The translations under genes and the position numbers were made by a program. Source: Cetorhinus maximus (Eukaryota). From it: 64,000 bases of DNA. The stretch lies in contig NC_135881.1 of assembly GCF_964194155.1 (NCBI RefSeq), forward strand, positions 204,104,001 to 204,168,000, written 5' to 3'. Below, in pieces: positions 1 through 64,000 of the stretch; position 1 is the stretch's first letter, and each line of letters starts with the position of its first letter. The notes under the pieces were generated by a model. The model made no database searches. It had not been told where the DNA came from and was given only the letters and a program-made list of their open reading frames with translations.

Positions 1-449
1 CAGGGGCAATTAGGGGAAGATGTGTTTATTGGTGGCGTGGCGTTGGAGGTGTTTAGAAATCTCCCACTCAGTCTCTCTCTGTTGTCCTGGCCTCTGACTA
101 ACCTGATGCCAAGGAAATCTGGTGTGCACGGGCCCTCGACGCTGGCCTTTGAATCAGGATGTAATTTAGGAGGGCGATTTCATCGATCATTCAGGCCATT
201 TTCAGCGTGTTTTTGTAGGGGGTTTTTTTGTGCTGGTGCCTGTGCTTTCATGAGCTTTTGTGTCAATTGTCCTCACTTTTTTTTTACATGAATGCTTCTA
301 GCATTATGCAGATGTAACTATGGATAAGGTAATTCTAACATTTTTGCTTTTTATCAGAAAAGACACACGTACAAATTGGTGAAAGGTAAACTTTCCGGCA
401 CCAGAAAATGCTTCAAGTAAAAAGAAGTCAACTCTTTGAAAAGTATAAA

Positions 450-875
450 GGCTTCGGAAAGGGCACAGACGAGGTACCCAGGGATGGGGAGAGTTGGAAA
501 AGTTCAGGCTGTTCTCTTTGGAACAGAGAAGGTTGAGACGTGACCTCCTAGAAGCTTTCAGGATGGTGAACGGTTTTGCTAGAGTAAAACTATTCTCTCT
601 GGGGAGTGGGTCAGTAACCAGAGGTCATAAGATTAAAATTATAGGCCAGAAAACCAGAGGGGAGATGAAGGGAAATGTTCTCACTCAGAGAGTCACCAGG
701 ATCAGGAACGCTTGACCTGAAAAGGTGGTGGACCTGATTCCACTGACAATTTTCAAATGGAGTTAGATGAGAATTTGAGGATGAAGGACTTACAAAAAGC
801 TGGAGTGTGGGACTAAAGTATGACTGCTCTTTCAAAGAGCCAGTACAGGCAACGTGGGCTGAATGGCCTCCTCTA
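450..875 (+). mobile_element. CR1-clade LINE 3' fragment
   Basis: Decayed ORF2 C-terminus LFSLEQRRLRRDLLEAFRM...TRGH..KI, followed by the recurring 3' tail gggctgaatggcctcctc. Confidence 0.85.
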
Positions 876-1140
876 TGAATCTTTTAATGATTTTACGGAA
901 CAAGTCTCCAAGGAAGAGCAGTGTAGGTGAAATGCCTGAAATGTGAGGATGCTAGAATGTTTGAGGATGAAGCGATTAAGATGGGCTGAATGGCCACCTT
1001 CATTGTCGATTGATTATCTTGTGAGTTGGGTTTCCAAATGAGAATCAAAGTGAACTACGGAATTTTGCAGCACAGGTGAAGGCCATTCAGCCTACAGCAA
1101 GCACCATTCTAACTTAATTATTTGGTAGCACAGAACTCAA

Positions 1141-2460
1141 GTATTGCTGAAAAAAAATGTCGAAGTTTTTTGTCTTGCACTCATCAGGACACTTCACAAG
1201 AATACCAAATAGAAAGGGAAAACAAAAATTTATACCTAATGTGAAGAGAGTGCTGATTGGTTCGTACATGGACTCTGGCAGAGGCGTTGCCATGGAGAAT
1301 GCACCATTGAGGGTGACTGACAGTTAACTGCCAAGCATTGTTTGAAATTTAAATCCGGCAGCTTGACCCTGATTGGTCAAGGCATTACCCTGAGGAATGA
1401 GTTAGCGAATGGCTGTGACTTATTTTGTTTAACTGAAACAGGCGTGTTCTTTCTGCCCACAAAGATCAGGGCCCTGTGTATGAATATATACAGCTCCCAC
1501 TACACGCAAATGCACCACACTGCGAGCCCAACGGACAATCTTAAATTGGTTGTCAGTGTAATTTTTAGCACACTGAGGATTATTTAGCAAATGTTGTCCA
1601 ATCGCAGAATCACATCTAATGTTGGACACCGTGTTTTGAGTTTTGCAAGCACGGGCTGGTTGTCTACAGTCTGTACCTTGCCCGTTGCGAACAGCAGCTG
1701 GACATGCTGTTTGATATGATCCACCAGTCTTTGGCACATGCAGCCTACATATCTAGCATCACACTGGCACTGAAATTCATATACCACATTACTCCTTTGT
1801 GTGATGGGCAGAATGTCTCTTTGGCTTGACGGCAGCATCCTGTTAGTGGTGAACACCACTCGTGTTGCTACTGCATAGTAGCAGCGTGAAACAGCTAGCT
1901 TCACCTGTTGCTCAAATTCTTGAGATACCTTGCCCTTCCAGGGTAATCTGAGGTAGACTGGACACTTTTCATGGTCGAAATTGACGACCTTAGGCCCCTT
2001 CATGAGTTTGTGCAATATACAGTATGAAATGATCTGATCAGGGTAGCCATTATCCCACAGGATGCCTTTGCTGCTCCCTATTTCAGCATTTCTGCATGGT
2101 GAGAAAATGGCTTGGGCCCTACTTACGAGATTACCAATAAGACCAATCTTATAGCGTGTGGAACTGTAAGAATCCCACTGCATATATTGACCAGTGAAGG
2201 CAGGCTTGCGGTAGACTTTGGTAGAGAACCTCCTGGCAGATTTCCCAACTAGTATGTCAAGGAAGGGGAGTTAATTTGACTGCTCCATTTCATAGGTGAA
2301 TTTGAGCGCAGCATGGAGTCCATTAAAACATGTAAGGAAATTATTACATGCAGCTGCAGATTTAAACAAAGTAAATGCATCATCAACATATTGGAAATAT
2401 GCGAGGGGTAGGAAGTTATGTGTCATTCTGTCGAAGACATGTTTCACATGGAACCCAACC
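1141..2460 (-). mobile_element. Penelope-like retroelement, family A (RT + GIY-YIG, decayed, 5' truncated)
   Basis: Minus strand reads YFQYVDDAF...LPFLD...VYRKP (RT/thumb), then VVYEFQCQCDARYVG...RL..HIKQH (GIY-YIG, ORF 1584..2183); pLTR with hammerhead-like motif at 1158-1191. Confidence 0.9.
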
Positions 2461-2461
2461 C

Positions 2462-2668
2462 AAACTGTGGCTACAAGAGCAGGTCAGAGGCTAGGAATCC
2501 CTCAGCGAGTAACTCACCTCCTGACTCCCCAAAGCCTGTCCACCATCTACAGGGCACAAGTCAGGAGTGTGATGGAATACCCCCCACTTGCCTGGATGAG
2601 TGCAGCTCCCACAACACTCAAGAAGCTTAACACCATCCAGGACAAAGCAGCCCGCTTGATTGGCACCA
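2462..2668 (+). mobile_element. CR1/L2-group LINE ORF2 fragment (family also at 45615-46930 and 50626-51480)
   Basis: RAGQRLGI..RVTHLLTPQSLSTIY.AQVRSVMEY; near-identical DNA in the other copies in this window. Confidence 0.85.
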
Positions 2669-3009
2669 GATTAAAACAGCTGAAGACACCTTATAACCTA
2701 CCTGCCCTATCCTAATGTCTCCCTACATAGTTTGGATTCAAATCTTGTCTGATAATGCCCCTGTGAAGCACCTTGGGATGTTTTATTACAATAAAGGTGC
2801 TATATAAATGCAAGTTGTTGTTGTGAGAAACTGGAAGAAACCCTGGGAAAATGCACCCTCTTTGTTTTGGTTCAACATTCCTGTCCATCTGTAGCAATGC
2901 ACCCTTGTAGCCACATTTCGCAACATATTTGATGCATTTTGCATTCATATACCTTTCATTTGAGTTCCTTCGTGCCAAAGTTCTGCAATGATAAGAGAAC
3001 CTACTAGAA

Positions 3010-3470
3010 TCATGGCATCTAGAATGGCAGCAGCGCAGAAGGAGGCTATTCGGCCCATTGTGTCTGTGCTGGCTCTCTGCAAGAGCCAGTCCCACTGATC
3101 CGTGTAGCCCTGCAAATTTCTTTTCCTTCTGGCGTTTATCCACTAAATCTGCCTCCACCACACTCCCAGGCAGTGCATCCCAGATCCTAACCACTCGCTG
3201 TGTGACAAGTTTTTCCTCACCTGGCCTCTGGTTCTTCTGCCGACCATCTCAAACCAGTGTCCTCTGGTCCCCGGTCCTTCTACCAATGGGAACAGTTTCT
3301 CTCTATCTCCTCTGCCTGGACCTCTCGTGATCTTGAACACCTCCACTAAATCTTGTCTCGACTGCTTCTCCTCCAAGGAAACAACCCCAGCTTCCCAACT
3401 ATCCATGTAAGAGAAGCCCCTCAACCCTGGAATCACTCTCCAAGCTTTTTTTCATTCTGTCCAAAGCCTT
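3010..3470 (-). mobile_element. CR1 LINE 3' fragment
   Basis: ORF 3143..3436 (DLVEVFKI...EKLFPL...TRGH) plus CR1 3' tail. Confidence 0.85.
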
Positions 3471-3963
3471 CGTGTTCTCCTTTAAAACGTAGCGTCCAGA
3501 AGGGAACAGAATGTGCTATTTTACCCCAATTTTCAATATTTTTCATTTTTAAGATTATTGGCTTTGTCTTGCTGCCATTATTATCCAAATTGTCGTGTGT
3601 GACAACTAACAATGTGTACAAAAATAGCCAATTAACTTATCCTCCTCTGCCTCACTACTTATTGCCCTCAACTAAGAAAGGTTCTCAAACTAATATTTTT
3701 TTTTTGATTCATTGGGCCTTTTTTCCTATTTAGACTCTTCACACATCTCTGTACTGACTCGATGAACACTCCGTGCAGACCCTGTGCACGCAGTAGAAAC
3801 TCCTCCTCTTACAGGTGTTCACTCCGCAGTGCCATCTGCTCCGTGTGGTGACGCACCGGGTGTTAGTCTTCCGGCTGTAGAAGATGGAACGGCAAAAAGC
3901 TTCTAATATTAAGTAAAAGTATCAAAATGAATATAAACAAATCAAGCAGCTACACGATTTGCT

Positions 3964-4142
3964 AAACAAAAACAGAATTACCTGGAAAAACTCAGCGGGT
4001 CTGGCAGCATCGGCGGAGAAGAAAAGAGTTGACGTTTCGAGTCCTCATGACCCTTCAGAAGATGCTGCCAGACCTGCTGAGTTTTTCCAGGTAATTCTGT
4101 TTTTGTTTTGGATTTCCAGCATCCGCAATGGTTTTTTGTTTT
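3964..4142. mobile_element. Short fold-back insertion derived from PLE family B pLTR, 13-bp TSD
   Basis: Flanked by tacacgatttgct (3951-3963) and tacatgatttgct (4143-4155); ~47-bp inverted arms around a truncated hammerhead motif. Confidence 0.8.
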
Positions 4143-5569
4143 TACATGATTTGCTTGCGATTTTTAACTGCTCGTTGGATTTTGTAGGCATTTCGTCGCC
4201 CTTTATTCTCATTCGTTCCTGGGACGTGAGCGCTCTTGGCAAGGTCAGCACTTGCTGCCCATCTATAATTGCCCTTGAAAGGGGCTGCATTTAACTTGTC
4301 CCTTGTTTTGTTAATTTAGTTTAATTGTTTGACTCCAAAAGAGGTGTAATTGCCCTTGAGAAGGTGGTGGTGAGTTCCCTACTTGAAGCGCTTCAGTCCC
4401 ACGTGGTGTAGGTACACCCTCCGTGCTGTTAGGGAGGGAGTTCCCGGATTTTGGTACGATGATACAGTTCCAGGTCAGGGTGGTCTGTGGTTTGGAGGGA
4501 GTCTTGCAGCTGGCGGTGTTTTTGTGCGTCTGCTGGCCCTCGTCCTTCTAGATGGTAGAGGGTCATGGTTGGGAAGGTGCTGCTGGAGGATCCACTGCAC
4601 GCCGCTGGCGGAGGGCGTGAATAGAGTAGAGACAATGCGTATATCATTTTAAACCCTGTTAACCATGTCAGCCAGCGGAACAAAACTGCAAATCTCTGAA
4701 GTAAATGATTCTTAATTGCTAAGATTCTGCTGTGGCCTAAGAAACGGGTAGAAAATTAATTTACAGACAGAAAAAAAAAACAAATTTGAGGAAGTTAAAG
4801 GGTTGGAACATACATTAACGTACGGGGAGCGGCAAGCTTTCTTTGTAATCCACTTTCAAAAGAACCTGTATTCGATCCAGCCTTTCAGTTCACAACATCA
4901 CCCAATGGTGGCAGTAGCGTTACAGGAAGCTCAAAGAAACGTTTTTATATTGGGGTGAACGGTGATGATTTCCAGACAGCAACCCAGCGTTAAAGGTGAA
5001 TTTGACAGAACACTGTATAGGCTTCATCGGGGGAATTTATGATACTTTATGAACTCCCGCCCCACCCCCACCCCCTTCAAACTTCACCCCTCCCCGACTT
5101 CTTGTATTATTTTCTTGAACTCTATTTCCCTTCACCAGCATCCACCACGAATAATGTTGTTCGCATAATTCCTATTACGAACAAGTAGTTTGTTCCAATT
5201 TTTTTAGTAGTTGGCGCTCTCTAATGAATCAATTCCACTACTACCTGAATTTCAGTAAAACTAGCAAAGTTCTTCGACTGTGTGTAGTTTACACTGAGCT
5301 GCTTTATCATGTTTAATGAAAGTCACAGAGAATCGCAGAGTTGTTATGGCGTGGGAGGAGGCCATTTGGCCCATCGTGTCTACACTGGCTCTCCAATTGA
5401 GCATCATGACTTCGTGCCATTCTCCTGCCTTTTCCCTGTATCCTTGCACATTGTTTCTGTTCAAATAATCATCTAGCGCCCTCTTTTTTTTTGGAAGCAG
5501 TAAGCTCTTGGTTTGAAACCTTTATTCCATTTACCCTGAACGTTGCATGACTAATGTTACCACCACTTG

Positions 5570-5955
5570 TGTGTATATAAATAGCACCATGAACCTAGCA
5601 AAATATCCCAGGCACATTATACAGCAGAGTTAGGCACCGAGGTACAAGGCGTTATTTGGATATCTGACCAAAAGCAAGGTCAGAGAGGTAGGTTTAAGGA
5701 GCGTCTTAATAAAGGAGCGAGAGGTAGAGAGTTGGAGAGGTTTAGGAGTGGATTTCAGAGTTTAGTTGGGGCCCAAGCAACTGATGGAGCAATTAAAATT
5801 GGGGATGCTCAAGAAGCCGGAATTAGAGAAGAGCAGATATCTCGGACCATTATGGGACTTGCAGGAGGTTATATAGTTGGAGGGTGGGGGTGGGCGAGGC
5901 CCCATGGAGGGATTTGAAAAGAGGCGTGAGAATTGCAAAATCGCGGCATTGCAGG
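5570..5955 (-). mobile_element. L2 LINE 3' fragment
   Basis: Similar to the L2-type 3' ends at 21780-22250 (-), 2712-2825 (+) and 42805-43185 (+). Confidence 0.7.
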
Positions 5956-6214
5956 ACTTTAAGACATATTGCGTTACCTGTGAGGTTTCCATTACAAATA
6001 TCCTCATGACTCTGATGGACAACCGCTGATTTTTATATGACTTTCTCATCAAAGTGTTGGAGTTATCAGTAGTACCATATTCATATTCCTGAGTTTTTAA
6101 GCTTCCAGCTACACACTTAATCTCACGTCAAATTGCGAATCTGTGTTGGAGAAAAGAAGAAGCAGAATAAAGTGAGAGTCTACAGGAAGGTTCAAAAGGA
6201 AAAAAAGAATCCTC

Positions 6215-6805
6215 GGCTTTATAAATCGGGGCATAGAGTACAAAAACAAGGGAGTTGTGATAAATCTGGATAAAACACTGATTCAGCCTCATCTGGAGTA
6301 TCGTGTCCAATTCTGGGTGCTGCACTTCAGGAAGGATGTGAAGGCATTAAACAGGCTGAGGAAAGATCCATGAGAATGGTTCCAGGGATGAGGAGTCTCA
6401 GTGATGAAGATAGTTTGAAGAAGCTGGGGCTGTTTCTCCTTGAATGAGAGAAGATTTGATAATGGTGTTCAAAATCGTGAGCGGCCTGGACAGAGTAGGT
6501 TGGGAGAAACTGTTCCCATTGGGGGAAGGATCGAGAACCCGAGAGCACAGATTCAAGGCGATTGACAAAAGAATCAAAGGTAACATGAGGAAAATCTTTT
6601 TTTTATGCAGTGAGTGGTAAGGATGTGGAATGCACTGAGAGTCTGGTGGAGGCAGACCCTATCAAGGCTTTGTAAAGAGAATGAGATAATTATCTGAAGA
6701 GATAAAACTTGCGGGGCTATGGGGAGTGGGACTAGCTGCTTGCAGAGAGCTGGCACGGATGTAATGGGCCAAATGGCCACCTCCTGTGCTGTAACCATTC
6801 TAGGA
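6215..6805 (+). mobile_element. CR1 LINE 3' fragment
   Basis: gggcatagagtacaaaa...ctggagtatcgtgtccaattctgg (GIEYK...LEY.VQFW) to the 3' tail. Confidence 0.85.
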
Positions 6806-6948
6806 TGCTATGAAAATGGGGTAAAGAGAATAAACTGAAAGGCACTTTTCTTCAGAATTAGCAAGATGTGTAAATTGGCAACCTGATGGGGGTGTGTGGA
6901 CATCATTTTAAATTGTTTGGTATTGCATATCAGAGAATGCTGCGTTTA

Positions 6949-6999
6949 CAATTTGAGGGTAGACTCAATTTGAGGGTAGACTCAATTTGAGGGTAGATT
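6949..6999 (+). repeat. 17-bp tandem repeat x3 (caatttgagggtagact)
   Basis: Directly visible. Confidence 0.95.
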
Positions 7000-8699
7000 C
7001 TGATATGTGAAATACCTTGCGTAAGTAGTATTCCAAGCTGCACAAGTCTAGTGTTTGAAAGGACCTGGAATTCCCATTGTGTGCAACCTACACAACCCAG
7101 CTCACACACACACAAGAGGCAGCTTTTTATCTGTTTTTGATACAACCGTGCTCATCTCACTGGCTCCCTCACAGTGCACAGATTGCAGCCAGATCTTGCT
7201 GGCTTCTCCCTGCTCCCTCTGCCCCACAACAAGCTGCCACTAATCATTGCAAACCCAGCTGCTCGTTCCCTGCTACCCTTCCCTCTGCTGTTGCTAATCA
7301 AAGGCTCAACTTGCTGCTCTACCCAGCTGTCTGACTACCCTGACCAACATTGCTAAGTTGTGCTGTCGAGTTTTTTTTGCTTGCCAATGATGCATACCTT
7401 GCAATCTTTGATTTTGAGACCCCAGTGGTTCCATGTCTAGTTTGTCAGTGCATTCCTCGGTAATCTGGCACTCGAGCCGATTTGTGCACAAGTTATCTCC
7501 GTCTGCTAGTTGATGAGCTCCTATCAGTGCTGTTGCTGCAGATATACCTTGTTCTTCTATTGGAACTGCTATAAAAATGTGCGGTGTAAATAAATAAACT
7601 CCCGTGAGTAAACACGGTACCTGGTAAAGGAGCCAATGCCTCATTAGCTGATGGTACACAGACTAGGGGGGGACACAGACTTAAGGTTTCGGGCAAGAGA
7701 TGGCTGGGGGGAGGAGGGTGGGGGAGAGTGAGGAAGAACTTTTTTTCCCCACAGCGAATGGTAACTTGGAACTCGCTGCCTGTGATGGAAGCGGAGCCAA
7801 TGAATGGTTTCAAAAGGAAACTGGATGGGCACTTGAGGGAAATAAACTTGCAGGGCTATAGGGATAGAGCGGGGCAAATGAGACCGACTAGGTTGCTCTA
7901 TAGAGATTCAGCATGGACTCAATGGGCCGAATGGCCTCCCCCTGTGTCGTAATGACTGTAATAATATTGTAGAATATCACTTCTGAATGTTGGGAAATAA
8001 AATTTGAGGATTTAAAGTGAGCAGCTTAGTTTTTGACCGAACACTGACCTACCATCAATGCTAATTAAATGAGTGAGTTAGTTTTGCTGCCTTACCAGTG
8101 GGCGCTCCACACAAACTTCTCACTATAACCACCCTGCCGAAGGATATTTTTTGCCAAACTTGTGAAGGTGGGACTTGAGGAGAGGGGGGCTGGATATTAC
8201 TAATTGTACAACTTATCCATTTTATTACCCTATCCTATAGCCGATGTGTGCAGCTGCCCACTAACTGTTTAACCTGCAATGACCTGACTTGTTCAGATTA
8301 TCAAAGGGCCACTTAAAATGTTAAATGTGCCTTTCTAACTCCCGGCACTGTCAGCAAACTGTAAACAGAGCATTGGTCCCCATGACCACGATCATCTTTC
8401 TTGCAAAATGCAAGCAACTAAAGGGTACTTTTTTTTTTCAGCCAGATTGATCGAGCGCTAGCCACAGATTCTGGAAGATGTAAGCAGACTCACTCCTTGG
8501 GACCATAAGAAACATTATTCCTAGACACAGTGAGGCTGGAGTTAATTTGCCCACATCCCCTACAACAACTCTTAATTTAAGGAAGTAAGGTTCTGGACGA
8601 TGCCAGTATCCTTGTGCATCCGAACTACCGCAATGCATTTTACTTGTAATAGAATGAGTTGGAGAACACTGTTCAGTTTATTCAGTCATCTTGCAAAAC

Positions 8700-10120
8700 C
8701 ATAAGAACACAAGAAATAGGAACTGGAGTAGGCCATTCGGCCCCTCGAGCCTGCTCCCTCATTCAGTAAGATCATGGCTGCTCCACCTCAATTCCACTTT
8801 CCCGCACTATCCTCCTATCACTTTATTCCCTCAGTGCTCAAAGATCTATTAACCTCAGGCTTGAATATGCTCAATAACTGAGCATCCGCAGCTCTCTGAG
8901 GTAGAGAATTCCAGACTCTCAACCCACTGAGTGAAGAAATTGCTCTTCATCTCAGTCCTAAATGGTTGACCCCTTATCCTAAGACTGTGACTCCCTCGTT
9001 CTAGACTGGATGAACAAGGTGAAACAGCCTCTCGGCATTGAGTTTGTCAAGCTTGCTTAAGAATTTTAAACATTTTAATGGGATCCCCTCTGATTCTTCT
9101 AAACTCCAGAGAGAATAGGCCCTTTCTATACTCGATCTTTCTTAATTGGATAGTCCTCTCATCCCAGGAATCAATCCAATGAACCTTCATTGCGCCTTCT
9201 CTAAGGCAGGTATAACCTTCCCCAGTACGGAAATCAAAACTGTACGCAGTACTCTAGATGCGGGGTGGAATTTAATGCCCTCCCCGTGGTGAATTTGGTG
9301 GTGGCGGGGGTGGGGGGGGCATTTAATCAGTTGGGCTGGTGGCAGGTAAGGACCCTGCCACCTTCATATCTCTGCCCCGATTAAGTCCCTGGCAGTAAGG
9401 CCTGTGGATGGCCTTCACATCCCACTGCCAATTGAGGCCCTTAAGCAGACAATTAATGCCCACTCAAGGCCCTCATCCTGTCGCCACTGACATTGACCCA
9501 GCAATAGGTAAGGGCCTTGCCATGAAGGAAGTCGGAAAAGCAAACCAGTGTGGGCCTGCTGGTCAGCTCCCAGTGGAGACCCCTTATTCAAAGGCAATCA
9601 GTGCCTGATTGAGGGATCCAGCTTTGGGAGGCGGGGTGAGGGGTGCGCTGAGAGCTACTCCCCTTGCCCGTGCTATCGATTCCTCCATCCCCCACGACCC
9701 CTATCCCATGACCCCTTTCTCCCCACCTGGTTCACCTGTGCCTGGGCCCTCCCTCGATTTGAGGTCTCAGGTAGGTGTAGTACCGGCCGCAGCCACCGCC
9801 TCCCCGATGGCACTGCTGAGTGCCGAAACGCTGCCTGCCTCTGATTGGCTGGCAACTCTCGCAGACGAATATCCACCATCCCTCCCCCCCACCCCACCCC
9901 CAACCAGGTCCTTGACCCTTGGGGGAAGGCCTGCCGCTAACCTGTTAAGTGCCTGGGTGGTGCAAGGTGTAGGGGGCCTCCCCAGAATAAAAGAGGCAAT
10001 GCAGGGGCTCTTGCTGGCTCTCCAGCTGATGGCCAAGACCCCCATCACTTCCACAAGATTCCACCCATGGCCTCACCAAAACCCTATATAATTACAGCAA
10101 AACTTACTTATTCTTATATA
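8700..10120 (-). mobile_element. CR1 LINE 3' fragment interrupted by a MITE at 9263-10066
   Basis: CR1 sequence gtactctagatg...tggcctcaccaa resumes on the far side of the insertion. Confidence 0.8.
9263..10066. mobile_element. GC-rich non-autonomous DNA transposon (PIF/Harbinger-like MITE)
   Basis: Termini GGGTGGAATT...GATTCCACCC; imperfect 3-bp target duplication; splits a CR1 fragment. Confidence 0.65.
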
Positions 10121-10756
10121 GCAACACCGCCCCTCCCTCCCCCCGCCAACCCACCATGCAATAAAGACTAACTTTGTGATGCATAAGTGCCAGTATGAAC
10201 TGGATGGGCAGAATAGCCTGCTTCTGTCGTATACCCTATGTGTTCACTCTTAAGTGCAGGGGTGTGCAATATATTTAAAAGTTGGGCTGATTCTTTAGGT
10301 TTCGATATGGAATTGTTTAGCACAATGAAACACGAGTGGATTTAGGTGTTGGCTTGTTTGCGTGTTGCTACTTGCCTAATATATACACGGGCCTGAGCAC
10401 TGAAATAAGATCAAATTCATGTATCCACAGAGTGCTCTCTAATTACCGCTGGATATGTCCTACGAAGTAAACTCATGTTAAATTCCCTGTAGGTTTTTTC
10501 TTCCATGGTTGCCTTTAATGACTGGCAAATTCTTTCTCCTCCAGATCCGGTTTAATTCTAGCTGCATAATATTACTGTGAATGCATTCCTGCTAGGTCCA
10601 CTCTGCTATCACGGAAGTGGCTACATGTGTCTCAGTGATGCTCTGTGGAACTTGCTAGCAGGTTGACTGAGAACACTGTTGTATGTGGAAAGGATAACTT
10701 GAAGTTGGAGGAGTTAAGTTAGAGCTTTAGAAATGACATGAAACTTTGCTGTGAAA

Positions 10757-11114
10757 GGCATAACACGTAATGTACAAACAAGGGAGGAAATTCCGAAAGG
10801 CTATTCCTTGTTGACATAACAGCTACTGACAAATTTTAAATAAAATTACTCAGCCGGCAACTGAGGTCGATGCCTGCCTTTTAGTTTAGAGTTGCTCATT
10901 TTTAACCTTGCTTGAAGCTGAGCACTCTCATTGTTTTACTGGAAGAAAAGCGTGCTTGTCCGAAGTGCGTAAGTGTTGAACTTTGTTTTTAAGTGCGAGT
11001 TTCAGTGTTTTTATTTAAATTTCCCTGAACGTTTCTGAGAGTTTATTTCGCTTTGTGAAGGTGAAGGATTTCACTGGTGGTATCAAAGCACTTGTCCATA
11101 TCGAGTACTCAGTG
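10757..11114 (+). repeat. Long inverted repeat, left arm (~358 bp)
   Basis: Reverse complement of 13257-13614; manual alignment gives ~17 substitutions and ~4 single-base indels. Confidence 0.97.
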
Positions 11115-12110
11115 TTTCCGTTAAGTAGTTTCTAGGTCAGAGAATCGTATGCAGAGAAATCTATTCTGTAGTTTCGCTTCATTAACACAGCAGCAGGAGA
11201 TCTCCTATGGAGCCTTTGATTTATGTCAGTGGAGCTTTTCTGTTGAGTATTTTGTACAAGTCATTCTGTAAGTAATTTTAAAAAGTGCACTCCTGATATG
11301 TATCCATTTCCTCTGCCGAGTGCTTGCAATGAAATTATTGCTGGGCTGTTGCAAATTGTTTTCTTCCCCCACCCCACAGGGTTTGGATATGCTTCAATTT
11401 GATGTCTTTACTAGTTTACAGACATGCTATTGGCGAAGGGCGTAAGCAAATGGAGTTTCAACCCCCCTGATAGCAGTGCTTGTATTCTGTGTTATGCAAT
11501 GAAATCTAAATTACTCATTTATAATAGCTCCATGTCTGCAAGATATTTAATAACTTACTGTATAAATATTGAAAATTAAATTCAGTAATATTAAAGGAGC
11601 AGTCTTGATGTTTAAAAATTCAACCCTAGAAGTGAAAATGGGCTGTGCAATTGTTGCAGGATAAGTATATGTTATTCCTGTGTCAATCCTATAATATTTC
11701 AAGGATATGTTTCCATTACCCACAGGCTGTGATTATCCACAAGAATATCTTTATGGCCAATTTATAATACCTTAACTTTATGGAGAGTGGCAGATGGGAG
11801 GCTGTCGAGCAGTATATCGGAATGGTCAGGTCTAGATGACACAAAGACATGGCTGAGCGTTTCAGCAGTCATTGAGCTGAGGCAGGGGCAGAGCCAGGCA
11901 AACGTTCCTTTTCCCCTCGTGCTTAGCTTCCCCTTATATCCTTCTATTCTGTTTGCCCCAACTACTCTCTGTGTGGCAGTGAGTTCCACATCCCCAGCAT
12001 TGTCCAGATAAGATAAAAAGCAAAATACTGCGGATGCTGGAAATCTGAAACAAAAACAAAAATAGCTGGAAAAACTCAGCAGGTTTGACAGCATCTGCGG
12101 AGAGGAACAC

Positions 12111-12149
12111 AGTTAACGTTTCGAGTCCGTATGACTTTTCATCAGAACT
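12111..12149 (-). ncRNA. Minimal type I hammerhead ribozyme motif (PLE pLTR), antisense to DROSHA
   Basis: agtt CUGAUGA a aaguc auacg gacuc GAAA cg UU aacu: intact core, stem I agtt/aact, stem II, palindromic stem III AACGUU. Confidence 0.7.
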
Positions 12150-12693
12150 AAGGGAATAGAGAAATGGGGTGAAATATAAGCTGGTTGAGGGGGGGTGGGA
12201 CAGGTAGAGCTGGATAGAGGGCCAGTGATAGGTGGAGGCAAAGAAGAGATTACCAAAGATGTCATAAACAAAAGGACAAAGGGGTGTTGATGGTGGTGAT
12301 ATTAGCTGAGGAATGTGCTAATTAAGGGTAGAAAGTAGGACGAGCATGTGACAGGTGGGGGGAAGGGATAGGCTAAAAGGTGGAGATCAAACAATGGATG
12401 GAAATAAATTTAAAAATAATGGAAACAGGTGTGGGAAAAGAAAAATACATTTAAAAAAATTATAAATTATTGGAAAAAGGGGGATCGGAAAGGGGTGGGG
12501 ATGGAGGAGAGAGTTCATGATCTGAAATTGTTGCACTCAATATTCAGTCCGGAAGACTGTAAAGTGCCTAGTTGGAAGATGAGTTGCTGTTCCTCCAGTT
12601 TGTGTTGAGCTTCACTGGAACAATGCAGCAGGCCAAGGACGGACATGTGGGCATGAGAGCAGGGTGGAGTGTTGAAATGGCAAGCGACAGGGA

Positions 12694-12733
12694 GGTTCTG
12701 ATGAAGAGTCATACGGGACTCGAAACGTTAACT
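12694..12733 (+). ncRNA. Minimal type I hammerhead ribozyme motif (PLE pLTR), sense to DROSHA pre-mRNA
   Basis: gguu CUGAUGA a GAGUC auacgg GACUC GAAA cg UU aacu: intact core, 5-bp stem II. Confidence 0.75.
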
Positions 12734-13256
12734 GTGTTCCTCTCCGCAGATGCTGTCAGACCTGCTGAGTTTTTCCAGCTATTTTTACTATTCTCCAGAT
12801 AAGGACTTTTCTTCTGAATTCCATATTTGATTTGGCCCCTGGTTTTGTTTTTCCCCCACAAGTGGAAGCATTCCCTCTGCATCCGTTCAATCAAAGCCTT
12901 TCATTATTTTAAAGACCTCTATTAGGTCACCACTCAACTTTCTGCTTTCGAGAGAACAGAGACCCCACCTGTTCACCCTCCCCTGATGGGTATAACTTTT
13001 ATTTATCTTCTTGGTAGAAGTCCCTTTGTGGACTGTTGTTTGGGCCACAGGTCGACCATGTTTTCCGGAAATTTGTTAGTCAGTCGCGGGCTGTGTTCAG
13101 GGCAGCTCCGTTTTGCAGAAGGACCTCAAACAGATGTGGGGGTCCCCCTCTTCGCAAAGGACCTAACGCCTGGGTTCAAGCCTGGGCCCTAAACGCCGCT
13201 TTTTTCTGACTTTACCAGACTGGCGTGCGACACATGTCCTGCACATAGTCAGCGTG

Positions 13257-13614
13257 CACTGAGTACTCGATATGGACAAGTGCTTTGACGCCACCTATGA
13301 AATCCTTCACCTTCACAAAGAGAAATAAACTCAACAGAAACGTTCAGGGAAATTTAAATAAAAACACCAAAACTCGCATTTAAAAACAAAGTCACACTTA
13401 CGCACTTCGGACAAGCACGCTTTTCTCCCAGTAAAACAACGAGAGTGCTCAGCTTCAAGCAAGGTTAAAAATGAGCAACTATAAACAAAAAGGCAGGCAT
13501 TGACCTCAGTTGCCGGCTGAGTAATTTTATTTAGAATTTGTCAGTGGCTGTTATATCAACAAGGAATAGCCTTTCGGAATTTCCTCCCTTGTTTGTACAT
13601 TACGTGTTAATGCC
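13257..13614 (-). repeat. Long inverted repeat, right arm (~358 bp)
   Basis: Reverse complement of 10757-11114; ends 202 nt upstream of exon 13817. Confidence 0.97.
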
Positions 13615-13816
13615 ATCTTGAATTTTCAGACGCTTGCTTTGTGCCTGTAAAAAGAAATGTGGGCAGTGTCAGCAGATTTCCAGGCTGGTGTATCTGATGT
13701 GAACCAAATGCGAGAGCCGCAAGGTATCGTTTTATTGACTCAAATTGAAGTTGGTGGTGTTGTCGGAGGGAAGATGATTTGTATGATTGATAGCATGCTG
13801 ATACTTCTCTTTCAAG

Positions 13817-13916
13817 GTATCAGAAACTGTGGAAGAGTTATGTCAAACTGCGTCATCTACTAGCAAACAGCCCAAAGGTCAAACAAGCGGACAAGCAGAA
13901 ATTAGCTCAGCGCGAG
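13817..13916 (+). CDS. DROSHA: DROSHA coding exon (100 nt, phase 2-0): (Q)YQKLWKSYVKLRHLLANSPKVKQADKQKLAQRE
   Basis: ttcaag|G acceptor and GAG|gtaag donor; peptide nearly identical to vertebrate Drosha central domain (YQKLWKSYVKLRHLLANSPKVKQTDKQKLAQRE). Confidence 0.97.
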
Positions 13917-14397
13917 GTAAGCTACCGTATACTCCCATTCTTCTGACGCTGGTTATGTTTTCATTTAACGCTAGATTTCTTGAAAAGCCTTTGGAATAAT
14001 GTAGAGGATAAATGATGCGAGTTAGGAATGCAAATAGGAGAGGATACGTCCAAGAATCCAGCTTGTGCTGAAGATTCCATCGTGTAATCAAAGGGCAGAG
14101 TTTAGGAAGGATGTGAAGGCGTTAGAGAGGGTGCAGAAGAGATTCACAAGAATGGTCTCAGGGATGAGGATCAGTAAGGGGCATGCGAGGAGACAGGTGG
14201 CTGTGCTGGAGTGAGACGGAGTCTGAGTGAGTAGCGGATTAGGTTCACCTGGTAAGTTCTGGTAAGCCCTTTTCAGGTTTTAACTATAGATTCAGGATCA
14301 AGTTCTGACATAGTACTAACCTTCAAGTAAGTTAGGCCAGCTTGTTAAACTGAGTACTGCCTGCAGTGGTTCAGTTGGTTCAGGTGGTATTAATGAC

Positions 14398-14958
14398 TGT
14401 AGCAGGAAGCTAAACTAGCCAGCGACTCATCAGAGGGTCTATAAAAGAGACAGGCGTAGAGGTGTTCCCCTTTTCCCTCAGAGACCCTCCCCACACTCAA
14501 GTTTGAGACACCAGATTCACAAGTGTATGGCTTGAACATAATGACCAGCACAACAAGTTTCCTCTGATAATTCACAATTGCTTTATTGAATCACCCACAA
14601 TCCAGCAGTGCAAAACCCCAAAACTTAAAACAACCCGTTTCCCAGTACCCGACACAAAGTCCCCACGACTTGGGCTTAAACTTACAATAGCGCAGGCAAA
14701 ACACCACGTCTTGTCCTGAAACCTTAAGAAAAAACCCTCAGGCCAATATCACCCAAGAATGGCTGAAACAAGTTACAAGGTACTGGCAAAACACACCAAG
14801 TTTTCACCCCAAACCTTCACAAAACCCTCAGACCAATATCACCACGATTTGGTTGAAACGTACAATCCCCAACATGGCTGGTCAGTCCGGTGTAGAATGT
14901 AGGCCTGGGTCAAGGTGACCAGCCCTGACCCTCCTTCCAGCTGCAGCCCAGATATTCA
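14398..14958 (-). mobile_element. Probable retroviral-type LTR
   Basis: Minus strand TG...CA termini, preceded by a purine-rich tract (aaaaaacaagagcagata); AATAAA near 14585; internal ~90-bp diverged direct repeats at 14696-14865. Confidence 0.5.
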
Positions 14959-14982
14959 TATCTGCTCTTGTTTTTTAATAAT

Positions 14983-15354
14983 TTAACTCAGACATGTCAA
15001 AACATATTTCCTGTTGTTCCAGTGTCCATTTAGTTGATTCCACGCAAACTCCAGACAAATGTCATCAGCTCCTGCTGGTTGAAACAATACAGGGTTTTCC
15101 ATGGAAGATGTATCCAGATGAATATTATCACTTCTCATTGTGTGAGCAATTCTCCTGCTGTTTGAGGAGACATAGTAACAGCACCTGGCTCCAAAGTTAA
15201 TGCAGACCTTAGATGCATAATTCCTTGAGGGTATTGTGTTGATGATCTGTCCTTTGTGCCATTGTATTGGGTAACCAGACTTCTTGATAGCATTAGTTGA
15301 TGGCAGGTAATGGCATTTCACTGGTACCATTGTTCCCTGGTAGCAGTCAGTCAA
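14983..15354 (-). pseudogene. Possible ERV envelope (TM) remnant
   Basis: VCINFGARCCYYV is a CX6CC motif (15178-15204) just upstream of the PPT/LTR; no clear ISD or TM helix survives. Confidence 0.35.
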
Positions 15355-15574
15355 TGGCCAAACCCTTTTGATGAGTCACTTTTTTTTGCTAAATACCCGA
15401 ATTAACCCCTTGCTGCCTAGTGCTCCATTGCTGACTGCAGCTTATCATTTGTAATTTATAGTTCAATCATGAGGTCAAAACATGTCCATGGGTTTGAAAT
15501 TATGTTCCATAAATTTCCCAACTGGAGGGTATACCGATCCTATACAGGCTTTTCAAATTGCACGGTCAGTAACA

Positions 15575-17077
15575 GACACACGAGGAGACAGGAGACTATG
15601 CCAGAGTGAGACAGAGACTGAGTGAGTAGCTAATTAGGTTCACGTGGGAATTCAGCACGTGGGGGAAAGAGGTGTGGCATAATAGGAATTATTCTGAGTT
15701 AATTAAGTGAGCAATTAAATTAAGTTAACTAAATAATCTAAGTAACAATGGCAGGACAGGTGTTATGTTGCAGCTGTGGAATGTGGGATCTTTTGGACAC
15801 CAAGGTGATCCAGGACAAACATGTCTGCAGAAAGTGTAACAGCTAGAGGAATCCTGGATCAGGGTTATTGATCTGGAAGCCAAACTGCAGACTCTGCGCA
15901 ACATAAGGGAGGGGGAGAAATACCGGGACACGTCCTTCCAGAAGACGGTCACGCCTCTTAGAATAGGGTCGTCTGTTTTGGTCAGCAGTGAGGGGCAGAA
16001 GGATGTGATCATGAGTGATGCAGGTAATGGGACTAAGCAGACTGTAGTGGAGGAGCTTTGGACTTTGCAATTGTCAAACAGGTTTGACATGCTCACAACT
16101 TGTATGGATGGAAGTGAGGTCTGCAAAGTTGGCGAGCAGGCTGGCCATGGCACCATGGTACAGGAAGCCGTTCAAGCAGAAGGAGCAAACAGTAGTGGTA
16201 GTAGGGGACAGTATAGTGAGGGGGATTGACACTATTTTCTGCAGCAAAGAGTGAGAGTCCAGAAGGCTGTGTCGTTTGCCCGGTGCCAGGGTTCGGGACA
16301 TCTGCTCAGGGCTGTAGAGGAACTTGCTGCGGGAGGGGGAGGATCCAGTTGTCGTGGTCCATGTAGGTACCAGTGACATAGGCAGGACAAGGAAGGAGGT
16401 TCTGTAAAGTCAGTATGAGAAACTAGGTACCAAATTAAGAAGCAGAACCTCTAAGGTAATAATTTCTGGATTATTAGCTCAGTCAGGTGCAGATTGGCTT
16501 AGGGTGAATAAGATTAGAGAGATGAATGTGTGACTCAAAGACTGGTGTGGGAGAAGTGGGTTCCGGTTTGTTGGGCACTGGCATCAGCACTGGGCAAAGT
16601 GTGGGCTGTACCGTTGGGGCAGTCTACACCTGAACTGTGCTGGGATGAGTGTTCTTGCGAATCGCCTAGCTAGGCAAGTAGAGAGGGTTTTAAACTAAAT
16701 GAGGGGTGTGGTGGTGGGGATCAGGGGTCAAGCTTTGGCGGATGTGGCAAATCAAGGGGTAGATTCAAGACAGGAGACCATAATAATAATGTGGGAAATG
16801 AGGGTCATAAAATAGCAGAAAGGAGCAGAGAAGTATAACCCACGAATACATCAATAGTCAAGGCTAGATGTCACAAAGGAGTCATTGGATACAGGGTCAT
16901 TGAATATTTTGAAGGCAGAGATAGATATATTTTCGTTAGGCAAGGGAATCAAAGGTTATCGGGGTTGGATGGGAATGTGGAATTTGAAACACAAACAGAT
17001 CAGCCATGATATTATTGAATGGCGGAGCAGGCTTGAGGGGCCAAATGGCCTACTTCTCCTATGTTGTACGTTCATAT
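15575..17077 (+). mobile_element. Internally deleted CR1: 5'UTR + decayed ORF1 (zinc finger + SGNH esterase) joined to the 3' tail
   Basis: From 15748 MAGQVLCCSCGMW...VCRKC; then VVVGDSIVRG...LPGARVRD...VVVVHVGTSDIG...IISGLL...LHLN (with stops); CR1 3' end at ~16880-17075 with no ORF2 in between. Confidence 0.85.
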
Positions 17078-18164
17078 GAACTTCAGTTATGAAGATAGAT
17101 TGGAGAAGTTAGGACTGTTTTCCTTGGAGAAGAGAATGCTGAGAGGAGATGTGATAGAGGTGTTCAAAATCATGTGGGGTCTGGAGAGAGTAGATAGAGG
17201 GAAACTGTCCCCGCTTGCGAAAGAATCGAGAATGAGAGGGCACAGATTTAAAGTAATCGGTAAAAGAAGCAAAAGCGACATACAGAAAACTTTTTCACAG
17301 AGCAAGTGATTAAGGTCTGGAATGCACTACCTGACAGTGTGGTGGAGGCAGGTTCAATTGAGGCTTTCAAGAGGGAATTGGATTATGATCTGAAAAGGAT
17401 GAATTTGCAGGGTTGTAGGGAGGAGGTGGGGGGATGGCACTAGGCGAATTGCTCATTTGGAAAGAGGTGCAGACATGATGGGCCGAATGGCCTCCTTCTG
17501 CGCTGTAACAAATCTGTGATCCTGATATCTGCTGAAACAGATCCAATCAAGTTTTCCCTCCAAGGTTTGCAGGTTCTGTCCTGCGCCTGGTACCACAGGG
17601 GTCATTAGATATTCTTCTGTCTATTCTTTGTGTAGCTTCCATAACTTGTATAGAGTAACTTGTCTGCATTACTGTCTAAAGTGTGGATAAGTGAAGTCTA
17701 CAGCTCTTTCACCCACTGATACCATCAGGACAGTAAGCCTGTGGAGTGCAGAGCTAATGTGTTAGTGTAAACGACGAGGAAAGGTCATGGAAGATGCCTT
17801 TGGCTGAGGGTTTAATAATCCACCACTGTAACGTGCAATCGGGGAGACCAGAGCTTGGGAGATCGGTAACTGTAACAGGAGGTTTCCCACACCCTTCGTT
17901 TCGTTGTGGATAGTGTCTCTTGTCAGCATCATTTTCTCTAGTAAATCTATCAGTGTAACCTCAGCGATCACTTGTTTGCGCCACATTCACTTTGTCAGAT
18001 CCGTGTGCCCTTGTAATTTCAATTCATTCTGTATTTTGAGTTCCTTTTTGTAGTACTTCCTAACTTATAAAACACCAAGTAATATTCATAAAGCACTGTG
18101 GAAAAACCTTCCTGTTGGGGCAGTGTAATCAAAAACTTTTTTAAAAGAAGACCACAATGAGGGC

Positions 18165-18650
18165 ATTGCACCAGTTCTGGCCACCACACTTTAGGAAGGA
18201 TGTGAGGGTGAGAAGAGATTTACCAGAATGGTTCTGGCGATGAGGGATTTTTAGCGCTAAGGGTGGGTTGGAGAGGCTGGAGTTGTTCTCTCTGGATCAG
18301 AGGAGATTGAGGGGAGATTTGATAGAGATGTACAAGATTGTGACAGGTTTAGATGGGGTAGACAAAAACCATTAGCTGATCGTACGAGGATGAGGGGACG
18401 CATTTAAAACTTTGGGCAGGGAAACGTGAGAAGGATCTTTTTATACCTAGTGGATGGTACTGGCCTGCAACTTTCCTATGAGGTTGGTAGAAACAGAGGA
18501 TTTCGGAAAGAAGTAAGATGGACAATTGAGGGAAATAAACTCCCACGGGGATAAGGTGAGAGTGGGGAAATGGGACTGACTGGATTACTCTACAGAGAGC
18601 CAGCACAGACTTGATGGACCGAATAGCTTCCCTCTGTGCTGTGATGACTC
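18165..18650 (+). mobile_element. CR1 LINE 3' fragment
   Basis: cagttctggccaccacactttaggaaggatgtg ... tail; same family motifs as the other CR1 copies. Confidence 0.8.
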
Positions 18651-19044
18651 TGAAGGAGGTACTGGGAAAAGTGATCAAAAATGTTACCAACAAACGGTTT
18701 TAGGGTGATTCTGAAAGGAGGAGGAAGTGTTTCAGTGAGGGATTCTGGACAGCTGAACACGGCCACTAGTAATGGGGCAGAAAGAGAGAGGGGTGTGTTA
18801 TAGGCCAGAGCCTGACGAGAGGTGTCTGGGTTTGGGGTTGTTTGCAAGGGGGGTGTTTTGGTGGGCAGGGGGTGGGTAGCGGTGGTGTGGTGTTTGTACG
18901 GCTGTTGGCACTTCCAGAGATGGGGGCTGAGTCTATGGTGGGATTTAAACACGTGAGTGGGATTTGGTGTGTGTTAGAGTTTGAGCAACGGAGTTTTGAT
19001 TGAGCTGAAATGTATGAAGGTTGGAAGATCTACATTAACTCAGT

Positions 19045-19613
19045 GGGTGAATTTTAACCTCCCCCCAAAAATGGTGGTTTGTGGTTGGATGCAGTGTTAA
19101 AACTTTAAAAATCTCGAACCCACCTCCAACCAACCCACTATACAATTATAAATTCAAACATTACAAAGCCAGGAGGCGGGACAAGGGAGGAGGACAGCTA
19201 ATCTCTTCCCTGTGGGAGGTTGGCTATTTAAATATTATAATGAGGCCGGTGACATCGCATTCAAGCCCGGCTGGACAGGATTCCCAGGAATTGGGAAACC
19301 CGGCAGCTGAAGGGAGGTGAAGACAGCTTTGGGGAGATGGTGAGTGCCTTCTTAGCACTGCTTGTGGGCCAAGAGGAGTAGGACTGCTCCCCCACCCCCC
19401 AGCCCCCACAAACTTATTCTCTTGCTTTGGATCAAACTCCTCCCACCTCTGGGGGTGGGGGGGTGTGAGGGGTAGGGCGAGGATCACGGCCAACAAAAAT
19501 ACACTCGCTCTGATATTAAAACCTTGAAACATATGGGGAAACCGGGGCATCTAGGTTTCTTGCCCAAAAATCCCTACACCCACGCAACTCGCCCCTCTCT
19601 CAGGATCAGGACC
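19045..19613. mobile_element. GC-rich MITE-like insertion within an old L2 fragment
   Basis: Starts GGGTGAATTTT like the other MITE termini here; right terminus degenerate. Confidence 0.4.
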
Positions 19614-19614
19614 A

Positions 19615-20850
19615 TTGTCTTTGGATGATGTTGTCAAAGGTCAGCATGTAGGTGAAGAGTAAAGATGGGCCTAGGATAAATAATCATGGCGTCGTGGGGT
19701 GGAAAGAGAAACCATTACTGGAGATATTCTGGCTACAGTTGGATAGGTAAGAATGGAATCAAGCAGGGGCAGCCCTACTGATGAGACGGACAGCAGAGGA
19801 GAGGCATTGATGGTGCAGTTGACCAGGTCAAAGGCTATACAGAGGTTGAGGAAAGATATTGTGTCTCACTCATGGAGGATGTAATTTATGAGGTTGGTTA
19901 GGGGTCATTCCGTTATTTTGGAGGGATGAAATCTGATTGGGCTTTGCAGGGAAGATGGGTAAAGATATGGGAGACAACAACGTGTCATAGGAACCGAGTG
20001 TCATTTTTTGAGGGGGTAAGAGTGATGGCAGTTTTGAAAGGGAGGGGAATGGCACCTACAATGCGGGAGCCATTATAATATCAGCTAGAATGGAGCTGAA
20101 AAATGGGGGGGGTTGGATGATCAGCCTCTTGGTGGAAGTAGTGTCAATCGATGGGGGAGAAACTAGAGAGCGATTCAGGATCAGGGCAGAGGTTTGGCCT
20201 GATGGGCAAGTGGAGAAGCAACAGAGGCAGCTGAACAGATGGTCTCAATCCTAATGCCAAAGAAGTCCGTGAGTTCTAGTGCTAGTTGCTGATGAGAGCG
20301 GGAAGGGGTGAGCTAGATTGGGGAGATGCTCGTGAACGAAAAAAGATGGGGATGTCTTGGTTCTGCAGTGATTTTGGTAGAGCTGAGTGAGCTTTTTCAC
20401 ACTATCGATTAAGTAGTCCAAAGGGTATGATGACATGTAGTGTAGGGAATAAGGCATTACTTTAATGTGGTCTAGTCAGAGCTAGCGATGGATGGCGAAA
20501 CTAACTGTGCACCGGATACATTCAGATTGTGCAGCCTGGGCTGGGGGGAGGAATGAAGATTGAGGTTAGATGTAGGGGAATGAAAAAGAGAAAAAACATT
20601 TTTTTTTTGCTGAGTAACGGACAGTAAGGCAGACATGGTAAAGTAATTAAATAGAAGGAAAGTTCTATAATTATCATGAAGGGAAGATGAATGACTCGTC
20701 AGTTGGGAATTTGAAAGTTTGATTATAACTGGTGTTGGGGAGAGTGCTTTTCACCAACAACGGACTCCGAATGAAATGGAGTTTGGAGGGAGGAGGTGGG
20801 TCTAAGTGTTGAGGGATGTGAGCAATCGCTGAGATTTGGCCTCGTCAATG
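19615..20850 (-). mobile_element. Old L2-like LINE remnant
   Basis: Purine-rich plus strand typical of antisense L2 ORF2; ggtcagcatgtaggtg corresponds to the decayed HLYADD-type RT motif on minus. Confidence 0.5.
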
Positions 20851-21779
20851 ATTGAGACACCGTAATAGTTAATATATTAACCCTTTGTGTGCATTATGGA
20901 AATATGCCTGGTCCTATTCAATGACCCCCTGTTCATTTAATTCTACTTTGTCATACACACCCTCAGAAAGCAATGGGAAATCTGTCATGGAAATGATAAA
21001 CTTCATTAGAAAGGAAATGATAAGCAGGCTGCTAACAAGAGAATAAAAGGGATCCCTCTGCGTTTTTATGTTTGAACTTATAATTGCATTTGTTGGAGAT
21101 GACAGCAAAGCAATTGCATCTAATCGCATGCGCAAAATAACGCGCGCAGCCCAAACACCACTGCTGGACACTGGGGAGTTCGCAAAGTATGAATCAAATG
21201 ATTTTTCATACAGGTTTATTTCGGGAGCATGTCATTTTAGATCTGTTAGCCTTGTAATTCAACCATACTGAGAGAGCTGCAGCTACTGCTGGGATTATTT
21301 ATAAAGAGAATCATTAACCTTACGGGGAAAAAAAAAAAGCCGGTTTAGGAGTCTATGCTTTATGATGCTGCTGAAATGCAATTTTGCTTTGTCTGGCATT
21401 TTCCATCCGTCATTAGTTTAGTGCTGTGGCTGCCTCAGCACTTGAGTGTATTTAACTAGCTGAACGAATTTCTGCTTAGGCCCTTTTGAAGTCTCATACA
21501 GTTTATTGCTTCAGCTGTTTATGAGGACCAAGATTGGGTCATTTTGAACTGAGGAGAATGGAGAGCAGTGTGACCAGAGATTTCCCTTCAACCTCTAACA
21601 CCGAGCATTTTTTTGAAGATTCCAACATCTGCTTTCTTATTACAGCCTCAGCTGTGCAGCACTGACGGAGTGGGGGGAGGGGGCAGAGGGCACTGTTTAA
21701 AAAGTGTCCTGTGACCGCCAATTACCATCGACATTTGCAAAGTGTATCCTCCTTTTGCACCGAGGGTCCTCTTGCCATA

Positions 21780-22250
21780 ACAACAACAGCTTGCATTTAT
21801 ATAGCACCTTTAACATAGTGAAGTGTCCCAAGGCGCTTCACAGGAGTGTTATCAAACAAGATTTGCCACCGAACCATCTAAGGAGATACTAGGGCAGATG
21901 ACCAAAAGCTTGGCCAAAGAGGTAGGTTTTAACCTGGGCCTAATAAGGAGGAGAGGAGGGGTCGGAGGGTCAGTGAGGTTTAAGAGAGATAATTCTCAAG
22001 CTCAGGGTGTTGGTAGCTGAAGGCATGACTGCGAATGGTGGAGCGATTGAAGTTGGCAATGTGCAAGAGGCCCGAATTGGAGAAGTGCAGATATTTTCGA
22101 ATGCTGGAGGGGATCACAGAGATGGGGAGGGGGCGAGACCAAGGATTTGAAAACAAGGATGACAATTTTACAATCAATGAGCTCCTCAACTGGGACCCAA
22201 TGTAGGTGAACACGGGGTTAATGAGTGAACCGCACTTGATACAAGTTAGT
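21780..22250 (-). mobile_element. L2 LINE 3' end
   Basis: aacaacaacagcttgcatttatatagcacctt tail; homologous to 42805-43185 in the opposite orientation. Confidence 0.75.
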
Positions 22251-22358
22251 GTGAGTGCAGGTCCTGAAAACGTTCAAGGTATATTACTTTGAGGAGTGTT
22301 AGCATTGATACATCCCATTATGGCGCACCAAAGAATCCCATATTTGCATTCGTTTCAG

Positions 22359-22466
22359 GAGGCTCTGCAGAAGATCCGACAGAAGAATACAATGCGACGT
22401 GAGGTAACAGTGGAACTGAGCAGCCAAGGTTTCTGGAAGACTGGTGTGCGCTCAGATGTCTGTCAG
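22359..22466 (+). CDS. DROSHA: DROSHA coding exon (108 nt, phase 0-0): EALQKIRQKNTMRREVTVELSSQGFWKTGVRSDVCQ
   Basis: tttcag|GAG ... CAG|gtatg; continues the previous exon in frame; embedded in ORF 22296..22625. Confidence 0.97.
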
Positions 22467-24199
22467 GTATGTGTTGACCCAGTTGTATCAAATGGATTGG
22501 GCCCTCTTGGTAGCATGAAGGGTAGTGTACTCCCTTCACACAGGTATCTGAAAATCCACCTCCGTTTAAATAACGAAGAGCCCGATGAGAAAGCTTCAAA
22601 ACTTTCAACAAATTATAGTATGTGAATAGGCCATTCAGCCCCTCAAGCCTGTTCTTTTGGATCTTGGGTGATTTAGCCTTCAATTCCATTGACTCACCTT
22701 TGCTCCGTATCCCTTGACACCATTACTGAACAGAAATCTATTGATCTTAGTCTTAAAATTTTCAGTTGATTCTCAGCCTTTTGAGACTGTGGGCTCCAAC
22801 TTTCCCCCACCTTTCCTGTGAGACCTGCTTCCTGATTTCCCTTCCGGCTCTGACTTTAACATGGTGCCGTGTTGATCTGGATCCCCCCCGCACCAGTTTC
22901 TCTCTATTGACCCGGTTGAATCCCTTTATTGGTTTATAGATCTTTATTAGATAAACCCTCAGTCTTCTAAATGTAAGAGACTATAAACCAGCTCTGTGCA
23001 GCCACTCTTCACGGTGATGAAATGATTTAATCCCTTATATTTTTGCTGGTGAATCTGCACCGTATCCTCTCCAAGGTCAGTGTGTTTTTCCTGAGGTTTT
23101 GGTGCTCCAGGCGGGGTCTGATCGAGGTTCCGCACAGCTGCGCCTCCTCACTCTTGTATTTAAATCCTTTTTAGATAAAGGCCAATATTCCGTTTACCTT
23201 TTTTGACAATCTGTTGTGCCTGTGCACCAGCTTCTAGTGATCTGCGTACAAAAAAACCAAAATCCCTTTGTTCCTCCACAACAACTCCGTTTCACCGTTA
23301 ACAAAATATTCCAGTTTGTCTTTCTGACTGCACCTCACACTTCTCTCCACCTGCCAGAATTTTGCATTAATCACTTTGTCCATCTATGTTGCTTTGTAGC
23401 TTCCCTGTTCCCATCTATACAACTCCTTAACTGGGCGTCAGTTGTAAGTCTGTCAAGTGATAAAGTGTTAATCCTCAGGCACCCGGCTCAGGTCCTGGAC
23501 ACTGTCTTGTGTGTGATCCTTAAACTCAATGGACTCTTGTGTACCCTCCTCAGAATCACAGAAGGAGGCCACTTGGCCCTTCGTGTCCATGCTGGCTCTC
23601 CAAATGTCACCTAGTGGCGTTCCTCCACCTTCTCCCCATAACCCAGCACATTATTCCTCATCAATAGAAGAACAGTCAACGCTTGCCATACACAAAGAGG
23701 CCTTATACTTATCATTATAATGCTGGCGCTCTCGTAGAGCGATCTTAATTTGACAGCTCTGCTCTCTCACCATGACCGTGTATCCTTTCTCTGCTTCGAA
23801 TACTTGTCCATTTTTCCCTTTAAAACAGGCAATGGTTTATGCCTCAGCTACTCACTGTGACGAAGCTGTTCCTGTTCCACAAACTCTTTGCATAAAGAAA
23901 TGTCTCCTAACCTCCTCCTCATATCCCTAGTGCCAATTTTCAATTGATTGCTGCTTGTCAATGACTCTTTAACTTGGGGAAATAGTCATTCCAATTCATC
24001 CAATCTTTTCACAAAACCTCCACTAAATATGCTCACTCTTCTCTGCTCTAGTACCTCAGCGTTCTGCTGAATTGGAAATCATATTCTATCCATAGAACTG
24101 GGAGCATGAACAATGGGAGACCTTACTCTGGTACAGTGAAGAGCGCTCAGAATTCAGGTGTTATTACAGCCCAACAGCATAGCAGTCGTGGTAATTGTT

Positions 24200-24420
24200 A
24201 ATGTTATGTTAATTGTATTGTTAAGGTTAAGGATAAATGTGGAGGGTATTGATTGATTAAATATCTTGAGTACATATAAAGGGGGACTGCTGGGACACTG
24301 AGTTGGTAGGTAGGAAGCAGACATTCCTCTTGCTGCATTCTGTAAGTAAACAAACTATCAAGACAAGGAATTGCATCTTGTTTCATACTTCACCACCTGA
24401 CTTGGGACCCATTTATTAGC
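24200..24420 (+). mobile_element. Possible short solo LTR
   Basis: Starts TGTTATG, TATAAA near 24275, AGTAAA near 24345; right end degenerate. Confidence 0.3.
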
Positions 24421-24521
24421 GATCTTCCTCAGGCCAGGTCCTCTGCTCATTTCTCCATGCCTCATGATCATGTGCTTTCCTCTTCAGTTGCTCACTGGAG
24501 TCTCCCATTTTCAATTGTGGG

Positions 24522-24955
24522 CAAAGCAGCCCACTTGATTGGCACCTCATTCACAAACATTCATTCCCTCCATCACCGACTCACAATGGCAGCAGTGTCT
24601 GCCTTCTACAAGATGCACTGCAGGAATTCACCGAGGCTGCTTAGACAGCACCTTCCAAACCCACGACCATCTAGAAGGACAAGGGCAGCAATGACATAGG
24701 AACACCACCGCCTGGAAGTTCCCATCCAAGCCACTCACCATCCTGACTTGCAAATATATCGCTGTTCCTTCACTGTCGCTGGGTCAAAATCCTGGAACTC
24801 CCTTCCTAACAGCACTGTGGGTGTACCTACACCACATGGACTGGAGCAGTTCAAGAAGGCAGCTTACCACCACCTTTTCAAGAGCAATTGGGGATGGGCA
24901 ATAAATGCTGGCCCAGCCAGCGACGCCCACATCCCGTGATTGAATATAAAAAAAA
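24522..24955 (+). mobile_element. CR1/L2-group LINE 3' end
   Basis: SFTVAGSKSWNSLP...FKKAA.HHL; matches 51040-51480. Confidence 0.85.
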
Positions 24956-26561
24956 ATTGCTGGTTGCCTTATATCATCATTCTCGTTCTCCCTCTTGGTC
25001 TACATCCCTCTAACCTTCCTTCAATCATCTCCTTCAGCAACTTCTCATGCCTTGGAGTATGGCCAATCCAACCTTGCATGTCCTTTCTCTGTGATCTTCA
25101 CTAACGATCTTTCCCCCTCCCGAGAACTTCTTCATTGCTCTCGTGTTCTCTCCATCTTTCTCCAGGACAACATTTGAGTGCTTTCTGGTCTTTGGATGTC
25201 CGCTTTTCTCAAGGTCCACATTTCAGCCCTATAATCTGATACTCAAACAGCATAAACATTTGTCAAAACTTTGTCTTTAGTGCTGGGTGTCTAATTGTAA
25301 AGGTGTTCCATTCTTTTGCACTGATTTTTGTGAATACAAAGAAAACTCAGAAATAAGCCTTTGAAGGTTGCTCGATGTTTTTTTCCCTCACCTGGGAATA
25401 GTGGGTTTGCAGAATAACCTTCCACTGTATCAGTTTAAATCTCTTGATAATGAGCTGAATTAAGCCTGGTTATGGAGGAGTTTGAAGGTTATAAGGATAA
25501 GTATGCACAGACAATATTATATAAAGACTTAACGTTAATGAGGTATTGATAAAAACTACTTGGAACTGTCTGAATTACAATGTGAAGTTAAACATCTGCT
25601 TTCGCTTCAGCGAAATTAGTCAGAAGTCAATCAATATAATTTTATTGAAGTAATGTAGCACAGGAAGGTGTGCATCTTTTAAATGGTTTGATCAAAGGTT
25701 TCCTATTATGACATCTACAAAAGCTGAGTGCTAGTAATTACTGTCCCAACACATGCAATTTGCGCTGGGTTTTCAGTTCATTATTGCTGATGGATTCCGG
25801 ATTTGTGGGTGTAATGATTTTCAAGAGCCATAGCTAATTCTGTACTCCCTAGCCTGAGAGCTAATTATGGTTCTTGATCTATCAAGAGCATCCTGGATGA
25901 AGTCAGCTAACAGCACACAGCATGAGCTGACTGCGGAACCTTCAAGGACTTGTTTTCTCCGTGTGGGGGTTTTAACCCACCGAGCTAATTGGAGGAAGCA
26001 ATTTTTTAAAATATATATTTGTTCACGGGATGTGGGCTTCGCTGGCTGGGCCAGCATTCATTGCCCATCCCTAGTTGCCCTTGAGAAGGTGGTGTGGTAA
26101 ACTGCCTTCTTGAACCTCTGCAGTCCTTGTGGTGTAGGTACACCATTATTCACCTTGTCCAATTTTCCTCCATGTGTCCCCTCTTGCCTTTGACTCTTAC
26201 TAGAGTACAGTAACAGCGCATGTCAGGAATTGAACCTGGGGCTTTTGCTGGTCATTTTTTTTTGCTGGACAAGGGTATAAAATGATATGGAGCCAATGTG
26301 GGTTAGAATCAAATTAGCCATGATTATATTGAACCAAGCTTGAGGGGCTGAATGGCCTCCTTCCGTTCCTGTATTGCAGCCACACTACATCCAGTTAATC
26401 CACTAAATAATCAAAGAGGCTTTGATAGAAATTATTTTTTACTTAAGGCTAAGAAAGTTCTTGAGTTGGGTGAAGCCTTGCATCTGTTAAGGGTTCTGCA
26501 ATAACTCTTAAGGCAATCGAAAGTATTTTTCTGGAGCTAAGTCAACAGGTATTTGACGTGG

Positions 26562-26722
26562 GTAAAGGCAAAATATTGCAGATGCTGGCAATCTGAAACA
26601 AAAACAAAAAATGCTGGGAAAACTCAGCAGGTCTGACAGCATCTGTGGAGAGAAAGACAGAGTCTAGGGAGTACAGATGCTGTCAGACCTGCTGAGTTTT
26701 TCCAGCACTTTTTGTTTTTGTT
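26562..26722. mobile_element. Short fold-back PLE-derived insertion with ~17-bp TSD
   Basis: Arms 26597-26646 / 26673-26722; TSD acaggtatttgacgtgg / atagatatttgacgtgg. Confidence 0.8.
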
Positions 26723-26959
26723 ATAGATATTTGACGTGGCCTGATGCTACCAATGGTGGAGGACTCCGGACTCCAGTTTGGAGACTATTGCTTGGATTGG
26801 ATTTCTGTCAGCCCCCAGTTATTGGAGCTGGATTGTGAGGGGAGGGCTGACCAGCCAAAATATGCCTGGCATTTAATTCATGGGGGGGCTACTTGGGTTT
26901 ATAAGGAGGGGGCATCAAGTATAAAAGCAGAGATCATTGTTGGAACGTTATGAATCACT

Positions 26960-27495
26960 GGTGAGACCTGAGCTGGAGAATTGTGGATAATCCTGGACCA
27001 CTTCACTTCAGGAAAGATGTAAAGGCCTTAGAAGGGACACAAAGGAGATCTATCAGGAACTTACCAGGGATGAGGCACTTCAGTTATGAGGAGAGGCTAG
27101 AAAAGTTCTCTTCAGAACAGAGATGGTTAAGAAGTGAGCTCTTGAGAGACTTTCAAGATGCTGAGAGATTTTGATAAAAGTAGATCAAGGAAAATTATCC
27201 TCACCGGCAAGTCAATAATAATAGATTTAAAATCATTGTCAAAAGGTCTAGGGTGGCGATGAGGAGAAATTTCTCTCACTAAATGAGAAATCAAATCTGA
27301 AATGTTAATGTGGTGGGAGCTGATTTCATGAATAATTTTAAAAGGAAGTTGGACAGGTTCTTGAGGATGAAAAAAATTAAAGGGTTGCAGACAAAAAGGG
27401 GTGCGTGGTACTAAGCACGGCTGTACTTTCTAAAGAGCCGGTATGGACACGACGGGCCAAAAGGCTGCCTCCTGCGCCGGAAGTTTCTATGATTT
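26960..27495 (+). mobile_element. CR1 LINE 3' fragment (old)
   Basis: FRKDVKALEG.QRR...PGMRHFSYEERLE in ORF 26983..27174. Confidence 0.8.
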
Positions 27496-27793
27496 CAAAA
27501 AGCGGCTGTCAGGAAGCCTGTGGCTCGGTGTGTTACACTGCTGGACTGTGGAAGCGTTGAGAAGCCGACTGAAGGAGTGCAGTGGTAGATTTGAACAAAT
27601 TTCTGCTCATAAAGCAGACAGAGATGCTCTCACCAGGAACATGAATTTATTCAAATTGACGAATCTGAGTTTTCGATATGGACCCCTGATGTGTGAAGCA
27701 CTGCTTGTGAACACAATTTAGTAAAAGCAACTCTCTAGTGTATATGGAGAGGTTCCAATAATTCTTTTAGCCTGTTTATGATGTGTTTTCCAG

Positions 27794-27901
27794 CATGCCA
27801 TGATGTTGCCAGTATTGACCCACCATATTCGATACCATCAGTGTCTTATGCACTTGGACAAGCTGCTAGGCTACACGTTTAAGGAGCGCTGTCTCCTCCA
27901 G
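27794..27901 (+). CDS. DROSHA: DROSHA coding exon (108 nt, phase 0-0): HAMMLPVLTHHIRYHQCLMHLDKLLGYTFKERCLLQ
   Basis: ttttccag|CAT ... CAG|gtaaat; matches the Drosha connector helix and start of RNase IIIa. Confidence 0.97.
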
Positions 27902-28653
27902 GTAAATATTCCTTAACTTGTCTTTTTCAATTGTAACGATGTAATAACCACCCTGTGTTCACATTGCTCAAGTCCATGATTCGCGCACCTTGTTCCTAGT
28001 TTTGGTTGGGAAGTTACGGGGCGGGGTGTGTGGAGGGTGTACGTGGCGGGACTGGAGGCTGGTTTCTTGTGGGGGACCCTGTTTTGTTTGGGGGGAGGAG
28101 GAGAATGGGGGATTGGGGTGGGTGGGCTATCTTTCGGCATCCGGTTCGAAATTCCTGCTTCAATCAACGACGCAAATTTGACTTCCTCCGCACCGTAACT
28201 CCTGATGCACACCAGCTAGGCGCCAGCAACAATTGTGCGTACGCACCCGACCCACACTGCGGCTGCTGGCACATGCGCAGTTTCTCCCGCCAAGGCCATT
28301 TTGGTTCTGGGCCAGTTTAACGCTGCAATTTTAACCCCATTAAATGGAACGTCAACTGTCAGGTTTTAAGCGATTTTTTTTTTTCTTCCTTTCTCTTTCT
28401 CCTGAGTGGTCCGGAATTCTGCTTGCAGAATGGTTCACCCCACTCTTAACAACATAGCTACATGACCGCATTACCTCTGAAACTCCGAGTTCGGTATTTG
28501 GTGATGAGAGGGACAGAACGACCAATTGCTTTCGCCGCTTTCCAAGCACCAACCTGGCACAGAAAGAGTTCATTTGCCCAAACATGGAGCGTGCGGCGCT
28601 TTATCAAGGCAGTGAATAAGTTGGAAAATCAATGTGCAGGGAACTTCCACATA

Positions 28654-28725
28654 GCACAGCTGGCTCAGTTGGTAGATAGTGGGACTCTAGATCCCTGGGT
28701 GTGGTTTCAAGCCCCACATTGGGCG
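28654..28725 (+). pseudogene. tRNA-Lys(CTT)-derived pseudogene
   Basis: gcacagctggctcagttggtagatagtgggactctagatccctgggtgtggtttcaagccccacattgggcg aligns end-to-end with vertebrate tRNA-Lys-CTT; anticodon loop, T loop and acceptor stem are mutated. Confidence 0.8.
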
Positions 28726-29059
28726 ATAGATTTATCTCTTTAAAAACAAAATACTCAGTATATGTTTTTATTGATGTTTACCAACTCACTAAAAGGTTAT
28801 GAAAAGGAATTCTGAAGTGGGATTGGGATCCCTCTTTGCCAGAACCAACTCCGAGATCGCTTTGGATTGGTTCCACAATTTGTACTGAGTTCCTACGTCT
28901 TTATTAATTTTTAAATGTAATCCCACTGCACTTTTTTCCTCCCAATTGTGTCACATACGTTTTTTCATTTTCTCTGTAAAGGATTAGGGAACCAGTTCCT
29001 TAATCCAGCCAGGTAGGCCGCTGCTGACTATAGTATCATTGACTGCGTCTACACTTGCT

Positions 29060-29995
29060 TTTCCTGATGTGTATTAATGACTTAGACCTTGGTGTACAGG
29101 ACACAATTTCAAACGTTTGCAGATGATATGAAACTTGGAAGCATTGTGAACTGTGAGGAGGAGAGTGTAGAACTTCAAAAGGACATAGACAAGCTGGTGG
29201 AGTGGGTGGGCAGGTCATAGATGAAGTGATTCATTTTGGTAGGAAGAACATGGAGAGAGAATATAAAACAATTCCAAAGCGGGTGCAGGAGCAGAGGGAC
29301 CTGGGTGTACATGTGCGTAAATCATTGAAGGTGGCAGGACAGGTTGAGAGAGCAGTTAGTAAGGCATACAGTATCCTAGACTTTAAGGGCATAGAGTACA
29401 AGAGCAAGGAGGTTATGTTGAACTTGTACAAGACACTAGTCCAGCCTCAGCTCGAGTAATGCGTCCACAATTTAGGAAAGATGTGATGGGTATTGGAGAA
29501 AGTGCAGCAAATGTTCACGAGAATGGTTTCAGGGATGAGGAACTTCAGTTATGAAGATGGATTGGATAAGTTGGGACTATTTTCCTTTGGAGAAGAGACG
29601 GCTGAGTGGAGATTTGAAAGAATTATTCAAAATCACGAAGGGCCTGGGCACAGTAGATGAGGAGAAACTGTTCCCACTTTCAAAAGGATCGAGAACGGGA
29701 GGGCACAGGTTTAAAGTAATTGGTATAAGTAATTAAAATGAAAGAAGCAAAAATGACATAAAGAAAAAAATTTTCACGCAGCGAATGGTTAAAGTCTGGA
29801 ATACGCTGCTTGTGAGTGTGGTGCAGGCAGGTTCAAATGAAGCATTCAAAGGGGAATTAGACTGTTATCTGAAAAGGAAGAATGTGCACATTATGGGAAG
29901 AAAGTGGGGGAGTGACATTAGGCGAATTGCTCATTTGGAGAGCCAGTGCACACACGATGGGCCGAATGGCCTCCTGTGCTGTAACAATTCTCTGA
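29060..29995 (+). mobile_element. CR1 LINE ORF2 3' fragment
   Basis: FADDMKL RT motif, QRDLGVHV, GIEYKSKEVMLNLYKTLV.PQLE, then the 3' tail. Confidence 0.9.
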
Positions 29996-31004
29996 CTCTA
30001 TGTGCGGGAATTACTCCCCCCTAGTGTTGAGGCATCGTTAAATGCAGCCTTGTTTTAAATCCCATTGCTGATGGTGGGATCTTGCTGTGCAGAGAATGCC
30101 CTGATGTGCCTTTCACAGACATTTACTTCTTTGGAAAATCTGAGAAGGCAAATATTTGCAGGGCCACCAGGAAAAGACAGGGGAGTGGCACCAGAAGGTG
30201 AGCTGCTCCTTCAGAGGGCCAGCACAGACCAGACCGGCCTAATTGCCTCCTTCTGCGCTGTAACCATTCTATGATGCTGATGCAGCAGCCTTTGCCTCTT
30301 AAAAGTTCAGTTCGAACGCGGCATAAGAAGCTACACAGTTTAAAACTATTTGAAAGTTTTCCAATTACTGGAAAAAGTAGGAGGTTGACCTTTTCTTTGT
30401 AACTCAATAGAGAATCAAAATGTCCATTGAAAAACTGCAGGGATTTTAACTCGCTGCTTCTCTTTTATTCATCTGCTGACCCTTGTTTCCTCTGTGGCTA
30501 GACCGAAGACATTCAGAATCTTTGTTTCAGTGTGACTATGAAGCTATGTATTTTCTCACGCGCCAGTGTGGGTTGTTAATGTTTAAAAAAATCTGGTGAT
30601 ATTGTATCCTTATCAATTACTCCAAAAGGTTTGACCTTTTAAGTCAGGAGCTGGCCTTCCATGCTTGACGATTTGTATTCTGCACTGAAATTTGGTGGGA
30701 CAGTTGAGATATCCCTTCATGTGCTAGTGTCTTTTCCTCACTCTTAATCCTGAGTATTTTTGTTTTAACGAGATCACTGAAAATGGAGATTGCAAGTAAA
30801 AAGAAAACCTGTTCTCAGTTGTCCTTTCGCTGAGTTTTAACTCTTGAGACCCTTGAATGTGGAAAGATTGAGACGCTCATTATGGTAAAGTTATCCTCCC
30901 TTTTATGCGTTAGAGCCTTTGAGCAATTTAGATGAATTCAGTTGCTCTTTTCAAAGGGTCAGTTATCCATTTGGACCCTTCCAGTTGCACAAATTGAGGA
31001 GTGT

Positions 31005-31250
31005 CAGCTATGTAACAGTTGGCAGTGCACGTGTCCCTCAACCAGAAGGTTGTAGGTTCAAGACCCACGACAGAGACAAACGTCAAGGCTTGATGCTCCA
31101 GTACGAGGGAGCGCTGCACCGCCGGAGCTGCTGCCTTTGGTCATGAGCCGTCAGACCAAGGTCCGAACTCTCAGACGGGCATTAGGAATCCCAGGGCACT
31201 GTTCCAAAGCGGAGTTATCTCTGGTGTCCTCACAAGCCCGGGATCATAAC
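31005..31250 (+). mobile_element. Decayed tRNA-headed Deu-domain SINE
   Basis: B-box-like ggttcaagaccc and diverged similarity to 44265-44700. Confidence 0.5.
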
Positions 31251-32122
31251 TCAGCACAAGTTGACACCTTTAAAAGGGGAAGGGAGTTGATGAAGAGAGC
31301 ACTTCATTGTTTTAATGAAACGAATAAAATTACTTCTCCCAGATCACTTCTCACCAACAAAATATGCAACGTATCTTTCTGGATGCACTGAACGCAATGT
31401 AAATTGGCAGGGGTCAAGTTTCTGCTTCAGGTGCAAATTGTGCCCAGAGCTTTGCTCATTTTCAAAAGTCTCTCTCTCCAGTTCCTGTTCAAACTCATTT
31501 GCATGTCGGCAAGTCAAACCTGCCTTCAACCAGTGCAACCAGCAATGTTTTAGCTAGATTTTATAAAAGTTTGTTTCAAAATAAAATGTGTTGATGTATT
31601 TGCCAGTAGCAATTTGGTGCAGTTTGATTAAAAGAGTTGAAAAACATCACAATAAATAGATGTTTTTAATCAGGTTGTCTCACCCACCAGCTGCCAGGGA
31701 CCCGATTTTAAACAACTGGTAATGACTTTTCAAAACGACACACAGCCATTTCCTAGTTAGATTGGGATTAAATAGTCAGTTTATTTGTAAACTGTAAACC
31801 AATTATGTTCAAAAGCTTTTAAAACACACCTATTAATATTGTTATGCCTAAAAAAAAATGCTTAATTTTATTAACTCAGGTGATTGTTAGTGGCGACATG
31901 AGGATAAACATTTTACCCAACGAGTGGTTAGGATTGGGAATGCACTGCTTGATAGGGTGGTGGGTACAGATTCAGTAATAGTTTTCAAAAGAGAATTAGG
32001 TAAATATTTGAGGAAGCAACATGGAGAAAGAGTCAGGGACTGGGGCTTACTAGATTGCTCTTTGAAAGATGGGCTGAATGGCCTCCCCTCCACCACTCCC
32101 CTCCTCTGCGGCACTATTGTGT

Positions 32123-32815
32123 GGCCTGAATTTCACACTTGGCCTGTGTGCCAGGTCGGCGGGCACAGATACAGACACGCAATGCGCTTCCGCCCGCGAT
32201 CGGACCCCTGAACGCAGTTTCGTGCCGCCTGGCCAATTAGCGGCCAGCCAAAGTGAAACGTGCACTGAGAAAGCCTCAGTGCTGCTGAAGAGGGCGGGCT
32301 CCGACAACAGCGAGGCTGCGGGCGGGCGGGCACTTCTAGCGAGCTCCCTGAAGGCAGACAGCTGCTGCGGAGCTGCCTCTGGGAGCTGCGGACCTGGGCA
32401 GATTAAATGACCGGGAAGAACGTGCACCAAACTGTGTCCGTGCAGCACATTCAAGCACCCGACAGCAGAACTCAACATACGTCAGTCCCCAGCTGTGTTT
32501 TTTTTAAACTATATTTCGCCCCAGACATTTCATCCCGCCCTTGGATGAGCTTTCGTTAAAACCGTGCCAGTTTTGCCTGTGCGACGAGCGTGAAAACGCA
32601 CGGGCAACGTAAACTCATGGACAACAGGCTTTTTAATGGCCTTATTTGGCCCTTTAATTGTCGGCGGGTGCAATCGGACTCCCGCGCACGCCCGCCGACC
32701 TCAATATTGCTCGCCTGCGCGATGATGTCCGGACACACGCCCGACATCGTCTCGCGCAATTTTGTGTGCGTTTGGGTTGGCTGAGCGCCCGCCTGATCAA
32801 CATAAGATTCCGGCC
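32123..32815. mobile_element. GC/CpG-rich Harbinger-like MITE
   Basis: Termini GGCCTGAATTT...AGATTCCGGCC; related in inverse orientation to 33462-34093. Confidence 0.65.
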
Positions 32816-32844
32816 TGGGATTCCAAACTCTCAGTCATCGATCT

Positions 32845-32910
32845 GGGGGGGTGGGGGGTGGGGTGGTGGGGGTGGGGGAGGTGGGGGGGGGGCGGGCGCG
32901 GTGGGTGGAG
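32845..32910 (+). repeat. G-rich low-complexity tract (G-quadruplex potential)
   Basis: More than six runs of at least 3 G with short spacers. Confidence 0.8.
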
Positions 32911-33461
32911 AGGGTGTGGCCAGTTTTGTGGGCGGGGCCTGCTTCTCGCACCCATGTTTCCCAAACTAGTGCAGGAAAGGTGAGTGGCTCTGAACGTAAT
33001 CGGTGAAGTAGTGAAAAGGTTATAATTTGTTTTTAAATGTGGCATATATGTGACCTTGTACAAGTTTGAAGCAGGATTTCACTAATTGTATTGAACGCAA
33101 CATTGCATTTAACTTTATGTTGAGAGTAATTTTAAATTCATCCTCGGAATGTAGGCAATCGGTTGCTCATCCCTAGTTGCCCTGTCTCGATGCAACTGAT
33201 TGGCTTGTGAGGCCGGGGCAGAGGTGACTTAAGAGTCAACCTCGCTGGGTTGGGCCTGGGGTCGCTGAACAGATCGTGCAAGGATGGCAGGTTTCCTTTC
33301 TTAAAGGGCATCAGTCTACCAGTTGTGTCCTTTTGATGATCTGACAGAGAAGGCGGGAGAATGGGGCTGAGAAACTTATCAGCCAGGATTGAATGGCGGA
33401 GCAGACTCGATGGGCCGAATGGCCTAATTTCTGCTCCTACGACTTATGGTCTTATTCAGAG

Positions 33462-34093
33462 GGGCTGAATTTTTCACTGAGCCAGTGGGCGTGCGCCCTA
33501 CCTGCTCGAGCGCAAAATGACGCCTGATGGTGTCGGGCGATCGTCCCGACCTCATCGTGCACTCGCAAGATATTTCGGTCGGCGGGCGCCCGCGGGAGTC
33601 GGTAGCGGGCCCGCCGACCATTAACAAGGCCGACTACGGCCATTAAAGTATTGATTGAATTCGATCTTTCGCTGCCCGTCCAACCTCACGGCCGCCAGGC
33701 AGGTGAATCGGCCAGGCCGTCTTTGGAATTTTTGCGAAACCTCATCCTGTTTTCAACGGGAATTAAAAATAAAAATACAAAATGTTGGAATGTCGTTTGT
33801 AACGTGTCCCTGCTCATGTGACATGTTTTAAATGGTTGTAAGTTTTTTTTTAATCGCTGATTTTTTAAGAAGATCTGCAACTCCCTGCGGCAGCTCTGTG
33901 CCTCCAGGGAGCTTTTGTTTGCGCGCACTTGCGCAAACCTCCGCGCTTGCCCTCCTCCTGCCCCCGGCAGCGCTCAGCGTGGTAGCACACGTTTCACGCT
34001 GGCTGTTAATCGGCCGGCCAGCGCCAGATTGATGTCGGGGCCCGATCCCAGGCCTACCTCCTGCTCCGGCCCGGCGAGGTAAAAATCCTGCCC
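33462..34093. mobile_element. GC/CpG-rich Harbinger-like MITE
   Basis: TIRs GGGCTGAATTTTT...AAAAATCCTGCCC. Confidence 0.7.
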
Positions 34094-34450
34094 ATAGTGA
34101 TTTTATTTTCCACTGATATCTGCTTTTTAAATTCCAGACCTTTCTTTTTTTTAAAAAGTGTACAAATTCTCTAAAATACTATGGTGGGATTTGAACTCCC
34201 ATTCTCTGGATTATTAGCCCAGTCCTGGATTGCCTATCACGGCGATAATTGAAACAAGTGTTGTTCTGTATAACTCGGGACGTGCTAAACTTAGAAGCAA
34301 GTAGTAGTTCGCACAAGTAATCTTGGGAAAATCAGCGGTAGAGTTATGAATTGCTGGTAAGAGATAGTATTTTATCCTGGGCTTTCTGTTGGATCTTGTT
34401 TATGAGTGGTTAATTCTCTCTGTCCTTGCTTATCTCTGACTTGCCTTTAG

Positions 34451-34589
34451 CTTGCAATGACCCACCCAAGCCACCATCTAAATTTCGGAATGAACCCAGA
34501 TCACGCGAGAAACTCTCTGTCAAACTGTGGCATCCGTCAACCCAAATACGGAGACAGGAAGGTTCATCACATGTACATGAGGAAGAAAG
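34451..34589 (+). CDS. DROSHA: DROSHA coding exon (139 nt, phase 0-1): LAMTHPSHHLNFGMNPDHARNSLSNCGIRQPKYGDRKVHHMYMRKK(G)
   Basis: cctttag|CTT ... AAAG|gtaaat; AMTHPS RNase III motif; overlaps ORF 34457..34651. Confidence 0.97.
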
Positions 34590-35594
34590 GTAAATGGGAC
34601 TCTGGGCCGCGACAGGAGTTGGGTTTTATAACATGTCGGAGAGGCTTATGAGCCATCATACAATCTGGGTTTTCATCTCTCCCAGGAGACCATGTGGTTT
34701 CAGGTGGAGTGGAGGGTGTATGTTTTGCACGGGACAAGTTGGATGGTCCGAAGACCCTCTGGACCATCCAGTCAGTCCCACACAAAATATACACTCTCCA
34801 CTGCACCTGGAACCAAGTGATCTCCCGGGAGAGGTGACAAAACTGATAAAAAGCCTAGCCCAATTTGGGGGAAAAATGTTAGGGAAACTCATCTCCAAGC
34901 CAGGCAGTGTGATTTTAAACTAGCCCAGGGGGGGTCATTCTGCCCCAGGTGTATCTACGTTTTTGTAAGAGGCGATGTCTGCCTCACAGCCAGTAACAAG
35001 ACCAATCTCTTGAAAGAACTCAGTGAGTTAGCATCCATCATGTGAGATTTGGTGAGTCCTTTTTTTTTTGCTCCATCATTCAGAACCACCACGGCTGACC
35101 TTCTGTCTCAGCCCCACTTTCCCGCCCGGTCCCCATATCGCTGTTTCCCTGAGAGACCGAGAACCCCTCTGTCACAGCCTTCAATGAATTTATGACTGAA
35201 CGTCCACGACCCTCTGGGGTTAGAGAATTCCAAAGATTCACAACCCTCAGAGCGAAGTCATTTCTCCTCATCTCAGTCCGAAATGATCGGCCCCTTACCC
35301 TGGCCCTGCTTGTTGTGGTGAAGCGCACAATTCTGTGAGGTTAAGCTTTCAAAGTGCAAGCTCGACAGGACAAGCAAGCCAAAACATTCACGTGGTTTAT
35401 GAATTTCAGAGACAGGATCACACATTTCAGACCACCGTGTGCTCCAGCATCTTAGCATTTATATATTGCTAGGGAATCTGTAGGTATGGCCCACAATACT
35501 CAGTAGTTACTGCGTCTTCTGTCCAGTATTTCGGAGCTTATCTTTTGTCAGTGAATCACTGTGCATTTTCTGTTTCCGTGTTCCTCTTTAACAG

Positions 35595-35655
35595 GCATAA
35601 ACACCTTAATAAACATTATGTCACGCCTTGGTCAAGACGACCCAGCTCCCTCGAG
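35595..35655 (+). CDS. DROSHA: DROSHA coding exon (61 nt, phase 1-2): GINTLINIMSRLGQDDPAPS(R)
   Basis: ttaacag|GC ... TCGAG|gtatg; phases match both neighbouring exons. Confidence 0.97.
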
Positions 35656-35779
35656 GTATGTGTTTGATTTTCTTTTTAGAGAAAGTGCAACTGACCTTTC
35701 CTTCCACCCCTATTTAATTATTGGGGGAAAAAGTGCTACATTGAAGGCTCACAGTTCCTGGAGGCATAATGTGCCACAC

Positions 35780-36042
35780 ATGGCTCAGTGGGTGTCCCTC
35801 CCTACTCTGAGTCGGAAGGTTCAAGTGACTCCCGGTGTAGTATTCTGCATTACGGGATGTGCCATCTTTTTGTATGAGTTAAACCGAGGTCTCGTGGGTG
35901 GATGTAAAAGATGTCATGGCACAATTTTGAAGAAAAGCCAGGCCCATATTTAACCCTCGACCAGTGCCACAAAAAACAGGATTGTCTGCTCATTATCTCA
36001 TTGCTGTTGTGGAAGCTTGCTGTGCACAAATTGGTTGCCCCA
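35780..36042 (+). mobile_element. Deu-domain SINE, partial
   Basis: tggctcagtggg head; gagttaaaccgaggtc...gatgtaaaagat.catggcac...gaagaa Deu core. Confidence 0.7.
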
Positions 36043-36111
36043 ATCAGAAATAAGGGAAGTTAGAGCCCAATAAAAAAAAGGTTAAACAATATACAGTTAA
36101 GAGTATAAAAA

Positions 36112-36518
36112 TCTATACCTGTAATGCCCTGTCAGTCTTTCCACCCCACCCCCATAGAGCTGTACCTTGAGTGTCCTGCCATCCATTCTTAATTAGCACA
36201 TTTTCTTAGATAATATCACCACCTTTAACACCTCTTTGTTCCTTTTGTCTGTGACATCTTTTGATTATCTGCTCCTATCACTGCTTGCTTGTCCCTACAA
36301 CCACCCCCCACCCCAACTTCTCTCCCCCATCCCCCCCTCCCTTTAAACCAGCTTATATTTCACCCCTCTCCTAACTTTACTCAGTTCTGCTGAAGGGTCA
36401 TGAGGACTCGAAATGTCAATTCTTTTCTTCTCCGCCGATGCTGCCAGACCTGCTGAGTTTTTCCAGGTAATTCTGTTTTTGTTTTGGATTTCCAGCATCC
36501 ACAGTAGTTTTTTGTTTT
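36112..36518 (+). mobile_element. PLE family B pLTR with core-mutated hammerhead (36383-36420)
   Basis: Reverse complement of 51590-51850 and 12014-12330; CUGcUGA...GAAA; flanked by tataaaaat repeats. Confidence 0.85.
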
Positions 36519-39447
36519 TATAAAAATGCATGTCTTTCTTTTAATAGTTTACTTCAGTTCTTGTGTGTAGGCATTTCCCAGTAATTGGAAAGCATTAAAT
36601 GTTTGTTTAAGCTGCCACCTTTGTTGTGTAGAGTACTCTTGAACTTGTGCATAAGCGAGCGGGATTTTTGCAGTTGTCGGTATGATAGTTTGCAGTCTGC
36701 TACTCGAGATTAAACCAGTTACTGATCAGTTACTTCGCAATGCGAAACAATCAAATCTGCTGTATTTCAAAAAAAATTTTCCAATTGCAAACCAATTTCA
36801 GCTCCTCTTCCATGTGCAGACTGGCACCTCTCTCGTCTGAACTGTTTTGTTCTTGCACCACATCTGCTCATAAGGGATAGCATTTACAAAAGCTTTTAGG
36901 CAGATGGGACTGATGCAGAACCGAACCCTTTAAATAAAGCGCTGGCATTTCCGCACCATCTGCCTTTGTTCAAAATTGGAGAGCTCTGCATATTCTTAAT
37001 AGACGTGTGATTTTCTGCCTTTTGCTTTGCTTCTTAACGCATGGCTTTCTGCCCATTAAAAATGAACAGTGAAACTTGAGCTAGAGGAAGCACAGAAGCT
37101 GAAAATGGCATCCGCACTGTACAGTATTCCATGGGTTTTTGTGATCGGTGGAAATGGAGAACTGCGTGGAATTGGCATTATGCAACATGAGCTGGTCCTG
37201 AAAGCCAGTTCTGTGCAAAGTTGTACACATGGGAGTCCGGTCCACTGAGACGCCGTAATTAAAGCAACTTATGGATGTGTTTTCAATTGGGAATCTCCCA
37301 TCCTAGACACGATACAGTCACAATAACCCTTTCTAGAACGTAGAAGACTCGATTCACGGACGCCACTTGCATTGAGTTGCTGTGGACAGGACTTGGCGAC
37401 GCAGAACATGGGTCATTTGGACATTGTCAGGTCCGTGTAGGCATAGGACATCACATAGCTCATTGCCATTTAAAACCTTTTATTTAAATAGCTGGGAAGG
37501 CGAACCTTCAATCAGAATGACGTTGCTTCCATCATTTTTAGATATGGCAGTCCCGGAGAAGTTAGTGCTGGTAATAGGTTTTGAGGTTTTGTCTAGTTTA
37601 GGAAAGACACTGTACTGAAAATAAGATAAAGAACAAGTTGTTGACGTGACAACACAGTCCCCTACTTTATAAAACTCATAAATAGTATGTAAATGATTGA
37701 GAATTTGATGAACTCAACCTGACAACATATGATTTATGGACTTTAATACCAAATGCATTGCGCAGTAGACCTTGCATTGTTATTCTGTAAATTAAGGAGA
37801 CTTGCATCTTGCAACATATTGTATACTGTAATGTTCACCATTGTGCAATCCTTTTATTATTTTATACTTGTTTTTATTTTAATAATTTTCTGTAATTATG
37901 TTCTGAATTATGATTGCTTGTTTTATTCGTGTCATCATCGCAATTTAGCACGTGCCACCATGAAAATTCTTCAACAACCCAATTGTCCATCTATTCATAT
38001 TTAATAGTTACCAGATTGATGATCCAGTTGACAAATCCAATCTTTCAACTTCTGCTATTTAGATGTTGTAATTTTTACATAAAGAATATTAAAAAAAACC
38101 TGAAAATGGTAAAGGTGAGGCAGGCTTGTGGGCTGGGGGGGAAGACTTGAAATAAAACCAGAAAATACACTTATTGTTCTGTCATCTGCAAGCAGGCGGT
38201 CTCTTCCCCTCTTGTCCTCATACAGATCATTGAGAAAGCTGATGAGGAACAATGAGTCCAACATTAACCTGTGCAGGACTTGGCTAGTGACTGGTCCCCA
38301 GGCAACACCAGAAGCATTAATAACCTGTAAGTCCCTTCGCCAACCCATAACCTGCCTGCAAATCCCTCAGGGCTCAGCTTTACTCCACAACCTCTTGTGT
38401 TGCACCGTCAGTACCATTTTGAAAATTGAGATACACATTGTCAATCGGCAATCAACTTTGTAACTTCCTTTCTGCCAGGTTTAGCGTCTTTTCCATAAGC
38501 CATGTGAAGTATCTCAAATCCCCCTTTCTCCCTGTTAATATGGTTGTAAAGTCTCTTTCTAATAATCCCTTCTAGCTACAGGTTTGCAGCAGAAAGTCAA
38601 ATTAATGGGTGTGTAAATCTCTGGTTCGGACTGCTTTCCTTTTCACATATATAGGCCACAAGCCCATCTGCAGGGGGTGGGGGGAAGGCCTTCAGACAAC
38701 GCACCCTACTGTTCATTTTTTTTTAATGATTGGTTCATGGGATGTGGGTGTCTCTGGCAAGACCAGCATTTGTTTCCTTCCCCTTGAGAACAGTTAAGAA
38801 TCAACCACATTGCTGTGGGTCTGGAGTCACATGTAGGCCAGATTGGGTAAGGATTGGAGGTTTCCTTCCCTAAGGGCATTAGTGAACCAGATGGTTTTAT
38901 AACAATCGGTGATAGTTTCATGGTCACCCATTACTGAGCCTAGCTTTCAATTCCAGGTTTTTAAAAATTAATTGAATTTAAATTCTACCAGAGTATTCGC
39001 CTGGGCCTCTGGATTACTCACCCAGTGATATTACAATGATGCCATTGTCTCCCCAGAAAAAAGGCACACATCATCTGCCACATCATAACACAAATGTGTT
39101 TGTTTCTAATTTTTTTAAATCAAGTATTGGGCGCTGGCCTAGCCTTCGCCTTACTAATCCATCTCCACTTATTGGGAAAGGAGAATGGGCAATGGTGGAT
39201 TGGCCGGCTGCTAAACGCTCTGAGCAATCGCCTTTCTGTTGATTTTGGTGGAATGGACAGTGGGACAGGCTGCATAATGGGGCCACTCATTCCTTCAGTT
39301 TATCTGTAATATGCAATTGAGATCAGGATTGGTGTTTACTTTTTTAAAAAATAAATAACATGCTACACATGTGAATCTCACTCGTTAATTGCAGATTATG
39401 TTAAGATTTAAATTAATAGTTACACTTTTTTTTGTTTCTTTGTGAAG

Positions 39448-39507
39448 GATTAACCATAACGAACGACTGGAGTTTTTGGGAGATGCAGTGGTTGAGTTTT
39501 TAACAAG
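39448..39507 (+). CDS. DROSHA: DROSHA coding exon (60 nt, phase 2-2): (R)INHNERLEFLGDAVVEFLT(S), RNase IIIa signature
   Basis: Polypyrimidine tract then gtgaag|G ... ACAAG|gtagg; canonical RNase III signature ERLEFLGD. Confidence 0.98.
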
Positions 39508-39582
39508 GTAGGAATTTGACATTCATCCATTTAGTTTTAATTTGTAGCGATGATTTTCATTACAGTGTGTATTCTTAATGTA

Positions 39583-42420
39583 AAACAAAAACAAAATACT
39601 GGGATAAACTCAGCAGCTCCTGCAGCATTTCTGGAGAGAGAGAAACAGCATTAACATTTCGAGTAGAATTTCACTCTTCTTCAGAACCCAAGCAAGGCGG
39701 CAACGTGAGGGGTTTTACGCTGTTGAAATGGGGGGAGGGGGAGGAAGAACAAAAGGGAAGGTCTGGGAAATGGTAGAGAGTGGGAGCGATTACAAGGATG
39801 TCATGGAGCAAATGGCAAAGGGAATGGTAATGGTTGTAATAAAGAAACAAAACATTTGTCTAGAGCGAGTGCTAATGGCAGAACAATAAAGAGCGGAAAG
39901 CAAAAACTTGAAAAACAAGATTCAGACCAGCACGTGGCCAAAAAAACCAGAATCAGACGGAGCTCAATGCCTGAAATTGTTGAACTCAATGTTGAGTTCA
40001 GAAGTGCCCAATCGGAAGCTGAGGTTCTGTTGCTCTAGCTTGCCTTGAGCTTCACTGGAGCAGACCGATGACAGAAATGTGAGCGTTGGAGCAAGGTGCT
40101 GGATTAAAATACCAAGCTGGGGTTCATAGTTGCGGACTGAGCGGAGGCGTTCCGCGAAGCCATCACCCAATCTGGCTTTGGTCTCCCCAATGTAGAGGAG
40201 ACCACATTGGGAGCAGCAAGTACAGTATACTGAATTGAAAGAGGATTAAGTAAATCACTGCTTGAGCTGGAAGGAGTGGTTGGGTCTTGGGCAGTGAGTG
40301 GAGGTAAAAGGGCAGGTATTACATGTCCTGCAACTGGAAGGGGAGATGCTGTGGGAAGGGGTAACGTGTTGGGGGTGATTGAGGACCAGGGTGTCACGGA
40401 GGGAATGGTCCCTTCAGAATGCTGACAGGGGAGGGGAAGGGAAGGGAAGATGTGTTGGAGGTGACGGAAATGGCAGAAGATGATCCTTTGAATGTGGATG
40501 ATGGTGGGGTAGTTCGTGAGTACAGCGGGAACCCTATTGCGGCTCCAGGAGGGAGGGGAAGGGGCGAGAGCATAAGTGCGGGAAGTAGGTGGTCACTGTC
40601 AGTCATAGTGGAGGGGTTGAGAAGAAAGGAATGCATGTCAGCTGCACTGTTGTGGTAGATTACATCATCAGAACAGATGTGTTGGAGACAGAGAAACTGG
40701 GAGAATCGAATGGCGTCCTTACAGGAGGCAGAGTGTGAGGAAACATAGTCGAAATAACTGTGGGGGTCGGTGCGCTTATAAAGAATACCAGTAGATGGCC
40801 TGCCTCCAGAAATGGAAACAGACAAGCTGAGGAAGGGAATGAAAGTACTGGAGATGGACCTTGTGAAGGTGAGAGAAGGATGTATATTGGAAGCAAAGTT
40901 GAAGAAGTTTCCAGTTCCGGATATGCGGGTTCCCATAGCAACACCTTTTATTTGAAGGAAGTGAGACAAGTTGAAGGAGAAACTGTTCAGTGAGAGACCA
41001 AGTTCAGCCAGGCAGAGGAGGGTGGTGATGGATGGGGATTGTTCAGGCCTCTGTTCAAGGAAGAAGCGGCGAGCCCTTCAACCATCCTGGTGGGGGATGG
41101 AGGTGTAGAGAGATTGGATATCCAAAGTATTATGACACAGCTGACGGTAAAGGCTGAGTTGCTCAAATCCCAGAGGGAAACTTGAAACAACTGTCATAAC
41201 CCATTTTTGCAATTTGTATGTTTCAAGATGCAGGCTTTGAATTCAGCAGTAGTAAGACCACCGAGTCTCAAGAGGTTTTTTATAAAACTAAAACATTTAT
41301 TACTTCAAGAAAAATTGTAAGCACACACATACGTCTACAACATTACTACTATAATAACTACAAAAATCCCCATATTAATCTGACTCTCAGTTACACCCCC
41401 GTTAAGGCAACAGTAAAACTTATAGATTTAAAAAGACCCCAGGCAAAGCACATTTGACTTTACAAATTCAAAATGAGGTTCCTTGCAGACACAGTTACAG
41501 ATGTACAGGCTGATTAGACCTTAAATGCCCCTGCTTTGCACACACAAACTTATTTCTGTTTATACTTGGCTTTTCCTTTCAAAGTAAATTTCACATTGTA
41601 TTACTAGGTTTTTAAATGTTACATCTTCTAACACTAATATCCTTTCGTTCCACCAATTTTATTAGTAAGCTGAAAAAAAATAAACACATTGCTTGGCATC
41701 TTCTAGCTAGGTGCAAGACTTCACCCATCCTTTTGAATGGTTTAATTCAACAAATGCAAATGTACACTTTACCTTCTAACTTCCTTACTGTTTCCCCAAT
41801 TAACATCTCAAAACTACTACACATCAAAGCACCCAGGCTAGCTGGCTTTAATCCAATTAAGACACACACACATACACACACACAGACACAGACATCACTA
41901 AACTCTATTAAAAAAAAAATCACTTCCAATAATATTATTGACATTAATCTCTTCATGACAATAGTGAAGAGGAGGTGGTTAGGGCCAGGGAACTGGAAAT
42001 TCTTGAAATGATGTAGATTGTCAGAAGAGTCATAGATGTAGGTGGGAAGAGACTGGGCAAAGGGAGAAAAAACAGAGTCAAGATAGGAAGAAAACAAGTT
42101 CAGTGGGACAAGAACAGGCTTAAATGATGAGTCTGCCAAGAGAGTTCTGCTTATTGATTTTTGGGAAGGAGGTAGAAGTCGTCTGTTTGGAGTTGGGGGA
42201 GACTATAAGCTGGTGGGAAGCTGTGGAGGGAAGATCTCCACAGCAGATGAGGTCAGTGTCAGTCCTGGAAACAATGGCTTGATGCTTGGTTAGCGGGGCC
42301 ATGGTCCAGGGGAGGTGGGAAGAAGCGTCTGAGAGTTGGCACTCAGCCTCTGCAAGGTAGCGGTCAGTACGCTAGAAAACAACAGCCCACCCTTGTCAGC
42401 AGGTTTGAGAACAGAGGACA
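39583..42420 (-). mobile_element. Penelope-like element family B (RT + GIY-YIG remnants), interrupted by a solo LTR
   Basis: HFLQIKGVAMGT (RT), YKRTDPHSYFDYVSSH...CKDAI.FSQFL (thumb), GIY-YIG remnants ~39965-40260; hammerhead-like CUGAAGA...GAAA at ~39648-39690. Confidence 0.9.
41128..41960. mobile_element. Solo LTR (Gypsy-like) inserted in the PLE
   Basis: Termini TATTATGA...TCATGACA, imperfect 4-bp TSD aaag/atag; PLE sequence resumes on both sides; internal (CA)n near 41862-41893. Confidence 0.6.
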
Positions 42421-42804
42421 GCAAGTTCAGAGGGAGACAGGTGTGCTTTAAGAATGTTTGAAGCACAGCATGTCAGAAACTTGGCTAAAATGTCGTGGAA
42501 TGATAGACTAAAGGCTGCCATACCCATGATCCTGCCCTCAGCATAGCTGCTCTCAGTCACATTGTTAACGGGAGGTGTGAAGTGGAAAATGGACACCTTC
42601 AATGGAAGATGTTGTCAGTCCAAAGACCTTCCTGGATGAGCAGGGAGTTCCAAAAGCACGTGTGACCCCTAAGCCAGGGTCAGTTTGGGATGTGGAGAAA
42701 CGAGGGGAAGAAGGTGCAAAATTTTTAAATTGTTCACGTTTGAGCTTTGTAACATACGTTTTCTATTTAACCTACACTGAGGTGTTGTCGGACCAGGAGC
42801 CAAT

Positions 42805-43185
42805 TTCAAAATTCTCCTCTGTGTTTTCAAATCCCTCCATGGTCTCTGTAATCTCCTACAGCCCGACAACCCTCCAAAATATCTGCGTTCCTAATTCTGG
42901 ATTCTGGCACGTGCCCGACCTTAATCGCTCCACTAGCGGCAGCCGTGCCTTAAGCATCTTGGGCTCTAAGCATCGGAATTCCCGCTTTAAACCTCTCCGC
43001 CTCTCTCTCTCCTCCTTCCAGACACTCTTCGAAACCTTGACTTTCAGACTTTGACCGAGCTGTTGATCATCTAATCTAATATCTCCTTATGTGGTTCAGT
43101 GTCAAATTTTGCTGAATATCATTCTTGTGAAGTGCTTTTGAGATGCCTGACTGCCCGAAGGGTGCTATCTCAATGCGAGTTGTAC
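42805..43185 (+). mobile_element. L2 LINE 3' end
   Basis: tttcaaatccctccatggtctc...ggtgctatctcaatgcgagttgt. Confidence 0.75.
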
Positions 43186-43461
43186 ATTTTCTGTTTTAAT
43201 GAGAAATATTCAAAATGATGTGATAATAGTTATGTAAAGATGACGTCTTGTCCTGTAGGAAATGCTTGAGCGTGCATAAAAAAATTTCAGTTATCAGTGC
43301 AGTAATTTGGGAGAATGATAACTTTATCAGATTGTGTACAATAGATTCTAAGCATAAATGGTAACGTCATCACCTGATGAAGGCAGCATTACAAAGAATG
43401 ATTGATGTGTTAATTGTCGCCTCAGTGTCACCCTGTTGAATTTGCTTCTTTCTGCTTTCAG

Positions 43462-43561
43462 CGTGCACTTGTACTTTCTGTTCCCAAATCTGGAGGAAGG
43501 TGGGCTAGCGACCTACCGCACAGCAATAGTGCAGAACCAGCACCTTGCTATGCTCGCCAAG
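43462..43561 (+). CDS. DROSHA: DROSHA coding exon (100 nt, phase 2-0): (S)VHLYFLFPNLEEGGLATYRTAIVQNQHLAMLAK
   Basis: ctttcag|C ... AAG|gtcagt; RNase IIIa; inside ORF 43436..43780. Confidence 0.98.
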
Positions 43562-43714
43562 GTCAGTATTATGAGTTACACAAGGTCCATTGTATTGGTG
43601 CACAGTTCTCTCTCCCTGGGACTCTTGGACTTGTTGGCTAGTGTTGTAAATCATAATACAAATGTCAAACCCTCAGTTCATTTAAAGCAGTTTTCCAAGC
43701 CAGATGTTCCATTT

Positions 43715-44222
43715 CAGTCATTCAGGAAGATCATGGCTGATCTTTCATCTCAACTCTACTTTCCCGCCCAATCTCCATAACCCTTGATTCCCTTAATGGC
43801 CAAAGTCTTTAACAATCTCAGTTTTGAATACACTCCGCGATTGAGCATCCACAGTTCTCTAGGTTAGAGAATTCCAAATATTCCCAACCCTTTGAATGAA
43901 GAAATTGCCCCTCATCTCAGTCCTACATGGCAAACCCCTAATTCTGAGACTATGCCCCTGTGTTCTAGACTCTCCAGCCAGGGGGAATGTTCTCTCAGCA
44001 TCTACTGTGTCAAACCCTCTAAGAATTTCATATATTTCAGTGAGATCGCCTCTCATTCTTCTAAACTCTAAAAACTATTGGTCCATTCTTCTCAATCTCT
44101 CCTCATAGGGAAATCCTCTTATCCTAGGAATCAATCTAGTGAACCTCTGTTGAACCACCTCAAAGGCAAGTAGATCATCTCCTTAGTTAAGGAGACCAGA
44201 TCTGTTCACTGTACTCCAGTCA
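43715..44222 (-). mobile_element. CR1 LINE 3' fragment
   Basis: ORF 43859..44056 MRGDLTEIYEILRGFD...SRTQGHSLRI...FFIQRVGNIWNSL. Confidence 0.9.
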
Positions 44223-44264
44223 GTTGCTCTGTAAGGACATTTTTCCTTTTGCTAAAACCCATGG

Positions 44265-44705
44265 AGGCTCAGTGGGTAGCATCCTCACCTCCGGCTTGTG
44301 GGTTCAAATCCCACTCTAGAGATTTGAGCACAAAAATCTATGTTGACACCCCAATGAAGCACTGGAGGAGTGCAGCACTGTCTGAGGTGCGGCCTTTTGG
44401 ATGAGACGTTAAACTGAGGTCCCGCCTGCCCCCTCAGGCGGATGCAAAAGATCCAATGGCACGATTTGGAAGAAGAGCAGGAGAGATCTTCCTGGCGTTT
44501 TGGCCAATATTTATCCTTCATTTAACACCGACGGAAAAATCTACTTACTAACTTATTGCTGTTTGTGGGAGCTTGCTGTGGTGCAAATTGGTTGTGATGT
44601 TTCCTACATTGCAACAGTAACTAAACTTCAAAACTACTTAGTTGGCTGCAAAGCACTTTGGGATGTCCTGAGGTTGTGAAAGGCGCTATAGAAATGCAAG
44701 TTTTT
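44265..44705 (+). mobile_element. Near full-length tRNA-derived Deu-domain SINE (SacSINE1/AmnSINE-related)
   Basis: A box ggctcagtggg, B box ggttcaaatcc, Deu core gatgagacgttaaactgaggtcc...aaagatccaatggcac...gaagagcagg, L2-like tail aaggcgctatagaaatgcaag. Confidence 0.8.
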
Positions 44706-44831
44706 TTTACTTTCTTGGGTTGGATTTGATCTCTCAAAGCCTTGGATTGGCCATAAACACTGTTCCACCCATTAATGGAGCTCCTTTCTGAGCAAATATG
44801 TATCAATTTTGATTTTTATTTCTTCCCACAG

Positions 44832-44934
44832 AAGTTGGAATTGGACCGTTTCATGCTGTACGCCCATGGACCTGACCTCTGTAGGGAATCTGACCTACGT
44901 CACGCTATGGCTAATTGCTTTGAAGCCCTGATAG
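44832..44934 (+). CDS. DROSHA: DROSHA coding exon (103 nt, phase 0-1): KLELDRFMLYAHGPDLCRESDLRHAMANCFEALI(G)
   Basis: cccacag|AAG ... ATAG|gtaatt; carries the second catalytic motif ANCFEA (equivalent to human N1042/E1045). Confidence 0.98.
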
Positions 44935-45614
44935 GTAATTAAATACGGGTTGTACCGGTGAAAGTTATGGCTTCGGAGGAGCGCTGTATAGAGTGGGCAG
45001 CGCGATGGATGAGGGAATTTACAGGCGTCGCTTCTAGGATTTCTGTGCAATTGGCATTTTTGTCAGAAACCAAAAAACTCGGAGATCTGCGGGCTTATTT
45101 GTTTCAGATGCTCACTACAAGCCTTTGCTTAGTTTTGTACGACTGTTTCAAATGCTGTAGAGGGCAAAACGGGCAAACGAGTGAGTGCTCGAGACAGCTG
45201 GTGTTAAGAGGAACTTGTTTGAGGCAGTGATGTCGAGCTCCTGTGTTTTGGGCAGGTGATGGGAACGGGAGGGGAATGTTTGGAATAAGAGGTAATGCAA
45301 GGCCGAACACCTGGAAAACGTGCGCAAGGAAGATCCAAGATGGCTGGGATGGATAATATCAGAATGTGGACTGGCCTCTTTATGGGATGGGCAGTGAGTG
45401 CAGTTGAGAATAGAAATCAGTGGAGAAAGATTGTTCATAGTGCAGCTAACCCTCAGAATGAGGACGGAGGGAAGACAGACAGAGGTGAAGTTTACCAGAT
45501 TTGCACTCCCAATAATGAGCCATGCACCAACCAAGAACTAGTCAGGAAATATAATATTATATTTTGGCAATGTGGAAAATTGTTCAGGTATGTCCTGTAC
45601 ACATAAAACAAGAC

Positions 45615-46930
45615 AAATCCAACCCAGCCAATACCACCCCATTAGTCGACTCTTGATCATCAGCAAAGCGATGGAAAGTGTCCTAGACAGTGCTATCAAG
45701 CGGCACTTACATAGCAATAACCTGCTTACTGATGCTCAGTTTGGCTCCCACCAGGGCCACTCAGCTCCTGACCTCATTATAGCCTTGATTCAAACATGGA
45801 CAAAGGAGCTGAACTCCCAAGGTGAGGTGAGAGTGACTGCCCTTGACATCCAGGCAGCATTTGACCGAGTGTGGCATTAAGGAGCCCTAGCAAAATTGAA
45901 GTCAGTGGGAATCGGGAGAAAAACTCTCCACAGGTTGGAGTCATACCTAGCATAGTCCTCTCATCTCAGTCCTGGGACATCGCTGCAGGAGTTCCTCAGG
46001 TTAGTGTCCTAGGCCCAACCATCTTCAGCTGCTTCATCAATGACCTGCCCTCCATCATAAGGTCAGAAGTGGGGATTTACACTGATGATTGCACAATGTT
46101 CAGCACAATTCGTGTCTCCTCAGATACTGAAGCAGTCTATGTTCATATTCAGCAAGACCTGGACAATATCCAGGCTTGGGCTGACAAGTGACAAGTAACA
46201 TTCATGCCACACAAGTGCCAGGCAATTACCATCTCCAACAAGAGAAAATCTAACCATCTCCTGCTTGACATTCAATTGCATTACCATTGCTGAATATCCA
46301 CTATCAACATCCTGGGTTGTTACCATTGATCAGAAACTGAGCTGGACCAGCCATATAAATACTGTGGTTACAAGAGCAGGTCAGAGGCTAGGAATCCTGC
46401 GACGAGTAACCCATGGCCTGACTCCCCAAAGCCTGTCCACCATCTACAAGGCACAGGTCAGCAGAATGATGGAACACTTTCCTGGATGAGTGCAGCTCCA
46501 ACAACACTCAAGAAGCTCAACACCATCCAGAACAAAGCAGCCCACTTGATAGGCACCCCATCCACAACATTCACTCCTTCCATCACTGACTCACAGTGGC
46601 AGCATTGTGTACCATCTACGAGATGCATTGCAGCAGCTTACCAAGGCACCTTTGACTGCACCCTTCAAATCTGTGATCTCTGCCACCTAGAAGGACAAAG
46701 CCAGCAGACACATGGGAACACCACCACCTGGAAGTTCCCCGCCAAGCCACACACCATCCTGACTTGGAACTGTATCGCCGTACCTTCACTGTCGCTGGGT
46801 CAAAATCCTGGAATTCCCTTCCTAACAGCACCGTGGTTGTCCTTACACCACATGGACTGCAGCAGTTCAAGAAGGCAGCTCACCATCACCTCCTTGAAGG
46901 TAATCAGGGCAGGCAATAAAACACTGGCCT
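45615..46930 (+). mobile_element. CR1/L2-group LINE ORF2 RT fragment to 3' end
   Basis: YHPISRL...QFG...ALDIQAAFDRVWH, GVPQ.SVLGPTIF..FINDLP, YTDD. Confidence 0.92.
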
Positions 46931-47616
46931 ATCACAGAATCACACAGTGCAGGAGAGGCCCTTTGGCCCATCGAGTCTGCACCGACACGTGAGAAACACC
47001 TGACCTACCTACCTAACCCCATTTACCAGCACTTGGCCCATAGCCTTGTATGTTATGACATGCCAAGTGGTCATCCAGGTACTTTTTAAAGGATGTGAGG
47101 CAACCCGCCTCCACCACCCTCCCAGGCAGTGCATTCCAGACCGTCCACCCTCTGGGTAAAAAAGTTTTTCCTCACATCCCCCCTAAACCTCCTGCCCCTC
47201 ACCTTGAACTTATGTCCCCTTGTGACTGACCCTTCAACTAAGGGGAACAGCTGCTCCCTATCCACCCTGTCCATGCCCCTCATAATCTTGTACACCTCAA
47301 TCAGGACGCCCCTCAGACTTCTCTACTCCAACGAAAACAACCCAAGTCTATCTAACCTCTCTTCATAACTTAAATGTTTCATCCCAGGCAACATCCTGGT
47401 GAATCTCCTCTGCACCCCCTCCAGTGCAATCACATCCTTCCTATAATGTGGCGACCAGAACTGCACGCAGTACTCCAGCTGTGGTCTCACCAAGGTTCTA
47501 TACAACTCCTACATGACCTCCCTACTTTTGGAATCTATGCCTTGATTGATAAAGGCAAACATCCCACATGTCTTTTTCACCACCCCACGAACATGCCCCT
47601 CCGCCTTCAGAGATCC
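46931..47616 (-). mobile_element. Young CR1 LINE 3' fragment
   Basis: [37 protein letters not shown]...LGLFSLE...TRGHKFKV. Confidence 0.92.
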
Positions 47617-48774
47617 ACCTAGCAGCGGAACATGAGAAAATAGCCCTACCTCTGACCAATATTGCTTTCAAGTGTGACTCCCCACTAGGGGCTGTGTATT
47701 GAAGAATTTAATTTTGAATGTGTGCAAAAAACTAATTTTCGTCCATGATGCTATACCCAGTAAGTCTAAAAATCGCTAGCAGTGCATTTGAAATTTTCCA
47801 GGCATGGTGGACCATGGGCAAGGACTTTTGGTTAGGGCAGGGGGGGGGAATAAAACTAACCTTAAAAGTCTATGATAATGTTACGCATCCAGAAAAATAG
47901 ATAGTCAGCTGTGAAAACATATTATTTAGCACCTTCACAATTTTAGTATTATGAGTCATTTTCCAGTTAAAAACATTTGGTGGAATTATTCTGCATAGCC
48001 AATACTTCTTTTGAAGTTAAACTAAATTTTGGCAATTGTCAGGATGGGTTTTAAACTGTTAAGTTATCATGGCTATGATATATTAGCACACAAGATAAAT
48101 CATCTCTAATTATCCTGACTGAAATAAATCAAATGATGTGTGTTGCACATGTTGCTTGTTAAATGCGCGCACATCTTTTAGCTGGAGAAATACCCAAGAA
48201 TTAATATATGTCCTGCTACCGCTGAAAGTGCTGTGGTTTGCAGTCTGTGGTAAGTCTTTATCATTGCTTTGGGTTCGGGAGCAACTAATGGATTTTTACA
48301 AACTTGCTTCAATGATTAATGTTTACTAATTGATCTCCTGTAGTGCTGTACACAGGGAACACAACAGTGTGTAGCTGTGAAGCAAGCTCAATAACTGGAG
48401 CAGTTTGTCAGGGGATAGCTCAATTCCCACTTTAAGCTCGCGCATCCTGTCCTCATTGTTACATGACAATTGTTTGATTTTTAAGTTTAAACTTCAGAAA
48501 ATTTGAGAAGCAGAACATGAGGCTGTTCGGAGGAGAGACGCAAGAAGGCGGGAAAGCGAGTTTGGGAAATCTTTCGGAGCCAGTTCCAGGCCCACAGGCG
48601 TTTCTTCGCTGGAAAGGCATAGAAACGCGGTTTCCTCAACACTTCTGCCAGTCCAGTGAAAAGGAGCTTGTTCCGAATTTTCCAGCCTAGTTAGGGAGAA
48701 AACTGAGGCAGTAATTGTGTCAACATTAGTGAGGAGGATTTAATTGCGCTGTGTCCGGTCTGTGTCTTTTGAGT

Positions 48775-49510
48775 ATTGCTGTCGAAGCTTTTCATCCTGA
48801 ACTCATCAGGGCAGAATCGCAAAAATAACCAACTCTCAAAGGGGACAACAATTTGTACTGCGTGAGAAGAGGGTGCTGATTGGTTGGCAAGCGTCCCAAC
48901 AACTTGTGGGTCGTATTAAACAGCACATCCCTTTGGCTGTTCACAATAGGCAAAGCATTGACCGTACTCAACTAGCCCGTGCTTGTACAACTCAGGACAG
49001 AGTGTCCAACATTAGATGTGATTCCACAATTGGGCAACACCTACTAAACAGTCCCGATTGTGCCACACATTACACTTGCAAACCAATTTAAAATTACCGG
49101 TTGTGCTCGCAGTGTGGCTCACTTACGTGTGCTGGAGGCTCCACATATTCACACACAGGGCCCTGCCCTTTGAAAATAGGAAGACATGTCCACACATTGT
49201 GCCTTTTCCAACCAAACAAAAGCTTGGGGGACAGCCATTCCCAGGTTCATTCCCCATGGTAATGCCTTGACCAACCAGAGTCAACTTGCCTGGTTTGAAT
49301 TTAAACAAAAGCTTGGAGTTAACTGTTCCCTGGTGCATTCTCCATGGCAATAACTCTACTAATCAGAGTACACTTTCCAATCAATCAGCGTCCTCTTTTC
49401 ATGCAGTATAAATTGTTGTTCCCTTCGAGATTGGATATTCTTGCAATTCTGTCTTGATGAGCGCAAGACAAAAAGCTTCAACAGTATGTGTCTTTTTTTT
49501 CCAACAATAC
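48775..49510 (+). mobile_element. PLE family A 3' part with short inverted pLTR (48775-48893)
   Basis: Reverse complement of 1141-1730; inverted hammerhead copies at 48780-48813 (-, core intact: ugcc CUGAUGA guucaggau GAAA agcu UC gaca) and ~49450-49484 (+, degenerate). Confidence 0.85.
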
Positions 49511-50625
49511 CAAATGACTATAAGAGGAATTGGAATTTAGAATGCAAAGTGTTGTCACAGAACTATGACAAGATGATTGCTATCTCGTATATAGCAGTAG
49601 TAGGGAAGGGGAAACTGGGATAGAACTGGAGCCTAATCTTTACACAGTTATAAGCTTTTATTTACAGAGACACACATTACAGATCCAAAAGCCACAGTTT
49701 CCACCTGCTCCCCTATATATAGGAGCGCAAGTGAACCCCCAGTTATTGTTCAACACCTGAATACAACAGAACAGTCAATTAATATACAACGAGAAATGCA
49801 CTCTTGACATGAAATAGCCACTGCTGTGTGTCAATGTGACATCTTTACTATTGTTACAATGTGAGGTTGTTACAGACCAGGTGAGAGAGAACTGCTGAAA
49901 TCCCTGTCCGTTCCTAACTGTCCGTAATCAGTAAGCTTTTGAGAGGGAGAAGTATGAAATGTAGGAATAAATAAGCATGATCTGATAGACAATACAAGAG
50001 ATATGGCTGTCGGATGACATAGATTGGAACCTGAAGATTGAAGGGTACGTGACATTTAGGAAGGACAGGAAGCTAGGATAAAGTGAAAGGGTAGCTCTGT
50101 TAATTTGCAGAATAGAGAAGGATGAGAAATTATAAAGGCAAGAAGCCATTTATGGGAGTGGTGCACAGGCCCCCTAACAGTACCCACATGGTAGGATGGA
50201 GTACAAAGGAAGAGATAATGGGAGCTTGTCAGAAAAATGTGGTGATAATCATGGAGGATTTTAATCTATATATAGACTGGAGAAATCAGATGGGCAAAGA
50301 TAGCCAGGATGAGGAGTTCATAGAGGTTTTCAGGATTGTTTCTTAGAGCAGCACATTCTGGAGCCAACCAGAGAGCAGGCTATACTAGGCCTGGTATTGT
50401 GCAACGAGACAGGATTAATTAATGACCTCATAGTGAAGGTGATCCTAGGTAGCGGCGATCATCATTTGATTGAATTTTACATTCCGTTTGAGGGAGAGAA
50501 AAGTGGACCCAAGACTAGTATTTCAAACTTAAATGAGGGAAAGTATGAGGGCACGAAAGCAGAGCTAGTTAAAGTGAACTGGCAAACTAGTTTGAAGGAT
50601 AGGTCGATAGAGATGCAGTGGATGG

Positions 50626-51480
50626 CATCTGAAGCAGTCCATGTGGAAATGCAGCAAGACCTGGACTATATCCAAGCTTGGGCTGACAAGTGGCAAGTAA
50701 CATGCGTACCACACAAGTGCCGGGCAATGACCATTTCCAACAAGAGTGAATCTAACCATTGCCTCTTGACATTCAATGGCATTACCATCGCTGAATCCCT
50801 AACTATCAACATCCTGGTGTTACCATTGACCAGAAACTGAACTGAACTAGCCATATAAATACTGTGGCTACATGAGCAGGTCAGGGGCTAGGAATCAAGC
50901 GGTGAGTAACTCACCTCCTGACTCCCCAAAGCCTGGCCACCATCTACAAGGCACAAATCAGGAGTGTGATGGAATACTGTCCATTTGCCTGGATGAGTGC
51001 AGATCCAACAACACTCAAGAAGTTCAACGCCATCCAGGACAAAGCAGCCCACTTGATTGTCACCCCATCCACAATCATTCATTCCCTGCATCATCAACAC
51101 ACAGTGGCAGCAGTGTGTACCATCTACAAGATGCACTGCAGGAATTTGCCAAGGCTCCTCAGACAGCACCGTCCAAACCCACGACTGCTATGACCTTAGA
51201 GGTACAAGGCCGGCAAATATATGGGAACGCCATCACCTGGAAGCTCCCCTCCAAACCACTCACCATCCTGACTTGGAAATATATCGCCGTTCCTTCACTG
51301 TCGCTGGGTCAAAAATCCTGGAACTCCCTCCCTAACAGCACTGTGGGTGTACCTACACCACATGGACTGCAGCGGTTCAAGAAGGCAGCTCACCACCAAC
51401 TTCTCAAGGGCTGTTTAGGGATGGGCAATAAATGCTGACCCAGCCAGCGAAGCCCACATCCCAATGAATGAATTTTTAAA
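50626..51480 (+). mobile_element. CR1/L2-group LINE 3' fragment nested in CR1
   Basis: QQDLDYIQAWADKWQV...; same family as 45615-46930. Confidence 0.9.
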
Positions 51481-51585
51481 AAGTGGCACACAAATAAAGG
51501 GATATTTCAGAATACGCAGAATAGATGGATTCCAGTGAGAAAGAAAAAAAATCCAAAAGGAGGTCCCTCAGTCCATAACAAAAGT

Positions 51586-52830
51586 TAAAAACTCAGCAGG
51601 TCTGGCAGCATCTGCGGAGAGGAACACAGTTAACGTTTCGAGTCCGTATGACTCTTCAACACAACTAAGTAAAAATAGAAAAGAGGTGAAATATAAGCTG
51701 GTTTAAAGGTGGGGGGGGTGGGCGGGGGGGACAGGTAGAGCTGGATAGAGGGCCAGTGATAGGTGGAGATAATCAAAAGATGTCATAGACAAAAGAACAA
51801 AGAGGTGTTGAAGGTGGTGATATTATCTAAGGAATGTGCTAATTAAGGGTAGAAAGCAGGACGAGCAAGGTACAGATAGCCCTAGTGGGGATGGGGTGGG
51901 GGGAAGGGATCGAAAAAGGCTAAAAGGTAGAGATAAAACAATGGATGGAAATACATTTAAAAATAATGGAAATAGGTGGGAAAAGAAAAATCTATATAAA
52001 TTATTGAGAAAAAAAAAGAGGGATCGGAAAGGGGGTGGGGATGGAGGGGAGAGTTCATGATCTAAAATTGTTGAACTCAATATTCAGTCCGGAAGGCTGT
52101 AAAGTGCCTAGTCGGAAGATGAGTTGCTGTTCCTCCAGTTTGCGTTGAGCTTCACTGGAACAATGCAGCAGGCCAAGGACGGACATGTGGGCATGAGAGC
52201 AGGGTGGTGTGTTGAAATGGCAAGCGACAGGGAGGTCTGGGTCATGCTTGCAGACAGACCAAAGGTGTTCCGCAAAGCGGTCACCCAGTCTGTGTTTGGT
52301 CTCTCCAATGTAGACGAAACCACATTGGGAGCAACGAATGCAGTAGACTAAATTGAGGGATGTGCAAGTGAAATGCTGCTTCACTTGAAAGGAGTGTTTG
52401 GGCCCTTGGACAGTGAGGAGGGGGGAAGTAAAAGGGCAGGTGTTGCACCTTCTGCGGTTGCATGGGAAAGTGCTGTGGGAGGGGGTTGAGGTGTAGGGGG
52501 TGATGGGGGAGTGGACCAGGGTGTCCCAGAGGGAACGATCCCTGCGGAATGCGGGGGGTGAAGGGAAGATGTGTTTGGTGGTGGCATCATGCTGGAGTTG
52601 GCGGAAATGGCGGAGGATGATCCTTTGAATGTGGAGGCTGGTGGGTGATAAGTGAGGACAAGGGGGACCCTATCATGGTTCTGGGAGGGAGAGGAAGGTG
52701 TGAAGGCGGATGCGCGGGAGATGGGCCGGACACGGTTGAGGGCCCTGTCAACAACCATGGGTGGAAAACCTCAGTTAAGAAAGAAGGAAGAGGATGATCC
52801 TTTGAATGCGGAGGATGGTGGGGTGATAAG
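51586..52830 (-). mobile_element. Young PLE family B copy nested in CR1
   Basis: ORF 52055..52384 NLVYCIRCSQCGFVYIGETKHRLGDRFAEH (GIY-YIG with CCHH); pLTR with core-mutated hammerhead at 51628-51666. Confidence 0.92.
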
Positions 52831-54278
52831 TCAATCCATGATTAACTAAAAAAAAGTTAAAGATAAGAAAAAGCAATTGCGCAATGATATGTGACAGGTC
52901 AGAAGATTGGACAGAATATAAAAAACAGCAAAGAATGACTAAAAGATTAATAAGGAGAGAAAGATTAGAGTATGAGAGAAAGCTTGCTAGAAATATAAAA
53001 ACAGATATTAAGAGTTTATATAGATGTTTTAAAAAAAGGAGTTAACAAAGTGAGCGAGGGCCTATAGAAAGTGAGTCTGGGGAATTAGTAATGGAGAATA
53101 AGGAGGTGGTGGATAAATTGATCAACAATTTGTCATTGGTCTTCACTCTAGAGGATACAAGTAACATCCCAGAAATATCTGTAAACCAGGAAATATTTTT
53201 AAGGCAGAGCCAGATAGATTCTTGATAAGCAAGGTGGTGAAAGGCTATTGGGGGTAGGTGGGAATGTGGGGTTGAGGTTACGGTCAGATCAGCCATGATC
53301 TTATTGAATGGTAGAGCATCCTCGAAGGGCCGAGTGGCCTACTCCTCCGAATTTGTATGTTTGTCTGCTTTTTATCGCCTGATCGTGAAGACAATTTGAA
53401 TAACCAGCAGCAAATTTTTATGTGGGTTTAAATCAAGAGGATTGTTTATTTACACACTCACCCCAAAATCTAACACTGCGGCACTCGCTCTCACAGTCAC
53501 ACACACAAAACAACTTGAGGAAAGTACAGTTGAAGAGAATAGCGCACTTTTACAGCAAGAAGAATAGTTCATAATTCATGTGATTGTCTTGCTCTGAAAT
53601 GCAAGTGTTGCAGGCCTGACTTAAGAAGATGCCTTCACTCCGGAAAGGTAGTTGAGGTGAATTCAGCGGCTGAAGTGGTCTGAGGATTCCCCTGAAGGGA
53701 TGGACTTTCTGCAGGTCACAAAGTTAGTTTCTTGTAGTCTTGTTACCGGGAGGTCAGTTTGCTGTGTTGGTGGGACCTGGAAAGGAACAGGCTTGGAGAC
53801 TTTGTGATGTTACAGCTTTTGGTTCTTTTGATGCATAGAATGTTATTGTCCTTTCTGCTGCGCATGTATCTTACTTTCTAGCCAGCATGTAAAGATTACA
53901 AAGGGACAAACATGGCTGCCTTACCATGTGACTCCTCACAATGGCAGTTCATTTTCCAAATGTGGTGTCTTGGGTTGGTTAACCACATCGTGGTTTATCG
54001 CTTGAAGACATTCATCCTGAGTGGGGGTTATGACAATCAACATTTCTGTTTCAAAAAGACCCGTTCAGTTCAGGGATGTCTCCTGAGGGGCTCAGCATGG
54101 GTGTAATTGACGCCTGTTAGACTGGGTGTATCATTTTGTTTCTGTTAGACATTGAGGCAGTTTTTGAATACACAGGCCAGGTCATCTGACTTTCGGTGGC
54201 CATCTTTGTGTCACATTGGCTGTTTTTATGAGAAGTAAATTTCAAAGAGTGCACATTGAATAAAGTTCGTATCTTGAA

Positions 54279-55391
54279 TGTTAGAAATAGTGTGCTATGG
54301 TTCATATGATAACATAACATGATTTACTGGGTCTAACAGTGGTTTATAAAGAATATTATGGTTTAGGGTTGTATCTTTAGGTTTTTAAGATTACTATATT
54401 TTGGGTCTGTAGCTTTAAATGTAGGGTGGATGAAAGGTGTCAAGTGACCTGAGCTGGCATCTACCTGGCAGTAAGCCTGGGTGATTTAATCGTTAGAGAT
54501 CACAAGAGATTCAGATTGTTTTATTGAGAGGGAGGTGCAAGATATTTACACTTGTAGACAGTGACAGCAGTTTCTAAGTCTACAATGAGAAGACTCTGAG
54601 TCTCCCAAAGTTCCAGAAAAGTGATCTTGATATTAAGTTGTAAACAGTTGTGCTGTAAACTATCCCTTTCTTTCTAAGATGAAAGAGACTTGGGATATGG
54701 GGCATTTAATTAACATTTCTACTTCAATACAAAGCTAATTTGTTCCCCATTACCATGGTTGAAGAGGGAAGAGGAAACCATTTTGAGACCAGGTTACAGG
54801 CTTCCCCATAAACCCAGGCGTATCACACAGACAGTTGTTTTAGTTGGGCCTTTGTGTGGTCTTCAGCCATCTGAGAGGAGAGAGAGAGCAAAAGATAGAA
54901 GCAGCCAGGCCTGCACCTTAAGCAGAGAAAATGCTGATTCTATCGATCACCGTGTAGAATGCAAGTGGGAGCTCATGCTCAGCTCGAAGACTGAGTTTAT
55001 GAGAAGTTAAAGAAGGCTGAAAGATTTGCCTAGCTTGAAGCTAGAGGAAGACGTCTACAGTGAGAGATAGTCCTGGGATGAGAAGCTACCTAGCTGTGAA
55101 AGTAAAAAGGAAGCAATCCATTGGAAGCTGGAGTAACTGTGAACTGTTTGCTATAAGATCTGTAACTCCATGGAGAGTGCGATGTGTAATAAGTAAAAAC
55201 GAACCGCTAATTTTTATGGTTTAAAGTATAAGTTTCCTACAAAAGAAAATAGCGTTTAGCCAATTGTGTTTTTAGTCACTTGTTACAGTAAAAGTCTTAA
55301 AATGTGAACCCTTGACGTGTTATTCTTTCAGCTGTTAACTGGAAGTTCAGATTTTTCTTTAAAAATGATTGGTCTCCACGGAGATCGTAAC
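54279..55391 (+). mobile_element. Probable solo LTR
   Basis: TGTTA...TAACA termini, AGTAAA ~100 nt before the end; left boundary uncertain. Confidence 0.4.
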
Positions 55392-56054
55392 AACATTGAA
55401 ATACCTGTCGCAGCACCAATTACCGGAGTGACCTGTGCTGCAGGTACTTGGAGTGAGTTTACATGGAAAATGTGGCCCCAAGTAACAAATTCATTATACA
55501 GGTAGTTAGTTAGATCATGTAGTATAATTAAAGATTCAAGCAAGATGCAATCAATGAAAATTATACAGTATCAATCTAATGACACACTTGCCATAAATTA
55601 AGCCCTTTTCTCTGGATATTTATTGGAAAGATTTGAACACCCCCCAGAGCAGTGACTCATAAAATGAAGTGAAGTACAGAGGTGCACCCCTGGTTTCGCA
55701 GTACCATGAGAAATTGGCTCCAATCCTTGTTCCGGATCATTATCTAATGTGAACTGAAATCTCAAACTTGCCTCGACAAAGGAATAGATTGAACTTGGCT
55801 ATCATGTACCCCATGGCCACATAGCTTGCTAATAGTCATTTCTGTGCTCATCCATTATAATGGCCACTTGGAGAGGGGCAGGGGGAGAGCCAGAAGGAAA
55901 CTCTATGTGGAGCTCTACACTGATATCATGCCTTCAGGGCAGAAGTTGGAGAGGCCAGAATTGGTTTTCAACTTTTTTTTTTTAAGTGAACAAGAACAAT
56001 ATTTGAATTTGTATTATAGCTAGCGATTGTCTTTACTGTGAAGACTCTTTGCAG

Positions 56055-56247
56055 AACATGGTTTGAAATTCACAGCCTGTGTGAATGTCCATAGAGACAG
56101 ACTTTGGGATTAAAAACTGATCAGCTAAAGTAGCCCAGGAGGCTGCTCCCAACAATATTGTTCTCCTGAGTGTCAGAACACTTAAGGGAGATTTGATTAC
56201 TGACATCCTTTGGTGAGCTGGCGAAATCATCAGATTAAAGAGAGTGC
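56055..56247 (+). repeat. Diverged direct repeat, copy 1 (copy 2 at 57650-57845)
   Basis: gggagatttgattactgacatcctttggtgagctg..aatcatcagattaaagag vs gggagttttgatttgtgacatcccttggtgagctg..aatcatcacattaaagag; similarity extends ~130 bp upstream. Confidence 0.75.
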
Positions 56248-56812
56248 TGTTCTGTTTGGTGAACTGTGCTAACCTTCATTGTGCAATGCAAGACTGTAAT
56301 GACTGTGCAGTTGATTGGAGCCATTCTGCGCCGACATCAGAACTCGGGACCTCCCTGTCTCCCGCTGTCTCGAGATGAGGAGGTCAGGGGGGCAGCCTCT
56401 GACCCATTTGCATGATGTGTCCTTTTATCCTTTGTAAATGCAAGCAGAAAGATCGCCTTCATTTGCAAGCATTATAATCTTTGCAGGAACCTGGAAGTGA
56501 AATGTCATTCTCTTAATCTCTCTCACATGTGGGGTTTCATTTTGATGTAACCTTAATGAAGGGAGCTTCTCAAAGATAAATGTAGCAGTAAACACTGTGG
56601 AAAAGGTGAATCTCGAACACTGCTTCAGTGTAAACCTTCACAGCAGGTTTAGAGCAACTTTAGGACCGCTGTTAGGAATTTCTGAACACGCCCCGTGTGT
56701 TTCTGGGTGCGCTTTTTGCTCCTCATCTTAAAATGGAGTAATAGAGGTAGAAACCTTGGAATCATTTGCCAGAGTTGGAAGTTGTATAGTTGTACGGCAG
56801 CAGAGAGACAGT

Positions 56813-57527
56813 GGGCTGGATTTTATGTGCTCCCACCGGGCGTGTTTTCAGTGAGGGGGAGCACGTTAAATGGGTCAGGTGGCTAGCCCACCGTCTTCCC
56901 GCCCACACCCAAACCCAAGCTCATCCCCACAATATGCTAGGTGAGTGGGCACCGACCACATGTAAATAAACAGCTGTAAGTCTTATTAGGCTTTTTAGCA
57001 AGCCTATTGACCTGCATAACACGGCCATAATACCGGAGTGGGCAGACGGGCGAGAATGGGCAGGCCGTTTTTATGGCCTACCTGTAAAAAGGCAAGTAAA
57101 GAAGGGGGCACTTCTTTTGGAGGATGCCCTCTGTGCATTGCCCCCCCTCCAACCCCAAGATATCACACCCCCCACCCTCACCCACTCTGGGCTCTAGGAC
57201 CCCTTTCCTGTCCTAAAACCCCAGGACTCCCCTTTCTGGGGCAGCCATGATCATCTCCGTCCTCCTTGCAGTCCCGTCAGCGCCCACTACTGAGCTCTGC
57301 CGCTACTGAGACTGCAAGGCAGCTCCTGAAGGTGGGGGCTTCCTCCCGCTGAGGGACAGGAGTCCCACTCCCAACGACATCAGCCCTGCTGCGGCGTGAT
57401 ATGACCATGGAGTGGGCTTCTTCCGGGCGTGTCGGCTTCTGGTCGACATTCCTACTGGGTGGGGTGGGGGAGGAAGGTGCAAGCAATCCATCACTACCTC
57501 CCCCCCCCCCCCTATAAAATACAGCCC
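56813..57527. mobile_element. Harbinger-like MITE with 14-bp TIRs and 3-bp TSD
   Basis: agt|GGGCTGGATTTTAT...ATAAAATACAGCCC|agt. Confidence 0.8.
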
Positions 57528-58195
57528 AGTGTCTTGAGGGGAGAAAGGGAGTTCCTTCCTTGCAGGGAGTAAATTGTTCTTAAGAAAGTAAGAACAACAC
57601 TGTTACTTTAGTTACAAAAATTATAGCATCAGTCGTTGTGGGCGATGGAAACACTGGTTTGAAAGTCACCGCCTGAGAGACTTCACGTGACAGGCTTTGG
57701 AATAAATTGTTTATTAGTCAAAAATATTCCTGGAGTTTTTTTTTTTCTGTCAATTTTTCCATCTTGACTATCCAAAGACTTCAGGGAGTTTTGATTTGTG
57801 ACATCCCTTGGTGAGCTGCTATAATCATCACATTAAAGAGCGTGTGAGGAATTATGAATCATGTTGCCCTCCACATCCGTAGTTATCTTGTGATCCTCCC
57901 CGGTGCCCATTTAGTGTGACCTCGTCCTTGTTTTATTTAAACCACTTCTTCGTCACTGGGTCCCTCTTCGGTGGTAACTGAGGATGGCATCTCCTGAGTG
58001 TAAAGTTGATTATTTAGGCCTGGATGTTTTTGGCCTGGATGTTTTCTTTTAATAGGTAAGTGTGAACAAAACTGCTCACAATTAAAGCACCCAATAAATA
58101 TCATCGATACGTTCTAGTTTTCTGTCAAATCTGCCATTTATTTTCATTGCAGCAGACATTATTGTAGTCACAAATGTTATTCATTGAATATTTGA

Positions 58196-59692
58196 TGTAT
58201 TGCTGAAAAAAGAGACGCTTTTGAAGTTTTTTTGTCTTGCACTCATCAGGACACTTCGCGAGAATACCTATATAAGGAGAAAACAACAATTTATACTGTG
58301 TGTGAAGAGAGTGCTGATCGGTTGGCAAGTGGACTCTGATTAGTAGAGGTGTTGCCATGGAGACTGCACCAGTGATGGTGACTGACGTTTCACTGCCAAG
58401 CATTGTTTGAAATTTAAACCGGGCAGCCTGACCCTAATTGGTCAACACATTGCCCTGAGGAATGAGTCAGCAAATGGCTGTCATTTATTTAGTTTAAATG
58501 AAACAGGCACATTGTATTTACATGTTCTTTCTGTCTGTAAAGTACAGGGCCCTGTGTATTAATATATGTATCTTCCAGTACCACACCGCCAGCCCGAATG
58601 ACAATCTTAAATTGGCTGTCAGTGTAATTTTTAGCACACTGAGGATTATTTAGCAAATGTTGTCCAATCACAGAATCACATCTAATGTTAGACACGGCTT
58701 TGAGTTTTGCAAGTACAGGCTGGTTGGGTACGGTCTGTACCTTCCCCGTGGCTGGGACATGCTGTTTGATATCTGTGCTTACCTAGCATGACACTGGCAC
58801 TGAAACTCATACACCACATTACTCATTTGTGTGATAGGCAGAATGTCTTTTTGGCTTGCCAGCAGCATCCTGTTAGTGGTGAATACCACTCGTGTTGCTA
58901 CTGCATAGAAGCAGTGTGAAACAGCTAGCTTCACCTGTTGCTCAAATTTTTGAGGTACCTTGCCCTTCCAGGGTAATCGGAGGTAGACTGGACACTTATC
59001 ATGGCCGAAAGTGATGGCCTTAGGCCCCTTCATGAGTTTGCCTGATCTACAGTGTAAAGTGATCTGACCAGGGTAACCATTATACCACAGGATGCCTTTG
59101 TGTCCTATTTCAGCATCAAGCTTGCATGGTGAACAAATGGCTTGGGCCCTATTTACAAGGTTGCTCGAGCCATTTTCTCACCATGCAAGCTTGATGCTGG
59201 ACAACATTTGCTAAATAATCCTCAGTGTGCTAATAATTAGGCTGACAACTAATTTCAGATTGTCAGTCAGCCTCGCAGTGTGACACATTTGCATGTACTG
59301 GGAGCTACATATATTAATACACAGGGCTCTGTTCTTTGCAGACAGAAAGAACATGCACACACTTTGCACCTGTTTCAGTTAAACTAAATATGTGACAGCC
59401 ATTCGCTGACTCATTCCTCAGGGCAATGCCTTGACCAATCAGGGTCGAGCTGCCTGGTTTAAATTTCAAACAATGCTTGGCAGTTAACTGACGGTTATAA
59501 CATCACTGATGCATTCTCCATGGCAACGCCTCTACCAATCATAGTCCACTTGCCAACCAATCAGCATTCGCTCCTCTCGTACAGTATAAATTGTTGTTTT
59601 CCCCTCATATTGGTATTCTTGTGATTGTCCTGATGAGTGCAAGAGGAAAAGCTTTTTTTTTTCAACAATGCACAAGTTTTGTACTACCAAAC
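58196..59692 (-). mobile_element. PLE family A copy with long inverted segment (58196-59166 minus; 59167-59692 plus)
   Basis: ORF 58779..59033 matches ORF 1584..2183; ~59200-59670 is the reverse complement of ~58196-58665. Confidence 0.9.
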
Positions 59693-60281
59693 GACAATTT
59701 GATGTTAAGACCTGCCAAAATCAGAAGGTTGGCTGGATAAATATGTCATGAGTTGGGACCTTGAAATTGTATTTCTCCTTGAACCCTTTGCTTTTTAGCA
59801 CCAGCTCCCTGACCGTAAGTTGATGACTTTGGCAGGAGATGGTTTCTGAAACCACTCCTCAGTTTTCCCTCCACCATTTTGAGTTAAAAATAACTTAAAT
59901 AACTACGCAATTACCAGACAGTGCGGACTGTCAGCTTAGCTGGCAAACGCAGACTGAGCTAAATATCAGGAAACCGTTTTTGGCAAGCGAATAAACAGCA
60001 TGGAATAGTTACCTCCTTGGGCAGACCCCTTGTGCAGCAGAATGCAGCTTATGCTGCCTGTCCTTTCAAAATGTAAATAAATTAAATTATGAATTTCTCA
60101 AAGCAAAAGATTGATTTGTGTTACTGTACCTCTTGCCCTTTTAAGCACATTAATTATTTACAGCCTTATAGCAGTTTGGTCGTATTTAATCAGTTTGTAA
60201 GCGGTGTGATCGTCTGCCCTTTGGGATTGGCAGTTTTTGGGCGTCCTTTTTAATCTTTTGAAATGTGTACTTGCTTTGCAG

Positions 60282-60352
60282 GTGCAGTCTACCTGGAGGG
60301 GGGTCTCGAAGAAGGCAAGCACTTGTTTGGTCGACTCCTGTTCAATGGCTCG
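60282..60352 (+). CDS. DROSHA: DROSHA coding exon (71 nt, phase 1-0): GAVYLEGGLEEGKHLFGRLLFNGS
   Basis: tttgcag|GT ... TCG|gtaac; follows a 15,347-nt intron; matches human GAVYLEGSLEEAKQLFGRLLFNDP. Confidence 0.96.
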
Positions 60353-60849
60353 GTAACATACGCAATGTCCTTATCCACACAATGCTCACTTATCTTTTGT
60401 TATCTAATTTCCTGGAATTAAGTTGGTTTTTTTTTGCATACAATTTAATTGGTATAGTTTTTTTCCCCCCTTTTTCTTTGGGCTTTTTTCTTTTCCAAGG
60501 GGGAATTAACGATTATTTCCTAGAGAGTTCATTCCTGTTCATGGTGAAGTGTTTCTTCCAATTACCTTCTCTTATAGTTTGGCATTTCACAACTGTCTGA
60601 ACTAACAAGTGCATTTAAGTTGTGTTTTAAAGCAGTAAAGTCTTTTTAGTTAATGATTACTTCCCTGACTGGGATGCTGCAGTGGGTCTCCTCTTTTAGT
60701 CCCCTACATGAGCATGAGGTTAAAGAACGATCCAGTGTTCGAGTTGGCGGAGGTGTTCTGTGGATTACACTGATTGTGGAAAAGGCTAAGGCAGAAGTCA
60801 GCTGAAATCTGCAGACTGTTCCCTCTGTTTAACTCTGTCCTTTTCTTTA

Positions 60850-61182
60850 TTCATTTGCTCGTGTGATGCAGGGGTCAGTGGCTGGGCCAGCATTTTTATC
60901 CATCCCTAATTGCCCTTGAGAAGGTAGTGGTGAGTCACCACCTTGAACCGCTGGTGTCCATGTGGTGTAGGTACCCCCACTGTGCTGTTAGAGCGGAAGT
61001 TCTAGGATTGCGATCCAGCGACAGTGAAGGAATGGTGATATCCTTCCGAGTCAGGATGGCGTGTGGCTTGGAGGGGAACTTTGCAGGTGGTGGTGTTCCC
61101 ATGTGCCTGCTCCCCTGGCCCTTCTAGGCGGTAGAGGCCATGGATTTAGAAGGTGCTGTCAAAGGAGCCTTGGTGAGTTGCC
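60850..61182 (-). mobile_element. CR1/L2-group LINE 3' end
   Basis: Reverse complement of 24640-24945. Confidence 0.8.
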
Positions 61183-62149
61183 ATGACCCTGTTGCGTAGA
61201 CTGAGCTTGTCATCTTTAATTCTGTTCATTAATCAAGAGTTCTTACTGTGTAATTTTACATTTAATCAACGCTCTTTGTGTAATGGATGAAAAGATGTTA
61301 GAGCAACTGAATGAGACATTGGAAGAGTAGATGTTAGACGTCCTTGTTCATTGTTTATCATTAGTGATAAAGCATTTTGAAACTTTTCTGAAGAATGCAA
61401 TAATACATCATGTTTATTGGAGATATAAAAAAATTGGCAAGTCAGTTAGTTTTCTTTGTTCATGCAATGTCTCCCACATACCTTGGTTTATTAAAATTTG
61501 TCCAATGCGTGGCTGTTTTAAGAGGTTGTGCTGCAACTCTGTACTTTCCTTAATCTTTGCATCTTTCTTTCTATTTATTCCTCCCACTGTGGTGCCAGTT
61601 CATGGAATGATGCAGCACAGGAGGCCATTCGGCCCAACGCTCCTATGCAGGCTCTTTGAAAGAGCTATCCAATTAGTCCCAACTCCCCCTGTTTTCCTCC
61701 AGAGCCCTGCAAAATCTTCCCCTCCAATTCTCTTTCGGAAGTTGTTCTTGCTTCTATCGCCCTTTCAGACAGACAGTGCGTTCCAGGTCACAACAACTCA
61801 CTTCGTCATTTTCTTCATGTCGCTACCGGTTCTTCTGCCAATTACCGTAAATCCGACTCCTCTGTTACCAATGTTTCTGTCACTCAAATCAGTTTCTCCA
61901 CATGAACTCCATCAAAACCCTTCAAGATCTGTTAATTGTGATGGAACCTATTGTTCAAACATTTTACTTCACGGTTTTCTTGCTCAACAGAGAGTCAAAT
62001 TTACATTGTGGTCCCTCCATGATACAGAATATTCACTTGCTGAGCTCCCCAGTAAAGTCAGGTTCCAGATGAGGCAAAACAATCTCCCTTTTTATTTATC
62101 ATCCGGACAGATGAAAATGACTGGCAGGGGAAGAACCTAGTATATTAGG

Positions 62150-62822
62150 AGCAGAAAAGGCCATTCAGCCCTTTGAGCCAGCTCTGCCATTCAGTAAGAT
62201 CATGGCTGATCTGATTCTGGCCTTAACTCTTTCTTTTAATTCATTCATGGGGTGTGGGCATCGCTGGCTAGGCCAGCATTTATTACCCATCCCTAATTGC
62301 CCTCGTTCAGAGGGCATTTAGAAGTCAACCACATTGCTGTGGGCCTGGAGTGACTTGTAGGCCAGACCTGGTAAGGATGGCAGATTTCCTTCCCTAAAGG
62401 ACATTAGTGAACCAGATGGATTTTTACAACAATCCAATGTTTTTGTGGACATCATCAGACTTTTAATTCCAGATTTTCTTTCATTTAATTCAAATTCCGC
62501 CATTGGGATTCAAATGTGGGTCCCCAGAGCATTACTCTGGGTCTCTGGATGACTAGTCCAGCGACAACACCACTACGCCATTGCCTCCCCTCAAAAACTG
62601 CTTTCTTTCCTACCCTATGCCCCCCTCCCTCCCCATAAGTCTTGACTCTCCTTGTCAATGAAGAATTTGTCTAGCTTAGCCTTAAATATATTCAATGACC
62701 AAACCTCCACTGCTCTCTGGGAAAGAGATTTCCAAAGACTAACAACCCTCTGAGAGAAGAAATTCCTCCTCATCTCGGTCTTAAATGGGAGACCCCCTTA
62801 TTCTGAAATGTGCCCCCTGATT
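62150..62822 (-). mobile_element. CR1 3' fragment with nested LINE-tail/SINE piece (~62238-62590; related to 38722-39045)
   Basis: CR1 tail ggccattcagccc...agatcatggctgat; nested gtcaaccacattgctgtggg...ggattcaaa element. Confidence 0.7.
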
Positions 62823-63029
62823 CAGAGGGCATTTCTTTACCCAAAGAATGTGGAACTTGCTACCACGGAGAGTAGTTGAGGCTTAGATACGTTTCAGAGG
62901 AAGCTGGATAAATACACGAGGGAGAAAGGAATAGAAGGATATGTTGACAAGTTGAGGTAAAGTTGAGTGAAAGGATGCTTGTGTGGAGTGTAAACACCAG
63001 TGGATACCAATTGGACCAATTGCTTTGGA

Positions 63030-63515
63030 GTGGGCACAAGAGAGATTTACCAGGTTTGTAACAGGGATGAGGGATTAGAGTTCCGCTGAGGGACTAGAGA
63101 AGCTGGGGCTGATCTTAAAGCAGAGAAGACTACCAGGAGATTTGAGAGATCCGTTTAAAGACATGAAGGATTTAGATGGAGTCAGTAAAAACAAACATTT
63201 CCTAGCGGCTGAAGGTTTGGTAACCAGGGGGCACTGATTTAAGGTGATTGACAAAAGAACCAGGGACGAGATGGGGGGAAAAACTATTCTATGCGACAAG
63301 TGGTTAGGATTTGGAATGCGCCTACCTGATAGGGTGGCGGATTAAGATTGGATTGCAGCCTTCCAACAGGGAATTGGGAAAACACTTGAAGGAGAAAACA
63401 TGGCAGGGATGTGTGGAAAGAGCAGGGGTGAAGCGTGACCTACTGGGTCGCTCTTCGAAGGGGCAGGCACGGACTCGATGGGCCGAATGGCTGCCTCCTG
63501 GGCTGTGCTATTAAA
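63030..63515 (+). mobile_element. CR1 LINE 3' fragment
   Basis: agagatttaccagg...agggatgaggga...gatgggccgaatggctgcctcc. Confidence 0.8.
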
Positions 63516-63851
63516 TGATTCTGCGAAATTCGACGGAATCTCTCAACTTTGTTGGGCAAGTTGCGAGCGTTTCTCCTGGAGCCACAGTTGGGTTGCTTCC
63601 TCCATTACATTAATTTTTAAACTGGCATATTGAGTTCTCTGGTAATAAATGTCCTGTAGGTTAATTGGTTCAGGTTCTATTTCCCATTCCGTGTCGCCTT
63701 TTATTCTAGCACTATTGAATTTTCAATGGAGTGTCGAAGTTAAAAATGATGGTGTAACTCTCTGCATGGTGATGTTTTAATTTAGTAATGTAACCTTTTT
63801 GTATCACATCTCCAGAATACTGAACAAACCTCATCTGCCTCTCTCCCACAG

Positions 63852-63896
63852 GATCTTCGGGACGTGTGGCTTAATTATCCACTTCATCCTTTGCAA
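63852..63896 (+). CDS. DROSHA: DROSHA coding exon (45 nt, phase 0-0): DLRDVWLNYPLHPLQ
   Basis: cccacag|GAT ... CAA|gtaag; matches human DLREVWLNYPLHPLQ; the gene continues beyond the window. Confidence 0.96.
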
Positions 63897-64000
63897 GTAA
63901 GAGCCAGTTCCGATTGTTCTTTAATCTTAACAATAGTAATAGGAGCCGGAGTGGGCCACATGGCCAATCGAGCCTACTCCACCATCCAATACGATCATGG

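What the first reader, a model, noticed from the sequence alone, without database searches (positions are those of the whole stretch)
10757..13614. ~358-bp near-perfect inverted repeat in a DROSHA intron, 202 nt upstream of a coding exon: candidate dsRNA autoregulatory element
Seen: arms 10757-11114 and 13257-13614 are ~94% identical reverse complements (manual count ~17 substitutions, ~4 indels), ~2.1 kb apart. They resemble none of the LINE, PLE, SINE or MITE families in this window, and the spacer holds much more decayed L2 and CR1 fragments. Known: Drosha/DGCR8 bind dsRNA, Microprocessor cleaves DGCR8 mRNA hairpins, and human DROSHA is reported to alter splicing of its own transcript through a hairpin. 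Inference: the pre-mRNA could fold a ~350-bp duplex beside a 3' splice site, acting as a feedback sensor or an ADAR substrate (about 7 A-C mismatches on the sense strand). Caveats: only ~5 of 17 substitutions give sense G-U pairs, so there is no wobble bias. The outer ends (ggca-taa|CACGT...ACGTG|ttaa-tgcc) are also compatible with TIRs of a TTAA/TA-targeting DNA transposon.
Basis: partly seen in the sequence, partly recalled or inferred. Interest (0 to 1): 0.75.

Follow-up and report, generated by a model that had tools for sequence, protein, structure and literature searches.

The report
Edited inverted duplication in DROSHA intron
A 358-base stretch of a DROSHA intron has a backwards copy of itself 2 kb away, and a related species' RNA carries dense A-to-G changes there, as expected where double-stranded RNA is edited, but the repeat is likely an ordinary DNA-copying accident, probably one of thousands in this genome, and not a feedback switch on the microRNA machinery.

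Summary
The repeat is real: arms 10757-11114 and 13257-13614 are 93.9% identical, in a 17.3-kb DROSHA intron. The arm has only these two copies in the genome, so it is not a transposon family end. Both arm versions occur in DNA of two relatives. One RNA contig of a relative shows 13 RNA-only A>G changes among 22 A's of the right arm and 0 among 49 in the flank. This supports a duplex edited by ADAR, from one contig in one run. The arm is no more conserved than the intron (7.7% vs 6.4%, p=0.55), shows no G-U bias and covers no splice site. Similar local inverted duplications are common here: 5 verified in 1.4 Mb. Best reading: a neutral, locally templated inverted copy that became an ADAR substrate. 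Drosha feedback is untested; a strong cryptic acceptor in the loop (11380) is a weak lead. Earlier scan notes report smaller inverted copies elsewhere in this genome.

The parts
10757..11114 (+). Left arm, 358 nt, unique sequence; likely the pasted inverted copy
   Evidence: CpG o/e 0.80 in the arm but 0.33 in its flanks. An arm version with its 1-nt gap is seen in DNA of relatives B and C.
13257..13614 (+). Right arm, reverse complement of the left; likely the original intron sequence (donor)
   Evidence: Continuous with both of its flanks in relative B (records 5, 7, 28, 32). Flank CpG o/e 0.70, like the arm (p=0.028 against the left flanks).
13259..13324 (+). Cluster of A>G changes in RNA of relative B, inferred A-to-I hyper-editing of the DROSHA sense strand
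   Evidence: table 3: 13 RNA-only A>G rows (13265, 13272, 13278, 13279, 13288, 13293, 13297, 13300-13302, 13317, 13318, 13324), 0 in three covering DNA runs; 13290 is A in all B and C DNA contigs and G in the RNA; 13262 and 13319 are ambiguous. Counts.
11115..13256 (.). Spacer (loop), 2,142 nt of host intron with older and younger repeat insertions
   Evidence: 11115-11780 is single-copy; 13020-13134 has one 73% match on C10.
11380..11441 (+). Candidate cryptic 62-nt exon inside the loop (strong acceptor, weak donor); would shift the frame and give a premature stop in the next exon. Unproven
   Evidence: Acceptor score 10.2, best of 948 AG sites in 1-13816; donor -0.1. 16 acceptors as strong in 528 kb of strand, about 6% chance in the loop. 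No protein match.
12013..12793 (.). Penelope-like insertion with an inverted end and 10-nt target duplication (12003-12012 and 12794-12803); family label from recall
   Evidence: Internal inverted pair 12058-12148 / 12695-12786 at 96.7%; many copies nearby; duplication read; no Pfam hit for its ORF.
11906..12990 (.).
   Evidence: 75-77% to other copies in the fetched DNA; hundreds of repeat contigs lie on 12842-12990.
13817..13916 (+). DROSHA coding exon downstream of the repeat
   Evidence: Spliced to the upstream exon (ending about 3.47 kb before the window) in RNA run X15 (table 7).

Best explanation
The two arms are a single-locus inverted duplication of intron DNA, likely made by a template-switch or repair event that pasted a backwards copy of the right-arm sequence 1-2 kb upstream before this species split from relatives B and C; the pre-mRNA is predicted to fold into a roughly 350-bp duplex, which ADAR likely hyper-edits, probably with no selected role in DROSHA control. 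Shown: the repeat, its two-copy status, both arm versions in three species, the A>G cluster on one RNA contig, and the lack of extra conservation. Inferred: the direction of copying, the repair mechanism, ADAR as the enzyme, and neutrality.
For: Two copies only: 2 candidates in whole-genome searches; end patterns give 2 exact hits and fewer near-hits than controls (47 vs 112; 10 vs 21). Same layout is common: 13 of 140 background 10-kb loci hold an inverted pair of 120 nt or more at 85% or more; 9 were flagged local, one a satellite. All 5 tested genome-wide have a partner at 90-95% and no other match that is both full-length and above about 76%. In 3 of 7 examined, the host repeat runs through both junctions of one arm and neither of the other, i.e. 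donor plus pasted inverted copy; 4 were uninformative. Rate 3.6 per Mb (95% CI 1.2-8.3), giving about a 33% chance of one in the 112 kb of DROSHA mapped. Neutral decay: arm 23 of 300 differences vs intron 25 of 393 against relative B (p=0.55); 5 of 12 transitions give G-U; arm-specific changes (13290, 13297, the 13333/4 gap) are not homogenised. Editing: 13 of 22 A's in the arm vs 0 of 49 in the flank; all 19 flank differences of that contig are shared with B DNA.
Against: None of the 5 verified background duplications has fully unique arms; all are mostly old repeat, so the rate for unique-arm cases is only bounded (0 in 1.4 Mb, under 2.1 per Mb). The arms differ by 4.8%, less than A-B orthologues (6.3-8%; Poisson p 0.02-0.15); this needs a slower A lineage and a duplication shortly before the split, or some arm-to-arm conversion. 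The outer ends read like TTAA|CAC...GTG|TTAA. Editing rests on one contig, one run, another individual than the DNA runs; 71 of 111 difference rows were not shown, and sites on one contig are not independent. The left arm was not seen with its own flanks in the relatives. The strongest acceptor-like site in this part of the intron lies in the loop.
Confidence: 0.7

Rival explanations
1. The duplex has been co-opted to control DROSHA: it would loop out a cryptic 62-nt frameshifting exon (11380-11441), and Microprocessor or ADAR binding would set how often that exon is included and the mRNA decayed, or where the transcript ends.
For: The duplex appears to form in vivo. Best acceptor score of 948 AG sites in 1-13816, followed by GTAAG 62 nt on; inclusion would give a stop in the next exon. 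[quoted passage not shown] Human DROSHA co-opted a transposon hairpin in this way (PMC5473138 passages). The repeat has survived in three species.
Against: Acceptors this strong occur once per 33 kb, about 6% chance in the loop. Donor score -0.1 and no consensus branch point within 60 nt. No protein with this frame (weak test). No constraint on the arm. No local hairpin at the exon (z +0.5 to +2.2). The B RNA run has normally spliced mRNA at this junction.
Confidence: 0.1
2. The arms are long terminal inverted repeats of an extinct, very low-copy TTAA-targeting DNA transposon that captured host DNA between its ends.
For: Ends read (T)TAA|CACGT and ACGTG|TTAA, and the empty site would be a 12-nt palindrome. 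Arms are CpG-rich and AT-tract-rich.
Against: No third copy of either end or of the arm. Inner-left sequence is single-copy. No Pfam hit in the 4 spacer ORFs scanned. The spacer's CR1-like piece is older than the arms. The left TTAA is imperfect, and identity runs 4 nt beyond it, which junction microhomology would also give. The right arm's CpG level continues into both its flanks.
Confidence: 0.1
3. The spacer was inverted through a staggered break, which duplicated the 358 nt at the breakpoint; same RNA consequences, different origin.
For: Gives the same arm-spacer-arm layout (established knowledge of inversion breakpoints, recalled). No target duplication at either arm.
Against: In the 3 informative background cases one arm keeps both native flanks, which fits pasting and not inversion. 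The right arm's flanks on both sides share its CpG level.
Confidence: 0.07
4. The A>G cluster is not editing but polymorphism or a germline copy of an edited RNA.
For: RNA and DNA runs are from different individuals; one contig only. Germline fossils of editing are described in an earlier scan note (e1-8625280, unchecked).
Against: All 13 are A>G, begin at the arm's inner edge and are absent from three covering DNA runs. The same contig continues through unique flank with only B alleles. The run holds spliced mRNA. G precedes 3 of 15 changed and 4 of 6 unchanged A's, in the ADAR direction (motif per PMC5625713).
Confidence: 0.03

Closest known systems
Intronic inverted-repeat dsRNAs hyper-edited by ADAR (inverted Alu or SINE pairs; PMC5625713 and PMC11838218, passages seen)
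   Same: Long near-perfect duplex in an intron with a sense A>G cluster. Size is typical: human edited dsRNAs have a median of 297 bp and a 2,025-nt loop (PMC11838218 Table 1). Hyper-editing is reported for elephant shark (PMC5625713 table row).
   Different: Arms are unique sequence, not two copies of a dispersed repeat. In human only 4,597 of 1,236,563 edited dsRNAs are non-repetitive, with a median of 144 bp.
MMBIR-type templated insertions (MMB-TI; PMC8421209, passages seen)
   Same: Inverted copy of nearby DNA fixed in the germline, no target duplication, possible junction microhomology (GGCA).
   Different: That paper's signature is a short insertion with its template within 100 bp (partly a limit of short reads). 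Here 358 nt at 2.1 kb (about 1.35 kb without the Penelope-like insertion).
Human DROSHA exon 7 hairpin (Lee, Nam, Shin 2017; PMC5473138, passages seen)
   Same: A duplex in the DROSHA pre-mRNA that arose from an accident of genome history.
   Different: The human element is 190 nt, MER5A-derived, spans the exon 7 donor, is placental-only, and is shown to be a Microprocessor substrate. This one is in a much later intron, covers no splice site, has a 2.1-kb loop, and has no functional evidence.
Conserved complementary regions (PCCRs) that loop out poison exons (PMC10573301, passages seen)
   Same: Long-range intronic pairing with a candidate frameshifting exon in the loop.
   Different: PCCRs are defined by conservation; this arm diverges like its flanks, and the exon is not shown to exist.
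piggyBac-type and other TTAA-targeting DNA transposon ends (features recalled; search returned 0 papers)
   Same: TTAA next to CAC...GTG at the outer ends.
   Different: No family copies, no transposase trace, host-like older spacer, imperfect left TTAA.

Membership tests
ADAR hyper-edited intronic inverted repeat | Long, near-perfect complementary arms on one transcript | tested here: met
   93.9% over 358 nt in one intron; 344 of 358 bases paired in the MFE fold of 10700-13660.
ADAR hyper-edited intronic inverted repeat | Dense A>G in RNA, absent from DNA, on the transcribed strand and confined to the duplex | tested here: met
   13 of 22 vs 0 of 49; one contig, one run of relative B, unmatched individuals.
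ADAR hyper-edited intronic inverted repeat | Depletion of G just 5' of edited A | tested here: inconclusive
   3 of 15 edited vs 4 of 6 unedited; right direction, small numbers.
ADAR hyper-edited intronic inverted repeat | Editing on both arms and in this species | not tested
   Only the right arm was laid, and no RNA holder of organism A was listed.
TTAA-targeting DNA transposon (piggyBac-like) ends | Dispersed family copies sharing the termini | tested here: not met
   Two copies only; the same search finds hundreds to thousands of candidates for other arms.
TTAA-targeting DNA transposon (piggyBac-like) ends | TTAA target duplication on both sides | tested here: inconclusive
   TTAA on the right, TAA with a 1-nt gap on the left; identity extends 4 nt further out.
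TTAA-targeting DNA transposon (piggyBac-like) ends | Transposase remnant or internal sequence shared with other copies | tested here: not met
   0 Pfam hits in 4 of the 32 listed ORFs that were scanned; inner-left single-copy; one 115-nt 73% match for inner-right.
MMB-TI templated insertion | Inverted copy of a local template | tested here: met
   direction inferred from CpG context.
MMB-TI templated insertion | Template within about 100 bp (operational definition in PMC8421209) | tested here: not met
   Spacer 2,142 nt. It works like an MMB-TI but is not filed as one.
MMB-TI templated insertion | Microhomology at the junctions | tested here: inconclusive
   Needs the pre-insertion site; the outer GGCA could be one.
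Microprocessor autoregulatory hairpin (human DROSHA exon 7 type) | Hairpin overlaps a splice site | tested here: not met
   Arm ends 202 nt before the acceptor; no stable local fold around the exon.
Microprocessor autoregulatory hairpin (human DROSHA exon 7 type) | pri-miRNA-like geometry (about 35-bp stem, short loop, basal motifs; recalled) | tested here: not met
   358-bp stem with a 2.1-kb loop; no UG at the basal junction.
Microprocessor autoregulatory hairpin (human DROSHA exon 7 type) | Drosha/DGCR8 binding or cleavage and a splicing change | not testable with these tools
   Needs CLIP, degradome or small-RNA reads, or a minigene.
Conserved complementary region looping out a poison exon | Arms conserved above background, with compensatory changes | tested here: not met
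   7.7% vs 6.4% divergence against B, p=0.55; no wobble bias. Full covariation could not be counted without the relatives' arm sequences.
Conserved complementary region looping out a poison exon | A used, conserved exon in the loop | tested here: inconclusive

The most novel reading that the evidence does not exclude
A shark lineage independently evolved DROSHA feedback: a chance inverted duplication makes a 350-bp duplex that loops out a frameshifting cryptic exon, and Microprocessor or ADAR occupancy of the duplex sets how much DROSHA mRNA is diverted to decay or truncated before both RNase III domains. This would parallel, at another site and by another route, the placental exon 7 hairpin.
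Probability: 0.08. Interest if true: 0.75.

Novelty: new member of a known kind. Interest (0 to 1): 0.36.

Why it matters
As it stands, it is a clean example of a non-transposon inverted duplication that has become an ADAR substrate, and a warning that a long duplex in a dsRNA-pathway gene can be coincidence: such duplications occur at about 3.6 or more per Mb here. The wider observation may matter more: extrapolated, about 14,000 or more local inverted copies of 0.1-0.6 kb, 0.3-2 kb from their source, would be a source of endogenous dsRNA that does not depend on paired transposon insertions. If the regulatory reading held, it would show convergent self-regulation of the microRNA-processing enzyme in two vertebrate lineages.

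Tried and rejected
Rfam scan of 9000-15000: 7 matches, all far below gathering scores, E 0.38-4.9. The C24 multi-copy hits to the outer 16-mer are a 21-23-nt match inside unrelated 3-kb duplicated units; treated as chance. The 98.8% inverted pair 85 kb upstream is a Penelope-type fold-back, not this kind of thing. Wobble bias: none. Local pri-miRNA-like hairpin near the exon: none. Concerted evolution of the arms: only a weak hint (p 0.02-0.15), contradicted at three arm-specific sites. No RNA holder of organism A was listed; no evidence either way. In one search only one B contig covers the outer half of the arm, and the RNA run has no contig on 13556-13816; contigs drop variants and have holes, so neither was used. 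Two AATAAA in the right arm (13324, 13357) suggested intronic polyadenylation; contigs cannot show ends, so it was left open. Protein search for an isoform carrying the cryptic exon: no candidate (longer proteins only, weak). Paper searches for this element listed nothing that describes it by title or abstract start; I did not open those hits except PMC11838218. Splice-site scores used approximate frequency tables from recall, not MaxEntScan.

Full report
Observation. The exon at 13817-13916 matches human DROSHA (9asm_A 753-785). tblastn with relatives maps further DROSHA exons on the + strand from about 24 kb before the window to 87 kb. The upstream exon ends about 3.47 kb before the window, so both arms lie in one intron of about 17.3 kb. 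On the sense strand the mismatches are 5 G-U, 7 A-C and 5 others. A fold of 10700-13660 pairs 344 of 358 left-arm bases with the right arm.

Copy number. The whole arm and its outer half each give only the two arms in the 3.99-Gb genome. End patterns give two exact hits and fewer near-hits than reversed controls (47 vs 112; 10 vs 21). The tool warns that no match does not prove rarity, but the same search returned 259-4,240 candidates down to about 70% identity for five other queries. The arm is therefore not the end of a surviving transposon family.

Relatives. A run search listed two other organisms, B and C. I laid 4 of the 24 listed runs on 12800-14050. In B the right arm is continuous with both flanks. 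All three DNA runs hold two versions of the arm in about equal depth, one with the 1-nt gap at 13333/4 that marks this genome's left arm. In C the gapped contig leaves the alignment at 13257, the inner arm edge, and continues with about 870 unlike letters. The repeat thus predates the three-way split, at least for its inner part. The left arm with its own flanks was not examined in the relatives. Divergence from B is 23 of 300 in the arm and 25 of 393 in the intron beside it (p=0.55), while the exon has 0 differences. The arms differ from each other by 4.8%, somewhat less than orthologues (6.3-8%; p 0.02-0.15). That could mean some conversion, but changes at 13290 and 13297 and the gap remain arm-specific. 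Sharks mutate slowly (7e-10 per base per generation in one species; PMC10587355 passages), so long survival of the repeat needs no selection.

Editing. Run X15 of B is RNA: its exon contig continues into the upstream exon's 3' end (table 7; 29 of 30 letters match). An intronic contig of that run (12899-13355) differs from this genome at 19 listed places in the flank 12997-13256, all shared with B DNA. Inside the arm it shows 13 A>G changes absent from all three covering DNA runs, plus 13290 (A in all B and C DNA contigs, G in the RNA); 13262 and 13319 are ambiguous. That is 13 of 22 A's against 0 of 49 in the flank (the Fisher p of 9e-9 is descriptive, since sites share one contig). The changes are A>G on the DROSHA sense strand and start at the arm's edge, the pattern expected of ADAR hyper-editing of a duplex (PMC5625713 passages). 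Limits: one contig, one run, unmatched individuals, 40 of 111 rows shown, right arm only.

Background. I scanned 140 ten-kb stretches (1.4 Mb, 14 arbitrary places) one by one. Thirteen hold an inverted pair of 120 nt or more at 85% or more with a 50-5,000-nt spacer; 9 were flagged as closer to each other than to other copies, one of them a satellite. The 5 tested genome-wide all have a 90-95% partner and no other match that is both full-length and above about 76%, so they are local duplications. In 3 of 7 examined, the host repeat runs through both junctions of one arm and neither of the other; 4 were uninformative. This is the pattern of a pasted inverted copy. The rate, 3.6 per Mb (95% CI 1.2-8.3), gives about a 33% chance of one in the mapped part of DROSHA. 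None of the five has fully unique arms, so the DROSHA case is the rarer unique-sequence form. Its right arm shares the CpG level of its flanks (0.80 vs 0.70) and its left arm does not (0.33; p=0.028), which suggests the right arm is the source.

Regulation. The human precedent is a 190-nt MER5A-derived hairpin across the exon 7 donor, found in placental mammals only (PMC5473138 passages). The present duplex covers no splice site, lacks pri-miRNA geometry (features recalled), and there is no stable local fold at the exon. One lead remains: a strong acceptor at 11380 inside the loop, best of 948 AG sites in 1-13816, with a weak donor 62 nt on; inclusion would create a premature stop. Acceptors this strong appear 16 times in 528 kb of strand, about a 6% chance for the loop, and no matching protein was found. 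Poison exons are enriched in loops of stable pairings in human (PMC10573301 passages), so it is worth a junction-read test, but nothing shows it is used.

Comparison and verdict. Physically this is a typical edited intronic dsRNA (human median 297 bp, 2,025-nt loop; PMC11838218 Table 1), unusual only in having unique arms. It works like a templated inverted insertion (PMC8421209 passages) but is longer and farther than that paper's definition. Searches listed no paper on this element; supplements were not read, and subscription papers are not covered. Verdict: real, shared by three species, probably edited in vivo, most likely neutral (0.7). Regulatory co-option 0.1, relic transposon 0.1, inversion scar 0.07. 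New member of a known kind; interest 0.36.

Noticed in passing
L075:744-2228, L096:6493-9315, L133:503-1810, L188:571-1700, L189:5647-6749 (also L080, L102, L142): Local inverted duplications of 126-562 nt at 90-98% identity, 0.3-1.7 kb apart, mostly copying pieces of old repeats; at least 5 in 1.4 Mb, so about 14,000 or more genome-wide if the sample is typical. Three show a donor arm and a pasted arm.
   Followed up: partly
window 11380-11470: Very strong acceptor-like site in the loop; without the weak donor it would open a terminal exon with a 29-residue tail and stop, upstream of both RNase III domains.
   Followed up: partly
window 13324 and 13357: Two AATAAA hexamers on the sense strand of the right arm; the edited RNA contig of relative B ends at 13355.
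   Followed up: no
window 58229-58666 / 59198-59650: Another inverted pair in a DROSHA intron (454 nt, 83%, 532-nt spacer) made of a dispersed repeat; a second potential editing substrate in the same gene.
   Followed up: no
L044:4502-5456 (about 85 kb upstream of the window): Young Penelope-type fold-back, 422-nt arms at 98.8% with a 112-nt spacer.
   Followed up: partly
L032-L035 (C24, at least 11 places, plus C212, C280, C307): Family of 3-kb or longer duplicated units at 93-95% identity on one chromosome, with what looks by eye like the first exon of a receptor-like gene.
   Followed up: no
window 13020-13134 and L005:1501-1609: A 115-nt 73% match between the inner-right spacer and C10, probably a very old low-copy repeat.
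   Followed up: partly
L122:2303-4844: Two mirror-image arrays of a short tandem repeat about 1 kb apart.
   Followed up: no
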